A stretch of DNA of 64,000 nt from a virus. The notes beneath the pieces are model-generated. The model ran no database searches. It was not told where the DNA came from and saw only the letters and a program-made list of their open reading frames with translations. Every line of letters starts with the position of its first letter. Position 1 is the stretch's first letter. This document shows positions 1 to 64,000 of the stretch, in pieces. The position numbers and the translations under genes are program-made. The DNA lies in the IMG/VR virus record IMGVR_UViG_3300023548_000002, positions 1 through 64,000 of that record. One strand, given 5' to 3'.

Positions 1-1
1 T

Positions 2-3000
2 AAATGAAAGTTTCTGGTTAGGAATACGATATGCTATGAGCTGTAAAGTCTCTGGGTCCACAGTTTCTAAGATATATTTAGATAAAGCTTTATTACCCCT
101 TTTACGATACTTCTCATACTTTGGAAGGGATTTAAAATATGCTGCGGGAAGTAATACCTGTCCGTAAGTAACGTGCATCTTCCCATCTTCTCCTTCAACT
201 AACTGTGGTGGGTCTAATTCTGCTTTATCTTTTAGCCATACTACTCCTTTCTTCTCTGTATCAGTAAGGTCAGCATATGTTTTATTTGCCTGCTCCATAC
301 GGGTAGAATGCCTGTCAAAGAGTTCTGGAGATACTTGCACGTAAGCATTTCCTCGTTCTTTAAATCGTAATGCTGCTTTTCTTATTGCTGCAAAGATTTT
401 ATTCTCTATTTGCTTAATCAATGAACCAAACCCATCTAAAGGTAACTTATTCTTTAAAAGACGTAGTGTAGTTTCATTTACATCGTCATCTTTCATATAG
501 AGCTTGGTAAGCTTCTCATAGAACTTATCTTCTTTCATTACATAGTATCCATGCTTACCGAGATGTCGATGTTCTACTCCAAATTCTTGTAATACTAATG
601 AACTACTTCGGGTAGAAAGATGAGCGTCAATAGTCATTACCTCATCAGCAAACTCCTCTGGAGATAACTCCTCCCCATTAGGTAGCTGAACGGGATGCTC
701 TAAATTAGCAAGTACATTACGTCTTACTTGTACCCCTACTACTGTTTTATCCTCAGCATGGTAAGGAACTTCTTGCTGTAATTTCCAATACTTGTTTCTT
801 AATGAAATAGAACGTAGTTTTACTCCTTCTTGTAATGCTTTTCCTGGGTCATCAATATCGTTTACTAATATCTGTGCACCTTTACTACCATCGATTACTA
901 CTAACTCATCTACCCCACTAAGTTTCATTAATTTAGCATAATCTTCTCCTTTAACGAAAGTTACCAATTGTGGGAATAAAGGAAACTGTGAGTATTTTAT
1001 GTAGATAGGAACCTGTTCTCCATTATGTTCTACTAACTCATAATGTTGTCCTTTAAGAGACCCTAATGGTAAATGTTGTAACAATAATGCTATCTGTGCT
1101 TGAGTAGCTTTTCCTTTTTTAGCTTGTTGGAATGCTTTTTCAAGTTCATCTGACCACCCGTATAATCCCATAGCTATCTCCTTCCATCGTTCAGGGGATA
1201 TTACTCCCTGAGCATCCATCTTATTAACAGCCTCATACTCCTCTTGGGTTTCTTCAAGTCCTTCGACTATAGAATCAAATGCTTCATGACCTTCTAAGAC
1301 TTTTTTGATATTCTCATAAATAGAATCAGCAAAGAGCTTACTGTCTTCTTTAAATTTATTGGTCATCAATGCTAATTGATACGTAGGTCTTACTTCTCCC
1401 CATTTAGTTTTATGAATACGTAGATACTCTCCTGTACCCGAAGCACCAGGAGTACGTTTCATAAAATTAGTAAAAGTTTTAAAGAACCCCACGTGTCCAT
1501 AAAATAAGTGCATTTGCATATAATGTGCAATGGTATGGCGCATAAATAAGTTAATAAGATACTTTAAATCTTCTTTTGTATTGCCATATTGTTTTAACGG
1601 AGGAATATCTTCATACCCCCCTGTTCTTTTTTCTAATACCCTACGAATTTCTCTTAAAGGAGCTCCTTCAAAGAACTTATATGTTCCTTCCTCAGTTTGT
1701 TCTAAAAACCCAGCTTCTATTAAATCTTCTATAATAATATCTGAAAGGGTTTCCTTTATCCTCTTGGAATGTGTATCGCCAATTTTCTCGAAAGTATCAT
1801 TATCTACAGTAAAATTAATATAATCCTCGAAGAAATTGGGTAATCCTTTTTCTCCTTCTTGATATAAGAAAGAGCTATCTTTAAATTCTGCCCACAGAGA
1901 CTGTTGGAAGAAATCTCCTACAGGATACCCATTTTCATCTCTAAATATTATATTTCCGTGCTCATCTCGTTTATAATGCCAACCTTCTACTAACTCTTCA
2001 ATAGGGCGTTTCCCCTCTCCATCTATTCCAAAGACATTACGATATGCCTTAACTATTTTCTTAGCATCTTCTAACAATAACTCAGTTATTCCATCTACAA
2101 TACCTGCATCGAAAATTTCTGTAGAGAATCCCGACATCATGTAGTATCTACTTTTATCTGCTAAAGGTAAGAAAGGAACTTTACTTTTTTCGGTAGTTCT
2201 ATAATCATCCGCTATTAGCCGCATTACTAAGTCATCAAGGATATCTAATTCTTTAGATGAAGAAGCTGTCTCTTCATCTCTTACTCCTAATATATACTCG
2301 GTTTCCAACCCAGAAGTACTCATTCCTTCTGGAAGAGATTTTCTATCTGTCTTTGCTTTCTTCTCCAAAGATTCTCGTGTAATAAAATCTCCTGTACTGT
2401 GGGGATAGTAAGTATTACCATCAAATGATGCAAAAGATTCTTGGAAGGAAGCTGAAAGAGTTGAAGCATACAGTGATAGTAATAGATAGGGTGCTCCTTT
2501 TCTACCTTCTATTTCAAATAATTCTATATCAGCTAATGAATTAAATTTATATTGTGTATATTTTTTCTTTGCTGTAGCTTTACTTTCTAATGCTTCTTTC
2601 ATTTTATCGAATTCATCGAAAAGAACCATAGCTAAACTTTTTGCTACAGACAAAGGTCCTTTTTCATAAAGTAGTGCTAAAAGTGCATCATCATCTTCTG
2701 AAGTCTTTTTACGCCATAGAACCTTAGACGCTATAATTCCTTTTGTAGTTTCCCAAGACGCTTCATTGATAGGAAACCCTGCTTTATTTAGCACTTGCCC
2801 TGCTAAGTAATGCTGGAGATCTAACATAGTATCAAAATGATACCCTTTTTCTTTTAATTTTAGATTATAATATTCTAATATCTCATTATGGTTTTTTGTT
2901 TTAAGTTCTCGTAACTCTCTTTCTATTTCTGCAAGAAATGATGTTACCTCATTCTTATATTCCTCAATAACATCTAATGGGTTTTCTTTTTTACGAATAG

Positions 3001-4126
3001 TTCTATTTAATCGGTTATCCCATTGTTGTGCCCAGAAAGAAGCAATACTGTGTAGCTTATCCAGCATCTTCTTATGACGAAAACGTTTTATGGTAACTAC
3101 TTTTTCAGTAATAGACATTCCTCCAAAGTTAGAAGTCTTTGTTCTTTCTTGTTTAAAGAATGATGTAAAGTTCTGAGTATATAAATTGAATGTTCTTACA
3201 AACTCTGTTTTAAACTTTTCTGATGTGTTTGGGTCTCTTAGTTTATTATAAATATATCTTGCTGGTGGGTAAAAAGTAGCTAATGAATATCTACTTCCCC
3301 CAAGTTTCTTTAACATTTCTTTCAAAATATCATCACTATCTCGCTCTTGAATAGTATCTCCCAGAGTATCTTGTAGTCTCGTGATAATGTCAGATAAAGG
3401 AATAAATGGAGTAATAAACTTAGCCTGAGCACCAATTTCTTTCGGTAAACGTTTCATCCCGTCCACATCAGGAATAAGAGATAACCAAATTTTTATAGAC
3501 GCTCGTGCATTTTTAGTGGGGTTTATTTCTACTGAATCTTTAATAATATTACCAAGCATTTTAGCAAGTTGGTCTCCCTCTGCTTCTTCTATATCAAAAT
3601 ACTGAGCAAGTCTTATCGCTACTAAGTTCTTTAATTTCTCAATAGACTCTTTAGTAGATAATTGTTTTACTTCAAAAAGATACGCTGGGTCATTTTGTTC
3701 TATAGCCTCCTTCTCTTTGTCTATAAAAAATTGCGTAACTTTTGCTAAGTCTAAGTTAAAAGTAGAGGTAAGTATCTTATCTGCATTTTCTGGAGTAATC
3801 CCTAACATATAAGAAATAATAGTATCTACAAGATAGTTCCTTAAGGTTGGGGACATATTATCTAACTCTCTACTTCCTTCATATTTTCGGTTTTTTGCTT
3901 CTTCCAGGGTAAGCTTTTTTATCCCCCCATTTTTCTTTCTAAGCTCTTTAATAACTTTTTTTATATCTTCTTTCTCATATTTATTTTCTAATTCTTTTAA
4001 TGCCCACTTCCAATCTTCTTCAGATTTTACATGTAATTTGGCTAATCTCATTGCAGAGATTTTACCAAATCGACGTTCAATGTCTTTGTATTCTTTTGAA
4101 TAGAGATTTACACAAAAATTAGCCAT
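2..4126 (-). CDS. Virion-packaged crAss-like RNA polymerase, N-terminal part (runs off window start)
   Basis: ATG at 4126 (MANFCVNLYSKEY...) is in frame with DPETLQLIAYRIPNQKLSF at the window start. The region also translates to NKMDAQGVI near 1.2 kb. YRIPxQ and DAQG match crAss-type double-psi-barrel RNAP motifs. The catalytic DFDID would lie beyond the window. Not in the ORF track, and not every codon was checked for stops. Confidence 0.8.
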   Translation of the reverse strand, partial: MANFCVNLYSKEYKDIERRFGKISAMRLAKLHVKSEEDWKWALKELENKYEKEDIKKVIKELRKKNGGIKKLTLEEAKNRKYEGSRELDNMSPTLRNYLVDTIISYMLGITPENADKILTSTFNLDLAKVTQFFIDKEKEAIEQNDPAYLFEVKQLSTKESIEKLKNLVAIRLAQYFDIEEAEGDQLAKMLGNIIKDSVEINPTKNARASIKIWLSLIPDVDGMKRLPKEIGAQAKFITPFIPLSDIITRLQDTLGDTIQERDSDDILKEMLKKLGGSRYSLATFYPPARYIYNKLRDPNTSEKFKTEFVRTFNLYTQNFTSFFKQERTKTSNFGGMSITEKVVTIKRFRHKKMLDKLHSIASFWAQQWDNRLNRTIRKKENPLDVIEEYKNEVTSFLAEIERELRELKTKNHNEILEYYNLKLKEKGYHFDTMLDLQHYLAGQVLNKAGFPINEASWETTKGIIASKVLWRKKTSEDDDALLALLYEKGPLSVAKSLAMVLFDEFDKMKEALESKATAKKKYTQYKFNSLADIELFEIEGRKGAPYLLLSLYASTLSASFQESFASFDGNTYYPHSTGDFITRESLEKKAKTDRKSLPEGMSTSGLETEYILGVRDEETASSSKELDILDDLVMRLIADDYRTTEKSKVPFLPLADKSRYYMMSGFSTEIFDAGIVDGITELLLEDAKKIVKAYRNVFGIDGEGKRPIEELVEGWHYKRDEHGNIIFRDENGYPVGDFFQQSLWAEFKDSSFLYQEGEKGLPNFFEDYINFTVDNDTFEKIGDTHSKRIKETLSDIIIEDLIEAGFLEQTEEGTYKFFEGAPLREIRRVLEKRTGGYEDIPPLKQYGNTKEDLKYLINLFMRHTIAHYMQMHLFYGHVGFFKTFTNFMKRTPGASGTGEYLRIHKTKWGEVRPTYQLALMTNKFKEDSKLFADSIYENIKKVLEGHEAFDSIVEGLEETQEEYEAVNKMDAQGVISPERWKEIAMGLYGWSDELEKAFQQAKKGKATQAQIALLLQHLPLGSLKGQHYELVEHNGEQVPIYIKYSQFPLFPQLVTFVKGEDYAKLMKLSGVDELVVIDGSKGAQILVNDIDDPGKALQEGVKLRSISLRNKYWKLQQEVPYHAEDKTVVGVQVRRNVLANLEHPVQLPNGEELSPEEFADEVMTIDAHLSTRSSSLVLQEFGVEHRHLGKHGYYVMKEDKFYEKLTKLYMKDDDVNETTLRLLKNKLPLDGFGSLIKQIENKIFAAIRKAALRFKERGNAYVQVSPELFDRHSTRMEQANKTYADLTDTEKKGVVWLKDKAELDPPQLVEGEDGKMHVTYGQVLLPAAYFKSLPKYEKYRKRGNKALSKYILETVDPETLQLIAYRIPNQKLSF

Positions 4127-4132
4127 AGTATT

Positions 4133-7100
4133 TTAACACATATTATCAATTAAGTTTATTATTACTTTTTTAAGGTCACTTATAGTTAAATTTTCCATTT
4201 CTTCTACTTCCTCCATTACTGCATCAATAAAATCATTTGAGTTCATATTTAATTTATCTTCATACTGCTTTACTATGTCTTTAACTTGTTTCCGTAAAGC
4301 GTTCTTTTCCATAGAAGCTGGTGTCTCCTTTACTGTATCTGTATCATTTTTAGTAATTTCTTCTTGGGTAATAGTATTATTCACTTTGTCCCCAGAAATA
4401 GTCATGTCCTCCATTCCTGTTACAGAGGGGTTTACAAAGAAGGAGCCAAAAGGGCCTGGTTGTGCATCAGTTAGTAACATATCATGTCCTATGAGATTAT
4501 CAATATACTGGGCTCTCATTTTAACTTTACCATTAAAAGTTTTACGACTTATCTGTGGGTTTACTCGTAAGCTTTTTATTTTAGAATCAAATATACTAAT
4601 AATATCCTTTGGTGTAGAATATTTAAAAGAAACTACTCCGTCCTTAGTTTTTATTTCTAACGTCTTTTTCTTTTTATTTAGATTAATCCCTGCATTCTTC
4701 CCTTTTACTACAAGTATATCTAATATGTAATTAATAGTTAAATCCTGTGGAGCTTTATTATGTGCCTGTGCTAATATATCAATAGATTCTTTAATGAAAG
4801 ATAAATGTGGATTAGTATGTGCTTTTTCTTCTAAGAATTTATATAATTCTCCTAAAGTTACTTGATTTATTCTACCTGATAATAATTTAGAGAATAACAC
4901 TCCAATAAAGCTTTTGGCTTCTCTATTGTATTCTGCACGGGTAATAGCTATTTTTACTGTTTTTCCAGATGCTGATTTACCTGCTACTGCTAATGGTTTC
5001 CCTGGTGAAGTGTCCGCGAATATTTCTACACCATTAGTTTGTATTACTTCTCGTAAACTTCTTTCTTGGTTTCTATCATAAATAACTACTCCTCCACCTT
5101 TTTGTAAATTATTCCATTCTACAGTCTTTCCTTCTTTAATAGCTTCTAATACTTTTCTACGAAGTAATAAAATTTCTTTTCTATTTGGTTTATTTTTATA
5201 AGCTAAAGGCATATAAATTTGTGGAGTGTATTGCTCCCCATTCAGCTCAATCTTCACTTTCTCTCCTGTAGATTTATGATGAAATTCTAATACTATTGCT
5301 CCTGATAAAATCAATTCTTCAATATTGTCTTCAGTTACTTCTATTTCTTGAAGATTCTCATCTTTTATTACAGGAATTAACTTGAAGTTAGATAAATCTA
5401 CTTCTGGGTCCATAAGAAACTTAGTAGTTACCCACTGAATAGGGTCTTTAGTATCCTCTTCACTATCTACTGCTCTCCATACAAAAGGAACTACCTCTTT
5501 CTTTGGATTGTAAGAAAATTCTCTCCTTGTACCTCCACCATCAGAGGTTTCATCTAAATCCTGTTCAAAGCGTTCTACATACTCCGTATGTTCTGGGTCT
5601 TCTGGTTCTACTGCAGGAGTTTTTGGGTCTTTTGGGTCTTTAGCTTTTGGACTGTTTTTCCCTCCTGCTTTTGTTCTTTCTCTTATCTCTTTTTCTTCAC
5701 TTAATGGAATGAAGTTGTCTTGTTCTTCAATCGGAACACTAATAGCTTCTTGTGTGATACCGTTTTTCAAAAAGTATTTACCGTCCTGTATAGCTGCGAT
5801 TATCCACTTTTTGTTATCATATTCAATAGTTTCCCCCTCCTTGTAGTTAGCTACAGGCTTAATTGCTGTACCTTTTTTTACTATTTGATACTCCAAAAAT
5901 CTTTCATAGGGAATCATAACCTCTTTCCCATCTTTATCCTTAACCAATATTCCCTCAGTATCTAATTTTATTACCTCAAAGGAAGCACCTGTTTTTCTAT
6001 GAACCATTTTATCTCCTTCATCCACAATAGCGGTAAGCTCTCCTTCTACGGGTGAGTCATCATTCTTATCATTCTTGCCATTTTTACCGCTTTTATCATT
6101 CTTACCGCTTTTATCATTCTTACCGTTTTTACCACTTTTACCATTTTTATCATTTATAAATTTCTGCAGAAGAGCTACATCTGGATGTAGTCCTAATATA
6201 TTTTTTACTCCCAATGCTTTATTTGGACCCAACTGCATATTATCTTCCAAAGTGCTTAATGAGGTAAGTTCCAATACTCCATCATTTCTTTTGTATTGAA
6301 CAATAATTGGAAGGATATTGATACTTTGTATATGGATACCATTGGCTTCTGCTAAGGCAGCATATATGGATTGTTGTTTACTCCAAGCTTGTGTTTTATT
6401 AGCAAATTTACTTGTTCCAAAGAGTTTATTATATAATTCTTGTTTTTTAGATAATAGGTTCTTAAAATCAATTATATGAGCTTCTCCATTCTTATTAAAT
6501 GCTATTAAATCTAATGCTCCTGCTATACCATCATATCCTGTTTTAGTTTGCCATTCTTTGGACATTTCTGTAGATAGAATAAGTCCCGAAGCTACTGTGG
6601 TAAATCCTTTGGCATTCAGTTCTTTTTTTACTTCTTGTAATACTTTTACAATGTATTCAAATTGTTCCTTAGAGATTTTAAGTTTTTTGCCTAAGCTTTT
6701 GTTCATCTCCCGAACTTCTTTCTTATATTCGGCAAAGGATTTTACTTTACCTTCAAATACATCTCTGGCAATTATATCAATAAAGTTACCCAAAGCAGCT
6801 CCATATTTCCCTTCGTCACTTAACGTCTCGTCTCCATTTACATAAGTGCTTTGACGCATAAACTTCTGTCCTGTCTTTTTATTTCGATAGTAGCTTTTGC
6901 CATTTTCCTCTACTATCTCAAAATTCTTAGAGTTCTTCTGAAGTTTCTTTAATGCTTGTTCTATATCATCGGTAGTTAAGCTCTCTTTAACTTCTCCTTC
7001 TGTTTCATAAATTTTTGTTCCACTATGGGTGGTTTTTTCCCACTTACCATCCTTTGTTTGTTTAAGCATACCTACTCCTTTCAATAGATTCATTTGTAAC

Positions 7101-9496
7101 TCTCTATTGATAGGATTACCATGTTCCCCCTTAGATGCTTTTTGCTGTTGTTTAGCTAAATCACGCTTCTTTTTTAGTTCAGCCTCTAATTGATTTTTAA
7201 ATTCTTCTTGTTGTTTTTTCTTTTTTTCTACATACTTTTTTTCTGCTTCTTTAGTTAATGCTTTTTCTAATTTTTCTTTTAATTCTTTCTGTTTTTTCTG
7301 AAGATGTTCTACAACATCTTTTAATAATTTAGTTTTCTTTTTTACTTTATATTTTCTTCTCCTTTCAAATGTTTTCTTTTGTTTTATACGTTCTTCTTTT
7401 TCTTCCTCAAGGGACTTTAATTTATCATTATATTTCTTGTATTCTTCCTTAAGGGATATTAAGTATTTTTTAGTCTCCTCATTCCCTGTTTCTCTTAATC
7501 TCTTTTCATTATATTCTATTTCCTTAGCTAACTTATTCAATTGAAATTGTGTATCCTTTATCTGCGAATCTGCTTCTTCTATTTTCTCATTAACAATTCC
7601 TAAAGCGTTATCATAGGATTTCGTATCTACTTTTTTTGTTTCTTCGTTTAATCGAGATTCTGCAGTATTTAATACGTCCTCACTAAGATTTATTCCTGTA
7701 ACTATCCCAAGTATTTGTTCTACATTTTGCTTGTGAGAATATTTATCATAGGTAAGTTCAGCCTCTCGTATCTCGTGTTGTAAGTTAATCAAATCTTCTT
7801 TACTCCCTACCGCTGCTTTTTGCTCGTCTGTTAAACTATCATATTCATCAATATATGATTGAAGCATTGCATCAAACTTGTGCATTGTCCCTGCTTTCAT
7901 ATTACGAGCAGCTATGTCATAAATTCTTTTTTTACGTAAGGCTTTTTCCCCTGCTTTTTTTATATCTGGGTCATTAAGTTCTTCTAATGATTTGTCTATT
8001 GCTACTTCAGTGGCAATCTTCTTAGAAAAGAATTGTTTTGTTGCTGCTACTGCTAAATCTTGCTCTTTCTCTAATTCCTTAATATAGTCTTTGTATGCCT
8101 TTGTATATTGACCATTCATTACTTTGGATACTACTCGTTGAGGGTATCCCCCAAATAGACCCATAAGTCCTTCTATTTGTACCTGTGGGTCTGTAAAGAA
8201 GTCAATAAATCTATCTAATTTATCTTTGCTTTGTGATAAATATTGGTCATAGTGAGATTCCCAATAATATTTGTCTATCTTAGACATGTCAGAAATATTC
8301 TCATCTGATAAAGCAGTATTTAATATATCTATAGCCCCACGATATTCTGACTCTTTCTGCATTACTCCTTGTACTACTTCCTCCCCATATTCTTTCATTC
8401 CTTGTAAGAATGGGTTATCAGCAGTAGCATTGAATTCAAACTTCCCTTTAGCATTCTTTTTTAACCATCCGAAATACTTATAATCTCTTTCTAAGTGAGT
8501 TCGAGTTCCTAAATTGCTTAGCTTATTTATTCCTGCTATGGAAAATATATCAGAGAAAAGCATTGCTTTGTTCCAAGACACTACTCTGTCGTGAACTTCT
8601 CCTGCTCGCTTATTAACTTCATCTTGGGTAATTAATCCTGCTTGTACTAATGGCTGCATTTCTTGTCGAAAGTTATCAGCAGACTCAAATGCCATTATCT
8701 TTCCTTCCATATAATTCTGGATAAATCCCGAAGGAATAGATACTACACCATCAGCAAATTTTTTGGTATTCATAAAACTGATTAGACCATCTCCAAATTT
8801 CTGAAATCGTTTTGCTTTATCAAGCTTATTTAATGCCATTACTCCCTTTCCTACATACTTCCTAATACCTTCTTCTATCTTTAATAATTTATTAAAAGTA
8901 TCTACTCCTTTTGTAATAATTCCTCCAGGAATACCAAATCCTACAGCACTATCTACTACTCCTTTCCATAGTTCCCATACAGAAATATCATCAGGTTTCT
9001 CTTTGTAAATAGGTAATGCTTTATCTACTCCCTGTTTCGCTTCATGTGCTAACTCTGCTAACCAGTTTCTTTCATGGTCTTCAATACCCATTATATATTT
9101 GATATGATGGTCAAAATCAAGCAATGTTGCTAACCCTTCTACAGAAGTCAATGCCCCAGAGGCTACTCCTCCTACTGTTGAATTAAATGCTCTGGAAAGC
9201 GTTCCTTGTTTTTCTGCTCTTAAATCATCCGAAATCCATTGGGCAACCTGAGTATTTTCTAACCAGTCATGATTTAAGTCAATATCATAATCTAAATAAC
9301 TCTCTATATCTTGTAATCCTACATCGGAGCCAAAGAAAGATGCTCCATGAAATTTACTACGAGGTAAACTTCTTTTAGTACGAGCAGATACTAATGCTTG
9401 CCCTACAATGTCATCTTTTGTTAAAGGTAGTCCTGTTATAGGATTTACAGAGGCTTGCTCTTGCCTTTCCAATTGATATTTACTTAATTTTGGCAT
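4133..9496 (-). CDS. Large ejected (cargo) virion protein with coiled-coil and PD-(D/E)xK-like domain
   Basis: 1787 aa, adjacent to the RNAP. Gly/Ala-rich helical N-terminus, K/E coiled-coil, and GIAGALDLIAFNKNGEAHIIDFK...QQSIYA motif. Confidence 0.65.
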   Translation of the reverse strand: MPKLSKYQLERQEQASVNPITGLPLTKDDIVGQALVSARTKRSLPRSKFHGASFFGSDVGLQDIESYLDYDIDLNHDWLENTQVAQWISDDLRAEKQGTLSRAFNSTVGGVASGALTSVEGLATLLDFDHHIKYIMGIEDHERNWLAELAHEAKQGVDKALPIYKEKPDDISVWELWKGVVDSAVGFGIPGGIITKGVDTFNKLLKIEEGIRKYVGKGVMALNKLDKAKRFQKFGDGLISFMNTKKFADGVVSIPSGFIQNYMEGKIMAFESADNFRQEMQPLVQAGLITQDEVNKRAGEVHDRVVSWNKAMLFSDIFSIAGINKLSNLGTRTHLERDYKYFGWLKKNAKGKFEFNATADNPFLQGMKEYGEEVVQGVMQKESEYRGAIDILNTALSDENISDMSKIDKYYWESHYDQYLSQSKDKLDRFIDFFTDPQVQIEGLMGLFGGYPQRVVSKVMNGQYTKAYKDYIKELEKEQDLAVAATKQFFSKKIATEVAIDKSLEELNDPDIKKAGEKALRKKRIYDIAARNMKAGTMHKFDAMLQSYIDEYDSLTDEQKAAVGSKEDLINLQHEIREAELTYDKYSHKQNVEQILGIVTGINLSEDVLNTAESRLNEETKKVDTKSYDNALGIVNEKIEEADSQIKDTQFQLNKLAKEIEYNEKRLRETGNEETKKYLISLKEEYKKYNDKLKSLEEEKEERIKQKKTFERRRKYKVKKKTKLLKDVVEHLQKKQKELKEKLEKALTKEAEKKYVEKKKKQQEEFKNQLEAELKKKRDLAKQQQKASKGEHGNPINRELQMNLLKGVGMLKQTKDGKWEKTTHSGTKIYETEGEVKESLTTDDIEQALKKLQKNSKNFEIVEENGKSYYRNKKTGQKFMRQSTYVNGDETLSDEGKYGAALGNFIDIIARDVFEGKVKSFAEYKKEVREMNKSLGKKLKISKEQFEYIVKVLQEVKKELNAKGFTTVASGLILSTEMSKEWQTKTGYDGIAGALDLIAFNKNGEAHIIDFKNLLSKKQELYNKLFGTSKFANKTQAWSKQQSIYAALAEANGIHIQSINILPIIVQYKRNDGVLELTSLSTLEDNMQLGPNKALGVKNILGLHPDVALLQKFINDKNGKSGKNGKNDKSGKNDKSGKNGKNDKNDDSPVEGELTAIVDEGDKMVHRKTGASFEVIKLDTEGILVKDKDGKEVMIPYERFLEYQIVKKGTAIKPVANYKEGETIEYDNKKWIIAAIQDGKYFLKNGITQEAISVPIEEQDNFIPLSEEKEIRERTKAGGKNSPKAKDPKDPKTPAVEPEDPEHTEYVERFEQDLDETSDGGGTRREFSYNPKKEVVPFVWRAVDSEEDTKDPIQWVTTKFLMDPEVDLSNFKLIPVIKDENLQEIEVTEDNIEELILSGAIVLEFHHKSTGEKVKIELNGEQYTPQIYMPLAYKNKPNRKEILLLRRKVLEAIKEGKTVEWNNLQKGGGVVIYDRNQERSLREVIQTNGVEIFADTSPGKPLAVAGKSASGKTVKIAITRAEYNREAKSFIGVLFSKLLSGRINQVTLGELYKFLEEKAHTNPHLSFIKESIDILAQAHNKAPQDLTINYILDILVVKGKNAGINLNKKKKTLEIKTKDGVVSFKYSTPKDIISIFDSKIKSLRVNPQISRKTFNGKVKMRAQYIDNLIGHDMLLTDAQPGPFGSFFVNPSVTGMEDMTISGDKVNNTITQEEITKNDTDTVKETPASMEKNALRKQVKDIVKQYEDKLNMNSNDFIDAVMEEVEEMENLTISDLKKVIINLIDNMC

Positions 9497-11786
9497 AATA
9501 TGGTGCTGTAAAATTAATTAAAGTTCCTAAGGAGGGTGCGTATGGGTCGAGAGTGGAGAAGGTAAATACTTCATTCTCTGGAGAGTTTAATATAATTTCT
9601 CCATCTTTTATAGTGTACTTGCCTGGCATTATTGCATTTAATAATTCTATTGCAGTTTGTATTACTAAATTCTGTTTGCTGTCTCCAGATAATTTTTCTT
9701 TTGTATCTTGCTGGGACTGAGAATAGTAACTCTCTACTTGTTGTTCGGCATTCTCTACAATAGAAAGAAACAACTTTCCTATAGTAACAGGAGTGTCATT
9801 TATTTCTAAATGATTGACATTTTCCTCATCAGCTACTAAATTAATTCTATAAATACTTCCATACTCGATTGCTTTTTGCACAGGTGTAGATAATACATTA
9901 CTTACTCTATCTATAACATAAGGGTTTTCTCCCTCAGAGTGAGTCAGTGTATATGCTAAATTAGCGGTAGTTCTCGCTGTTAGTGAATTATCTCCTTTAG
10001 TAATAGGTGGGAGTAACTGCTGTGTTGATTGTTCATTCAAGTATTGCCGTGCTTCTTCTGGAGCTATATTATTAGCAACTGCTATCGTATATTCCTGTGG
10101 ACTCCATGCGTTATTTATTTTAGCATCAGGATTAACTTTATACAGAGCAGTAGAACCATCCTTAAAAGTCAGCTTTAAGGCATCAAAGTTACTATAACTT
10201 TGGTAGGCAACTGCTTTTGCTTTATCCATATCTTGGATAAATTTTTGTATATAATCTGCTTCGTTTATATCTTCATCTCTTGCACTCATATCTAAGAATT
10301 GTCCAGGGTCTCCCCCTATCATAGCCTGTTTAAACTTATCTACTTTATCTGTTAATATTGTTTGTGTCCCTTGTACCCCCTCTCCACTTAAAATAAGTTT
10401 ATTTATATCTTCTTCTACCTCAGAAGACTTCTTTCCTGTTTTATATGCTATAATATTTGACGGGTCAGCGAATCTTTCCAAAAGTTCATCTGTTATCCAA
10501 GGGGAATTATAATCCTTTCCTCGATACTGTGCTTTTATATAAGCTTCAACTTCTTCTTTAGCTTTTCCCTCTGGAAATAGTTCAAGATACTCATTAATAG
10601 AAATTCCTTCTGAATAAACTCCGTAACCTGAAGACTCTATTCCTTGTTTTGCTCTTACACTATTAATAGAATTGCGTAAGGTTGATTGGATATTTTTAAT
10701 CGCAGTTAAAGTTGCATTATCTAATTTATATGTCTGCCCTACTTTTGTAAGTAAATGGGTTTCGGTGCGTATCGCAGCTTTATCTCCGTCCGCAGCTTTT
10801 CTATGTATTTCTTCTATATCATCTCCTACTGTTTTAGCCATATAAGTTACAGGTTGAGACACAATCATATTTGGATTTCCCTTGAACCTGTTATTTCTAC
10901 TTTCATCTTTATTTCTCTTCCAAAATCTTTGTTTAGTCTGCTTATTGCTATGTTCTAAAATAGCAGCATTAAAATAACCTCCAAGAGTGTTATTTATGTA
11001 TTTCTTTCTTACTTTCTCATCTTTATAAAATTCTTCTAACTCTCCGTTTCGATACGCTTTATATTTAGCTTCATTTATTATCTGGGTACCCTCAGGACTG
11101 TTTAATATAGCATCAGTAGCTTCTTGTAGAACTCCTTTTACTCGATTTGCACTTACTCCTTTATAATCTGTTACTGTCCAATCCCCTGTGAATGGGTCAA
11201 CTCCAACCTTCCCTGTGTGTCCGTTTTCTTTTAGATTGTTTACATATTTTTCTATGGATTTATAAACATCCATATTTTCCATTATAGCAGTATCATCCTT
11301 ACTTACATAATTGGCAAAGAAATTGTTATTATTTTTTACATAAGCATTGAATTTCAAATTAGCATCCAAGGCATTAGCTTCATTATATTTTCCTTTTTTG
11401 TTTAATTCGGCAATACGTTCAGTAAGTTCTGTATAGTTTTCATACCCTTTATCTATCATTTTTAATACAGGGTCTTTTTTTATAGATTTCACAAGCTCCA
11501 ATGCTTTTCTCTTACCTTCACTTCCTCCAAGAAAATTATCGAAAACATCATTCATTTTTTGCTCATACTCCTGTTCTTTCATTTTAAGAACTTTGGTGTC
11601 AAAATAAGGGGCAGCTTCTTTATCTAAAAAAGCCCCCTCATACTTATCTTGTAATGCTTTTTTTACTGTATCATGCTGTTTTTGTAATCTATCTGTCTTA
11701 CCTTTGATAAATTCCAAAGGTAGAGGAACATAGGTAGATACATATTTCTGAGGAGTAGGATTGTAAAATCTATTTATTTTAGCCAT
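9480..11786 (-). CDS. Putative cargo/ejection protein
   Basis: 768 aa. N-terminal YVSTYVPLP and position between cargo genes fit crAss-like synteny. Confidence 0.5.
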   Translation of the reverse strand: MAKINRFYNPTPQKYVSTYVPLPLEFIKGKTDRLQKQHDTVKKALQDKYEGAFLDKEAAPYFDTKVLKMKEQEYEQKMNDVFDNFLGGSEGKRKALELVKSIKKDPVLKMIDKGYENYTELTERIAELNKKGKYNEANALDANLKFNAYVKNNNNFFANYVSKDDTAIMENMDVYKSIEKYVNNLKENGHTGKVGVDPFTGDWTVTDYKGVSANRVKGVLQEATDAILNSPEGTQIINEAKYKAYRNGELEEFYKDEKVRKKYINNTLGGYFNAAILEHSNKQTKQRFWKRNKDESRNNRFKGNPNMIVSQPVTYMAKTVGDDIEEIHRKAADGDKAAIRTETHLLTKVGQTYKLDNATLTAIKNIQSTLRNSINSVRAKQGIESSGYGVYSEGISINEYLELFPEGKAKEEVEAYIKAQYRGKDYNSPWITDELLERFADPSNIIAYKTGKKSSEVEEDINKLILSGEGVQGTQTILTDKVDKFKQAMIGGDPGQFLDMSARDEDINEADYIQKFIQDMDKAKAVAYQSYSNFDALKLTFKDGSTALYKVNPDAKINNAWSPQEYTIAVANNIAPEEARQYLNEQSTQQLLPPITKGDNSLTARTTANLAYTLTHSEGENPYVIDRVSNVLSTPVQKAIEYGSIYRINLVADEENVNHLEINDTPVTIGKLFLSIVENAEQQVESYYSQSQQDTKEKLSGDSKQNLVIQTAIELLNAIMPGKYTIKDGEIILNSPENEVFTFSTLDPYAPSLGTLINFTAPYYAKIK

Positions 11787-11788
11787 AG

Positions 11789-14700
11789 TTAATCTGTTAT
11801 TTCTTTAAGATTTCCTTCAGAATCTTTAAAGTACCACTTATCATCTTTAAATACTATATTATCAGTTCCAATATGGTCTAATATCCATTTATCCTTTTTT
11901 GATTGTCTTATGTCTTTTATTTGCGACGCTAAATTCTGTCCGATATTAGAAAGAGCTTGACTCATTACATTAAACCTTTGTGCTTCATTCTGTTGGTTGA
12001 TTATATCAGCTTGCATTTGGTATTGTATATTAGCCTGTTGTGCTGCATTTCTTAATTGAGTATTGGTATTATTTTCTTGCATATTTAAATCAGCTAATGC
12101 TTTTCCTTTATTTTCTGCAAGATTTACAGCAGTAGCATTTAGATTAGCTAATGCTTGCCCTGATGTAGTTGCATTTCTTCGGATGTTTTCCTTAGCCTTA
12201 CGTTCTTGTTCGGCATAGGTTTTATTGATATTATTTCTTGCAGCATTATAGTTTAACATCTCTGGGGTAAACTGAGGAGCTTGATATGTTTCTGCCTTAT
12301 TTAATCCCTGAGATAAATTATATATATTTCCTATATTTTGTAGTATTCCTTCATACAAACTCTGTAGTTTGGGGTCTTTTATTTTCTTTTTCTGATTTTC
12401 TTGGTTTGAGTCATCTTGCGTTGATGATTCATTTGATGACTCAGATGATTCGTTTGATGAATTAAGTAAAGAAACATAATTACTATAATCATTTGAAGAT
12501 GCCTCTCCTGTTGATACCATAGGGTGTTGAGATAGATAAGTATTTATCTGATTCAGCATATTATCCCCCGAATGGGTGAATACAGAAGAATCATCTACAT
12601 TAACGGGAGTTTCTGTTGATTGTTCTTGGCTGGCATTATTATACTGTTGATACGCCTGTAATAAATCAAATAAATAACCACCCCCGTCAAATTTTTTTTC
12701 TGGAAAAGCTTGATTCATTTTGATAATTTCGTCTGAAGAATACAGCTCCCCACCTTTACGTCCATGAGTCCATTTGTAATTTAAATGTCGGGGTCCTATA
12801 TATTGTTTAGAAAAGTCTATTGCTCCTTCTATATCTCCATATAAAGTATCATCTTTCCCAGTAAAGACTGTACGATGTAATCCATATAATTTTCTTCCTG
12901 TATCCCAATAATTTTGTGCGTCTTCCTTTCCTAATACATTTGGCAAATCCTTTGGACTTATCTTAAAATCCTTAGGAACTTCCTCACCACTCTTAAATCC
13001 ATAATAGTCTAAAATTCTCTTTTGGTAGGAGTCCATTCTTCGAGATGCTTCTCTATAAAAATCTCGAATTTCTTTTGGTAACACTATACGTTTTTCGCCA
13101 TCTTTGGTAACAAATTCTTTCACTTCCAAATTCTCAGGAAGTCCATATAATTTTAAAACTTCTTTGTCAATTTTAAGTGTAGATGGTTGAATATCACTCC
13201 CCATATTAGGAGGAGATTTATATACAACTTTTTCCCCTTTATTTACTATTGTACCTGCGCCACCTATTCCTACAGTAGTTCGTTCTTCTGGTGAAGTCTC
13301 TTCCATTCTTTTTAGTGCTTCCTCCTTATCTAAAGCTTTCGGATGAATAATGTTACTCTGTCCATCAGACTCTTCCTGAGGAGAAATTTGGGAAGTAGTA
13401 TTTTCTTGGATATTAGTAGGTTGTTCTTGTTCAGGTTCTACAGTAGGTTGCTCTTGCGTAGGTCGAGATGAAGAAGGCTGATATATTAGTGTAGCATATT
13501 GTTTGTTATCAATAAATTTCCCTCTACGAAGAAGATCAGCTATCTTCTTTATATCATTTCCTAAAGGAGTAAAATTATTTGTTGGGTCTTTAAGATAAAG
13601 CTTACCATCAATATTTACTATTTTTCCTTTAGCAGTTTCTAACCCTTGTTCTACCATATTGTGTAGGAGTGTTTGTCCTACGTTTGCGGTTTTCTTCTTT
13701 TCTTCTTCTTCTCCATCAACAGGTCCTCCTTCTGCCTTTTTCCATTTAGCAGCGTTTCGTGCAAAGTTTGCTTTCTTCACCATAATTGGTGAAAATTTAT
13801 TTTTATTCTTAAGAACATAGTCAGCAAATTCTTGCACTTCCATACTATGTTTCATAGCAGCAGCAGTAAATGTTCCTTTCTTGCTTGGGGAGATATTAAT
13901 ATTTAATTTACCTCCCTTAGAATAGTTATCAATTAGTTCTCCCCCCATTTCCATTTGTAACTTGGTCTCAAAAATATCTTTAAGTATTTCATCAGTAGAA
14001 GTGTTTCTACGCAGAGCTTCACGTTTTAATCGACCAAATATTTTAGGGTTAGCAATTAAATTACCTCCTTCAGCCCTCTGTACTGAGTTTATCAACTCTT
14101 TCCCATATTTTTTAGAGAGTTCTTCTTTTTGTTTAATAATCTCCTGAATTTGAGCTAATTCAGCTAACTCCTCTTCTTTAGCTTTTGTATCATACGGGTC
14201 ATTCTCCCGTTGAGAATACTTCCTTTCTATTTCTTTAGATACTTGAGCAAATGTTTTCTTAGTTCCTGGAACTTTTATTCTATCAGAATAAACAAACCCA
14301 TTTTTAGCAGTCTCTCCTCCTTCTACTTCTGTATTAGAGTTTTGTAAAGGAACTCCCCCTTCTTCGTGTCGTGGTCCTTTAAATTCAGTAAGTTCTTGTT
14401 GTGAAGTTTCTCCAAGTTCCCCTCCTTCTGCTTTAGCTTCTTTATTTTCTTTATTTCCAGTAGAGGTAGATGGTTTTATAGACCCATACATAGATGCTCC
14501 TGCTTCTGCTAATTCATATAATGTATCAGCCGTCTGTGCAGCTCTTTGTGCTTTATCAAGTTCTGATATTAACTCTTCATCTCCTTTATATCCCCCCTTT
14601 ACTCCTTCTTTAGCATTTCGTACTTGTATAAACTTAGTTAATTCTTGGTCTCTTTGAATAGCTGCTGCTTTTTGTTCAGCTTTTCCATCAAAATAACCCT

Positions 14701-14941
14701 TAGCTCCACCTATAACTGTCCCTGCTATAGCTCCAAATGGTGGAGCTATTGCTGCACCAGCTGCTGCTCCCATTGCAGCATTTTTAGCGATACTTCCTCC
14801 CATACTCATTTCAGTCTCACTCTCATTTCTCTCTTCAGTCGCATTTTCATTTCTCTCTTCAGTCTTTTCTTGCTCTAATTGTTTGGAAAGAAGTTTAGTT
14901 ATATTCTGTAATTCTTTTAAAATTTTATCGGACTTAGTCAT
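11789..14941 (-). CDS. Cargo protein (crAss cargo protein 1-like)
   Basis: GPRHEEGGV...EVEGGE motif, repeated (M/A)xGG motifs, ISPSKKGTFTAAA...KKANFARNAAKWK block, Q/N-rich C-terminus. Follows the muzzle gene. Confidence 0.65.
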   Translation of the reverse strand: MTKSDKILKELQNITKLLSKQLEQEKTEERNENATEERNESETEMSMGGSIAKNAAMGAAAGAAIAPPFGAIAGTVIGGAKGYFDGKAEQKAAAIQRDQELTKFIQVRNAKEGVKGGYKGDEELISELDKAQRAAQTADTLYELAEAGASMYGSIKPSTSTGNKENKEAKAEGGELGETSQQELTEFKGPRHEEGGVPLQNSNTEVEGGETAKNGFVYSDRIKVPGTKKTFAQVSKEIERKYSQRENDPYDTKAKEEELAELAQIQEIIKQKEELSKKYGKELINSVQRAEGGNLIANPKIFGRLKREALRRNTSTDEILKDIFETKLQMEMGGELIDNYSKGGKLNINISPSKKGTFTAAAMKHSMEVQEFADYVLKNKNKFSPIMVKKANFARNAAKWKKAEGGPVDGEEEEKKKTANVGQTLLHNMVEQGLETAKGKIVNIDGKLYLKDPTNNFTPLGNDIKKIADLLRRGKFIDNKQYATLIYQPSSSRPTQEQPTVEPEQEQPTNIQENTTSQISPQEESDGQSNIIHPKALDKEEALKRMEETSPEERTTVGIGGAGTIVNKGEKVVYKSPPNMGSDIQPSTLKIDKEVLKLYGLPENLEVKEFVTKDGEKRIVLPKEIRDFYREASRRMDSYQKRILDYYGFKSGEEVPKDFKISPKDLPNVLGKEDAQNYWDTGRKLYGLHRTVFTGKDDTLYGDIEGAIDFSKQYIGPRHLNYKWTHGRKGGELYSSDEIIKMNQAFPEKKFDGGGYLFDLLQAYQQYNNASQEQSTETPVNVDDSSVFTHSGDNMLNQINTYLSQHPMVSTGEASSNDYSNYVSLLNSSNESSESSNESSTQDDSNQENQKKKIKDPKLQSLYEGILQNIGNIYNLSQGLNKAETYQAPQFTPEMLNYNAARNNINKTYAEQERKAKENIRRNATTSGQALANLNATAVNLAENKGKALADLNMQENNTNTQLRNAAQQANIQYQMQADIINQQNEAQRFNVMSQALSNIGQNLASQIKDIRQSKKDKWILDHIGTDNIVFKDDKWYFKDSEGNLKEITD

Positions 14942-15000
14942 AACGGTAAATTTACTTAATGTTTTCTATATGTTTATATATGTATATTTATAGCATATTA

Positions 15001-18000
15001 TTAATATTGTGATAATCTGTAACTAACGGTTATTGGATGTAATACGCATCGTTTGTTTCCATTGTTATTATATTCTAATGTAATATCACAATAAGGTCCT
15101 CTCATTCTTGGGGAAGATGATTGTGCATCCCTCGGTATGATAGTATATAATCCTCTCATTTTTCTACGTATATTCCCTCCTAAAGTCAATAACACTCTCC
15201 CTGAATTTTGATACTCATTCTCTGCTTGAATATAGTTAAATGTTTCCTGTAACAAAGTTGATGACGGGTCATATATTTCATTTTTAAACTCTATTGCATC
15301 AAATACTTTTGTGTAAGTGCTGTTTGGGGATAATCTTAGTGTTACTAAGGAGCGATAAGTTTCTCCAAAGAAAGTAGCTTTATCCCCTTTATTACTTAAA
15401 TATACTTCTGGGTTTGTATTATTTATTGCAATAAAATTTCCATTTACATCTATGTAAAGAGCCCCGCTTAAATTACAATAAGTCTCTAAGCTATTTAATT
15501 CTTCATTAAATACTTGTGTATAATCAAAACTACTGGGGTCTTTTACTTGCTTTCCTGTTAAAGTAGCATCACGTAAATCTATATCACCTTCTGACCCTAA
15601 ATAAGTCATATAAATTCTATTTCTTCCTAAATCTCTTACAGCATATATTCCTATTCCACTTAACGGGTCTTCAGTTTCTATAATAGCTCCTGTAAGTATT
15701 TTTCTAATATCAGAACTAAAATACATATTATCACTTAAAGCAAATACTCCTTGTCCGTTAAAGACACACCATTTTTTGTTTAGTGCATCAATGAAATGTA
15801 ATCCCCCTGCTCCTTCTACTACTGAGAATTTATGTAAAGTTCCATACTGTGTAGAGAGATACTGATAACCACCCAGAATATCTCCTGTTCCAGTTACTAA
15901 TCCAATATTATTGTTATCGTTAATAATAGTTTGCTCTGCTACAAATAATCTCCCTATCCCTTGTCTTTGAAGATATACAACAGTATCGTTAATTGTTCTT
16001 AGTGCATTTATTTCCCCATAGTTACCATCTACTTCCAAATAGTCATTAAAATTAAAATTACGCCAATTATCTAATAATTCTCCATCTAATTTACGTTGAG
16101 ATACCCATACCCTATGGGGGTGAATTTCTGTATTGTTATCAATAAAGTCCTTAGTGAAATAAGGGTATAAACTTGTTCTTTTAGCTACTCCAGGAGGTAG
16201 CTTTCTTGTAGCCAGATTTTGAAGACGTAATAAATCATCCCAAGCTCCGCCACTTCCTAAAATATTTAAACGGGTTTTATAGTATTCATTCCCATAATAA
16301 GTTGCACTCTCAGGGTTTCCGTAAGGCATCGCAAAATTTACCGATGACTCCACAGGACACAAAACTCCTACACTTATTGCACCTTGTGTCACTGGGTTTG
16401 TTCCCTCTTCTGCTGTGGGATTACAGCTAACTAAATGATGTGCTAATTCCCCTATATAAGTGTCTCCTCCATAAACATCAGTAGTTATTATATTAGATGA
16501 ACTACTATTAACAGGAATATACCAATTGGTTGATTTGTACTTATTTTTTGAGCGTGCCTCATAATAACTTCCCCCATATTGAGTCTTTTGTTTTTTTATA
16601 TATGACACTATCGGGGCTTCTCCTGCTTGTAGAGATATATTAGAACTTAATTGAAACCAATAATTATACCCTCCTAATCCAGGGTGATAAGAATCAGGGT
16701 ATTCGCCAATACTATTTACATATCTCCCTGTAGAATCCAGTTTAGAGTCAAGCGGAGAGAGTAATCCTCCCTTTTTTATATTATATCTATTTCCAATATA
16801 AGGTGAAGAATTTGCAATAGGATTGCCATAATATAATATTTCAGTAGCCCATTGATATGAGTTCAATGCAGTAGTATTATTTATTGGAATATAATTTCCT
16901 AACCCTTGTATATTACAGGACTGAATGTGTTTTATTTTATCAGTAGATTTAGAGCTTAAAGGATTAGCAGGGTACCCTAATGTTCCTCCGAAAACAAAAT
17001 TCCTTCTACTAATCGCACCACCAGATTGAAATCCTCCTGGAATTAAGTAATAGTTACTTGAATTATCAATAGGAGGAAATTTTCCAATGGGTATTGGAAA
17101 ATTAATAAAACTTTTCCCAAAGAGAATAAGTGGAGCACTCCCTAATCTTGTTTGATTTTTTAAATCTCTTTTTACATAAACAAATTCAAATCCTTGAATC
17201 TCCGTTTTAATGGAACTAATGTCCACAGTGAATTGTATCCCTATATTTCTTCCTACTAATGTATTAGAACTATCAATATCAGATAACCACAAGGTATTTC
17301 CGTAAGAATCTTTTTCATATCTTTCAGGGAATTTTATATCTCCTATCCACTTCACGTAGGATTTATTTCCTTTTTTATCTGTAAAGACTATTCCAAATCG
17401 ATAAACTTCTCCTGCTGTATATCCTGTTAAATAAGTAGTGAATATAAAGTTTTTAAAGTTAAAAGGAAATCCCGATGTCTTCAAAGTTTTTCCATTAAAG
17501 TTGCTCCAATCTCCTACATCGTTTGCGTGCTGTGAATTATAAATACCAGAATTATCAACAAGTGCTCCTGCTTTGGAACGTAACTGTATTGGTGTGGAAA
17601 TAAACTGATATGATACATTTGGTCCATCTCCTCCCAATGTTACTCCATCTGCTCGATATTTGTAAGCATTAGCTCCATTTTCTGTCCATCCTGGCTCATA
17701 CTCGTAGTTATATGGATTGAGTGCGTCTAACGTCTCGTCAGTAGGATACGAAGGAGCTACTCCTTGTATTATAGCTTCTACTTGAGTTAATCCCCGTTTA
17801 TATATTTTACATACTCTATTGGAGTTAAATCGGTAAGCTCGAGCATCAAAATCTATATCAAATCTTTTAGATTTTGTATTGCCTACTAACAAATGTCCTT
17901 TACGAGTAGTTATTGTCTTACATACAGTAAAGGGTTCTGTAAGTTTAGTTAGTTCATCGGAAGGTAGAATAGTTGTATCTTCACTTCCTGTATGGGTTAA

Positions 18001-19149
18001 TGACAGTATTCCGTCGGAAGGAATATTTGCTTCATAAAATTTATATGCAGTATAATTAGATTCACTTTTGTATTTTACAGCAATTACTTCAATAACATCA
18101 TAGCTGGTATCTATATCTTCAATAGAAATAGATATTGCTTTATTATATAATGAGCCTGAACTTCTCCCTCTCCCTGATGTTTGAGCATAAGGAGTGTTTT
18201 TATCATAACTTCCTATAGGTATTATTGCTGAACCTGGGGAAAATACTGAATATTTCCCTGCAGTATCTAATAGACGATAAAAGAACTGATAAGAACATCC
18301 TTCTTCTAATGTCCCTGAATCACTTACTCCTGTAATGAATGGTTGGGAAACTTTGAAGTCTTGGGTAACTCCAAGGTGTTCTGCGTTTTTTAGTAAAAGG
18401 TCTTTTTCAAAAAGATTTATTGCCCGAAATTCATTGAAATTATCTGTAAAATAACATCCTAAAGTAATATCACTCTCATTTCTTAATACTATCTCATTAC
18501 CAATAGGGTTTTTAGTATTTAAATTCATCTTACTTATGTGAATAAGATGGGTATCTAAATCTAATTTACCTCCTACTAATCCTTGTATAGTATCATTAGT
18601 GCTATCGTATTTACATAGCCATATCTGTCCTGCTCCTACTACATTGGGGTCAGTGTTATTGGTGGTAAAAAGGACAATGTAGTTATCTACACTTTTTCCT
18701 CCAATTAACTTTAATCCTGTTTGTTTTGGTATAGAAATTTTTGCTATAGCATTGCTTCCACTATTTACTGTTAGTGTGTCATCTATATCTAAAAAGCGTA
18801 TTACAGGGTAGTCAATAAGATATTTTATTCGTGGGTAACTTATTAAAAATGCTTCTAAATTGGCAATAAATTCTTCCAAGTTATTACCACTAATAGAAGT
18901 AGATGCCCCACTAATTACTAAGGAAATGGAATAAGGAGCCTCTTCTGCTAAGGATACTTCATATACATTTGGAATATCGGGAAAAGAGAATAGAACTTTG
19001 TTTCCGTCCATATTCTCTAATACGCCAAACTCTTGATTTTTCTTACTACTAACGACAAAGTTCACATTACGATACATTGTATCTTTGCCACTAAAGTCGT
19101 AAGCTAAGTCTCTTTTTACTCCACCTGTATATTGTTTAACCTCTTTCAT
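15001..19149 (-). CDS. Tail stabilisation/muzzle protein (P22 gp10-like)
   Basis: 1382 aa. GEVYRFGIVF...S.VKWIGDIKFP, DNWRNF...D.NYGEI and RMRGPY motifs typical of this crAss family. Confidence 0.8.
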   Translation of the reverse strand: MKEVKQYTGGVKRDLAYDFSGKDTMYRNVNFVVSSKKNQEFGVLENMDGNKVLFSFPDIPNVYEVSLAEEAPYSISLVISGASTSISGNNLEEFIANLEAFLISYPRIKYLIDYPVIRFLDIDDTLTVNSGSNAIAKISIPKQTGLKLIGGKSVDNYIVLFTTNNTDPNVVGAGQIWLCKYDSTNDTIQGLVGGKLDLDTHLIHISKMNLNTKNPIGNEIVLRNESDITLGCYFTDNFNEFRAINLFEKDLLLKNAEHLGVTQDFKVSQPFITGVSDSGTLEEGCSYQFFYRLLDTAGKYSVFSPGSAIIPIGSYDKNTPYAQTSGRGRSSGSLYNKAISISIEDIDTSYDVIEVIAVKYKSESNYTAYKFYEANIPSDGILSLTHTGSEDTTILPSDELTKLTEPFTVCKTITTRKGHLLVGNTKSKRFDIDFDARAYRFNSNRVCKIYKRGLTQVEAIIQGVAPSYPTDETLDALNPYNYEYEPGWTENGANAYKYRADGVTLGGDGPNVSYQFISTPIQLRSKAGALVDNSGIYNSQHANDVGDWSNFNGKTLKTSGFPFNFKNFIFTTYLTGYTAGEVYRFGIVFTDKKGNKSYVKWIGDIKFPERYEKDSYGNTLWLSDIDSSNTLVGRNIGIQFTVDISSIKTEIQGFEFVYVKRDLKNQTRLGSAPLILFGKSFINFPIPIGKFPPIDNSSNYYLIPGGFQSGGAISRRNFVFGGTLGYPANPLSSKSTDKIKHIQSCNIQGLGNYIPINNTTALNSYQWATEILYYGNPIANSSPYIGNRYNIKKGGLLSPLDSKLDSTGRYVNSIGEYPDSYHPGLGGYNYWFQLSSNISLQAGEAPIVSYIKKQKTQYGGSYYEARSKNKYKSTNWYIPVNSSSSNIITTDVYGGDTYIGELAHHLVSCNPTAEEGTNPVTQGAISVGVLCPVESSVNFAMPYGNPESATYYGNEYYKTRLNILGSGGAWDDLLRLQNLATRKLPPGVAKRTSLYPYFTKDFIDNNTEIHPHRVWVSQRKLDGELLDNWRNFNFNDYLEVDGNYGEINALRTINDTVVYLQRQGIGRLFVAEQTIINDNNNIGLVTGTGDILGGYQYLSTQYGTLHKFSVVEGAGGLHFIDALNKKWCVFNGQGVFALSDNMYFSSDIRKILTGAIIETEDPLSGIGIYAVRDLGRNRIYMTYLGSEGDIDLRDATLTGKQVKDPSSFDYTQVFNEELNSLETYCNLSGALYIDVNGNFIAINNTNPEVYLSNKGDKATFFGETYRSLVTLRLSPNSTYTKVFDAIEFKNEIYDPSSTLLQETFNYIQAENEYQNSGRVLLTLGGNIRRKMRGLYTIIPRDAQSSSPRMRGPYCDITLEYNNNGNKRCVLHPITVSYRLSQY

Positions 19150-19864
19150 TTGTTCTTCTTATTCTTTCTTGGTTATTTGATGAAATAAATCGTGTATTAT
19201 GTTGGTATTGGTCTAATATCATCTTATGGAAGATATTTTTCCAGCTTTCAAACTCGTCATAATTTGGCATACGTATTGCCGTGTCAGCCGCCCCCATATA
19301 CCAACTTCTTTCTTGTTGTAATAGTCCATATCTTCCACCATCAATTTTTCCTAACATAAGTAGTTTAAACCCAATTCTCTCTTGTATATATGAAGTAATT
19401 GCCTGTATTACTTTAACGTTGTCAGGAATCATAGGTAACCCGTCGTCATCAGTCATTATAGTTGTTCCCTTTATTACTACTTCTCCCTCTTTAAATGATG
19501 TATGGATATATCCATTCGTAAGCTTGTAGGATGCTTGACCACTTTGTCTCTTTTGTATGTCGCTTTGAAAAGCTACATCTGTTGAAGTAATCATGGGAAT
19601 AAGAGTATCTCCATATTTTCTAAATACACTTTGTAAATGAATAATACTACAGGGAAGTTTCCCTCGATTATTTTTTATTTTTACCACAGGTAAGTCTTCT
19701 CCATCAGTAATAAAGTCTCTGAACAATCCTGGTGCCCCAATAAGTTCTAAAGCTTCCCCTGCCCAAGATACTACAGAGTCAATATCAATATCTTTTTCAA
19801 AAGGGAAATCTCTATAAACTTTATCAATAATCTGATTGATTGATATGTAATTATGTTTATTCAT
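19136..19864 (-). CDS. Tail ring/tubular protein
   Basis: YI.TSFKEG.V...DDDGLPMIPDN motif, directly upstream of muzzle. Start taken at MNKHNYIS. Confidence 0.7.
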   Translation of the reverse strand: MNKHNYISINQIIDKVYRDFPFEKDIDIDSVVSWAGEALELIGAPGLFRDFITDGEDLPVVKIKNNRGKLPCSIIHLQSVFRKYGDTLIPMITSTDVAFQSDIQKRQSGQASYKLTNGYIHTSFKEGEVVIKGTTIMTDDDGLPMIPDNVKVIQAITSYIQERIGFKLLMLGKIDGGRYGLLQQERSWYMGAADTAIRMPNYDEFESWKNIFHKMILDQYQHNTRFISSNNQERIRRTNERG

Positions 19865-20333
19865 TTCTGTAAGGATTTTCAAAATAAAATACTTCATCAC
19901 TATTCCGCATAATGTGTGCTAATTTAGCTCTATTTGGTTTAGTGGTCTTAAAATAGAAATATCGTTGGTTTTTTACCGTACATGTTTTTTTATCCCACAT
20001 AAAACTTGCAATATACTTGTTAGTATGGAAAATAAGTTTTTTATTTATTAGAGCTGTATCGGATTTTTTCCACAACTCTTTAGTTGCTTTCCAATCTACA
20101 GGCATACCATAAGTTACTAAGTTCCCCTCATCATCTATTTTTATTTTATTTTTTCTTATATAAACACACATTACTCCTAATCCGAAAGGTAATTTTAAAT
20201 GAAAATTCTCGTAATAGATTAAGTCTAATAAAGACTTATTTATTGCTCCTATTACTTTACTAAATTCCCAACGATTGAGTGTTCCCTTCTCTTCTTTATA
20301 TACTTTGTATATGTCGTCTAAACCATAATTCAT
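19857..20333 (-). CDS. IHF/HU-like protein
   Basis: KLPFGLG and PVDWKATKELW...IFHTN, as in crAss IHF-like genes lying between ring genes. Confidence 0.65.
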   Translation of the reverse strand: MNYGLDDIYKVYKEEKGTLNRWEFSKVIGAINKSLLDLIYYENFHLKLPFGLGVMCVYIRKNKIKIDDEGNLVTYGMPVDWKATKELWKKSDTALINKKLIFHTNKYIASFMWDKKTCTVKNQRYFYFKTTKPNRAKLAHIMRNSDEVFYFENPYRNE

Positions 20334-21019
20334 TGTTCTTGAATATTTTTATTTTGTGTATCTACTCCATCTGTCTGAGTATCTACAGGTAGTTGTATTT
20401 GTCGTATAAATTTATTTATCACAATATCTTCAATGTAAGCAAACATCCAACTGTTCATTGGATATTCAGAATCAGGGGAAAAACATGGTAAATCTGTTCC
20501 ACATTTTTTAAATTTACCCGCAGCTTTTGGGTCTTCAAATACTCCCTTTACATTGATGTACTCTAATAGTGGATTATTAGTGATAATGTAAATCTTTGCA
20601 TTATCATAAATAGCATATGATAAATTTCTTGTATATTTCCCCTGTCCTATATACGGTGCTCTTTCCCATGTAATAAGTGAATATTGTTTGTCTAATCTAT
20701 CCACGGGTCCTACACGGGTAATAGCAGGCATATAGTGAAGTTCTATTGTTCTTGGGATATTATCTTTTGTTTGTAATATATTACATCCTGAAGGAACATC
20801 GCAACATAATGAACTATCTACTGTTTCTAACTGTAAACATCCCAAATCTTGAATAATATTTGGGTCAATAGTTCTCTTCTTATTAAGCTCATTACGTATT
20901 AATAAACTTCTCTGAAAAGCAATCTCAGCTTCTATCTCTCGCAGAGAGATTTCTGAATCCTTCGAGAGATACGGCTGAATCTTATCTAATATTGCGTATG
21001 TAAATTCGTTTAGTGTCAT
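20330..21019 (-). CDS. Tail ring protein
   Basis: Q.L.CL.LE.VD...CC and GVFEDP...C...DSEYP motifs, plus synteny. Confidence 0.65.
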   Translation of the reverse strand: MTLNEFTYAILDKIQPYLSKDSEISLREIEAEIAFQRSLLIRNELNKKRTIDPNIIQDLGCLQLETVDSSLCCDVPSGCNILQTKDNIPRTIELHYMPAITRVGPVDRLDKQYSLITWERAPYIGQGKYTRNLSYAIYDNAKIYIITNNPLLEYINVKGVFEDPKAAGKFKKCGTDLPCFSPDSEYPMNSWMFAYIEDIVINKFIRQIQLPVDTQTDGVDTQNKNIQEQ

Positions 21020-21021
21020 AG

Positions 21022-22227
21022 TTAAAATATTACAGTAAGTCTATCAGTTTGTCCATATATTGGATGATGAATAAATGCTTCTAATGCTTTCTTTTGTCCT
21101 AAATACCCAGAATTAGCATGCCAAGTATCTGTTCCACTTATACTACGAACATATTCAACATAAGTTCTATCCTCTTGCATAATATCTGCATGCTTCCCTA
21201 AAACTGTTACATCTGAGTATTCTTTTTCCAAATGATGTCTTTCTCCTCCTTTAATTTTTCTACGGTCCTTATGGTGTATATGATGTACATACCAATACCC
21301 TACTTTACTTGTTGCCCATGCTTGCTTAGCTTCTGTTTTCATTAAATCGGGTAGAGCTGACCATTTGTTCCAATCTCCATGAGTAAATCCAATCATGTTT
21401 ACTCCATACTTTACGTATTTTCTTATAGCAGGAGATACATCAAAACTTACATTTTTACTATTAGTAAAGTATGCTTCTAATACATCTGCTAAAGCGAACC
21501 CCAAATGATAATCGTGATTACTTGGACAATATACTACGTGAGTATCTGCTACGCTTATACACATCTCTATTATCTGCTTATACGCATCTTTTGCAATTCT
21601 AAATATCTCCCACCAAAATTTGTCTGTATCTTGTAGTGTTCCTGCTGTAGTGCTCTTTTTATTAGAATCGATGTGTAAAGCATCATTTCCTATTACTAAA
21701 ATAATCTTTTCAATATTATGATTTTTTGCTTTACGTAATAACTTTTCTACTCCCGTAAGTAATCTTTCTACTGTAATATCAGTAGAGTTTTCTTCCCCTG
21801 TCATTTCCTTTCTCCCTACTTTGCCTATATGTGGGTCAGCAGGGTCAATGATAAGTAAATGGGGTTCATCTAATGGCTGTCTCTCAATAATAGGAAAGTT
21901 TGGAGAATACTCTTTTAATTCTTGTTTAAGCTCTTCTCTTACTTCCGAGTAAGTAACAATATCTTTTTTTAAGCGATAACTTCCTTTATCTGTCTTTATC
22001 CATGCAATATCCCATTTAGTGCTATCTATTCCTCTGTCATTTAATTCTTGGTCTATTTGAGACATTCCTCTGAGAACTCCCGCTACATAATCTCTTATAG
22101 CACCTGTACTGTTTTTCCTGCCTTCCATTTTAGCAATACGATATGCAAGTTTATTTACACTGTAATTAAACTTTCTTGCATTTTCTTTAATATATTCAGC
22201 ATACTTGCTGTATTTACTTTCCTTCAT
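21022..22227 (-). CDS. Calcineurin-like metallophosphoesterase
   Basis: DPHIG, GNDALH, SNHD, HGD and HHIHH motifs. Start taken at MKESKY. Confidence 0.8.
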   Translation of the reverse strand: MKESKYSKYAEYIKENARKFNYSVNKLAYRIAKMEGRKNSTGAIRDYVAGVLRGMSQIDQELNDRGIDSTKWDIAWIKTDKGSYRLKKDIVTYSEVREELKQELKEYSPNFPIIERQPLDEPHLLIIDPADPHIGKVGRKEMTGEENSTDITVERLLTGVEKLLRKAKNHNIEKIILVIGNDALHIDSNKKSTTAGTLQDTDKFWWEIFRIAKDAYKQIIEMCISVADTHVVYCPSNHDYHLGFALADVLEAYFTNSKNVSFDVSPAIRKYVKYGVNMIGFTHGDWNKWSALPDLMKTEAKQAWATSKVGYWYVHHIHHKDRRKIKGGERHHLEKEYSDVTVLGKHADIMQEDRTYVEYVRSISGTDTWHANSGYLGQKKALEAFIHHPIYGQTDRLTVIF

Positions 22228-22669
22228 ACGTAAATGGTTTATTTTCAATAACCAAAGTTATTGAACTATTTTCATCTTCCAAAAGTTTTACCAAATCTTT
22301 TTCTGCCTTTGCACTTTCCCAAATCTTTAAGCTGTTAGTTTTATAGCCAACTAATATACATCCTGAAGTATCAAGTTCTGTGTTACCTCTATGTATTCTC
22401 ACTCCACACCATTTAACTCCTTTTCCATGAACACATAAATCTTTTTTGTTGTATATCAAAGGTAATCTCCGTTTAAAATGCGGGGAATAAGTTACTTTTA
22501 CTCTGTAAATACCGCTGGGAATAGCAGTCTTGTGCATTACTTTAACACCCTCAGCTCGTATTTCATCTTCTAATGTATGACAAAAGAATTTACCATCAAT
22601 ATACAAATCTCCGATAACATTTCTATTATCTTCAATATTATAGGTATGTCGAATTATTTTAAGTTCCAT
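22214..22669 (-). CDS. DUF5675-type putative endolysin (L,D-transpeptidase-like)
   Basis: G.LYIDG.FFC.TLE, TAIP.G.Y.V, and IHRGNT.LDTSGCILVG with His/Cys. Confidence 0.8.
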   Translation of the reverse strand: MELKIIRHTYNIEDNRNVIGDLYIDGKFFCHTLEDEIRAEGVKVMHKTAIPSGIYRVKVTYSPHFKRRLPLIYNKKDLCVHGKGVKWCGVRIHRGNTELDTSGCILVGYKTNSLKIWESAKAEKDLVKLLEDENSSITLVIENKPFTYEGK

Positions 22670-23568
22670 TATTGTAAAATTAATGTTCTGTAAGTGTCTT
22701 TATATCCTTGCATAAACATATTAATAATGTCTTCTTTGGTAAAATTTGTAATCGTTATCCTAAGCTCTTCTGAAGGACGTAAAACTAAATATGGGATTCT
22801 CTTATATCCACGTAATTTTAGCTCCGCATCGTCCATATTATTGATAAATTCCAACTGGTTTAAATCATTCTTTAATGTATTGTGAACGGATATATCCAAT
22901 ATTACGTCAAATAACTCTAAAAGGTTTTTAGTATTTGCCCAAGAAGTATTCATTTCCTCAGCATGGGTAGCAAGAATATACAATCTGTCAGCATCTAAAT
23001 CAATAGCTTCCGAGACTCCTGCGTTATCTATTAAACCCCCATCATAATATTTTTCTCCTTCTATCTCTTTTATTGGCATTGTAAAAGGAATACGTGATGA
23101 GGCTATAATATGGTCTAATATTCTTTTATATGAGGTATTTCTATATTGTATCCTCCCTGTTTTTATATCTACGGCTCCTGCACTAAATGCTACAGGAGAA
23201 GAATTAAGAGTTTCTCTATCGAGAGTTTCATAAAGTAAATTATCTAATTTACTTGTTTCAACAAAACCATTAAATTTATTAAATGCTATTTCGTAAATCA
23301 ATTTAATTATTGACTTTTTCTTTACTAAATCTTTAGGTGAATTAATGTTTTTAAACCAAAAGTCCATCATTTTTTTGATGGATTCCTTGTTGGTAAAATA
23401 TCTCCTGAATTGGGTAAATAATGCCCCATTCAAACTCCCTACACTTATTCCTACTATCATGTCAGGGTAAATACCGTTATCAATTAGGGCTTTCATTTGC
23501 CCTAATTGATATGCACCTTTAATGGAGCCTCCTCCTAATACAAATGCTATTTTATCTTTTTTTACCAT
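22669..23568 (-). CDS. Patatin-like phospholipase
   Basis: LGGGSIKG oxyanion loop, GISVG nucleophile, DGG catalytic Asp. Alternative ATG at 23592. Confidence 0.9.
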   Translation of the reverse strand: MVKKDKIAFVLGGGSIKGAYQLGQMKALIDNGIYPDMIVGISVGSLNGALFTQFRRYFTNKESIKKMMDFWFKNINSPKDLVKKKSIIKLIYEIAFNKFNGFVETSKLDNLLYETLDRETLNSSPVAFSAGAVDIKTGRIQYRNTSYKRILDHIIASSRIPFTMPIKEIEGEKYYDGGLIDNAGVSEAIDLDADRLYILATHAEEMNTSWANTKNLLELFDVILDISVHNTLKNDLNQLEFINNMDDAELKLRGYKRIPYLVLRPSEELRITITNFTKEDIINMFMQGYKDTYRTLILQ

Positions 23569-24226
23569 AAGATAGTGTTTTAAAATAACCATTTAATTCT
23601 TTGAAACTTCTTACTCCATCAGATACTGTAAGCTCTACAGCCATAGCAAATATTTCTAATACTGCTACCATTTTAGTATGATTGGATTGATAATACCCCG
23701 AGGTTAATGAGTTATCCACCCGAGAGTAAACAGCATTTAATGTATCATTATGCCATTTATCAAATATTTCAATAACATGTTGTGCTTGCTCTCTACTTAA
23801 TCCTTTATCAATAAATTGCTGTAATACTTGTGTATTATAGGTTACTACTATATCAGTAATAAGGGATTTTGTTTTTGAAGTAAGTTCATCTTCCGAAATC
23901 TTTTTAATATTAGTTTCTTGTAAAAATTTATAAGTCTTCTCCTTAATTGCTGTAAGTTTAATACGAATGAAATCTCTGAATATCTCTGTTTTTACCTCTT
24001 CCCCTTCAAAATGAATTTGGAACAGCTTAATATTTACCAAGCGGTCTATCAATGCAAATAAGTCGTGGTTAGTTAAATTCCCTTTTGACCCTAAAATTCC
24101 TGTCATAATATACATACTAATTTCCTCTTTGTAACGATAAAAGAAAAAAATAATTATCCCCACTATTCCTGCTAATGTTGGAGGAAGCATCTTTAAAAAT
24201 TCTACTGTCTGTTCCATTTCATTCAT
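23552..24226 (-). CDS. Membrane-anchored protein, holin candidate
   Basis: Single N-terminal TM (LAGIVGIIIFFFY), located in the lysis block. Confidence 0.4.
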   Translation of the reverse strand: MNEMEQTVEFLKMLPPTLAGIVGIIIFFFYRYKEEISMYIMTGILGSKGNLTNHDLFALIDRLVNIKLFQIHFEGEEVKTEIFRDFIRIKLTAIKEKTYKFLQETNIKKISEDELTSKTKSLITDIVVTYNTQVLQQFIDKGLSREQAQHVIEIFDKWHNDTLNAVYSRVDNSLTSGYYQSNHTKMVAVLEIFAMAVELTVSDGVRSFKELNGYFKTLSYGKKR

Positions 24227-24783
24227 TTTATTTTTATCATCAAGGTTATTGAAGGTTGTTTTGTAATTAAATTGTAAGATAACCCTGTTATTCTATTCTT
24301 TTTCTTATACATTAGTGTCGGAGAAAGAATATTATATCCTATCTCTACTCCACCAAATATATTAATTTTTTTTAACTTACTCTTAGTTTTTAAAGTATAA
24401 TTTAAAGTTTGGTCATAAATGTTACCATCTGTAAGTGTAATTATACTTCCTGCAATACTGTCATCTTCATACAATCTAATGTGTTTAGATGCTTTAATAT
24501 ATTTTGTAGAGTCTTTCATTGTTATTCTTACTGTATCTACTCTTCCTGTATCTCTGTAAATGATAGTGTCTTTGTATTTAGTAATTATTTTTACAGATAG
24601 AGAGTCCTTAATCTTTTTTTTGTACTCCTCATAAGGGAGAAGTACAAGAGTAGTATTATTATCTTTGGTAGATATTATTTTCTCTTTTTGTGGGGGTGTT
24701 TCTCCTGAAGGAGATTTTTTATTACATAATAACAAAAAGAGAATTATTCCTATTAAAATAATATTTAATCCTTTACTAATCAC
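24223..24783 (-). CDS. Membrane-anchored protein, spanin candidate
   Basis: N-terminal hydrophobic helix ending in Cys, DTIIYRDT-type stretch and beta-rich C-terminus, in the lysis block. Confidence 0.4.
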   Translation of the reverse strand: MISKGLNIILIGIILFLLLCNKKSPSGETPPQKEKIISTKDNNTTLVLLPYEEYKKKIKDSLSVKIITKYKDTIIYRDTGRVDTVRITMKDSTKYIKASKHIRLYEDDSIAGSIITLTDGNIYDQTLNYTLKTKSKLKKINIFGGVEIGYNILSPTLMYKKKNRITGLSYNLITKQPSITLMIKIK

Positions 24784-25057
24784 GTTTTCTTCTTCCGTGT
24801 TTCTTTTTCTTTACTTTTGAATTATCAAAGGTCTTTTTAGTGCTTTCAAATCTTATATTATGCTTTTCTCTAAATTGAAAAGATAACGCCTCCTTTATTC
24901 CTGCAACTTTTACATTTATCTCAAATGTAGCGTAGTCGCAATAAGCATCTTCGACTTCATAATAATTGCCGTCCTCGAGTTGTATTTCCATTCCTATTAA
25001 CTTACCTCTGTTCAGTAAGTCCACAATATCCATTTTGTCTTTGTAAACGTATGCCAT
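24776..25057 (-). CDS. Hypothetical protein
   Basis: 93-aa ORF tightly packed in the operon. Confidence 0.6.
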   Translation of the reverse strand: MAYVYKDKMDIVDLLNRGKLIGMEIQLEDGNYYEVEDAYCDYATFEINVKVAGIKEALSFQFREKHNIRFESTKKTFDNSKVKKKKHGRRKRD

Positions 25058-25062
25058 AGTAT

Positions 25063-25767
25063 TTACATTTTAATGTATTGTCCGTTATAAGTTTGTCTTA
25101 ATAACCAATCATTTAATTGTTGACTAAAAGCTGCTCTTGCTGCTGCTGCGGTTCCATACGCCATTACTACTTCGGGTAATATAGTATATTTGTTTAATCC
25201 TGTTGTAGTACTACTTGCGTATCCACCTGTATTGTCAATAAAATCCATTAACCCATCTGACTTATCTCCATAAGAAGTTCCTAAATACACTTTTTCTTTA
25301 TATAAGTTGAAAAAGTTCGTTGTAGCGTTTAATAAACCATCTGCTTCTATTTCATCCAAGAACGAGTAAACAATGGTTATTATTCTATGATTATCCGCTC
25401 TAAATCTCGCAATAGGCTGTTTTTTCTCAACAGACCTTGCTACATTTTCAAGCCAAAACATTTGAGTCTCTTGTTGTGTCATTCCCTTAACATTCATTAA
25501 ATACGGGATAACTTCTGTTACGACGTCTCCAACTCTGTACTTAATTAAAATATCTTTCTCCTCATCCTTAAAACTTGCCCAACCACTTAAAGTGTACAAA
25601 TCTTGCAACCTATCTTGTGTAGTCCAAAAATCAATAACATTATCTACAACCAAATCCCAATACGCAGGATTTCCACTGCGGTCTATGTATGCGTTTGGAT
25701 TTGCTGCGTAAACTGAATCTTTGATGTATTGGTATGTATCTGTAGCTATTTCTTTTACTAATTTCAT
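25063..25767 (-). CDS. Hypothetical protein (tail region)
   Basis: 234-aa ORF in the operon. Confidence 0.6.
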   Translation of the reverse strand: MKLVKEIATDTYQYIKDSVYAANPNAYIDRSGNPAYWDLVVDNVIDFWTTQDRLQDLYTLSGWASFKDEEKDILIKYRVGDVVTEVIPYLMNVKGMTQQETQMFWLENVARSVEKKQPIARFRADNHRIITIVYSFLDEIEADGLLNATTNFFNLYKEKVYLGTSYGDKSDGLMDFIDNTGGYASSTTTGLNKYTILPEVVMAYGTAAAARAAFSQQLNDWLLRQTYNGQYIKM

Positions 25768-25769
25768 TG

Positions 25770-26705
25770 TTAAACGGGTTTATATAAAAATTGTATCTTG
25801 TCCACTATCCAGCTTGGAAACGCCCCAATACTACCATCATTTCTAAATGACCAAATAAATCGTTTTGTTTGTCCTGACAGGTCTCCTAAATTTATTATTT
25901 CATTAACAAAAGTCGATTGATTATTATATTGAGACTTTCCTATTTGATAAGTGCTACTTACAAGAACGCCCGCAGCTGGCATAACTGTTATTGGAGCCAT
26001 ATAAAGCCTTCCATAGTCAAAATTAAACTCCATTTCCCCTTTCCAAAACATTCTTAGTTCATTGTATGTGGCTATTGCTGGAAATGTTATGTCAATCCAG
26101 ATATGAGAAATATTTGGAGTATTTACATCGTATTGTGGGTTTATTCCATCATTGGAAATATAGGCAGAAAAATTACCTTCATATTTATCCGCACTGCCAA
26201 CTATCCATTGGTTAATAGTATCATTAGCGACTTGCCAACCGTTTGTTAAGAAATCTCCACTATCCCATTTTTCCTCGAACAATATAGCGAGTATTTCGGT
26301 TCCAGTAGTTAAATCAACCCATTTTCCTCCTTTATAAACACCCCATAATAATTGGTCTTCTACCCAAACTGTTTCGCCTTCTTGCATAGTAGTAAATGTG
26401 AACAAATCAATACTCTTTGCGCTTGCAAAATGTCCTCCAACGCGACCTTCGAGAACACCGTTTATCTTTACACCCTTTACTCTTAGTTTCCAATCTATAC
26501 CTGTTATTGGGTTGGTATTTGTTGATATTATTTCTGCTTGCGAGGTTAAACTGATAAGTTGAGTATTTAATGGAATATCTATTAACCCCGCACCAATATC
26601 TATTTGTGTAGTTAGCTGATAAATAGAATTATCCAATAATGAAGCAGGTAAGTCTGCTATATTATTGATATAATATATATTATATGGTTTCTGCGGTATT
26701 GCCAT
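25770..26705 (-). CDS. Tail-associated protein with C-terminal beta-sandwich (MAM/adhesin-like) domain
   Basis: C-terminal GWQVAN...NQWIVGS...SAYISND...FIWSFRNDGS resembles Bacteroidota surface-protein jelly-roll domains. Confidence 0.45.
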   Translation of the reverse strand: MAIPQKPYNIYYINNIADLPASLLDNSIYQLTTQIDIGAGLIDIPLNTQLISLTSQAEIISTNTNPITGIDWKLRVKGVKINGVLEGRVGGHFASAKSIDLFTFTTMQEGETVWVEDQLLWGVYKGGKWVDLTTGTEILAILFEEKWDSGDFLTNGWQVANDTINQWIVGSADKYEGNFSAYISNDGINPQYDVNTPNISHIWIDITFPAIATYNELRMFWKGEMEFNFDYGRLYMAPITVMPAAGVLVSSTYQIGKSQYNNQSTFVNEIINLGDLSGQTKRFIWSFRNDGSIGAFPSWIVDKIQFLYKPV

Positions 26706-26707
26706 AA

Positions 26708-27079
26708 TTAACTATTTAATAATTCATCCACTCTACCTATAATAATAGTAGAGTTATATAATTTTTGCACTGTATTATTTAATAATTGTGCCTCTTCCAA
26801 AGATATTTCTACTTTTCCTCCTTTGTAAATCTTATTTAGTAATTTCCATTTTAATAGTTTTGTTTTACTATCATCTTTTTCATCAGCAATTACCAATATT
26901 TGCTCAAACACATCTTTGAAAGTCATTTCTTGACCTGTATTAATTTTGACTAATAATGGCTTACCTTCCTCTGTTAATAATGGTTGCTTTGTCTCCTTGT
27001 CATGCAAAGCAACTTCTTTTTCTTTGAATAAAGGCTTTTCGTCTAACCCTAAAATTACTTTTGATACGTCAATTTTCAT
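26708..27079 (-). CDS. Putative tail fibre assembly/chaperone-like protein
   Basis: 123 aa downstream of the tail fibre gene. Function inferred from position. Confidence 0.35.
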   Translation of the reverse strand: MKIDVSKVILGLDEKPLFKEKEVALHDKETKQPLLTEEGKPLLVKINTGQEMTFKDVFEQILVIADEKDDSKTKLLKWKLLNKIYKGGKVEISLEEAQLLNNTVQKLYNSTIIIGRVDELLNS

Positions 27080-27080
27080 A

Positions 27081-27503
27081 TTACAATAGATTTATAATTT
27101 CTAATTCATCTCTTGTTTTTATCCCAAATAATTGATATTGAGTCACTAATTCAATAGTTCCTTCCATTAACAGTTTTTGCTCTTGTTCTACAAACGTCAT
27201 TGTTATAGGGTCAATCAATCTCTTACTGACTAAACTATCATATACCGCAGAATAAGTTGCAGTGTCCATTATAGATAATGAGTCTTGTGGATTTACAGGA
27301 AGTGTGTCTCCTAATTGATATCCTAATAAAGTTTTTCCATTAGTATCAAATACTTCTATTAATTTATAAACTGAAATTTTTGATTTATATACCCCATCTG
27401 AATACTGAACTTTGTGAGGTATAAATCCCAAATAATCTGTGTGATTTGGATAAGCAAGATTACTTACTATTTTATTTACTGTTTTTACTGTTTGTGTTGC
27501 CAT
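27081..27503 (-). CDS. Hypothetical protein
   Basis: 140-aa ORF in the operon. Confidence 0.55.
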   Translation of the reverse strand: MATQTVKTVNKIVSNLAYPNHTDYLGFIPHKVQYSDGVYKSKISVYKLIEVFDTNGKTLLGYQLGDTLPVNPQDSLSIMDTATYSAVYDSLVSKRLIDPITMTFVEQEQKLLMEGTIELVTQYQLFGIKTRDELEIINLL

Positions 27504-27514
27504 TATTTAATTTT

Positions 27515-27530
27515 TTATCAAAGTTAATAA
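27515..27530 (-). promoter_or_regulatory. Bacteroidota-type -7 box (TAACTTTG)
   Basis: TAnnTTTG in the short intergenic gap about 15-20 nt upstream of ATG 27503. Confidence 0.45.
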
Positions 27531-27535
27531 TATTT

Positions 27536-29335
27536 TTATAATGTTTTTGATACGTTTATTACACCATTTATCAAAGTTATCCTATGACGTGTTCCTAATG
27601 CTTCATCTGTCATAATAATACCTTTACCATTTGTACCTGATTGTAATAATTCTAAATCTCCGTCAAGTGTCAGTTTTATCAAATCAATATTTGATACAGG
27701 TATAGTATTATGAGTAATTACATTGCTTAAATACAGAGCTGCGCCATCAACTCCAAGTGTAGTGTCATATCTATTTTGAAGTTCAAATTGATTTCTAACA
27801 AGTGTATTAGTTGTACCTATAACTTTAAATTCAGCACTTTGTAATTTTATTGAATAAGAATTACCTTTATCTCCTATTGTAGTATAATTACTTGCTAAAA
27901 ATTCTCTACGTGTAAGGATATTACCTGCTACATCTAAATGGTCTTCTATATTTATAGAAGACCCTCCCCAAGTATTGCTATTACCATTAACGAACACCTT
28001 TCCAATCATATCAATAGTAAATTGATTTATGTTACTATTATTTCTAAATTCAAATCTTCTTGATGATTGAATACCGTTAAACAAACTACTTAAACCAAAA
28101 TACATCTCTCTTGTTCCTCCTTTATAGAAATCTATTCTTGCTTGTGAATTTGTAGAATGGTACAATGCAACTGTTCCAATTCCGCCTATCACAAAACTAT
28201 GGTTCAACCCCCAATTACTTAATCCACCAATAGTAACAATATCATACGTAGATCTTCTTAAAGTATTTATTAAATAAGGAGTTACATCCGTATCAACTCT
28301 AAATGGTTTTTCTGTAACTTCACTTCTAATATGTAAACGAGCTAAGGGAGTTAAGTTATCACCGATTGAGGTTCTCCCATCGTTGTAGATTTTAAATAAA
28401 TTATTAGTATCATTTCCTATACCATAATAATAGCTACCGTCGGTATTTACAATGTTTTGTCTTGTTATTATCTTTCTTTCTGCCGACGAGCCGTTCCACC
28501 ACCAACCAATTAAGTTCTCTTTCCAAGAGTGTGCATTTATCAAACTACCGCTTACAATATCGTTTACTGTAATACCTGCTGTAGAATGTGATATTTCTTT
28601 TGTAATAAAATCATATCTCATTCTTTCTGCACCTAAAATTCTGTGTCCTTGTTCATAATGAATAATAGCATCTCCTAACTCATTGTCTTCAAAATTCATT
28701 AATGAACTGTTAATAGTGCGGTGCCCAATAACTTTTATACTGCCTGTATAACCAAGGTAACTCTTACCTTTAATATGTAGTTCTCTGCTTTCAGTAGATA
28801 TTGTTTGAGCGGCACTAAAAAATATCCTCTGTCCAGTATATCCATATATACTTATGTCTTTGCTTCCTACATAAACATTGTCATCGCTGCCAATTCTGAA
28901 TACATTATTAGAAGTGTCTGTATCGACTCTTAATGGGTCTTCTTCTACTCCGCCTCTAATGTGGAGCTTTGCTTGTGCAGAAATTGTGTTGGCAGATAGT
29001 ATCATTTTCCCACTTCTAACATACACATCCCCATTATCAACATGCACTTGATAATTTGGATTTAACACACCACCAATACCTATATTTCCATTATCGGTAA
29101 CAATTATTTTGTCGGAAACTTCCCAAGTACCATTTGTGTTATTCCAACGTAATATTTCGCCTTGTTGTGTTCCCTGTATTAAATCAGATAAAGAATCGGG
29201 AATATTAGAAATATTAAGATGTTCCTCGGTGAATTTTAAAAAATCCCGAAGAAACATTCTTGTAGAAATTCTGTTATAAATAACATCTATTTCGTCCTCT
29301 AATTTTAGTCCTTTTATAATTCTATTGTTAGCCAT
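27536..29335 (-). CDS. Tail fibre/receptor-binding protein
   Basis: GNIGIG-type fibre repeats, internal duplicated LHIR...P.RVDTD unit, G/N/S/T-rich. Confidence 0.65.
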   Translation of the reverse strand: MANNRIIKGLKLEDEIDVIYNRISTRMFLRDFLKFTEEHLNISNIPDSLSDLIQGTQQGEILRWNNTNGTWEVSDKIIVTDNGNIGIGGVLNPNYQVHVDNGDVYVRSGKMILSANTISAQAKLHIRGGVEEDPLRVDTDTSNNVFRIGSDDNVYVGSKDISIYGYTGQRIFFSAAQTISTESRELHIKGKSYLGYTGSIKVIGHRTINSSLMNFEDNELGDAIIHYEQGHRILGAERMRYDFITKEISHSTAGITVNDIVSGSLINAHSWKENLIGWWWNGSSAERKIITRQNIVNTDGSYYYGIGNDTNNLFKIYNDGRTSIGDNLTPLARLHIRSEVTEKPFRVDTDVTPYLINTLRRSTYDIVTIGGLSNWGLNHSFVIGGIGTVALYHSTNSQARIDFYKGGTREMYFGLSSLFNGIQSSRRFEFRNNSNINQFTIDMIGKVFVNGNSNTWGGSSINIEDHLDVAGNILTRREFLASNYTTIGDKGNSYSIKLQSAEFKVIGTTNTLVRNQFELQNRYDTTLGVDGAALYLSNVITHNTIPVSNIDLIKLTLDGDLELLQSGTNGKGIIMTDEALGTRHRITLINGVINVSKTL

Positions 29336-29546
29336 TTATTGTAATTTTATTGTATAACTCACATAATTGAGTATCTGTTAAGCATTGCCCACAATATTGG
29401 TTCTCTAAAATAATATCAAAAAGAATCTGTCTTAACAATAATTTTTTTTTACATATCTTTTTACCAATAAGCATTTTACTTACTTCATCTTGTGCTTTCT
29501 TTTGAGTGAAGCACATTAGTTTTAATATTTGGTCATCTGTAAACAT
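29328..29546 (-). CDS. Small Cys-containing tail (hub-like) protein
   Basis: 72 aa with several Cys, overlapping both neighbours. Confidence 0.4.
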   Translation of the reverse strand: MFTDDQILKLMCFTQKKAQDEVSKMLIGKKICKKKLLLRQILFDIILENQYCGQCLTDTQLCELYNKITING

Positions 29547-30553
29547 TATAAACTTATTACCGAATACATTAAGTAAATATCTATTGTCCCGTCCCCTTTG
29601 CTAAAGTTAGCATTTGCTGTTAGTTCAACGGATTCTCCTGGAGTATAGGTAACTTCTGCTAATTCCTTCATCTTTGCCATTATTGTTATTGAAGAACTTA
29701 CTATAATATTACGTATTGATAGGTTTGGGGAAGAACTGCTGGGATATTGTATATATAATAAATTTGCGTCAAAAGCTATTGCTCCTGGATTAACTTTTAT
29801 CTCAGCACCAATAAGTTTATAATGATTCCCTGCAGGGGGAGTTGATAATAGTGTAAGGGGGGAAGTAGCAATAGTTCCTAATTCTGTTAAAGATATTGTC
29901 TTTTTAACTATCTGATATTCTTGTGGAGTATAAGCTAATTTATCTAAAGTTACTGCTCCTGGAGCTATCTGGAAATACCCAGGGGAAGGCATTGTTAAGT
30001 CTCCAATAACACTATAAAAATTAGTATTATTTCCAAAACTTACAAGGATACTGTTACCCTTTGCAGGAGCAATGGTAATATTGTCAATCCCATTATTAGT
30101 GATTAATCCTCCCTGGGGTAATGAGAAAATATTTGACAAACGTAAAGTTCCAGGTATCCCTGCATTTCCTAAATCTAAAGTTCCTGCCACAATATTACCA
30201 CCGTTAATATTACCTCCACAACAAAAATAATTTATATTTATTTTCCAAGCACCATTTACATAAACACAGGTAATATAACTTAATTCAGTCATTTCTGTTG
30301 TGGAAAGCTGTCTTCCAAAAACATAAATATTAAATGTATTACTTGTTGTAACAAAAGGTTCTAAAATAATATTATATTTATAACCATCTTTATAAGTTAT
30401 TGTAGAATCAGGGTTAATATATAAATTTGTGGAAAGAGATAAAGGATTAGGAGTATTTATGTAATATATTTCTATATCTCCATTTCCTGGTAATTCTATT
30501 ACGGAATTAGTATTATCTATGGTTTCCTTATAAATATTTGGTAATTTAGCCAT
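29546..30553 (-). CDS. Putative tail fibre/structural protein
   Basis: Beta-rich, contains IAPGAVTLDKLA fibre-type motif. Confidence 0.5.
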   Translation of the reverse strand: MAKLPNIYKETIDNTNSVIELPGNGDIEIYYINTPNPLSLSTNLYINPDSTITYKDGYKYNIILEPFVTTSNTFNIYVFGRQLSTTEMTELSYITCVYVNGAWKININYFCCGGNINGGNIVAGTLDLGNAGIPGTLRLSNIFSLPQGGLITNNGIDNITIAPAKGNSILVSFGNNTNFYSVIGDLTMPSPGYFQIAPGAVTLDKLAYTPQEYQIVKKTISLTELGTIATSPLTLLSTPPAGNHYKLIGAEIKVNPGAIAFDANLLYIQYPSSSSPNLSIRNIIVSSSITIMAKMKELAEVTYTPGESVELTANANFSKGDGTIDIYLMYSVISL

Positions 30554-31107
30554 TAGTATAAATGTTTTAATATTGTTTGTTTTTTATGATAAAGTTCGCC
30601 ATTTTCTACATAACCAAACCAGTCTAATTGTAATGGATTGGTTGTTAAATCTAACACGGGGAGATTAAGATAAGATAATACATATTCTGTATTTACCCCG
30701 TCTAATTCATTAATTCCTTTAATGGTTTGAATAACACTTACATTTACATTTGTTTCTACAATAATCTTAGTTTCTACAATTATTTTAGAAGTGTTTTGCG
30801 AAAATAACCTACTGCCTCCAAGAACAGAATTCAGGTTTAATTTTAATTCAAGACCTGTAACAGGAGGATTTCCAACAAGTTCAAATACATCTGTTAAAGT
30901 TAAAACAGTATTCTCTGGAAGAGTATTTTGTGGAAGTAGATATGTATAAATAGAGCTGGGAACATTAGAAGCTGGCCCTCCCGAAGTATTATCGTTCAAT
31001 ATAACAGAAGTCCCATTATCCCCTGGACTTCCTGGGTCTCCTTGGGGACCCTGAGGACCTACAATAGAGTCAGGTAATGGTAATTGTTCATCACAAGTTG
31101 TACACAT
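30553..31107 (-). CDS. Structural protein with short collagen-like repeat
   Basis: N-terminal CxxC followed by GPQGPQGDPGSPGDNG. Confidence 0.5.
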   Translation of the reverse strand: MCTTCDEQLPLPDSIVGPQGPQGDPGSPGDNGTSVILNDNTSGGPASNVPSSIYTYLLPQNTLPENTVLTLTDVFELVGNPPVTGLELKLNLNSVLGGSRLFSQNTSKIIVETKIIVETNVNVSVIQTIKGINELDGVNTEYVLSYLNLPVLDLTTNPLQLDWFGYVENGELYHKKQTILKHLY

Positions 31108-31118
31108 AGTCTTTTATT

Positions 31119-31676
31119 TTAACAAGAAGCGCAACTACTGTTGCATAACTTCTGTAATTTATCAATATAATATTTTATATCAGTTTCTGAACTACAAGCA
31201 GCTAATCCTCTGCTTATTCCACGATATAACATTTCAGCTTCTAATAAAGAAGTGTCCATCTCTACACATCTATCACAAGTAGAAATGTAACTACTCCATT
31301 TGTTATCTAAGCAACAGCGTATGTTACAAAGGTTTATAAATTTAATAGTTTTTTCCGATGTAAAAGGATTTCCACTTTGAGAACCTGTTACTGAATAAGT
31401 TATAGTATATAAGCCGTCAGCTACTGTGGTAGGGGTTATTGCAGGAAATACAATCTCTCCTGTTACTATACTTGGTAGATTTGAAGTTTCGTCAATAATG
31501 TCTTGTGTTCCGTCAGGATAAGTAATAGTTATTGTTGCTGAGGTTATATCAGTAATATCAGGGTTGGGTGTTCCATATCCCTCTGTATTACCTGCTGAAT
31601 ATGGTAAGGTAATATCAGTAACAATAATATCTTTACAGCTATCTATTCGGGCTTTGATGTTTACTTGTAGTGCCAT
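31119..31676 (-). CDS. Putative tail hub protein
   Basis: DGLYTITY strand and Cys-rich C-terminus, directly after the auxiliary capsid gene. Confidence 0.45.
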   Translation of the reverse strand: MALQVNIKARIDSCKDIIVTDITLPYSAGNTEGYGTPNPDITDITSATITITYPDGTQDIIDETSNLPSIVTGEIVFPAITPTTVADGLYTITYSVTGSQSGNPFTSEKTIKFINLCNIRCCLDNKWSSYISTCDRCVEMDTSLLEAEMLYRGISRGLAACSSETDIKYYIDKLQKLCNSSCASC

Positions 31677-31687
31677 AAACTAAAAGA

Positions 31688-31722
31688 TAAAAGAGAGAGA
31701 GGGTAAAAATCCCCTCTCTCAT
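31688..31722 (-). terminator. Intrinsic terminator
   Basis: GAGAGAGGG/CCCTCTCTC stem followed by a T-run on the minus strand, right after the 31728 stop. Confidence 0.7.
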
Positions 31723-31727
31723 TTTGA

Positions 31728-32897
31728 TTATAGAGTTGCTAATAGTATGGAAGTTCCGTAGGTTGCATCAGTTGCCCAATTAGGACCTGCTGATGGAGCA
31801 GCCACGGTAATAACCATAGGATTGTTGATTACTTGTAGAGTAGATTTCTCAGTTTCAGCAATTTCCAATACATATTGGTCATAGGTTTCTCCAGCTACTG
31901 CATTTAGCTTAGCAGGGAAAATGTTTGGTTCACCAACTCGGAAGAACTCTCCGAAGTTACCTACTTCAAACCATTCTTGCTCAGCTATTTGCTCGTAGGT
32001 ACCTCTACCTTCAGAAGCAGGAGTATTAACTACTGGAGTGGTTCCAAAGCTGGCAGAATCTAAAGCTATATTCCAGCGAGCTTTTTTGTAATTAAATCGT
32101 CCTAAACGGAAAGCCAAAGGTTTACCTTGTAAGAAGATTCCCCAGTTGGCAGTAGCAGCGGCAGCAGCATTATACCAATCGTAAGAGGCGGCATTTATAG
32201 AAGGTCCTTGGTAAGGCATATTGATTTTTACGTCATTACCTACAATAGCTTCTACTTTGTAATGTCCACCACCTACTACGATTACATCTCCTACTACCCC
32301 TGCAAAAGCAGCCCCTAAGGTAATGTAGTTACTGCCTGAAGTAGCAGCAGCAGTAGTTAAAACGTTGGTTAATACAGCATCCGAAATAGCACGGATATAC
32401 ATAGGTTGCTCAGCTTCTCGCTCTAAGTTACGAATACCACTTTTTACTAAACCAAAAGCAATTTCTTCTTGAGTAGCTGTAGGGTCTGACTTGTAGGTCA
32501 TATCCTTAACATATACTCCACCATGATTCTGCACAATGGTTTCTTTAATCATTAATGATATTCGATAAACTGTTGAGCTGTTTACTGTAATAGCCCCTGA
32601 GGTACCATCGTATCCAATATAGGTAGTTTGTTCTGCAGGAGCAGCATAGGCAGCATTAGTAACCTTTACAATGTCTGCTTTATTAATCATACCACTTTGC
32701 AATAATTCACCATCTACATTGGCTACAATTTTAAAACGGTTTGTGGTAGGGAAGGTTGTGTTGGTTAAACGAACACCTGCACCATTGAAGATGCCTACTT
32801 CGCCATCTACAAGAGAAAGCACGTCAGCACCTAAAGCACCTGTTACATTCTTACCAACAAAAATTTTTCCTACATCTTTTTGATTGTTTGTTCTCAT
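31728..32897 (-). CDS. Auxiliary capsid/abundant structural protein
   Basis: 389 aa, Ala/Thr-rich, with G.GTYEQIAEQEWF motif. Synteny with the crAss auxiliary capsid gene and followed by a terminator. Confidence 0.6.
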   Translation of the reverse strand: MRTNNQKDVGKIFVGKNVTGALGADVLSLVDGEVGIFNGAGVRLTNTTFPTTNRFKIVANVDGELLQSGMINKADIVKVTNAAYAAPAEQTTYIGYDGTSGAITVNSSTVYRISLMIKETIVQNHGGVYVKDMTYKSDPTATQEEIAFGLVKSGIRNLEREAEQPMYIRAISDAVLTNVLTTAAATSGSNYITLGAAFAGVVGDVIVVGGGHYKVEAIVGNDVKINMPYQGPSINAASYDWYNAAAAATANWGIFLQGKPLAFRLGRFNYKKARWNIALDSASFGTTPVVNTPASEGRGTYEQIAEQEWFEVGNFGEFFRVGEPNIFPAKLNAVAGETYDQYVLEIAETEKSTLQVINNPMVITVAAPSAGPNWATDATYGTSILLATL

Positions 32898-32925
32898 TTT
32901 TGTCTGAATTTAGTTAAACTTAAAT

Positions 32926-33642
32926 TTAATTATTAATCTTTTCTTCCGTTACTTTTATCTGATATTCTTGTGGAGTTGTAGAAGCTATAGCTAATCTCAC
33001 TGCCGTATCTACAATCTCTTGATGAGCTGCCTCTCCAAACTCACTGTCTTGTTGTCCACTGGTAGTTCCATCGCCAGTAAAAGGGACGATAGGTAATGGT
33101 TCTTTTATATACCATAAACGATATTCGGATACGGTTGTATTACTTGGAAATATAAGTTCCGTTCTTTTCGTGCCAGAATCTTGTGAATAATATAACTCCC
33201 AAATATAATCATCTGCTGTTCCTTCTACTTTTGGTTTTTTATATGGATTGTTTTTTAAAATCGCATATCTGTTTTCTGTAATAAGCTTTACTCTTACTGG
33301 TTGGTTTTGATAACATAAGTCAGTAGTGGTTACTATAACTTCTGCATCCAATGGGTATTTTAAATCCGAAGGTAGTGCATAAAATACTCCTCCTGCTCTT
33401 ACTCCTATTTGATTTGCTAATGGAGTAGTAGTAGAATAGTATCGCTTTAATTCTTTGTACTCCTCAATACTCTTAGTATTCTTTTCAAACCCTTCATTTA
33501 TCTTAAAAGCTCTCTTTAATAAAATGTCCTGAGCCTTTGTTAATAGTATAGACTTCTCCTGGTCTGTGAAACCAGGAGTGTCTATACTTGGAACACGGTC
33601 TAACAAGACATCAAACTGATATGCCATTTCATTAGCGTCCAT
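32926..33642 (-). CDS. Tail ring protein
   Basis: EM...FDVL...PGF...EKS.LLTKAQ, GFE...and HQEIVD.AV.LA motifs. Confidence 0.7.
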   Translation of the reverse strand: MDANEMAYQFDVLLDRVPSIDTPGFTDQEKSILLTKAQDILLKRAFKINEGFEKNTKSIEEYKELKRYYSTTTPLANQIGVRAGGVFYALPSDLKYPLDAEVIVTTTDLCYQNQPVRVKLITENRYAILKNNPYKKPKVEGTADDYIWELYYSQDSGTKRTELIFPSNTTVSEYRLWYIKEPLPIVPFTGDGTTSGQQDSEFGEAAHQEIVDTAVRLAIASTTPQEYQIKVTEEKINN

Positions 33643-34483
33643 CTTCTTTCTTCTCTATTTTCGCTGTTAATGTTAAGAGAATTTCTTGATTCTCAGGACT
33701 TGCAATATATTTAGCAGCAGTTACTAATGTTGGAGACTCTCCTTTATTACACAACATGTCTCCTGTTGGTAATAAAAATTTGGTTCCTTCTTTCTTTACA
33801 AACCCATATCTTACTGCTTTTAATAATATAAGCTTCTCATTAAATAAAGGGTCATCACAGGTGGCTAAAAAGCCATCAACATCATGTTCAATGATATTAT
33901 CAATTTCTGCAATTAATGCGTCTTTTGACAATGTGTCAGCAGGACGTCGCCCATATACAATTAAGAAATCTCGTAATTTAGTTTTACTTTCTTCTAAAGC
34001 TAATGCTTGTTGGTATGCACGTTTAATCTTCTTACTTTTAGATACCCGTGCATCAATTCTTTCTTCTTCCGAAGTAATGTAATAAATATAAGTAGCTTTA
34101 TCAAATTTCGATGATTCATCTGGAGCTACCAAATCTCTATTCGATAGTAATATTTTGTATCGAATATAATCCTCTGGATTGCTTAAATCCAGCTGATAAG
34201 TTTTATCTGATAATTTTACCACTGCTTTTTTTGATGTCCAGAAATTGTTCTTTTGACGATGTGGAGACAAAGTTCCTTCGTCCAATCCCATAGCTTTTTC
34301 AAGCTCTTTTTGTTCTTCGGAAGAGAGAACAGTTACCAAGGAGCCCATACGACTCCTTGGTACTGTAAACTCATTTGTTATTCCTGGCATCATAAAATAT
34401 GCGATGTGGCTTGGGTCTTTAACCATACCTCTTGCTCGCTTGATAGGTACAACCTTTACTTTTTTTGGTTTTAAATATTTCAT
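33632..34483 (-). CDS. Conserved crAss-like protein downstream of MCP
   Basis: NNFW...LDLSNPEDYIRYKILLSN...AP motif and position. Confidence 0.65.
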   Translation of the reverse strand: MKYLKPKKVKVVPIKRARGMVKDPSHIAYFMMPGITNEFTVPRSRMGSLVTVLSSEEQKELEKAMGLDEGTLSPHRQKNNFWTSKKAVVKLSDKTYQLDLSNPEDYIRYKILLSNRDLVAPDESSKFDKATYIYYITSEEERIDARVSKSKKIKRAYQQALALEESKTKLRDFLIVYGRRPADTLSKDALIAEIDNIIEHDVDGFLATCDDPLFNEKLILLKAVRYGFVKKEGTKFLLPTGDMLCNKGESPTLVTAAKYIASPENQEILLTLTAKIEKKEDGR

Positions 34484-34508
34484 ATCTCTCTGTTTATATG
34501 GTTATTTA

Positions 34509-35975
34509 TTAAAGAACATTAGGAATAAAATGGATAGATTTCGATGGGTCAAACACCATTACTCCACCACAGTAGAATTTATGCTCTTCCCATCCATCTT
34601 TAGAAGTTCCAATAGCCGAAATAGCTGAATCTGGGTCGAAAGGATTTCGTAATCCTGGAATATACTTGTGGATAATGAAATCTTGACCCTTAACAGCAGC
34701 TTTTTGGATATTTGGTTCTCCATCAGTAGTTCCTACATCATACACATCGTATCGATAAGATTCTGCTACTCCTCCATCTGGATGTGGAATTTTATTACGG
34801 TTACGGTTGTCATACATTGAGTCAATAGATAAGTTGAACTTAATCATATTTGGTCCAATGTATTCAACAAATTGACCTCCATATCCTTTACCCATTTTAG
34901 CAAAATCTGTTTGGGTTTTATAGATACGGTCCATATCACGGTTGGGAACGAATAACTGAGTATGGTTCTCAAGAGCTACGTGGAACTGAACAGCTCCTCG
35001 TTCACCTGTACGAGCCATAAAGTTTCGCTCATCAAACCCTAATCGACCCTCAGACATATCTAACAAGCGATTAGATAGTGTTTGAATATCAAAGGTATTG
35101 TAAGTGGAAGTGTAAGAAACTTCAGTTTGCTCACGTAATCCAGAACCTTCTACAATTTCATAACCACTCTTACCTCGTTGTAAGTAGCTACCGTTAGCAG
35201 TTCGGTTGCTGGTTCCAAAGTGTAACAATCGGTTAATATCTTCACGGAACTCAATATCGAATTTATATGATTCGTAATGAGTCCATACAGCGAATTTCTT
35301 ACCACCTTTAGTTACTACTTCGGTACCCATTTTACGGTTCTTAATGTTACCTGGAGTAGTCTTCTCTGCACGAATTTGTGAGAAGGCATTACGCATAGAA
35401 ATATGAGATTGGAATTTAATCTCACGTCCTCGTTCCGATAAGGTACGCTCTACAGGAGCATATTCACGAGAAAATAATTGTCCCCCTGAAATCTCATCGT
35501 AAGGCAAAAACAAGTTAGCATCTCCTGTTAATAACTCGCAAGTATATACAGTAAGATTACCGTCTTTGGCTACAGATTTGATTAAGATGGGATATTTCTC
35601 ATTTTTCTCTCCTACGATTTTTTCTCCTTCAGAGAACCAATCGGCAGCGAATACAAGTTGGAACTCAGAGTAACCCAATCCTGCTTTATCGGCAGGAGTT
35701 ACAGGAACTCCATCAATACGGGCTTCTACTAAAGGAATGTTGTCAATCATTTGTGAATACAATTCCCAATAGTAGTCTCGGTCATCATCAAAATACTTAA
35801 CCCCATATTTCGATAATAAAGAGTCAATATCCTGACCGAAGTTTTTTTCTTGAATAAGCTGTATAAGCTTTGATGCCTTTTGAGGACTTTGAGCAAAGAT
35901 TGCTCCTAAGTGATTCTCCGTGGTAAGCCCTTTCCACGAAGTGGCATCAGTCATTTGTAATGGACTAATTTTCAT
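34509..35975 (-). CDS. Major capsid protein
   Basis: 488 aa. WKGLTTENHLG N-terminus, G.GLREQ, TGERGA.QF and HPDGG.AESYR motifs of the crAss MCP. Confidence 0.9.
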   Translation of the reverse strand: MKISPLQMTDATSWKGLTTENHLGAIFAQSPQKASKLIQLIQEKNFGQDIDSLLSKYGVKYFDDDRDYYWELYSQMIDNIPLVEARIDGVPVTPADKAGLGYSEFQLVFAADWFSEGEKIVGEKNEKYPILIKSVAKDGNLTVYTCELLTGDANLFLPYDEISGGQLFSREYAPVERTLSERGREIKFQSHISMRNAFSQIRAEKTTPGNIKNRKMGTEVVTKGGKKFAVWTHYESYKFDIEFREDINRLLHFGTSNRTANGSYLQRGKSGYEIVEGSGLREQTEVSYTSTYNTFDIQTLSNRLLDMSEGRLGFDERNFMARTGERGAVQFHVALENHTQLFVPNRDMDRIYKTQTDFAKMGKGYGGQFVEYIGPNMIKFNLSIDSMYDNRNRNKIPHPDGGVAESYRYDVYDVGTTDGEPNIQKAAVKGQDFIIHKYIPGLRNPFDPDSAISAIGTSKDGWEEHKFYCGGVMVFDPSKSIHFIPNVL

Positions 35976-36008
35976 TGTTCTATTTGATTTTAACGATTAA
36001 TTACTAAT

Positions 36009-37100
36009 TTATTCAACTAAGTCATCTAAGTTGTCAAGTAACTCTTTAACATCCTTAGATACTATTTTCTTTGGACTACCTGGCTTAAAATGCTCGCCAC
36101 TTTTTATCATCTTATCCAATTCATCAATAGCACTGGATTTAATTGGTGCCTTGATATTCTCAAGCTTGGTAAATCCATCAGTTTGGACATACAAGTAAGC
36201 TAACACTTTCTCTACTTCATGTCCTTTTTCTTTACGTAGTGCATCAATAGCATTAATTGGCACTCCATTTTCTTCTTTTACAGGGGTTGTCATTACTTCA
36301 AAGATTTTCTCACGAGCCTTTGAAGGAACTTTTATCCCTGGAATTATTTCTTCAGACTTCAATATCTCTTCTTTTAATTTAGAAAGCTTTTCTTCTTCTT
36401 CTTTCTTTTTAGCTTCTAACTCTTTTTGTTTTTCTTTAGCTTTCTCTGATAAGAGATTTTTAGCCTTTTCTCTCAATACTTCGTATGCCTGAGAAGCTAC
36501 TACTTCCATATTCCCTGTCTTCTTTTTAGTTTCTACAAGCTCTTGGATAGCATCATCTTCTACTCCCTTCATCTTGTAGTATTGGTATAATATCCCTTCT
36601 TGTATTGCAGGGTCAGAAGCTACTACTTCTGGCGTAATTTTATTTGTTAATACATCCTCAATTTTTAAAGCTGCTTTAACTTCTTCTTCAGGAACTCCTA
36701 CACGTATAGCATCTAAATATTTACGTTGCGCCTCAGTAAGTCCATCATACTCAGATGCTGTTACAGCTTTCTTTAAAGTTTCTACTAAATCCTTAGCGGA
36801 CTTAATATTTTCCATCTCTTCCTGAGTAAGAGAAACCCCCTCTTCTTTCAGAGCGGAAGCAAGAGTTTGAAACAGAGAGATATTACTGTCATCAGAGGGG
36901 GTACTCTCAGCGGAAGATGTTTCTTCAGTTTCTTCTTCCTTATCTTGAGGTGAGGATGTCTCATTATTATTTAAAGAACGTTCCTCTGTTTCCTCACTTC
37001 CTTTCTCTTGAGTTTCTTTATCTTCTTGTTCAGTTGGTTCTTCTACAGCCCGCTCAAGTTCTGTAAAATCCAACTCATCTAAAAAATTGTTACCTTCCAT
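36009..37100 (-). CDS. Putative scaffold protein
   Basis: Highly acidic N-terminus and coiled-coil, lying between portal and MCP. Confidence 0.6.
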   Translation of the reverse strand: MEGNNFLDELDFTELERAVEEPTEQEDKETQEKGSEETEERSLNNNETSSPQDKEEETEETSSAESTPSDDSNISLFQTLASALKEEGVSLTQEEMENIKSAKDLVETLKKAVTASEYDGLTEAQRKYLDAIRVGVPEEEVKAALKIEDVLTNKITPEVVASDPAIQEGILYQYYKMKGVEDDAIQELVETKKKTGNMEVVASQAYEVLREKAKNLLSEKAKEKQKELEAKKKEEEEKLSKLKEEILKSEEIIPGIKVPSKAREKIFEVMTTPVKEENGVPINAIDALRKEKGHEVEKVLAYLYVQTDGFTKLENIKAPIKSSAIDELDKMIKSGEHFKPGSPKKIVSKDVKELLDNLDDLVE

Positions 37101-37103
37101 ATG

Positions 37104-37113
37104 TCAAATATAT
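37104..37113 (-). promoter_or_regulatory. Bacteroidota-type -7 box (TATATTTG)
   Basis: TAnnTTTG immediately upstream of the scaffold ATG. Confidence 0.4.
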
Positions 37114-37132
37114 TTGTTTAGTTTATATCTTG

Positions 37133-39505
37133 TTACTTTTTTTGTTTGATTTTCTTCTCCTCAATAGATATTTTCTTTTCTTCTAACTTTCTGTCTTTTT
37201 CTTTTTCTTTACTTTCGTGCTCTAATTTCATTCTTAGTTGTTTCTCTTGTGCTTGTGCTTTAATTCGCTCTTTATCTAATTCAGTATAATCATTAATACC
37301 ATCATTATCTAAATCTTGGTCTTCTGTTTTTGCTTGAATTCTTATTAGCTCACGCTCAGTAGCTTTATTTTCTTTCAAAGTAATAAGCTCTTTTTGGAAA
37401 GCTCTTTCCTCTTGAATTTTCTTTTGCTCAGCTTCTGCTTGCGCTTGTGCTGCTTTCTGTTGCTCTTCTTTTGCTTGGTCTTGTAATAACTCAAGCTTGC
37501 GTTTTCTTTCAGCAATACTATCTGTTTGTAATATGTCAATAAATGTGGCGAAGTTGAGCATGCCATTTTGAAATCCTGCATGTGCTAATTGTTCGATAGC
37601 ATTATCAATCTTCATTGTCTTAGTAGAAGAGTCAATAGTTATATCCCATTCAATAGGATTGATTTGGTCTATATTTACTTCTACTAATTGTGAGGTAAAG
37701 TCATCTAATACTACCTCAAGTTTTTTAGTTCCCTTCCATGCTAATTTAGCAGTTAATAATCCTGCTAACATTACTCGAGCTTTTAAATAATCATGCTCCA
37801 TAAAATAGTATTCAGTAATATGATTGGATTGAACTATTTGTCTTTCGGTATTTCCTACAAGCTCACTGGCACTTATCTGCCCCTCTCTTGCTCGTGTTAC
37901 TCCTAATACATTACCTATCTTTTGTTCAATAAGCCCTGCTAATTGCACGTACATATCCAAACTCTGCCCTACTTCCATATCTATTACAGGGGTATTTTGT
38001 TGTAACCCCCCTGAAATTTTACCTATAGCTGCACCCTTTTTCCCTTCTTTAAATAGGTCAGTGGGAACGGCTTTGAAAGTCTTAGCGTAAGCTATCCATT
38101 TATCTATATCCCATCCATCAGGAACTTCATGTAAAGGAACTTTAAGTATCTTACCCCAATTCGTAGCAATGAGATTTTCAATGTTATTCATTACTACATT
38201 GTAAAGATACTGATAGGGTTTTCCTTTATCCATAAAGGATAATGCTCGTTGATTATTGGTAGTATAAATTGTTCCAATTATCCCTGGATAGGCAATACTT
38301 AGATTGAGCATGCTACGATATTGAACAGGCTTAATACGTATCTTAGTGTAAATGGCTTTTTGATTTGGAAGGCATATTTTATGTCCTTCCCACCATTCAT
38401 TTACCCATAATACCTCAGCTGTTTCCCCAGGTTTTAATTTGTAAAATTCTGGACGTATCTCTTTTATTTCTTCTCCTAAGGGTGAGTATGATGTTACTTT
38501 AAGTAGTTTTCTTCGACTCTTCCAATACACTTTTACTACTCTTAAATTACCATTGTTATCAATTGGAGAGAGTGATGGATTAAATTTAGTGTTAAATGCA
38601 GCACTGTCTAAGTTATCTTCAATGATAGCTATTTCTTTGGGGTCTAACATTGGTCCTGGGTCAGAACCTCCAAAACTGGCACTATACCCTAATGACGCCT
38701 CTTCGATTAAATCAATCTCTTTCTGCGTTAAGAACTCAAAATATTCATCTTGTATCTGTCCTGGAGATTTATATCCGTCAATAACAATGATGTCAGAATC
38801 TTCAATATAGTTACTCTCTCCACTTAATACCGTATGAACATTTAATGGGTTGAGTTTGAATAATCGAGGCTCATTTGATATAATGTCCCATTGGTAGATT
38901 TCTTCAGAAGAGATTAGTGCATCTTTAAATCCTTGGTTGAACTTTATTTTGAATTGCTCTTTTTGCTCTAAATGTTTGATAATATGTGTTCCATACATTT
39001 CTCTGAAGTCCTTTCTTGTAAACTTCATATACTTATGGAACTTGTCTATCTGCTCTTTTAGTTCATGTTCTGGTAAATCTTCTTGTGCAAGTTTTAAAAT
39101 GAACTTTCTAAATTCATCAAACTCAGCTAATTTCTTCTCTTGTAATATATCTGGATTAACTATTTTCAATCGCCAATCAAAAAATCTTTTCCGCTCTTCT
39201 CCAATTAATACATCAATCTTTGGGTTAACTAAGGGATAGTTCTGTATCTTTACAGGAGAGTATTGCAGTCCCAATTTGTATGGGTCAGCAATCCTCTTCA
39301 TATCTTCCTCCTGCACTATGTCAGAGTATAAATCGTAGTTGATTTTCTTATTTACATAACTTTGACGCAGTGTATGCTCCGAATAAACAGCCATGTATTC
39401 TCCTGCATCTATGCAGTCCATTTGCCATTTTTTCGTCTTTTGCGTAAGCCCTTTCTTCTGTGCAGGAAAACTTACTGAGTTTAATGTGGATATCGAACGA
39501 ATCAT
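37133..39505 (-). CDS. Portal protein
   Basis: P.QK...K...W, INYDLY, IQNYP...PKI.VL.GEE, W.NEWWEG.KI and R.GQI motifs, directly after TerL. Confidence 0.9.
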   Translation of the reverse strand: MIRSISTLNSVSFPAQKKGLTQKTKKWQMDCIDAGEYMAVYSEHTLRQSYVNKKINYDLYSDIVQEEDMKRIADPYKLGLQYSPVKIQNYPLVNPKIDVLIGEERKRFFDWRLKIVNPDILQEKKLAEFDEFRKFILKLAQEDLPEHELKEQIDKFHKYMKFTRKDFREMYGTHIIKHLEQKEQFKIKFNQGFKDALISSEEIYQWDIISNEPRLFKLNPLNVHTVLSGESNYIEDSDIIVIDGYKSPGQIQDEYFEFLTQKEIDLIEEASLGYSASFGGSDPGPMLDPKEIAIIEDNLDSAAFNTKFNPSLSPIDNNGNLRVVKVYWKSRRKLLKVTSYSPLGEEIKEIRPEFYKLKPGETAEVLWVNEWWEGHKICLPNQKAIYTKIRIKPVQYRSMLNLSIAYPGIIGTIYTTNNQRALSFMDKGKPYQYLYNVVMNNIENLIATNWGKILKVPLHEVPDGWDIDKWIAYAKTFKAVPTDLFKEGKKGAAIGKISGGLQQNTPVIDMEVGQSLDMYVQLAGLIEQKIGNVLGVTRAREGQISASELVGNTERQIVQSNHITEYYFMEHDYLKARVMLAGLLTAKLAWKGTKKLEVVLDDFTSQLVEVNIDQINPIEWDITIDSSTKTMKIDNAIEQLAHAGFQNGMLNFATFIDILQTDSIAERKRKLELLQDQAKEEQQKAAQAQAEAEQKKIQEERAFQKELITLKENKATERELIRIQAKTEDQDLDNDGINDYTELDKERIKAQAQEKQLRMKLEHESKEKEKDRKLEEKKISIEEKKIKQKK

Positions 39506-39544
39506 AAAACGCAATTATACGAATTTATTACTAATCTTTTATAT

Positions 39545-41791
39545 TTATAGTTGTGAAAAAAATGAATTTCTTGGTTTGTTATGGATGTTTTTCTTTAATA
39601 GATTGTTGAAGAACTGTGAATTTAATTCTACTTCTTTCCCCTCTTCCATTATTCGTTCACTTATCTTTTCTCTATCAGCTTTTAATATCATCAACATACC
39701 CATAGCAGATACACGGTCAGCATTGATGTCTGGTGTCCATTTAATTAACTCATTCAACAATCCAATGCTTCTTATGGTATGTAGATTTAATACTGTTTCT
39801 TCTTCATTTGTCCCTTCTACTACATAGGCTTTATCTAATAACCAATCTGCTAATAGTCTTCGTGCAAAGGAATTGATTTTCTTCCCAGAGTTGGTTCCCT
39901 TCTTTTTATTTCCATAGTAATTGGGTTTCATCATCTGCATACTCTTCAATATTTCTGGATTGTCTGCTAAGTAATGCAATGAATTTCTTCTATCCATATA
40001 GGCAAAAAACCCCTTCTTGTCATTCTCATAGTTACAAATAGCATTGTAATACATCAATAGTCTTCGACATATTTCATAGAATTCATTTGCTGTTCTTGGT
40101 CTTCCTGTGTATTCCGCTACTATTCTCTCTGTTACTGAATCCATTACAAAAATACTACCTAATGAGTTAGTGGTAGAACTGTCGTCATCAAAGGGGTCCA
40201 TTCCTGCTATGTATCTACCGAAGGGTATATCCTTAGCATCAGTATATGGTTTTTCAAATATTTCTACTGCTCCATGCTTATTTAGATTATCCTTCAATGG
40301 AAAATCCCGTATGGGTTCTTTTTCTACGGTAGAATCAAGCTCTACTCCTTTCTTAGTTACTACTAAATCTCCTACAAAATGTCCTGCTACAAAACTTTGT
40401 AAATTTGGAGAGATATCTGCTAAATAAGCTTTTAAATCTCCTACAGGGAATAAACTTCCTTCTTTACGCATTAAAGCGTCCTGTGGGTAAATAGGACGTT
40501 CTGCTTTTGCTTGGATAATATCATTGGGGTCGGCATTAGCATCTCTTAGTCTTTGTATTCTAAATAGCTCGTCTATTATCGCTTGTATTACATCAGAGTT
40601 TCCATCTTTATCCATACACCCTCGCATATTCATATACACAGGGTGAAAGAAAGCACTCTGCGTAGCAGAGGAGTTTACTCCTTTATCCCATACATTCGGA
40701 AGGGGTAAAATATTAAATGCCGAGGGTCCGTAAAAGAACTTCTGCGCTCCTTCAAAATTAGCTCCTTCCGTCCCTCCTGTTCCCCAAGTTATCATCAGTC
40801 CAAAGGCAATGCCGTCTTCTTCTACCGAAGGTCTGGCTATTTGCCAAGCAGTTACTACATTAGGGAATTTTCCGTTCTCTTCCCATAATACATAACTACC
40901 ACGTTTACCCCGTGCTTTCTGTGGGTCATTCATTAAACTTACACCTATTACTTCATTGAGGAGTCCTTTCTCTATCTTCTGAGCCTTGTCTATATACCCT
41001 AATCTCCAGTGCATATCATGCAAGGAGTCTTTGATTCTTAATCGTGGAAATGGTGTTCTCTCTGCTAAGAAGTTAATAATATCTTGGAATTTATTTAAAA
41101 TACCGTCTTTGATAAGATATTCTTTTTCATTAGCTAAGGCATACGCACGTATCTTTTCCTTAGCTTTTTCTGTATCTCCAAATAGGAAAGCTTTGGCTAA
41201 TAAACTCCCCCCTTTAAACGAATACCCTTTACCTCGTGATTTTAATATATCTGCATGACTCCCTGCTTCTCTTGCTTGGTGTATGTAATGAAAGAATAAA
41301 TAGTCCCCATCGTAGAAATCAGGGAAGTCCACTACCCGCTGACCTCTTTTCTTCCCTTTCTCTTTTTGTATTACTTTGATGATTGGTGAGTAATTGAGAT
41401 AGAAATAAAATTCCCCTGGTATCCACTCCCCGTCTTCTTCTCTTACCATCCCATTATAAATACGATGGATTTCTCTTTTCCAGAATTGCATATATTCTGA
41501 ATTGGGATTTCTTGTGGGAAAGGCTTTGGTGTAACACCCATGTTTTTGATAGTATATGGCTGCTTGTCGAAAGTAGTCAGTATTTTCTAAAATGTGCGGT
41601 TTGGTAACATCTACAATTATCCTCCCTTGTGCATCTCTTGGTAAGTCTTTGGCATAGGGTCTATCAATACTACTCATGTTTTTAATAAATTCTACCTCGT
41701 CTAATATAGTAAGAAACTCTTCCCTAACAAATTTGGGGAAAGAATTAAGTTCATCTTCTGTAATATGTGTCTGTGTCTTATTAAAGACCAT
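39545..41791 (-). CDS. terL: Terminase large subunit
   Basis: Walker A LKSRGKGYSF, Walker B VLWEENG, GTGG, RuvC-like IAGMDPFDDD and NADRVSA. Uninterrupted. Confidence 0.95.
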   Translation of the reverse strand: MVFNKTQTHITEDELNSFPKFVREEFLTILDEVEFIKNMSSIDRPYAKDLPRDAQGRIIVDVTKPHILENTDYFRQAAIYYQKHGCYTKAFPTRNPNSEYMQFWKREIHRIYNGMVREEDGEWIPGEFYFYLNYSPIIKVIQKEKGKKRGQRVVDFPDFYDGDYLFFHYIHQAREAGSHADILKSRGKGYSFKGGSLLAKAFLFGDTEKAKEKIRAYALANEKEYLIKDGILNKFQDIINFLAERTPFPRLRIKDSLHDMHWRLGYIDKAQKIEKGLLNEVIGVSLMNDPQKARGKRGSYVLWEENGKFPNVVTAWQIARPSVEEDGIAFGLMITWGTGGTEGANFEGAQKFFYGPSAFNILPLPNVWDKGVNSSATQSAFFHPVYMNMRGCMDKDGNSDVIQAIIDELFRIQRLRDANADPNDIIQAKAERPIYPQDALMRKEGSLFPVGDLKAYLADISPNLQSFVAGHFVGDLVVTKKGVELDSTVEKEPIRDFPLKDNLNKHGAVEIFEKPYTDAKDIPFGRYIAGMDPFDDDSSTTNSLGSIFVMDSVTERIVAEYTGRPRTANEFYEICRRLLMYYNAICNYENDKKGFFAYMDRRNSLHYLADNPEILKSMQMMKPNYYGNKKKGTNSGKKINSFARRLLADWLLDKAYVVEGTNEEETVLNLHTIRSIGLLNELIKWTPDINADRVSAMGMLMILKADREKISERIMEEGKEVELNSQFFNNLLKKNIHNKPRNSFFSQL

Positions 41792-42329
41792 CTTCAAAAA
41801 TATTTTTTGTCTGTTTCCCTCGTGCTTCTGATGATTGTTGTAATTCTCTCTTAACTTTCTCCTCGGCTTTGTTTACAGCATCTATAGCTTCTGAAAGTGT
41901 CTTAAAAGTTTCTGTAATCTTTTTAAAGTCGTGTATGGGTCTTCCATTCTTATCCCTCTCGTCAAAATCTATATTTGCAATATATTTTGAAAGATTATCA
42001 AGAGATTTTCGAGCATTCTGTAACAATACAAGTGAAGCCGTTTGTTGTAATTCATCATATAAATCAAGTGCTTCTTGTAAATATTCTGGAATAGTGAATT
42101 TCTTTTTGCCATAAACAAGCTCTGCTACTCTTTCAAATCGTTCTTTCTCATCTATTATTTCTGCAAATTCAGAACGAAAGTCTTTGTAAAAGTAAATGAA
42201 AGAAAGATCAGCAATAGCTCTGACCTTCCCCTTAGTCCTATCCCTCTTCCATAATACTTTGAATGGAAGTAAGGATAAAGCTTCTGGCTTTATTTTTATC
42301 TCATAATCTATGTAGTTTAATAAACTCAT
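41781..42329 (-). CDS. Conserved protein upstream of TerL (terminase small subunit candidate)
   Basis: Helical 182 aa overlapping the TerL start. Function inferred from position. Confidence 0.45.
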   Translation of the reverse strand: MSLLNYIDYEIKIKPEALSLLPFKVLWKRDRTKGKVRAIADLSFIYFYKDFRSEFAEIIDEKERFERVAELVYGKKKFTIPEYLQEALDLYDELQQTASLVLLQNARKSLDNLSKYIANIDFDERDKNGRPIHDFKKITETFKTLSEAIDAVNKAEEKVKRELQQSSEARGKQTKNIFEDGL

Positions 42330-42330
42330 A

Positions 42331-42615
42331 TTACCATTGGTTTAGTGGACACTTGTTGGCTTTCTTAAATGATTTTATCTTTAGCTCTAATAAACATCCA
42401 CAGCCACATACTTTCTCTCCATTAACTTCCTTACACTTTTTTGGAGAACAAATGCCATTTACATTAAAATCACATCCTGAGCATTTCTCTATTCTCATAG
42501 ATATTTCCTCCATCTCCTCGGGAGACAGTAAGTCCATACTATGTTTTAGCTGGTTCATTACTGCCTCCATAAGAAGCGGAAAGGTCTGTATATATTTCTT
42601 AGCTTTCATTGGCAT
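42331..42615 (-). CDS. Small Zn-binding Cys-rich protein
   Basis: CxxC...C...CGC.L..K......CP..W pattern. Confidence 0.65.
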   Translation of the reverse strand: MPMKAKKYIQTFPLLMEAVMNQLKHSMDLLSPEEMEEISMRIEKCSGCDFNVNGICSPKKCKEVNGEKVCGCGCLLELKIKSFKKANKCPLNQW

Positions 42616-44242
42616 AATCGGGATGTAACATGTGTGCGTTATTAAATATGTTTTCCTTGTAATGAATTACTGCACTTGTGGTTGCTAACATCAGTGCTGT
42701 TGATACTGCATTCTTACAAGCACATACTATCACCTTAGCGGGGTCTATTATCCCTCTTTCTATCCCATCTACAAAGGTATCTGTTGAAAAGTCTATGGTC
42801 AGATTGAATCGCTCTTTCTCCATATTATTTTTAAACCACTTCTCTACTTTCTTTGTAGGCAAGGTAGAGTTATCTACTAAGGTTTCAAAGGGCTTTAATA
42901 AACTCTTCCCTAAAGCTACTAAGGCTTCCCGTTTATATGCTGGTAGTTCCTCTTCTTTGGCTTTTTGTATTAAGGCACTACCTAAATAAGCTAATAGTAT
43001 TCCTCCCCCTACTACATATCCCATCTCAAAGGTTGATTGCGTAGCTAAAATAGCATCTTCTACACGGTCTTTCTTCTCCGTAATCTCTACCTCAGTATAT
43101 CCTCCAACATATAAACGTGCTACTCCTTTAAAAAGCATTGCTAAACGCTCTCTATGTCTTTCATCTATTCCTTTTTCCGCCCTCTTGATAGTTTCCTCTA
43201 TGTAACTAATACGAGCTTCTATCTTTTCTTTATCTCCCTTACCGTTGATAATAGTAGTTTCCTTTGGAGAGATTATTACTTTCTCTGCTTCCCCCAATAT
43301 CTCTTTGTTTACTTTAAGCTTTTTCCCTTTGTTATTAAAGACTACTTTACACCCTAATAATACTCCTAAGTCTTCCATCATCAATATCTTCATATTCCCT
43401 ACTCCTGGGGGACGTAATACCGCTACTCTTACTCGCTGAGCTTTAGCATTCTCAAGAACAAAGTCCAGTGCTTCCCGCTCTAATTGTGAGGCAAATAGTA
43501 TTAAATCTCTCTTATTTTCTGCCGCTAAGTAAATTAAGTCGTATAAATCACTTGTTTGCTTATACTCCAAATCTGTTACTACAATCAGTGGATTGGTAAA
43601 TTCCGCAGTATCTCCATATATTGTTCTAAATAATGGATGTATGTAAGAATGCTCTACCACGGCTCCTCTTAGTAGTTCCGAGTAAGTCTTCCCTGTTTTA
43701 CTCTCTTCAATGAATATCTTACCATTTTTCCCTACTCTATATACCAACTTACCAATTATCTCCCCTAATTCTTTATCATTATTGGTAGATAGTGTTGCAA
43801 TTCGTATTAAATCTTGCTCTTCCTGTATTGTATGAGCAGTATTCTTAATCTCATCTATTACTACTTCTAATACCTCATCAATGACTTTCTTTATACTTGC
43901 CATCTTATACTTACTGTCAAGCTCTAATAGCAAGTTAAATAACTCCCTCATAATGATTGTGGAGGTGGTAGTCCCATCCCCCGCTTCTTCTACTGTCTTA
44001 GCTGCTGCTTCTTTGGCTATTTGTGCCCCTACATTAGCTAAACGGTCTTCTAAGAATATCTCATTGGCTACCGATACTCCATCTTTGGTTATTCGTGATT
44101 TATTATATACACGCTCCAATATGACATTCCTACCATTAGGACCAAGAGTCTGACTTACTGCATCTGCTAATATGTTTACTCCACATGCTAACCCTTTAGA
44201 GGCTTCATCGTTTAATTTTACTTCTCGCTCATCTGGAAACAT
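42599..44242 (-). CDS. groEL: Chaperonin GroEL
   Basis: TLGPNGRNV, ITKDGVSVA, AGDGTTT, KKDRVEDA, GYVVGGG and GIIDP.KV motifs. Confidence 0.95.
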   Translation of the reverse strand: MFPDEREVKLNDEASKGLACGVNILADAVSQTLGPNGRNVILERVYNKSRITKDGVSVANEIFLEDRLANVGAQIAKEAAAKTVEEAGDGTTTSTIIMRELFNLLLELDSKYKMASIKKVIDEVLEVVIDEIKNTAHTIQEEQDLIRIATLSTNNDKELGEIIGKLVYRVGKNGKIFIEESKTGKTYSELLRGAVVEHSYIHPLFRTIYGDTAEFTNPLIVVTDLEYKQTSDLYDLIYLAAENKRDLILFASQLEREALDFVLENAKAQRVRVAVLRPPGVGNMKILMMEDLGVLLGCKVVFNNKGKKLKVNKEILGEAEKVIISPKETTIINGKGDKEKIEARISYIEETIKRAEKGIDERHRERLAMLFKGVARLYVGGYTEVEITEKKDRVEDAILATQSTFEMGYVVGGGILLAYLGSALIQKAKEEELPAYKREALVALGKSLLKPFETLVDNSTLPTKKVEKWFKNNMEKERFNLTIDFSTDTFVDGIERGIIDPAKVIVCACKNAVSTALMLATTSAVIHYKENIFNNAHMLHPDYANES

Positions 44243-44245
44243 ATC

Positions 44246-44518
44246 TTAAGATTTTAAGTAAGCAATTACGTCGGTTTCTCGAAAGATTAAGTAAGGGTCG
44301 CCATTTACATAAATAGCAATAGGCATAGCATTTTCCATAATCAATACCTTATACCCCTCCCTAATCTCTGTTACATGATGTCCTGTTTTTAATACTTCCA
44401 AATAATTCACTTTCTTCTCTATTCCTACTAATTTGTCATCTTCCTGCTTTTCTTCTAAACTTGGTTTGATGATAAAGTGATTCCGCATTGGAATCGGTAA
44501 TTTCTCTGTTTTACTCAT
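44246..44518 (-). CDS. groES: Co-chaperonin GroES (divergent)
   Basis: 90 aa directly upstream of groEL. EV..TG..V..I..G.KVL and Y.IFRE.DVIA motifs. Confidence 0.75.
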   Translation of the reverse strand: MSKTEKLPIPMRNHFIIKPSLEEKQEDDKLVGIEKKVNYLEVLKTGHHVTEIREGYKVLIMENAMPIAIYVNGDPYLIFRETDVIAYLKS

Positions 44519-44792
44519 ATCCGTATTTTTCTTTTTGTTCTAAATATTCTAAATGCTCTAAGAGCACTTTCTGTACATCCCGATAACCCCCCTTTACATA
44601 AAAATTTCCTTGGGGAAGGATAATGATACAATAATCATCTCCACCTTCCTCCAAGGAAAAGTCATGAGTGAATGGTAATGTTACTTTGTAAGGTGTAGAG
44701 TATTTATCACTGGGATGCCCAGAATAAACAGTCATCTCTACTGTGTAATCACTTAGAAATTTCATCTCTCTGTTTTTTAAGCTGTCTCTCAC
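44511..44792 (-). CDS. Hypothetical protein
   Basis: ORF in the operon. True start may be slightly internal (MKFLSD). Confidence 0.5.
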   Translation of the reverse strand: MRDSLKNREMKFLSDYTVEMTVYSGHPSDKYSTPYKVTLPFTHDFSLEEGGDDYCIIILPQGNFYVKGGYRDVQKVLLEHLEYLEQKEKYGYE

Positions 44793-44991
44793 AAAGATAG
44801 TGATTTACTTTTATACTACCAAAATATTTTAATCTTAAATTCCCTGCATCTTCGTGAGATTCTACGTTAAACTCTTCCATAATTCGTTTTAATAACTTCC
44901 ACTGAGACAGATACACCTTCTGTGCTTCCTGCTCTGTAATATTGTATTCTTCCGCTATTTTCCTTAGTATTTTCTTTACTATAATATTCAT
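44749..44991 (-). CDS. HU/IHF-like DNA-binding protein
   Basis: ILRKIAEEYNITEQEA helices and LRLKYFGSIKV strand. Confidence 0.6.
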   Translation of the reverse strand: MNIIVKKILRKIAEEYNITEQEAQKVYLSQWKLLKRIMEEFNVESHEDAGNLRLKYFGSIKVNHYLCERQLKKQRDEISK

Positions 44992-45203
44992 TCTTCTCTA
45001 CTTATTAAATACCGTAGTCTCCATTTTCCTTCTACTGTCTTCTTTATCTGGTAATCTATCTGGTAATCCATCTCATACTCATTATTCATATCTATTACCT
45101 CTTGCTCTACCTTCTCTAATACTCTCTCAGCTTCTTCTTTTGTCTTAAACTCTTTCTGTGAACTAAATAAATTCATATATTGTTTCTTATGTTTATATAC
45201 CAC
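44988..45203 (-). CDS. Hypothetical protein
   Basis: Short overlapping ORF in the operon. Confidence 0.45.
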   Translation of the reverse strand: MVYKHKKQYMNLFSSQKEFKTKEEAERVLEKVEQEVIDMNNEYEMDYQIDYQIKKTVEGKWRLRYLISREE

Positions 45204-45472
45204 TCGTATTTTACAGGATTAAGTGATTCCGCCTGTATCTTATTTATCACCCCCTCTGATGACTTCGCTCTAAATAATACGTCCTCTCTGTGCATATTTG
45301 TATCTAATACATAATCATTTGCTTCCTTTGTAATAGGATACAATATCATACTCTCATTATCCTCCATTAACCCCCCATATACATACACATCCCCTACTAC
45401 ATAACTCCTAATGGTCGGAGTGAATATAATTATATCCCCCTTAATTAAATTCTCTGGTAAACTACAAGCCAT
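45173..45472 (-). CDS. Hypothetical protein
   Basis: 99-aa ORF overlapping its neighbours. Confidence 0.5.
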   Translation of the reverse strand: MACSLPENLIKGDIIIFTPTIRSYVVGDVYVYGGLMEDNESMILYPITKEANDYVLDTNMHREDVLFRAKSSEGVINKIQAESLNPVKYEWYINIRNNI

Positions 45473-45827
45473 TTCTCTTTATGTTAAATTGTAAAACTAT
45501 TTCATCTGTATGAGGACATCGTATCTTTGGATTTAACCTGTCATTCTTTAATATCCCCCTACTCCTTAACTTACTTAATACATTATTTACAGTATTATAA
45601 CTCGTCCCCAATCTATTAGCTATCTCATACCTATTCTCCTTGGTAAATATCAATAAACTTCTCCTATCCTCCTCAATAGCTCTATACTTATCATCATAAT
45701 ACATTATCTCCGCTAATACTTCTAATTCACGTGCACTCAACCCTAAATACCCATTTAATACTCTTAGGTACTGCTTGTAAAACTCTCTCCCCGTAGGTGC
45801 TACTGTCTCTTTACGTAATATCTTCAT
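45462..45827 (-). CDS. Winged helix-turn-helix protein
   Basis: LSARELEVL...RYEIANRLGTSYNTVNNVLSKLRSRGIL...LNP. Confidence 0.75.
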   Translation of the reverse strand: MKILRKETVAPTGREFYKQYLRVLNGYLGLSARELEVLAEIMYYDDKYRAIEEDRRSLLIFTKENRYEIANRLGTSYNTVNNVLSKLRSRGILKNDRLNPKIRCPHTDEIVLQFNIKRNGL

Positions 45828-45870
45828 ATTTAGTTATTTATGTTACTACCCATTTGGGTATATTTTACCC

Positions 45871-46194
45871 CTAAGGTGGTAGCTCCCGCTATCACATAAG
45901 AATAAAAACCGTTCCGTTCTTATTCCCTCTTTCAAGTAGTTAGTCCTGACTTCGCTGGTGATGTCCACAGTTTCTTATGTTCCCTGCGTCACGACCCTCA
46001 CGGGAGGCTTTCCCATGCCATGTAAAACCCGCCCGAAGCGTCCCAACTACTCTTATATCCCTATCGGAGAAAACTCCACCGCTATGTTCCTCTATTATTT
46101 CAAGAGCGCAGCTTACAATCCGACTTCTGGAGGGCTACCGCACCTTTTAGGCTCCTCACCCCCGTACTTTGGTATAAAGAATAGTCCACCTTAG
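45871..46194 (-). ncRNA. Candidate structured RNA/long 5' leader
   Basis: GC-enriched intergenic stretch closed by CTAAGGTGG (45871-79) / CCACCTTAG (46186-94). Inner pairing AGTAGTT (45935-41) / AACTACT (46045-51) and several local hairpins. Confidence 0.5.
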
Positions 46195-46270
46195 TAACCT
46201 TATAGCTACTAAGTAAATTCTTTATCATTATGTATCTGAACTATTCCCTTGGAAAACCAAAGGGGATGAG

Positions 46271-46302
46271 CAAATATACTAAATAATATTTATTATTCCA
46301 AG
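46271..46302 (-). promoter_or_regulatory. Bacteroidota sigma70-type promoter for the leftward operon
   Basis: -7 box TATATTTG at 46278-46271 and TTG about 20 nt upstream. Confidence 0.6.
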
Positions 46303-46529
46303 AAAAAATTAAATTATTTTTTAAAAATGTGCTTATAAGTAGGACAACTTGCTGTAAATGAGTAAGATAGATTGTTGAAAAAAAAATTTATTTTTTTTTT
46401 TGAAAGGCATTCTGAAAATTTTTTGTGCACCCCGACGAGAGGGGACTACCCCCCAAGACCACCCCAGGGTCGCATGCGCAGGGGAATATACCCCACATCC
46501 AACCTCGTAACCCATTAAATCTATATATT

Positions 46530-46736
46530 ATGAAAAAGTTCAAGTTAAAATTAGTCGAGGTTACGCAAAAAGAAGAGGTGGTAGTCGCCAAGTTCGTAAT
46601 GTCTAACGACCTTGGTCGATGCTTCGTCTGGGGATTTTATGTGCCAGGTGCTACGCCGCCTGAACAGCTCACAGTCTCCGCTGACGCTATCATCGTCAAC
46701 AACGGCTTCCGCCATCTCGACCCGACTAAGGCATGA
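46530..46736 (+). CDS. First rightward early gene, hypothetical 68 aa
   Basis: ATG after an AT-rich leader (MKKFKLKLVEV...), followed by a strong terminator. Confidence 0.65.
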   Translation: MKKFKLKLVEVTQKEEVVVAKFVMSNDLGRCFVWGFYVPGATPPEQLTVSADAIIVNNGFRHLDPTKA

Positions 46737-46741
46737 CGCCA

Positions 46742-46763
46742 GCCCCCTTCGGGGGCTTTTTTC
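46742..46763 (+). terminator. Intrinsic terminator
   Basis: GCCCCC-TTC-GGGGGC followed by TTTTTT. Confidence 0.85.
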
Positions 46764-46834
46764 TCTTGTCAATTCCTGAATAAGTTCGATTTTTTATATA
46801 TCTATCTTTTCTAACTTATTAATAAATTAATAAG

Positions 46835-46897
46835 GGATTACGCTTGGTAACTCATGGATAAGTTAAAAAGGATTACGCACGGTAACGCATGGATAAG
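46835..46897 (+). repeat. Imperfect tandem direct repeat, 35-nt period
   Basis: GGATTACGCTTGGTAACTCATGGATAAG / GGATTACGCACGGTAACGCATGGATAAG. Confidence 0.8.
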
Positions 46898-47114
46898 GGA
46901 AGAATGGTCGCTAAGCCCCTCCGCCCCTGAATACTCCGTCTCAGTCCTAACGAATAAGCCATTTCATACTTATTCATAGACCTTTTCTCTGCTCTATTTC
47001 CTTCCAAGAGAGCAAGAACTACTTGATATTAAGAATATTTCAACTATTTTCGCTAATAGTAAGGAAATAAAAACTTGTAAAAAATTAATTAATCACCAAA
47101 AAAACCTTAAAGCT

Positions 47115-47735
47115 ATGGGAACAACAGACTTAACAGCACTCGAAAAATTCATTGAAAAGTATTCTGATAAAGTTAATTGGAGTGAAATTTCAGAACATAA
47201 AAAACTATCGGAAGAGTTCATTGAGAAATATTCTGATAAAGTTAATTGGTATTGGATTTCACTCTATCAAAAATTATCAGAAGAATTTATTGATAAACAT
47301 TCTGATAAAGTTGATTGGTATTGGATTTCAAAATATCAAGAATTATCAGAAGAATTTATTGAAAATTACTCTAATAAAATTAATTGGAAACAGATTTCAA
47401 AATATCAAAAATTATCTGAAAAATTTATCGAGAAACATTCTGACAAAATTGATTGGAGACAAATTTCAGAATATCAAAAATTGTCTGAAAATTTTATTGA
47501 AAAGTATAAAGACAAAATTGATTGGGAACATATTTCAGCTTACCAAAAATTATCTGAAGAATTTATTGAAAAACATTCAGATAAGGTTGATTGGTATTAT
47601 ATTTCAATGCACCAAGAATTATCTGAAAAATTCATTGAGAATCATTCTGATAAAGTTAATTGGAAATGGATTTCAGCTTGCCAGAAATTATCAGAAGAAT
47701 TCATTGAAAAGCATTCTGATAAATTAACTAAATAA
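47115..47735 (+). CDS. Tryptophan-repeat protein 1 (8 x 23-aa repeats)
   Basis: Repeat LSEEFIEKHSDKVDWxxISxxQK. Confidence 0.9.
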   Translation: MGTTDLTALEKFIEKYSDKVNWSEISEHKKLSEEFIEKYSDKVNWYWISLYQKLSEEFIDKHSDKVDWYWISKYQELSEEFIENYSNKINWKQISKYQKLSEKFIEKHSDKIDWRQISEYQKLSENFIEKYKDKIDWEHISAYQKLSEEFIEKHSDKVDWYYISMHQELSEKFIENHSDKVNWKWISACQKLSEEFIEKHSDKLTK

Positions 47736-47746
47736 AAATAAAAGCT

Positions 47747-48295
47747 ATGAAAACAACAGAATTAAAAAATCTCGAAGAATTTATTGAGAAACACCCCAAT
47801 ATAGTTAATTGGAGTGAAATTTCAAAATATCAAAAATTATCTGAAAAAATTATTGAAAAACATTCTGATAAAGTTGATTGGTTTTGGATTTCGATTAAGC
47901 AAAAATTATCGGAGGAATTTATTGAAAAGTATTCTGATAAAGTTAATTGGTATTATATTTCAATTCACCAAGATTTATCTGAAAATTTCATTGAAAAGTA
48001 TTCAAATAAAGTTGATTGGAGTGAAATTTCAGCTTACCAGAAACTATCGGAGGAATTTATTGAAAAGTATTCAGATAAAGTTGATTGGTATTGGATTTCA
48101 GCTTACCAGAAATTATCGGAGGAATTCATTGAGAAGCATTCTGATAAAGTTGATTGGAAATGGATTTCAGCTTGCCAGAAATTATCGGAGGAATTTATTG
48201 AGAATCATTCTGATAAGGTTGATTGGTATTGGATTTCAGCTTACCAGAAATTATCAGAGGAATTTATCGAAAAACATTCTGATAAACTCGGTTAA
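47747..48295 (+). CDS. Tryptophan-repeat protein 2 (7 repeats)
   Basis: Same 23-aa repeat, 11-nt spacer from gene 1. Confidence 0.9.
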   Translation: MKTTELKNLEEFIEKHPNIVNWSEISKYQKLSEKIIEKHSDKVDWFWISIKQKLSEEFIEKYSDKVNWYYISIHQDLSENFIEKYSNKVDWSEISAYQKLSEEFIEKYSDKVDWYWISAYQKLSEEFIEKHSDKVDWKWISACQKLSEEFIENHSDKVDWYWISAYQKLSEEFIEKHSDKLG

Positions 48296-48452
48296 ATATA
48301 TAAAGGAGATTATTATCTCTGGTGGCAGCAGATAATTTCATTATCTGCCTTCAACAGTTAAAAGCTGTTGTCGTAACATAGTATTATTACTATGTATTGT
48401 GCGACTCTTCCTAACTTGGAAGAGTGATATATTAACCCAAAAATCATATATT

Positions 48453-48605
48453 ATGGCACGCATTTTATTCATCGACCCTCGTACAGGGTTATTAACTTCA
48501 TTCAATCCACGTAAAAAAGGGGATGAATGGGCAAAGAACCCAGACAAAGTTAAAGAAGAATCTTTCAAAGCTCTGAAAGACCTCAAAAAGAAAAAAAGAT
48601 ATTAA
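48453..48605 (+). CDS. Small basic hypothetical protein
   Basis: ATG (MARILFIDP) after an A/T-rich leader. Confidence 0.5.
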   Translation: MARILFIDPRTGLLTSFNPRKKGDEWAKNPDKVKEESFKALKDLKKKKRY

Positions 48606-48621
48606 TTTAAATCTCAGAGCT

Positions 48622-48837
48622 ATGAAAAAAGTAAGAAACTTCAAAAACAAAAAGGGGTTCTTTCGTGTAAACCCCAGAAACGATTTACAAATGGTAAAAG
48701 AGGGATTACGTCCCCCTCGATTAACCCTTGACAGGACAATATTCAGAAAGACAGATGCCGAGCGGTATCTATTGAAACAATTAAAGAAAAATTGCCAAGG
48801 CATGATTGGTAGAACTATCAAATATCGTGCAATTTAA
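48622..48837 (+). CDS. Small basic hypothetical protein
   Basis: 71 aa with GCTATG start context shared with neighbouring early genes. Confidence 0.55.
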   Translation: MKKVRNFKNKKGFFRVNPRNDLQMVKEGLRPPRLTLDRTIFRKTDAERYLLKQLKKNCQGMIGRTIKYRAI

Positions 48838-49117
48838 CTATGTTATTAACAGGGGAAAAGCACTGATACCCAAAATAAGTCCTAAGTGCATAGGCAGTAT
48901 TAATATGATAGGTGTATTAGGAATAATAGGAATTATTGCTTTAGCAGTATTACGAGCTACAGCACATCAATAGACTGAAAGCTCTCTGAAAGGACGCAGA
49001 TGTGGAAAAACAGAATCCAATCTCACTGAGTAAGAGAGCAGTAGGGGAGAAGAGAGAGAACTCGTTAAAACTCACAAATAAACTCTAATTAAAAACCAAA
49101 CAAAAATCATTAAAACT

Positions 49118-49576
49118 ATGGGAAAATTAATCATGAAAGCCCATCCTGAAACAGGAGTATTGGGCACTGAAGCAACTTTAAGCAATGGTAACAAAGGAGC
49201 ATGGGTTCGAGTTGAGCAATCCACTGTTCAAATAAATAACGGCTTTATTGAAGAGCGAAAACGAGTAGCATTTGCTTTCGTTCCCGATGCCCTTAAAGCT
49301 CAAATATTGGACGGTAAGAAAGATGGTGATGAATTTCCTTTGGAAGGAAAAATTGTCATCAAAGAAGCGTTACAACCTTTCTACGAAGGACAAGAACCCA
49401 AACGTGCAGGAGAAGATGGAGGTATCTGCGTAAAAAATGGTCGTCCTATCTACCGTCAAATAGTATTTACCTCAAACATGGCGGAAGAAGATGAATTAAT
49501 TCCCCACGATGCTATTGTGGAGAGTTTAGCATCTTTAGAAGCTACACAAGATACCAATTCTGCTGAAGAGCTGTAA
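49118..49576 (+). CDS. Hypothetical beta-rich protein with acidic tail (possible OB-fold/SSB-like)
   Basis: 152 aa, A-rich leader, acidic C-terminus. Fold is inference. Confidence 0.55.
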   Translation: MGKLIMKAHPETGVLGTEATLSNGNKGAWVRVEQSTVQINNGFIEERKRVAFAFVPDALKAQILDGKKDGDEFPLEGKIVIKEALQPFYEGQEPKRAGEDGGICVKNGRPIYRQIVFTSNMAEEDELIPHDAIVESLASLEATQDTNSAEEL

Positions 49577-49582
49577 TTGGTC

Positions 49583-49627
49583 AGGGATTATGGTAATAAA
49601 GGGAGGTTCGATTCCTCCCAATCCCTC
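49583..49627 (+). ncRNA. tRNA-like minihelix (acceptor stem + T arm only)
   Basis: AGGGATT/AATCCCT 7-bp stem enclosing GGGAGG-TTCGATT-CCTCCC. No anticodon arm. Confidence 0.5.
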
Positions 49628-49728
49628 TAAATCCAAAAGTAACCCCATATAATGTATAGTGTTGTATTTCCAGAAAATTACCACAGAGTAGATGGGGTGA
49701 AATTGGATTTATACAGGTTTAATGGGTG

Positions 49729-49767
49729 AACCCATTAGCATCCAACGGATGTTAATGGGTTTTTTTT
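49729..49767 (+). terminator. Intrinsic terminator
   Basis: ACCCATTAGCATCC-aac-GGATGTTAATGGGT followed by a T-run. Confidence 0.85.
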
Positions 49768-49915
49768 GTTTTAAATTAAAATAAGATACATTCTACCCAA
49801 CAATCTTTCACCATCCACCCAACACTCTATGAATTCCCCAACCTCTTTTCAGCAATAACCCATTTTACACACATTTACAAAATTTATTTATTTAATATAC
49901 TAAAAGCAATATACA

Positions 49916-50182
49916 ATGGAGAAACTGCACACACAACCAAAAGTAATAGCCTTTTCTTCCTCAATAGATGAAGAAAAACAATTCCTTTACACCAACTTTG
50001 AATTTATTGGAGAACCAGAAAATGGAGATGTCTTTGTAACAGAAAACCAGATAGAATTATTAGAAGAATGGTTACAACAAGTAAGAGAAGAAGATAATAA
50101 AGTTATCGAAGAACTATTAACCACACTCATACACCATATAAAGAAAGAGAACTACAATCTTATTATTATTTATACATTTTAA
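49916..50182 (+). CDS. Acidic hypothetical protein
   Basis: 88-aa ORF with A-rich leader. Confidence 0.6.
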   Translation: MEKLHTQPKVIAFSSSIDEEKQFLYTNFEFIGEPENGDVFVTENQIELLEEWLQQVREEDNKVIEELLTTLIHHIKKENYNLIIIYTF

Positions 50183-50187
50183 CAAGA

Positions 50188-50409
50188 ATGCTTATGGATA
50201 TAAAAAGAGCAATAGAAATTCTCAAACAGTATAATAAATGGAGAACTGATAAAGAAATACCATCAGTAAAAAAGATGCCACGTCCTTGTGAGATTACAGA
50301 AGCTATAAATACAGTCGTTGGAACATATACCCTCTTTGAATTCATGCGAGATAAAAATGGGGTAGCATTAACATTTGATGAACTTGGGGAAATATTGGGG
50401 AATAAATAG
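50188..50409 (+). CDS. Hypothetical phage protein
   Basis: AIEILKQYNKWR...P.EITEAI pattern. Confidence 0.6.
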   Translation: MLMDIKRAIEILKQYNKWRTDKEIPSVKKMPRPCEITEAINTVVGTYTLFEFMRDKNGVALTFDELGEILGNK

Positions 50410-50417
50410 TATATTTG
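50410..50417 (+). promoter_or_regulatory. Bacteroidota-type -7 box upstream of the cassette-like array
   Basis: TATATTTG in the intergenic gap before ORF 50488. Confidence 0.45.
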
Positions 50418-50487
50418 CATTATAAGGGTTATGGTCATTATAGTGAATAGCGTAATTATGTATTTAATAACTTAAAATTTAAATAAA

Positions 50488-50769
50488 ATGACAGAAGACG
50501 CAAAAAAAGTATGGAAAATAATGGAAGAAGATTTTGGCTGGAGTAATAAACCTAAGGATTTTCATTTAGAATATTTTGAAGATATTATAAAAGCTACCAA
50601 GAAAGCATTAACTTTAAACGTAGTTAGCCGAAGTTTACTAAGTGAATATGATATAGGTATAATTAGCGACTATGGTGTAGGGAATGTAGAATGGTGGCAA
50701 AATTATGTAAGAGAAGAAGTAGCGAGATGTAATGATTACTGGGTATCGCAATTACAAGACGGGGATTAA
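50488..50769 (+). CDS. Hypothetical cassette-like ORF
   Basis: 93 aa, internal KALTLNVVSRSL junction-type peptide. Confidence 0.65.
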   Translation: MTEDAKKVWKIMEEDFGWSNKPKDFHLEYFEDIIKATKKALTLNVVSRSLLSEYDIGIISDYGVGNVEWWQNYVREEVARCNDYWVSQLQDGD

Positions 50770-50855
50770 CTTAATGGCAAAGGCACGCTAACAAATTTGT
50801 ATAAGCGTAATTGTGTATTTAATAACTTAAAATAATAACACAAAAATTTAGAATT

Positions 50856-51044
50856 ATGGGACAAATAATTTATCAAACAATTTACACCTGCGATTTATGC
50901 GGAAAAACTCCTGAAGATGGTGAGAAATTATGGCACATGGGAAATGAAGTATGGTGTGAAGAATGTTGTAATAAATCTTATTATGAAGACGATGAAGACG
51001 ATGAAGATGACAATTGTGATGCAACCGAAAGTGATATTTATTAA
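50856..51044 (+). CDS. Small Zn-finger protein with acidic tail
   Basis: CDLC...CEEC then D/E run. Confidence 0.65.
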   Translation: MGQIIYQTIYTCDLCGKTPEDGEKLWHMGNEVWCEECCNKSYYEDDEDDEDDNCDATESDIY

Positions 51045-51107
51045 TTACGCATAACGAATTTGTATAAGCGTAATTGTGTATTTAATAACTTAAAATAAAA
51101 AAAGATT

Positions 51108-51317
51108 ATGGCTGGAATTAATTACATAAACGAACAACAAGAAGGTGTAAGAGATTTGAAATTTAACCCAAATGCTGATATTCCAACAAAACTTGGGTAT
51201 AGTTATTATCAATCGGATACAAATAATATTTGGTTTGTAAAAAGAACAAAAGACCAAAAAATTATAGCCTCATTTGTGGAAAAGAAACACTTAATTCTTT
51301 TCTTAAATGCACTATAA
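51108..51317 (+). CDS. Hypothetical cassette-like ORF
   Basis: 69 aa. Stop codon lies inside CTATAAC. Confidence 0.6.
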   Translation: MAGINYINEQQEGVRDLKFNPNADIPTKLGYSYYQSDTNNIWFVKRTKDQKIIASFVEKKHLILFLNAL

Positions 51318-51382
51318 CGGATCGCGGCTATACTTAGTGCGTAATTTTAACATTAAATATTAATTTAAAAACATAAATAAAA

Positions 51383-51685
51383 ATGGGTGAAAATAAATTT
51401 TTAAACGAAAATGGTAGAGCATTAAGTATAGCCGATGTTATGAGCAGTGCTTTAACCGAAAACGAAATTAAAATAGCACAAATTCAATCTGCCATAAAGA
51501 AACTTGGATATCAATGGCAAGAACATCAATTTAATGATGGATTTGATGAAGTCTTTATTGAAATAGCAAAAGATAAAGACCCTTCCGCAATTGATAGACA
51601 CAAGGAAGATGCTGGATGGGGTAGGTTTGGCAGATTGACAGCTTGGACAATGGCTTTAGAGTGGGCGATTCAGCATTGCTCATAA
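51383..51685 (+). CDS. Hypothetical cassette-like ORF
   Basis: 100 aa with RALSIADVMSS junction peptide. Stop lies inside CTCATAAC. Confidence 0.65.
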   Translation: MGENKFLNENGRALSIADVMSSALTENEIKIAQIQSAIKKLGYQWQEHQFNDGFDEVFIEIAKDKDPSAIDRHKEDAGWGRFGRLTAWTMALEWAIQHCS

Positions 51686-51718
51686 CTCAGAATATCCGCA
51701 ATAAAAAAATTTAATATT

Positions 51719-51955
51719 ATGAAAATAAAAGCAACAGTAGTAGAAATACTACAAGACAACTATCAAGGTGGTTCTGGACTACCAATAAAAAGGGATATTA
51801 TGGTTAATATACCAGACGATACAATAGCCATAAATATACTTGACGCAACTTATGTTAATGTCAGGGAAAAAAGATTGAATAAAATGTGGGGAGATGGTTT
51901 AAAAAATACACCATACCTGTCAATAATTTCAGTTGAGATACTTCCCACCGCTTAA
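51719..51955 (+). CDS. Hypothetical cassette-like ORF
   Basis: 78 aa, followed by TTGCGCATAAC. Confidence 0.6.
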   Translation: MKIKATVVEILQDNYQGGSGLPIKRDIMVNIPDDTIAINILDATYVNVREKRLNKMWGDGLKNTPYLSIISVEILPTA

Positions 51956-52010
51956 TTGCGCATAACTATTTATATAAAAGTAATTTATTAACCAATAAAT
52001 ATAAAAAATT

Positions 52011-52268
52011 ATGGAGAGTAAATTAAGAAGATTAATAATGCTGTATGGAGCAGCCACAATGATTAGCGATTTTGGTTATGAAACCACCTCTGAATATAAA
52101 GAATTGACTGACGAACAAAAAGCAGAAATAAAAGCCATTGCGGAACAAAAGAAATTAGAACGCCTTAAAAAACAAGGTGTAAAAGAATATTTCTACGGAG
52201 ATAAAGTTATTTATGCCTGTAATAAGAAAAATGCAGATAGAAAATCACGAAAGAAAGGTTACTTATAG
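52011..52268 (+). CDS. Hypothetical basic protein
   Basis: 85 aa, C-terminal IYA.NKKNA.RK. Confidence 0.6.
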   Translation: MESKLRRLIMLYGAATMISDFGYETTSEYKELTDEQKAEIKAIAEQKKLERLKKQGVKEYFYGDKVIYACNKKNADRKSRKKGYL

Positions 52269-52362
52269 CCCTTGTTATATTGCATTTTAATTCAACATAA
52301 TTGTGCAGTGGGTTTTTATTTTTAATTATCCAAATTAGCTTTTTAATAAAAAATAAATTATT

Positions 52363-52575
52363 ATGAAAAAAAAAATAGTAATTTTATTAGCAATACCTTT
52401 CCTAATTCTTTCCTGTAAGACAAAAGGAATTTTTAGAGAAATAGATACTGAATACAGTGGAAACACTTATGTAGTAGTTATTGATAGCTGTGAGTATTTA
52501 TATATAGAAATGCACAATGTAAGATTATTTTCACATAAGGGGAACTGCAGATTTTGTAAAATACGAAATAATTGA
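52363..52575 (+). CDS. Putative small lipoprotein
   Basis: MKKK + hydrophobic stretch + LSC lipobox. IDSCEY...HKGNC.FC. Confidence 0.6.
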   Translation: MKKKIVILLAIPFLILSCKTKGIFREIDTEYSGNTYVVVIDSCEYLYIEMHNVRLFSHKGNCRFCKIRNN

Positions 52576-52703
52576 TTAATTATAACAGGAATAAATATAA
52601 TCTACAGAACTCAGAAATAATATTTATAGTTAAAGAAATAATTAGAAGAAAACGAAAAACCAATAATGTGTTGTAGGGTTTACATTTAATGCAGAAGTAA
52701 AGC

Positions 52704-52919
52704 ATGGAACCATTTAAAGAATTTAACGACAATGATGTCTGCCCTATTTGTGGAGCAAGTGAAAATAAAGATATTGTTCTAATACAAATAGCAGGAACAC
52801 AAAAAGCTAATATATCACAAGCTAAACAAGTGCATTTAGAGTGCTTAGTAAATACTGTGATATATTATCCAAAAGAAAGAGTAATAGGTGCATATGCGCC
52901 ATATAAAAAAGGAAAATAA
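52704..52919 (+). CDS. Small Zn-binding protein
   Basis: CPIC...HLEC. Confidence 0.6.
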   Translation: MEPFKEFNDNDVCPICGASENKDIVLIQIAGTQKANISQAKQVHLECLVNTVIYYPKERVIGAYAPYKKGK

Positions 52920-52940
52920 CCACTTAAATTAATTAAAACT

Positions 52941-53342
52941 ATGAAAAAGTTATTAGTATTAGCAGTAATAAGCTTATTTATTACAAGCACAGTAAAAAGT
53001 CAAGTAAAAACTTATACATTAAGTGATGTAACTGTAATTTTTACAGATTCATTAACCTCACTGAAATCACTCAAATTTTATCCGAATCCAGTTACAGTAA
53101 AGATTGACGAAAAAGAAACTCTTGCGGTAGTAGATATAGAAAAAGCATTTTTAGCTATTTATCGCATTATAAATATTTATACATTTGAAGATAACTACGG
53201 ACGTCCTTACACTGTATATCTAATGATAGATGTGGTGAATAAGAGTTCAGCGGCAGTAAAAGTTATTGATTCTTCTTATGTTATCTATACTATTGAGGAT
53301 GTTATAATATCAGGACCTGTAAAAGAGTATTCAGTAAACTAA
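52941..53342 (+). CDS. Secreted/periplasmic hypothetical protein
   Basis: Sec signal MKKLLVLAVISLFITSTVKS-Q. Confidence 0.6.
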   Translation: MKKLLVLAVISLFITSTVKSQVKTYTLSDVTVIFTDSLTSLKSLKFYPNPVTVKIDEKETLAVVDIEKAFLAIYRIINIYTFEDNYGRPYTVYLMIDVVNKSSAAVKVIDSSYVIYTIEDVIISGPVKEYSVN

Positions 53343-53371
53343 CTCTTTTTATCTGATAAACTATAAGACAT

Positions 53372-53409
53372 ACTACATTCTGATTATGTAATCAGAATGT
53401 AGTTTTTAT
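53372..53409 (+). terminator. Perfect 15-bp inverted repeat/terminator
   Basis: ACTACATTCTGATTA-TG-TAATCAGAATGTAGT followed by T-run. Confidence 0.7.
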
Positions 53410-53457
53410 AGAGTTTTATATTTTGTAAATAATTAATCAATTACTTAAAAGTTTAAA

Positions 53458-53943
53458 ATGATGGCAACCACAGAATTAAAAAAGCTCGAAGAATTAATTG
53501 AGCAAGACCCAAATAAAGTTGATTGGGAATGGATTTCAAAATATCAAGAACTATCCGAAGAATTTATTGAAAAATATTCCAATAAAATTTATTGGAGGGA
53601 AATTTCAAAGTATCAAAAATTATCAGAAGAATTTATTGAAAAACATTCTGACAAAGTTGATTGGTATTGGATTTCAATGCACCAAAAATTATCTGAAAAG
53701 TTTATTGAAAAGCATAAAGATAAAGTTGATTGGAAACGTATATCAATGAAACAAGAACTATCAGAAGAATTTATCGAAAAATATTCTGACAAAGTTGATT
53801 GGTATTGGATTTCAATAGTACAGAAATTATCCGAGGAATTTATTGAAAGGCATTCTAATAAAGTTAATTGGGAATGGTTTGTAAAACTTCAAAAATTATC
53901 TGAAGAATTCATTGAGAAACATTCTGATAAATTAACTAAATAA
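53458..53943 (+). CDS. Tryptophan-repeat protein 3 (6 repeats)
   Basis: Same 23-aa repeat. Confidence 0.9.
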   Translation: MMATTELKKLEELIEQDPNKVDWEWISKYQELSEEFIEKYSNKIYWREISKYQKLSEEFIEKHSDKVDWYWISMHQKLSEKFIEKHKDKVDWKRISMKQELSEEFIEKYSDKVDWYWISIVQKLSEEFIERHSNKVNWEWFVKLQKLSEEFIEKHSDKLTK

Positions 53944-53954
53944 AAATAAAAGTT

Positions 53955-54782
53955 ATGAAAAAAGAAGAATTAACAAAGCTCGAAGAATTAATTGAGAAAG
54001 ACCCCAATAAAGTTAATTGGTATTGGATTTCAATTCACCAAGAATTATCCGAAGAGTTTATTGAAAAATACTCTGATAAAGTTGATTGGGAACGGATTTC
54101 AAAATATCAAAAATTATCTGAAAAATTTATTGAAAAGTATTCAGATAAAATTGATTGGTTTCTGATTTCAAAATACCAAAAATTATCTGAAAAATTTATT
54201 GAAAAGTATTCAGATAAAGTTGATTGGGAATGGATTTCAAAATATCAAAAATTATCGGAAGAATTTATTGAAAAGTATTCAGATAAAGTTGATTGGGAAT
54301 GGATTTCAAAATATCAAAAATTATCTGAAGAATTTATTGAAAAGCATAAAGATAAAGTTAGTTGGTATTATATTTCAATTCACCAAAAATTATCGGAAGA
54401 ATTTATTGAAAAACATAAAGATAGGGTTGATTGGTATTGGATTTCAGTTGAACAAAAATTATCCGAAAAATTCATTGAGAAACATTCTGATAAAGTTGAT
54501 TGGCATTGGATTTCAATATCCCAAGAATTATCTGAAAAATTTATTGAAAAGTATAAAGATAAAGTTGATTGGGAGCAGATTTCAATACACCAAAAATTAT
54601 CTGAAAAATTCATTGAAAAATACTCTGATAAAGTTGATTGGGAATGGATTTCAAAATATCAAAAATTATCGGAAGAATTTATTGAAAAGCATAAAGATAA
54701 AGTTAATTGGTACTGGATTTCAATTTGGCAAGAACTTTCTGAAGAATTTATTGAAAAGCATTCTGATAAATTAACTAAATAA
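53955..54782 (+). CDS. Tryptophan-repeat protein 4 (11 repeats)
   Basis: Same 23-aa repeat. Confidence 0.9.
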   Translation: MKKEELTKLEELIEKDPNKVNWYWISIHQELSEEFIEKYSDKVDWERISKYQKLSEKFIEKYSDKIDWFLISKYQKLSEKFIEKYSDKVDWEWISKYQKLSEEFIEKYSDKVDWEWISKYQKLSEEFIEKHKDKVSWYYISIHQKLSEEFIEKHKDRVDWYWISVEQKLSEKFIEKHSDKVDWHWISISQELSEKFIEKYKDKVDWEQISIHQKLSEKFIEKYSDKVDWEWISKYQKLSEEFIEKHKDKVNWYWISIWQELSEEFIEKHSDKLTK

Positions 54783-54793
54783 AAATAAAAGCT

Positions 54794-55279
54794 ATGAAAA
54801 CAACAGAATTAACAAAGCTCGAAGAATTTATTGAGAAATACCCCAATATAGTTAATTGGAGTGAAATTTCAAAATACCAAGAATTATCTGAAAAATTCAT
54901 TGAAAAGTATTCTGATAAAGTTGATTGGAAATGGATTTCAAAATACCAAGACTTATCTGAAAAATTTATTGAGAAACATTCTGATAAAGTCGATTGGAAA
55001 CAGATTTCAATCTACCAAGAATTATCTGAAGAATTCATTGAAAAACATTCTGATAAACTTGATTGGGGACAGATTTCAGTCTACCAGAAATTATCTGAAA
55101 AATTCATTGAAAAGTATTCCGATAAAGTTGATTGGATTTGGATTTCAATTTACCAGAAACTATCTGAAAAATTCATTGAAAAGTATTCCGATAAAGTTAA
55201 TTGGATTTGGATTTCAATTTACCAGAAACTATCTGAAAAATTCATTGAGAAACATTCTGATAAATTAACTAAATTTTAA
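54794..55279 (+). CDS. Tryptophan-repeat protein 5 (6 repeats)
   Basis: Same 23-aa repeat. Confidence 0.9.
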   Translation: MKTTELTKLEEFIEKYPNIVNWSEISKYQELSEKFIEKYSDKVDWKWISKYQDLSEKFIEKHSDKVDWKQISIYQELSEEFIEKHSDKLDWGQISVYQKLSEKFIEKYSDKVDWIWISIYQKLSEKFIEKYSDKVNWIWISIYQKLSEKFIEKHSDKLTKF

Positions 55280-55293
55280 TAAAAATAAAAGCT

Positions 55294-55914
55294 ATGAAAA
55301 AAGAAGAATTAACAAAGCTCGAAGAATTAATTGAGAAAGACCCCAATATAGTTGATTGGAGTGAAATTTCAAAATACCAAAAATTATCTGAAGAATTTAT
55401 TGAAAAGCATTCTGATAAAGTTGATTGGGAATGGATTTCAAAATTCCAAGAATTATCTGAAGAGTTCATTGAAAAGCATTCTGATAAAGTTGATTGGAGT
55501 AAAATTTCTGAATACCAAAAATTATCTGAAGAATTTATTGAAAAACATAAAGATAGGGTTGATTGGTATTGGATTTCAGTTGAACAAAAATTATCCGAAA
55601 AATTCATTGAGAAACATTCTGATAAAGTTGATTGGCATTGGATTTCAGTTGAACAAAAATTATCCGAAAAATTCATTGAGAAACATTCTGATAAAGTTGA
55701 TTGGCATTGGATTTCAATATCCCAAGAATTATCTGAAAAATTTATTGAAAAGTATTCAGATAAAGTTGATTGGGAGCAGATTTCAAAATATCAAAAATTA
55801 TCGGAAGAATTTATTGAAAAGCATAAAGATAAAGTTAATTGGTACTGGATTTCAATTTGGCAAGAACTTTCTGAAGAATTTATTGAAAAGCATTCCGATA
55901 AATTAACTAAATAA
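55294..55914 (+). CDS. Tryptophan-repeat protein 6 (8 repeats)
   Basis: Same 23-aa repeat. Confidence 0.9.
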   Translation: MKKEELTKLEELIEKDPNIVDWSEISKYQKLSEEFIEKHSDKVDWEWISKFQELSEEFIEKHSDKVDWSKISEYQKLSEEFIEKHKDRVDWYWISVEQKLSEKFIEKHSDKVDWHWISVEQKLSEKFIEKHSDKVDWHWISISQELSEKFIEKYSDKVDWEQISKYQKLSEEFIEKHKDKVNWYWISIWQELSEEFIEKHSDKLTK

Positions 55915-55925
55915 AAATAAAAGCT

Positions 55926-56234
55926 ATGAAAAAAATTAAAGTTGACCCTGACAAAGTTATTAAAATCGAGCCAAGAATGATTAAAGAGAATTTCGCCAAT
56001 ACAAAAAAAGCTATGAAAACAATTAAATTAAAAACTGAAAAAGATGTTAAGAAATTCCTAAACTCAAACGAGTTAGGATTTAACAAGAATAACGTAATTA
56101 TAAATGGAATTAAACCCATTCTTGGATTTAATGTATCGAATAAGCACATAACATATTATAGTTCCGAAAAGCAAGCAACACAAGTATTAACTTCCCGTAA
56201 TGGGTATTTTATTTTAGAGAATTATGAAATTTGA
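55926..56234 (+). CDS. Hypothetical basic protein
   Basis: Uses the same 11-nt spacer and start context as the repeat genes. Confidence 0.55.
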   Translation: MKKIKVDPDKVIKIEPRMIKENFANTKKAMKTIKLKTEKDVKKFLNSNELGFNKNNVIINGIKPILGFNVSNKHITYYSSEKQATQVLTSRNGYFILENYEI

Positions 56235-56580
56235 TGAAATAAGTTTTCCTTTGTATATTGATAAGAAGGAACCTGAAATTATACGAGACAGTAAACATAA
56301 TATCTTCCTAAAACTACCAAGTAATTATGGAGACATTGCATTTGATATTATGTCTTTCTTTAATCTAAGAAAAGAGTGGATAGATGGTGAAAGAATTTCA
56401 ATGATTGACTCCATAGATAAAGAACAAGTATTAAGAGACGAATATAAATATCATTTACTTGGATACAAATCTTATAATGACTTTAAATTAAAAGAAGGGA
56501 AAGATTTAGTTCCTTGTAAAAGCTGTGGAGTATATTATTGGAAAGACTGCCACCCTAATTGTGATTGTGAATTAAGCTAA
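56224..56580 (+). CDS. Hypothetical protein with C-terminal Zn-binding motif
   Basis: CKSC...CHPNCDC. Confidence 0.6.
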   Translation: MKFDEISFPLYIDKKEPEIIRDSKHNIFLKLPSNYGDIAFDIMSFFNLRKEWIDGERISMIDSIDKEQVLRDEYKYHLLGYKSYNDFKLKEGKDLVPCKSCGVYYWKDCHPNCDCELS

Positions 56581-56735
56581 AAATTTTAATTAAGACTTAT
56601 AGAGAAAATAATAGGGAAAGAACAATATTCTTGGAGAAGAATGCAAAAATTATATGCTTACTTGGAAATAATAACAAGGAACTTAGAATTCTCATAATAT
56701 TTAACTTATTTTTAACTTATTAAAACTTACAAGTT

Positions 56736-56876
56736 ATGTTAAATAAAAGATTGTTAAAACGGATAGAAGAAATATTTCAAGAAAAATTACAAGTTAAAAC
56801 AGGTTGGGGAAGGAATGAAATATTAGAATTATACTACCAATCTGTAAATGAAGCTTTAATGGAATTATTAGAATAA
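56736..56876 (+). CDS. Small hypothetical protein (46 aa)
   Basis: MLNKRLLKRIEEIFQEKLQVKTGWGRNE..., below the ORF-track cutoff. Confidence 0.5.
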   Translation: MLNKRLLKRIEEIFQEKLQVKTGWGRNEILELYYQSVNEALMELLE

Positions 56877-56892
56877 CTAAAACTAACTAATT

Positions 56893-57093
56893 ATGTTATC
56901 ACAAGATTATACACTATGTACTGGATGTCCCTTAAAAGATAACTGTGAAAGATATGTATCTTATGAACATTTATCTAAGCAAAAAGATATGATGTATATA
57001 GTCGTCTCTGTATTTATGGATATTCCTTACGATGAAAAAAGAGGAGAGTGTGAGTATTTAATTCCTATAAAAAATAAGAATAACACGTCTTAA
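56893..57093 (+). CDS. Small Cys-rich phage protein
   Basis: D.TLC...CPLKDNC.RY...CEY. Confidence 0.6.
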   Translation: MLSQDYTLCTGCPLKDNCERYVSYEHLSKQKDMMYIVVSVFMDIPYDEKRGECEYLIPIKNKNNTS

Positions 57094-57136
57094 AATATAA
57101 AAAGCTAATAGTTATTAACAAATTAACCGAGTAATT

Positions 57137-57313
57137 ATGGACAGTAATACATTCAAAGAGCTTAATCCTATTGGAACAGAAGTAGCATATCACGGTAGAG
57201 ATATTAAAATTATTTCTTACACTACTGACGGATATGCTATTATTTTGGATTATGCTACAGATGAAGAGAGAGTAATTTCTATTGAAGAATTAATAGAACA
57301 AAACTATGATTAA
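57137..57313 (+). CDS. Small hypothetical protein (58 aa)
   Basis: MDSNTFKELNPIGTEVAYHG..., below the ORF-track cutoff. Confidence 0.5.
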   Translation: MDSNTFKELNPIGTEVAYHGRDIKIISYTTDGYAIILDYATDEERVISIEELIEQNYD

Positions 57314-57402
57314 TTTCTTTTCAATTATTTTTATTCCTACGGTAGTAATAACATTAATGCTGTTATTACTATGGGAATACATTAAATATAAATGGAATAC
57401 AA

Positions 57403-57639
57403 ATGACGAAACCACACGTAACAAAAGAAGAACTTGAGCGTTTTGAGAAGTTAAAAAAGAAATATGACCTTCCTGTATTAAATCAATTAATAGATGATTA
57501 TTTAGAAGGTAAAGATTATGGGAAGAATATCTTTATTATTCTTTATCAAGGAGTATCCTGGTATGATATAATGTCTATTTCTAAAGATTTCTCATATTGG
57601 TGGAGATTAAGTTATGATTTTGCAAAAGAAACATTATGA
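57403..57639 (+). CDS. Hypothetical protein
   Basis: 78-aa ORF. Confidence 0.55.
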   Translation: MTKPHVTKEELERFEKLKKKYDLPVLNQLIDDYLEGKDYGKNIFIILYQGVSWYDIMSISKDFSYWWRLSYDFAKETL

Positions 57640-57726
57640 CTATACTTGGAAAATATAAAGCGTACTTAAACTTCTTAAAAGCGGTCAATTTCCTTAAAAG
57701 AAAATATACAAATAATATATATCTAA

Positions 57727-58056
57727 TTGAAACCAAGAAAAATCATGACATTTATTTACAATTCGGAATATGTTATTCCAGTAAGTTACTTTAATGATAC
57801 TGTAACATACACTTCCGATATAATTACGAAAAAACAATTTGAAGAAACAAAAATAAGTGAATTAAGAGACTATGACACTAAGAAAAAACTTAATAAAACT
57901 CAACAAAAAGCTCTAAAAATATATTTAGATTACATAAACCTATTAAGTTTCTTAGAAGATGATGTACTTATTCATACAACATTAAGGAAAGTATTGGAGT
58001 ATCAACAAGACCAAAAATTTTCAAGAGTAATTGATTATATTTTAGAAAGATTATAG
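57727..58056 (+). CDS. Hypothetical protein
   Basis: 109-aa ORF, start uncertain. Confidence 0.5.
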   Translation: MKPRKIMTFIYNSEYVIPVSYFNDTVTYTSDIITKKQFEETKISELRDYDTKKKLNKTQQKALKIYLDYINLLSFLEDDVLIHTTLRKVLEYQQDQKFSRVIDYILERL

Positions 58057-58167
58057 TATGAAAAAGAAACATTAATATTGTCTGAAATTGCTAAATTAGC
58101 TAAAGAAGTAGAGTTTAAAATTTCAATAAAATAGAAATGACAAAAGTTAATTATTATTCAGGTAAAG

Positions 58168-58743
58168 ATGATAGCTAATCATTTAAAAAAACATTACTTC
58201 CCTCTTCTTGTTAAAGATATTAATGCAAATAGATTAACAAAACAAGAGGCAGTAATGAAGCTTAAAGAGGTAATGACAGACTTAAAATTATCAGAACCTC
58301 AACGGAGACAATTAATTTACTCTTTTAAAACGGAAATAGGAATTCCTGTGCCTTTACAGAATACTCACAAGTATAAGTTTAAACATACAGGAGAAAAACT
58401 CTCAGATGTAAAAGAAAAGATATTAAAAGAACTACCAAAAGAAAAAGTAATTCAAATAATTGATAAAGCTATATTTACCCATGGAATTGATAAAGTTAAA
58501 AAAGCCTCCAAATTAACAGATGATGAATTAATTAAAATAGTGGGACTTGAAGCATACAAAGAGTATGTATATGTCTCTAAAAATCAAACAAATGAGTGGG
58601 AGAAACTAAAAACCACTTGGTTATATAATAATCAACTTCACACGAGAGTAAAGACTATCTTTAATCTCTATGAAGAAGGAATAATTGATTACGCACGTTT
58701 TAAAAAACTTATTTTAAAAATAGCTTATGAGTACTCTAATTGA
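58168..58743 (+). CDS. Hypothetical helical protein
   Basis: 191-aa ORF. Confidence 0.6.
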   Translation: MIANHLKKHYFPLLVKDINANRLTKQEAVMKLKEVMTDLKLSEPQRRQLIYSFKTEIGIPVPLQNTHKYKFKHTGEKLSDVKEKILKELPKEKVIQIIDKAIFTHGIDKVKKASKLTDDELIKIVGLEAYKEYVYVSKNQTNEWEKLKTTWLYNNQLHTRVKTIFNLYEEGIIDYARFKKLILKIAYEYSN

Positions 58744-58912
58744 TTTATTATTATTAGGACTGATTGCACTTCTTGCTTTCGTGGCAGGAGCTATTGTCTT
58801 AAAACTTTATTCAAATACATTGAACAAAGGTCATTGCACTTGTGAATCCCCACATTTTATTAAAAACTCAAATAACAAATGGATATGCACGATTTGCGGG
58901 AAAACCCTTTAG
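58727..58912 (+). CDS. Small membrane protein with Zn ribbon
   Basis: N-terminal TM, then CTC...CTICG. Confidence 0.55.
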   Translation: MSTLIDLLLLGLIALLAFVAGAIVLKLYSNTLNKGHCTCESPHFIKNSNNKWICTICGKTL

Positions 58913-59244
58913 TAAAAGATACTAAACAATTTATAGAAGAACTTATGAATAGATGGGAAAAGAAACAGAAGGAGTATCATTCATTTCTTAATCCTTACTA
59001 TTCGTTTGAACAAGCTACAGAAATATCTTTTCATGATATTAGAGAAAAAGTCCTATGGGAATACCTTACTAAACATCTGCAATCTCTAAAAGAGATGGTA
59101 AGAGCCTGTGAGTTTCCTATGGGGGACATTACTGATGAAAAAATAGATGAAAAGATAGGAGATATTGTCCTATATCTCTTTATTTTAAGAGGAATGTTAA
59201 TAGACCACATTAAACTTGACAACAATGAACAAAAAGATAATTGA
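58879..59244 (+). CDS. All-alpha nucleotide pyrophosphohydrolase-like (DUF1599/Nmad1-like) protein
   Basis: KKQKEY...F...KHL.SL...EKIGDIVLYLFIL pattern. Confidence 0.5.
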   Translation: MDMHDLRENPLVKDTKQFIEELMNRWEKKQKEYHSFLNPYYSFEQATEISFHDIREKVLWEYLTKHLQSLKEMVRACEFPMGDITDEKIDEKIGDIVLYLFILRGMLIDHIKLDNNEQKDN

Positions 59245-59944
59245 ATTTCTAAATTATTATGCAGAAGGAACAGAAAGTGAAATTCCTATTCTTTTCTCTA
59301 TTGATGCACAGAAAGAACATGGGATGGTAGATATGCAAGAAAATTGTTCTATCTTAGAGCTACGGGCTATTCATTTCCCTACCTCGTATTTATCTGTCAT
59401 AAAAATTCTCGCTATCCTTGCTCCTATTGTGGAAATGGAGAAATTATGGGAATTTGATGATGAATATGTAGAAATATTTGGAAATGGTAGTAATAGGAAT
59501 GTTATACAACTTTTGGAGCATCATTATAATACTAATCTCCATAAATTTGCAGACTTTACAGACGCTAAACTTCGCATGATAACTTTAACTTACTTAAAAT
59601 TAGCATTGATGAAAGGAGTTCCCTACGAAGGATTATATATTGTATTTACTAATTTATATAGTGGGGCTGCCTTACAAACACCTTTAAACTTTTTAATGAT
59701 GCTTACTAACTTTGGAGTGTCTCATAATCCCATTTCAGCATTAGATGCTTTTGGGATAATGGACAAGAATGACGCTCTTTCTGCAGATAAAACTGATGCT
59801 ACTCTAAGAGAGGTTAGCAAAAGTAACTGCGATGAGGTAAGAAGAATTACAAAATACTTGCTTATTAATTCTCCTCTTATCACTAAAGAAATGATTAAAA
59901 ACAATAAATTAATATTAAATAAATTCATTGAGAAATATGCTTAA
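59216..59944 (+). CDS. Hypothetical protein
   Basis: 242-aa ORF. Probable ATG at 59225. Confidence 0.6.
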   Translation: MTTMNKKIIEFLNYYAEGTESEIPILFSIDAQKEHGMVDMQENCSILELRAIHFPTSYLSVIKILAILAPIVEMEKLWEFDDEYVEIFGNGSNRNVIQLLEHHYNTNLHKFADFTDAKLRMITLTYLKLALMKGVPYEGLYIVFTNLYSGAALQTPLNFLMMLTNFGVSHNPISALDAFGIMDKNDALSADKTDATLREVSKSNCDEVRRITKYLLINSPLITKEMIKNNKLILNKFIEKYA

Positions 59945-60440
59945 CGTAAATTTAACAGGAAAGCCAGGAGCGACTTTCACAAGATTGAGAAATAAAATGT
60001 TGGTGACTTTTCTTAAGAAAGCATTACCTGATAAAGATGTATATTTAGTAGGAAATATTAATAGTCCCATTATTGTAATAAAAACAGATGATGGGGGATT
60101 TTTCAGACCATTAGTATATGTTAAGAATTTCTACTTGTACTTTTTAAACAGTGATGATGCAGAAAAAGAATTATTTCAAATAAAACTTGAGAAAGTTCCA
60201 TCTGCTACAGAGCTTGAAGCATTTGTAATGCACTGTGAACAATATAGAGCATCTGTATATACAGTAGCATATCAAGTAGGAAATACCCTCTTCTATTTGG
60301 GGTGGGGGAATAGTAAGAAAGAACTTATATTAACTTCATCTATGCCTAAGTTCTTTTTTACCGAAAAATCAATGATAAAAGAGAAAGAAAGATATGAAGA
60401 GACTATTACAGAAACTGAAAACGTTGGTAGTGAAGAATAA
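59928..60440 (+). CDS. Hypothetical protein
   Basis: 170-aa ORF. Probable ATG at 59937. Confidence 0.6.
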   Translation: MRNMLNVNLTGKPGATFTRLRNKMLVTFLKKALPDKDVYLVGNINSPIIVIKTDDGGFFRPLVYVKNFYLYFLNSDDAEKELFQIKLEKVPSATELEAFVMHCEQYRASVYTVAYQVGNTLFYLGWGNSKKELILTSSMPKFFFTEKSMIKEKERYEETITETENVGSEE

Positions 60441-60732
60441 ATCTTCCTACACCTTGACAGTGAATTTCGTAAATGCTTTAAAAATTATACTTGGTACCCA
60501 CTTTAAAGAAGTAAAAGAGGTAGATGATTTTACTAAGGTAGCAATCTTTGATGATTTAGGGGATACGTATAAAGTATTTTATGACAAAGAATATAAGATA
60601 ACAAAAATACTTATCCCTGATAAAGTTGAAGATGTTCTTGTAAAATTAAATATTTACGAAGAGAAAGAAATAGCGGATTATTTACAATTATTAGAAGAAT
60701 CTTATGAACAATTCCAAAACATTGACATCTGA
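60394..60732 (+). CDS. Hypothetical protein
   Basis: 112-aa overlapping ORF. Confidence 0.55.
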   Translation: MKRLLQKLKTLVVKNKSSYTLTVNFVNALKIILGTHFKEVKEVDDFTKVAIFDDLGDTYKVFYDKEYKITKILIPDKVEDVLVKLNIYEEKEIADYLQLLEESYEQFQNIDI

Positions 60733-60967
60733 TACACTGGTATGCATTGCTGTAATATCCCTCTTTTTTACTTTCGGCTATACAGTTGGAAGATTAGAAC
60801 AAGAGAAAAATGATAATGATAAATTATCTAACATGAAGGATAGTCTTATGAAACTAAAAGAGCGTAACTTTTTCCTACAAAATACTGTTAATGAATACAT
60901 TAGAAATATGGTAAATCAACCAGAAATTAACTATGATGCCTTCGTTGAACCAGAACAGCTCAATTAA
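60704..60967 (+). CDS. Small membrane-anchored coiled-coil protein
   Basis: N-terminal TM followed by coiled-coil. Confidence 0.55.
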   Translation: MNNSKTLTSDTLVCIAVISLFFTFGYTVGRLEQEKNDNDKLSNMKDSLMKLKERNFFLQNTVNEYIRNMVNQPEINYDAFVEPEQLN

Positions 60968-61053
60968 TAGTAACTGCAAATGTATTTCTCCCCATATTGT
61001 ATTAGTGGATATTACAGAAAATGTGTATCTTTGTGTCAAATGTCACAACTTGT

Positions 61054-62850
61054 ATGATACAAAGAATAACTACACAGGAAGAAGCTCAGAAATTATTAAG
61101 AGACTTAAATTCTACTTCCTCTATTCAATTTGATATTGAAACGAATGGACTTAATCCTTATTTAAATGAGCTATTATTGTTTCAAATTGGAACAGATTCC
61201 GACCAATATCTTATAAATCCAGAACTTCTATCTTTATTTAGAGAATTATTAGAGAATAAAGAATTAATTATTCATAATGCTTTATTTGAATTACAGTTCC
61301 TATATGTAAGAAATATTTTTCCAAGTAAAGTATATGATACGATGTTAGCAGATAAAGTATTATATATGGGATTGGACTTAAAATTTTCATTACAATCAGT
61401 AGTAAAAAGGCATTTGAAAATAGAGATGGATAAGACTGCTCAGAAATCGTTTGTAGGATTTTCTGGGGAACTTACCCAATATCAATTAGAATATGCCGCT
61501 ATTGATGTAATGTATTTAAATAAAGTAAAAGAAGTTCAGGATAAGAAAATTGCTAAAAAAGATTTATCCAAGGCAGTGGAATTAGAGAATGAGTTTGTAA
61601 AATCTTTAGCTTATCTTTCTATTTGTGGAATGAAAGTAGATTCACAAAAATGGAGGGATAAAGTTGAAGAAGATACACAGAAATTAAAAAGGGTGGAAGC
61701 AGAAATACTCGATTTAGTAAGTAATACTTCAGAGTACTCTTTTATGCTTAATCCACAATATAATATTTTTCAAACTGCTGAATTAGGGATAAATTTGGAT
61801 AGCAATAAAGATATTATTTGGGTATGTAAGAAGTTAGGGATGGATGTTACCAATCCAGATGACCCAGAAAAAGAATCTGTTTCAGAAACAGTATTAACTC
61901 AATACAAAGATAATCCATTTATTAATCTACTATTAAAGTATAGAGAGCTTAAAAAATCAGTCTCTACTTACGGTATGGATTTTCTTACTCAGATAAATCC
62001 AATTACAGGTAGAATACACTCTCATTACACACAAATGGTAGCTTCTGGTAGAACTATTTCCAAACAGCCAAATCTCAATAATCTTCCATCAGATTACAGG
62101 ACACGGTCTTGCTTTATTGCTGAGCCAGGAAATGTTCTTATTAATGCAGATTACTCCGACCAAGAAGGAAGACTTTTTGCTAATTACAGTAAAGAAAAAA
62201 ACTTAATAGACTTCTACAATGGAGATTTTGCTGATGGACACTCTTATGTTGCTAAGCTTTGTTTTAAAAAAGAGTTGGAAGGAATACCTATGGAAGAAGT
62301 TAAAGCAAAAAGAAGTGATTTAAGAGCTATGGCTAAGACTGCGAGATTTGCTATTTATTACGGAGGAAATGGACATACTATTGCGAAGAATTTAAAAATA
62401 GATGTAAAGGTAGGAGAAGAGATATATGAAAAATATCTCAAAGCTTTTCCAGACTTAGCTGCTTATTTCGATAAGGTTAAGAACTATACAAAAGTAATGA
62501 GATATATTTTAGTATCTCCTATTACCAAAAGAAAAGTTTTTACTTTCGATTCTACACCCTCTTATGACTTTATTAAGAAGTCATTGAACTATCCAATTCA
62601 AGGAAGTGCAGCGGAGATGTCTAAGATAGCTCTTATACGCTTATTTAAGTTAATAAAAACTAATGGACATCTTGGTAAAGTAAAAATAATAGGGTTTATC
62701 TATGATGAAATAATAGTAGAAAGTCCAGAAGATTTGGCAGAGTATTACAAAGAAAAACTCAAGGAATGTATGGAAAGAGCAGCATTGTTGTTTTGTAAAT
62801 ACGTTCCAATTCCTGTAGAACCAGAAATAGCTACTTATTGGAAACATTAA
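61054..62850 (+). CDS. polA: Family A DNA polymerase with 3'-5' exonuclease
   Basis: FDIET and YAAIDV exonuclease motifs, SGR...PNL.NLP, ADYSDQEGR (A), RAMAKTARFAIYYG (B), NYPIQGSAA, IYDEI (C). Start taken at MIQRIT. Confidence 0.95.
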   Translation: MIQRITTQEEAQKLLRDLNSTSSIQFDIETNGLNPYLNELLLFQIGTDSDQYLINPELLSLFRELLENKELIIHNALFELQFLYVRNIFPSKVYDTMLADKVLYMGLDLKFSLQSVVKRHLKIEMDKTAQKSFVGFSGELTQYQLEYAAIDVMYLNKVKEVQDKKIAKKDLSKAVELENEFVKSLAYLSICGMKVDSQKWRDKVEEDTQKLKRVEAEILDLVSNTSEYSFMLNPQYNIFQTAELGINLDSNKDIIWVCKKLGMDVTNPDDPEKESVSETVLTQYKDNPFINLLLKYRELKKSVSTYGMDFLTQINPITGRIHSHYTQMVASGRTISKQPNLNNLPSDYRTRSCFIAEPGNVLINADYSDQEGRLFANYSKEKNLIDFYNGDFADGHSYVAKLCFKKELEGIPMEEVKAKRSDLRAMAKTARFAIYYGGNGHTIAKNLKIDVKVGEEIYEKYLKAFPDLAAYFDKVKNYTKVMRYILVSPITKRKVFTFDSTPSYDFIKKSLNYPIQGSAAEMSKIALIRLFKLIKTNGHLGKVKIIGFIYDEIIVESPEDLAEYYKEKLKECMERAALLFCKYVPIPVEPEIATYWKH

Positions 62851-63983
62851 AAGAAGAAACTATGGATAAATTAAGAGAACAAGCTCAATTAGAAGCATTT
62901 AATGCTTGGAGAAAAAATAACAGCTTCGGAACAATCGAAGGAGCAACAGGGTTTGGAAAGACCCGTATCGGTGTAATGGCAGCTTCATATTACGCTAAAA
63001 AGTATAATTACAACTTTTCTATTCTTATAGTAGTTCCAGATACTAATTTACGAGATAACGAGTGGAAAGCGGAGTTTGAAAAGTGGGGAGAGAAAGAAGT
63101 GTGGGATAAGTGTGTAGAGATAGAATGTATTCATACTGCTTGGAAGTGGGAAGGGAGACAATGGGATTTGGTAATAGCAGATGAAATCCACGATATGGTA
63201 CCATCTATAACACGAACAGATTACAAATATGGAACATTTTTCTATAAGAATAGATACCGAGGGTTACTTGGGTTAAGTGGTAGTATTTCCAAGGGAATAC
63301 GACTTAGACTAAAATACATTGCTCCCGTAGTCTATTCTCTTCATACTGAGGAAGCTAAAGATATGAATTTTGTATCAGATTTCATTATCTATACAGTAGG
63401 AGTATCTTTAACTCCCGAAGAAATGAAGGAATATAGAGCACTAAGTAGAAAAATCGAAGGAAACCCTAATAGAAGATGGTCTGATGTAACAAAACGAATA
63501 GAAATTCTTTATAGAGCTTCAAATAAACTTGAATTAACTAAAAAGATTATCCAGAATACATCTACCAGAGGATTACTTTTTAATATGCGTAATGAAGTTG
63601 CCGACTATTTAAGTGAAGGAAATCCAGATATAGCATCTTACCATTCTGGTTATACTAAAAAACAACGGGCAATTGTACTTAATAAATTTAAGCAGAATGA
63701 GTTACGAGTTCTTTCTACTACCAAAGCTTTGAATCAAGGAGCAAATTTAAGCAACTTGAAATGGGCAGTAATAGTAGCAGGAACAAGTAAAGAGAAAGAT
63801 GCTATACAGAGATTAGGGCGTATCATACGAAAGGAAGATAATAAAAAAGCAATACTTATACGCCTCTATTGTAAGGATACGGTAGAACAGTTCCACCTTG
63901 AGAAAAGTCTCCTAAGATTTAAGTCTGTAGCGAAATTAACAGAAGAGGAACTATTAAAACAAATAAAAGATGATAACCTCTGA
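62838..63983 (+). CDS. Superfamily 2 helicase
   Basis: ATGFGKT, IADEIH, LGLSG and IQRLGRIIR motifs. Confidence 0.9.
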   Translation: METLKEETMDKLREQAQLEAFNAWRKNNSFGTIEGATGFGKTRIGVMAASYYAKKYNYNFSILIVVPDTNLRDNEWKAEFEKWGEKEVWDKCVEIECIHTAWKWEGRQWDLVIADEIHDMVPSITRTDYKYGTFFYKNRYRGLLGLSGSISKGIRLRLKYIAPVVYSLHTEEAKDMNFVSDFIIYTVGVSLTPEEMKEYRALSRKIEGNPNRRWSDVTKRIEILYRASNKLELTKKIIQNTSTRGLLFNMRNEVADYLSEGNPDIASYHSGYTKKQRAIVLNKFKQNELRVLSTTKALNQGANLSNLKWAVIVAGTSKEKDAIQRLGRIIRKEDNKKAILIRLYCKDTVEQFHLEKSLLRFKSVAKLTEEELLKQIKDDNL

Positions 63984-64000
63984 AATTTTCGAGAAGTATA

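Follow-up and report, generated by a model that had tools for sequence, protein, structure and literature searches.

A probable short, partly decayed row of integron-like single-gene cassettes in a crAss-like phage

Integrons are the textbook bacterial route for collecting single genes, and crAss-like phages are, to our knowledge, usually described as strictly virulent and devoid of integrases. The crAss-like phage record studied here (IMGVR_UViG_3300023548_000002; 73 kb, CheckV completeness 76%) raises the question of whether such a phage carries an integron-like set of cassettes, or even operates its own system for capturing them. In the window, by which we mean the whole 64,000-nucleotide stretch that was analyzed, five small ORFs on the same strand end at or just before a TAAC motif (motif ends at 50792, 51055, 51318, 51686, and 51966), and in ORF3 and ORF4 the stop codon is itself the TAA of TAAC. 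These observations, from which a sequence-only reading had proposed an integron-like cassette array and a phage cassette-capture system, are confirmed. No Pfam or PHROG family was matched by any of the five ORFs, and ORF1, ORF3, and ORF4, searched as single proteins against viral contigs, gave no relatives. We conclude that the region from 50.8 to 52.6 kb is probably a short, partly decayed row of single-gene cassettes belonging to a phage-borne integron-like family, and that it is not a classical IntI integron. The only complete unit in the record is that of ORF4 (51315-51686), while ORF2, ORF5, and ORF7 have kept their end marks and lost their hairpins.

Several of the motifs cited for this locus lie at the chance level. 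Bare TAAC is no more common than expected (301 + 281 occurrences in the window). The TAnnTTTG box at the array head is present, but with 95 genome occurrences it also lies at the chance level and was rejected as a head promoter; the GTTAGC/GCTAAC pair likewise exists, but at P = 0.45. Small intergenic hairpins can be drawn as well, yet four junctions fold no better than shuffled sequences (z from +0.10 to -1.62). The stems at the five TAAC sites measure 4, 8, 6, 5, and 1 bp, a modest excess over a null of 339 TAAC sites (stems of ≥4 bp in 85, ≥5 in 30, ≥6 in 11, and ≥8 in 2), and two of the five are not independent, because both use the repeat arm. TAACG was also rejected as a restricted signal, since its 29 + 20 genome occurrences fall mostly within genes. 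The high frequency of TAAC and the chance level of several cited motifs are points for a reading in which chance and coding selection suffice, such that base composition rich in A and T, together with codons under conservation (V-M-S-S-A and H-C-S-stop), would account for TAAC after stops and for a 13/14 complementary pair at the ends of ORF4; conserved residues are indeed encoded by both arms of that pair.

Against this reading stands the longer, 12-nt end box ATT[GA]CNN[AC]TAAC, which clusters far beyond expectation. It is found five times on the two strands of the 73-kb genome, compared with an average of 1.36 in mononucleotide shuffles, and three of the five (51044, 51675, and 51955) are the ends of ORF2, ORF4, and ORF5 (Table 1). 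Stops in the window lie at offset 0 or -10 from TAAC, positions typical of the family described below. The ends of ORF1 and ORF3 are non-canonical, that of ORF3 being one base off consensus, and the membership of ORF1 is doubtful because of its end box. Start-box partners are weak for ORF1 (P = 0.45), ORF2 (0.14), ORF3 (0.04), and ORF5 (0.09).

Table 1. Features of the cassette row and its surroundings
Feature	Position	Strand	Observation
ORF1 (50488-50769) with TAAC at 50789	50488-50792	+	Non-canonical end box; no relatives in viral contigs
42-bp head block, copy 1, before ORF2	50794-50835	+	Repeat; begins just after TAAC 50789-50792
ORF2, 62 aa, Cys-rich, acidic tail, candidate cassette cargo	50856-51044	+	No Pfam/PHROG family
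Canonical end box ATTACGCATAAC	51044-51055	+	Stop codon begins 10 nt before TAAC
42-bp head block, copy 2, before ORF3	51057-51098	+	Identical to copy 1
ORF3, 69 aa	51108-51317	+	Stop TAA is the TAA of the site TAAC; no viral-contig relatives
Intact folded site, 126 nt	51315-51440	+	Best + strand duplex; covariation; R1 match
ORF4, 100 aa, cassette cargo	51383-51685	+	28 homologues with variable N-termini
Canonical start box GTTA-TGA-GCAGT-GC	51437-51450	+	One of two genome matches to the start pattern
Canonical end box ATTGCTCATAAC	51675-51686	+	Stop codon formed by TAA of TAAC; homology to other loci ends here
ORF5, 78 aa, candidate cassette cargo	51719-51955	+	Five homologues on short metagenome contigs
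Canonical end box ATTGCGCATAAC	51955-51966	+	Stop codon begins 10 nt before TAAC
Site 3'-end relic CCCTTGTTA	52269-52277	+	Directly after ORF6 (52011-52268); fits family 3' consensus
ORF7 (52363-52575, 70 aa, lipoprotein-like) with near-canonical end box (52575-52586)	52363-52586	+	

At ORF4, the site opens with TAACG and a 6-nt bulge, followed by a stem of 16 bp (51325-51340 with 51419-51434, one G.T pair) and a loop of 78 nt, and closes with TGTTA. The loop includes an A-rich leader and the ATG at 51383, codons 9-17 of ORF4 form the 3' arm, and the conserved body of the protein begins at V17-M18 (GTT ATG). A scan of the + strand of the 73-kb genome for long-range duplexes, about 18,000 in all, ranked the pairing of 51309-51341 with 51418-51451 first, at -35.3 kcal/mol compared with a mean of -13.1 (sd 4.0; z = -5.5). 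The site fits R1, a family covariance model that counts the window copy among its 9 training sequences, at 87.2 bits on the + strand and 7.9 bits on the - strand, with viral array members scoring 37-84 bits. It is the only intact site in the 73-kb genome, which holds no same-strand array of several, and the next best score between 44 and 64 kb is 14.3 bits (E = 0.77, filters off). Of the proposed integron-like array, the ORF4 unit and the site family hold up, but a single junction out of five falls within that family, and there is no IntI. As a separate observation, the 51315-51440 hairpin, which is the one strong structure of the locus, was missing from the motif list of the earlier reading. 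The pattern GCATAAC-gap-GCGTAATT retrieved 120 viral-contig stretches, none of them like the window element; unrelated DNA of higher GC content was the source of eight that showed part of an additional feature, and these matches were treated as due to chance.

The ends of the ORF4 unit are complementary, GTTATGAGCAGTGC (51437-50) being a 13/14 reverse complement of GCATTGCTCATAAC (51673-86), as had been noted from the sequence (P ~0.01 against random segments). ORF4 recurs in at least six other loci with unrelated flanks. When the breakpoints were compared with GTT/TAAC, homology was seen to stop right after TAAC in five of the six close homologue loci; the sixth, L005, has TAAT, and the distant homologue locus L008 ends in TAG. 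The condition set in advance against the cassette reading, breakpoints with no relation to GTT/TAAC, was thus checked with a result that favors that reading. A hairpin precedes the ORF4 homologue in six of nine loci including the window (R1 84-113 bits in the window, L001, L002, L003, L005, and L007), and none was found there in L004, L006, and L008. Complementary GTTA...TAAC ends, a folded site, and recurrence in unrelated flanks together support ORF4 as a cassette in the integron sense. The alignment of the ORF4 family (A1) holds 21 of its 29 proteins; P0008, P0018, P0021, P0022, P0024, P0025, P0028, and P0029 were left out as short, partial, or long-extended. For the predicted ORF4 structure (pLDDT 80.8), the best match among solved structures is T7 gp1.2, at E = 0.058, and this likeness was set aside as too weak to name a function.

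The folded site is one member of a family. At least 119 viral stretches match its four-box pattern and, among the matches listed, contain 356 hairpin elements in same-strand arrays of up to 12; R1, run on 50 of the at least 119 loci, gives 127 matches at E ≤ 0.001 in those 50 loci, again among the matches listed. In nine aligned copies, 96.5% of cells pair compared with 78.7% in shuffles (0 of 500 reach the observed value), 7 of 10 stem pairs have changed on both sides, slid controls give 24-52%, and the site ends pair in all nine. The flank consensus from 294 elements among the matches listed is ATT[GA]CNN[AC]TAAC together with GTTA-NNN-GCAGT, and positions 51044 to 51966 of the window fit these boxes with three end boxes and one start box. 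TAAC and GTTA are required by both the finder and the pattern used for collection, so the near-invariance of these cores is partly by construction; two R1 matches in L003 carry TATC or TAAT in place of TAAC.

Successive hairpins are also related through their flanks, as shown by comparing the 10 nt that follow GTTA in one hairpin with the reverse complement of those preceding TAAC in the next. Among the matches listed, the two agree at 8 or more of 10 positions in 67 of 158 pairs (42%), counted after dropping duplicate flank pairs and pairs spaced <60 or >1,500 nt, while controls gave 2/158 (own flank), 3/158 (wrong way), and 25/2,000 (random). Covariation across nine copies, and a flank consensus shared by family members in their hundreds, are not what chance and coding selection would leave behind. 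We find that account hardly credible and, in our view, already refuted by the covariation, the cassette-end complementarity, and the end-box clustering.

Strand asymmetry within the family bears on a different proposal, in which the hairpins act only as RNA, as early-transcript elements for RNase III-type processing, for stability, or for control of translation near the start codon, with no DNA role. Among the matches listed, 295 elements contain 624 G.T versus 83 T.G wobble pairs, and a G.T pair adjoins the core in 289 of the 295; such pairs make the coding strand the better folder, in line with the R1 scores of the window site on its two strands. In addition, the loop of long-type elements holds a leader and, in 57 of 102 of these elements among the matches listed, an ATG whose reading frame runs on through the 3' arm. 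A stem of ~20-25 bp would also suit double-strand RNases. However, a purely RNA-level role predicts neither flank complementarity between hairpins, seen here in 42% of pairs compared with 1-2% in controls, nor linkage to a tyrosine recombinase, seen in 13 of 15 loci as described below, nor gene-sized units in unrelated contexts, as observed for ORF4, and no Rfam family matches the element. As the sole explanation we consider it quite improbable; the elements may well act in DNA and have an effect in RNA too.

Recombinase genes accompany the arrays in other viral contigs. PF00589 was found in 15 of 28 array-bearing viral records, a proportion that is not a rate for all carriers, because the 30 loci surveyed out of at least 119 (28 records) were mostly chosen for having several elements, two of them having two. 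In 13 of the 15 loci the hairpins lie directly upstream of the recombinase and in the same orientation; a divergent platform of intI, attI, and Pc is seen neither in the window nor in these 13 loci. The array-linked enzymes are Xer-like tyrosine recombinases of 265-301 aa with 38-76% mutual identity. Against TIGR02249 (cut-off 265 bits) they align in two stretches and reach 151-156 bits; a XerA-type model fits them best, with 168-206 bits, which still falls short of its cut-off of 220. By these profile matches the family recombinase is classed as Xer-like and not as IntI, and no IntI with the IntI-specific extra domain occurs in the phage record.

On the preferred reading, a complete unit consists of a folded site, a small ORF, and an end box at or just after the stop codon. 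The folded site comprises TAACG, a 3-6-nt bulge, a 15-22-bp stem, a 35-80-nt loop, and TGTTA, with G.T wobbles on the coding strand, and the end box ATT[G/A]CNN[A/C]TAAC is complementary, in inverted orientation, to the start box GTTA-NNN-GCAGT that opens the same unit. In long-type sites, including that of the window, the loop additionally carries the leader and start codon, and the 3' arm is translated. Rows in other phages end at the gene for the small Xer-like tyrosine recombinase, and we infer that this enzyme acts on the folded sites, with site-specific exchange at their TAAC/GTTA cores moving one gene at a time. Nearly even odds, on the lower side, are what we give to the full reading that a hairpin-based, IntI-independent exchange by an Xer-like recombinase, with coding-strand folding, links unrelated lineages, large T4-like or jumbo phages on one side and Crassvirales on the other, and that the crAss cassettes came by co-infection. 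Since long-form sites would, under the same reading, contain the leader, the start codon, and the first codons, an insertion would bring its own expression signals and a swappable N-terminus.

Repeats in the window suggest another source of shuffling. The 42-bp block reported to be identical at 50794 and 51057 is so, and a diverged third copy lies at 50434. Each copy stands 20-45 nt ahead of a start codon; the 22-nt core has three matches in the window, none in 100 shuffles, and no exact match in viral contigs. Compared by eye with the consensus, copy 1 resembles the 5' arm and loop start of a long-type site lacking the 3' arm, and it gives no match to R1. These blocks might instead be regulatory cassettes only, that is, repeated promoter or leader units of early genes exchanged by PeSL-like homologous recombination, with TAAC as leader or stop context. 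In support of this, TAAC(AA)CTTAAAA is enriched ahead of start codons in the window phage and a relative, with 5-7 fold enrichment of the k-mers ACAACT, TAACAA, and ACTTAA, and 22 of 93 genes have a TAAC no more than 12 nt from their stop. Contigs from RNA libraries cover 51331-51616 and 51756-52013; since every run consisted of contigs, a lack of RNA cover elsewhere in the window is given no weight. PeSLs of T4-type phages, described as a strong sigma-70-like promoter plus a terminator stem-loop recombining homologously (Arbiol et al. 2010, PMC2839356), are reported there to mediate shuffling and to form mini-circles, proposed as vectors. They resemble our locus, as that account presents them, in their small ORFans, hyperplastic regions of virulent phages, and repeated intergenic units, and the 42-bp repeats of the window could support exchange of this type.

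However, the PeSL combination of promoter and terminator was not found in the window phage: sigma-70-like matches are not in excess (20 found, 27.1 expected), none in the blocks rises beyond consensus noise, the Bacteroidota -7 box is at the chance level, and the small hairpins are not stable terminators. One study of crAss-like phage early promoters describes no common motif among them (10.1101/2020.03.07.982082). The regulatory account also leaves unexplained the complementary ends of ORF4, the family-wide complementarity rule, the end box at three stops, and the array-adjacent recombinase; unlike PeSLs, the family combines complementary unit ends with conserved cores, has stems that covary, and is linked to a tyrosine recombinase. 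Promoter/terminator cassettes were the reading that we initially favored with fair confidence, and it was dropped after the hairpin and ORF4-homologue evidence; regulatory cassettes alone now seem unlikely.

The preferred reading, a row of integron-like cassettes, has parallels in known systems. Like the integron and CALIN arrays described by Qi et al. (2023, PMC9892861), the family consists of single-ORF units in one orientation. That work reports only a handful of attC clusters in phages, finds clusters without integrase in virulent phages, with IntI1 recombining five of six tested sites, and gives the bottom strand as the more recombinogenic in classical integrons (section 3.4). The sites share with attC an imperfect palindrome of variable length (55-139 nt here), ...AAC/GTT... 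cores, and extra unpaired bases on the AAC-side arm, although 51315-51440, checked by eye, only partly matches the attC consensus RYYYAAC/GTTRRRY. As in integron cassettes, complementarity relates the start of a unit to the core region with which it ends, and the stop codon often lies within the AAC core; as in CALINs, some genomes carry arrays without a recombinase.

Other features set the family apart from integrons. The array-linked recombinase is Xer-like and lies behind the array in the same orientation rather than divergently with attI and Pc, the wobble pairs make the coding strand the better folder, and the long-type loop supplies the leader and start codon with a translated 3' arm. 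Unlike in integrons, the hairpin also tends to go with the ORF behind it, a tendency that is clear for ORF4 and weak family-wide: with same-locus pairs dropped and 13 of 28 pairs uninformative, the ORF travels with its upstream hairpin in 7, with its downstream hairpin in 3, and similarly with both in 5 of 15 informative pairs. The dif modules of Acinetobacter plasmids offer a further comparison. pdif sites are 28-bp double-stranded XerC/XerD sites, unlike the 90-125-nt hairpins of this family; the modules are bounded by inversely oriented sites, their enzyme is the host XerCD, and their carriers are plasmids, not phages. Similarities, as described for these modules, are that they are small, are bounded by short Xer-type sites, and are shuffled between replicons, and that the enzyme can act in trans (PMC6449649, PMC13141974). 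We did not find a hairpin-cassette family with an Xer-like recombinase in the literature; the 17 CALIN phages of PMC9892861 may include it. In GenBank phages, blastn with an L003 hairpin gave no match, and with window positions 49000-54000 the sole match was to Trp-repeat genes.

Whether the crAss-like phage itself operates such a system is a separate matter. The absence of an integrase from the window, already noted in the sequence-only reading, extends to the whole 73-kb record, in which neither a tyrosine nor a serine recombinase was found; as the record is 76% complete, this absence covers the record and not the whole phage. An IntI-like tyrosine recombinase, which might have lain elsewhere in the genome, was not recovered there, nor was a recombinase remnant (tblastn, best E = 0.57). 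Circular cassette junctions had also been proposed as a check, and no excision joints were seen in metagenome contigs aligned to the window, contigs being a form of data that drops rare forms. On these grounds, the phage more likely carries cassettes that were captured and have partly decayed than encodes a capture system of its own. Given that the record has no recombinase gene, the units were most likely gained in trans, during co-infection, or else in an ancestral phage, and would by now be mostly fixed. Five crAss-like relatives (171 kb) show neither a recombinase nor hairpin elements, and a crAss-type capsid gene was found in none of five array-bearing records tested. The same arrangement is present in a second, independent metagenome.

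Integron-like cassette logic with a different, simpler recombinase appears in hundreds of uncultured phage contigs, and the window extends the cassette family to a crAss-like phage. If active, such a system would explain how small early genes, likely host-takeover or counter-defense genes, move singly between unrelated phages, and it would provide a defined site and enzyme to test. With one intact unit among decayed ones the window is a modest example, whose value lies in the new host lineage and in a clear case of a site loop starting the gene.

The decayed part of the row continues beyond ORF4. The 33-nt junction before ORF5 has no hairpin. Further along, the contig of a relative (one contig, depth 4.8) matches 52076-52277, up to the end of the site relic behind ORF6, and diverges exactly after GTTA. 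Finally, a homologue of ORF7 (43% identity) lies at L163:7381-7572, between two family hairpins (R1 matches L163:7260-7393 and 7585-7720).

Among the small plus-strand ORFs that a sequence-only reading had taken for an integron-like cassette array (50449-51990), ORF4 has 28 homologues, and in a comparison of eight metagenome loci encoding one of them with 31 window proteins, it was the only protein with a match. The flanks of the homologues are mutually unrelated, apart from a single 21-nt stretch that L001 and L006 share downstream. In five of six close homologue loci the homology stops directly after TCATAAC; L005 carries TAAT, and L008, a distant homologue locus, has TAG at the end. At the ORF4 start we observe an inverted repeat in which bases following the TAAC at 51315 pair with codons 9 to 17, ending in TGTTA(TG). 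When the entire plus strand is scanned, this duplex ranks first (-35.3 kcal/mol, z -5.5), and compared with shuffles its z is -4.3 to -7.1 in the window, L001, L002, L003, and L007, and -1.8 in L005, with no such duplex seen in L006. The hairpin arms vary among loci with pairing kept: in an alignment of nine copies, pairing holds for 96.5% of cells versus 78.7% in shuffles (0 of 500 reached the observed value), both sides have changed in 7 of 10 stem pairs, and sliding the alignment lowers pairing to 24-52%. Copies without linkage to ORF4 also occur in L003 and L007, and a covariance model built from the nine copies recovers more in L003 and L004, with L003 holding five elements in a 1.8-kb stretch, every one of them set between small ORFs. 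The ORF4 unit is complete, comprising site, start box, and end box.

The predicted structure of ORF4 is an alpha-beta-beta-alpha fold (pLDDT 80.8). Among solved structures, the T7 gp1.2 inhibitor of host dGTPase resembles this model most (E 0.058, TM 0.36-0.50), a likeness too weak to name a function.

In L003, bases after one hairpin are by eye the reverse complement of those before the next (14/15, about 13/16, and 13/14). A search based on four short conserved boxes returned at least 119 matching stretches in viral contigs, and among the matches listed element lengths bunch at 87-90 nt (94 of 132), with a second class near 124 nt emerging from a wider finder. A stem-checking finder counts 356 elements among these at least 119 loci, with as many as 12 in one same-strand array, as well as one element in the genome of the window phage and none in 171 kb of crAss-like relatives. 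For 158 nonredundant consecutive hairpin pairs among the matches listed, the 10 nt after GTTA were compared with the 10 nt before the next TAAC, and 67 pairs (42%) are reverse complementary at 8 or more positions, versus 2/158 for the hairpin's own flank, 3/158 the wrong way round, and 25/2000 for random pairs. Complementary unit ends of this kind are the geometry that defines integron cassettes. The flanks share the consensus ATT[G/A]C-NN-[A/C]-TAAC ... GTTA-NNN-GCAGT, in which a T.G opposition is fixed, and no Rfam family matches the hairpin.

The box pattern also occurs in 105 stretches of a genome collection, of which 29 fail the stem check and 33 have at least two elements. These multi-element matches lie mostly on short contigs in metagenome bins whose labels vary widely, and thus indicate no firm host. 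Arrays of 5 to 11 hairpins under very different organism labels are seen on L305, L324, and L298 (short contigs, all of one archaeal metagenome bin) and on L297 (a single-cell assembly); the probable cause is that phage DNA was binned together with that of hosts or bystanders.

Stem G.T oppositions have G on the 5' arm in 624 cases versus 83 in reverse, the core-adjacent pair is G.T in 289 of 295 elements, and 57 of 102 long-type sites, versus 7 of 169 short ones, have an ATG in the loop whose reading frame runs on through the 3' arm. Wobble bias and loop ATGs together suggest that the coding strand folds better and that the sites also shape translation, which fits an added RNA role. This differs from classical attC sites, whose bottom strand is described as more recombinogenic in section 3.4 of PMC9892861. 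The hairpins might act in RNA only, yet this leaves both the complementary unit ends and the recombinase linkage unexplained, and we therefore keep it as a minor rival to a DNA site. That a hairpin moves together with the ORF following it is evident at ORF4 and only a trend family-wide (15 informative pairs: 7 upstream, 3 downstream, 5 similar).

Of 28 array-bearing viral records, drawn from 30 loci mostly picked for several elements and for the most part incomplete, 15 encode one PF00589 recombinase each. Thirteen of these 15 recombinase genes directly follow hairpins in the same orientation, a layout (gene behind array) that differs from the integron platform. The proteins (265-301 aa, 38-76% mutual identity) are Xer-like and not IntI, since an XerA-type NCBIfam model scores best (168-206 bits, under its cutoff of 220) and the integron-integrase model reaches 151-156 bits against a cutoff of 265, matching in two stretches. 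Qi et al. (2023; PMC9892861) report 17 attC clusters without integrase among 10,705 phage genomes, and recombination of 5 of 6 phage attC sites by IntI1. Full-text literature searches found no Xer-linked hairpin-cassette system described in phages, the comparison with Qi et al. being with its text. The main value of the window case lies in a new carrier lineage and a start codon borne by the site.

Features of the probable cassette row and its surroundings
Feature	Position	Strand	Remark
GroEL-like chaperonin	42599-44242	-	PHROG 5725, E 1.5e-117
Noncoding stretches	46195-46529; 46425-46757		long, GC enriched
Trp-repeat-type genes	47115-48295; 53458-55914		six paralogues
Gap	49577-49915		339 nt
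T-arm-like hairpin	49601-49619		GGTTCGATTCC
Terminator-like hairpin	49728-49762		strong
ORF1	50488-50769	+	noncanonical end
TAAC cores	50789; 51052; 51315		
42-bp block	50794; 51057		identical copies
ORF2	50856-51044	+	62 aa
ORF3	51108-51317	+	noncanonical end
Hairpin (site)	51315-51440		
ORF4 unit	51315-51686		complete
ORF4	51383-51685	+	
Start box	51437		
End box of ORF4	51675		
ORF5	51719-51955	+	
ORF6	52011-52268	+	followed directly by relic CCCTTGTTA
ORF7	52363-52575	+	near-canonical end box
Palindrome	53372-53403		perfect, 14-15 bp

The end box occurs only five times in the genome, three of them at the stops of ORF2, ORF4, and ORF5, and stops lie at offsets 0 or -10 from TAAC, positions typical of the hairpin family. 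ORF7 is 43% identical to an ORF of locus L163 that is flanked by two model matches. Exactly after the GTTA of the relic behind ORF6, one relative's contig (run X4, depth 4.8) departs, which is weak evidence. The covariance model with filters off finds no second site in 44-64 kb; by eye, the 42-bp blocks resemble a long-type site that lacks its 3' arm and retains only the 5' half. The three successive TAAC cores are spaced exactly 263 nt apart, though ORF2 and ORF3 are unrelated. ORF2, with CxxC...CxxCC cysteines and an acidic C-terminal run, could be a small zinc-ribbon protein.

The observation in the window is real, and the integron-like reading largely holds for the units; as a complete system in this phage it fails. 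The absence of an integrase noted for the window extends, for recombinase and remnant alike, to the whole 73,459-bp record (32.5% G+C; 76% complete by CheckV; window, bases 1-64000). Five crAss-like relatives have neither recombinase nor sites, and none of five array-bearing records examined has a crAss-type capsid gene. An independent metagenome (X2) shows the same arrangement with few base changes, no excision joints appear in the aligned sequences (contigs only), and nothing shows activity of the row in this phage. In the simplest reading, the units would have been received in trans by this phage or an ancestor, most sites having decayed since.

Every motif listed from sequence alone is present at its position, and several are at chance level: bare TAAC (582 occurrences in the window), the TAnnTTTG box (95 in the genome), and the GTTAGC/GCTAAC pair (P = 0.45). 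At four junctions, shuffled sequences fold as well as the small hairpins do, and no Pfam or PHROG family was found for the five ORFs. Start codons in the window phage and one relative are preceded more often than expected by a leader motif that contains TAAC. This motif, near TAAC(AA)CTTAAAA, lies 5-25 nt before many start codons in the early region of the window and in a relative (L031, G002:43000-62999); at abutting genes the stop TAA forms its first bases, which accounts for some TAA-C stops outside the cassette row. Because of the identical 42-bp blocks, the enriched leader motif, and the lack of a recombinase gene in the record, we initially read the region as a series of repeated promoter/leader units resembling the PeSLs of T4-type phages, a reading dropped on the ORF4 homologue and hairpin evidence.

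The major capsid protein is ~40% identical to those of IAS virus, cr106_1, DAC15, and other crAss-like phages (121 matching records), and PHROGs name terminase, GroEL-like chaperonin, DNA polymerase, and helicase genes. Chaperonin homologues (32-40% identity) occur in three of five crAss-like relatives. Genes lie on the minus strand up to 45.8 kb, with small plus-strand genes from about 46 kb on. In the gap ahead of the row, ARAGORN finds no tRNA and Rfam only a 12.8-bit tmRNA fragment match. The noncoding stretches at the strand switch hold duplexes of -33.4 and -29.6 kcal/mol, among the strongest long-range ones in the genome, and recall the abundant noncoding early RNAs described for phage phi14:2 (10.1101/2020.03.07.982082). 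The Trp-repeat-type paralogues consist of 69-nt (23-aa) tandem repeats, and their gene junctions have in common a fixed spacer of 11 nt, AAATAAAAGCT, preceding the ATG; similar DNA is annotated “tryptophan repeat gene family” in Bacillus and Listeria jumbo phages. Just ahead of their second cluster, the palindrome has a T-run on both strands and resembles a bidirectional terminator.
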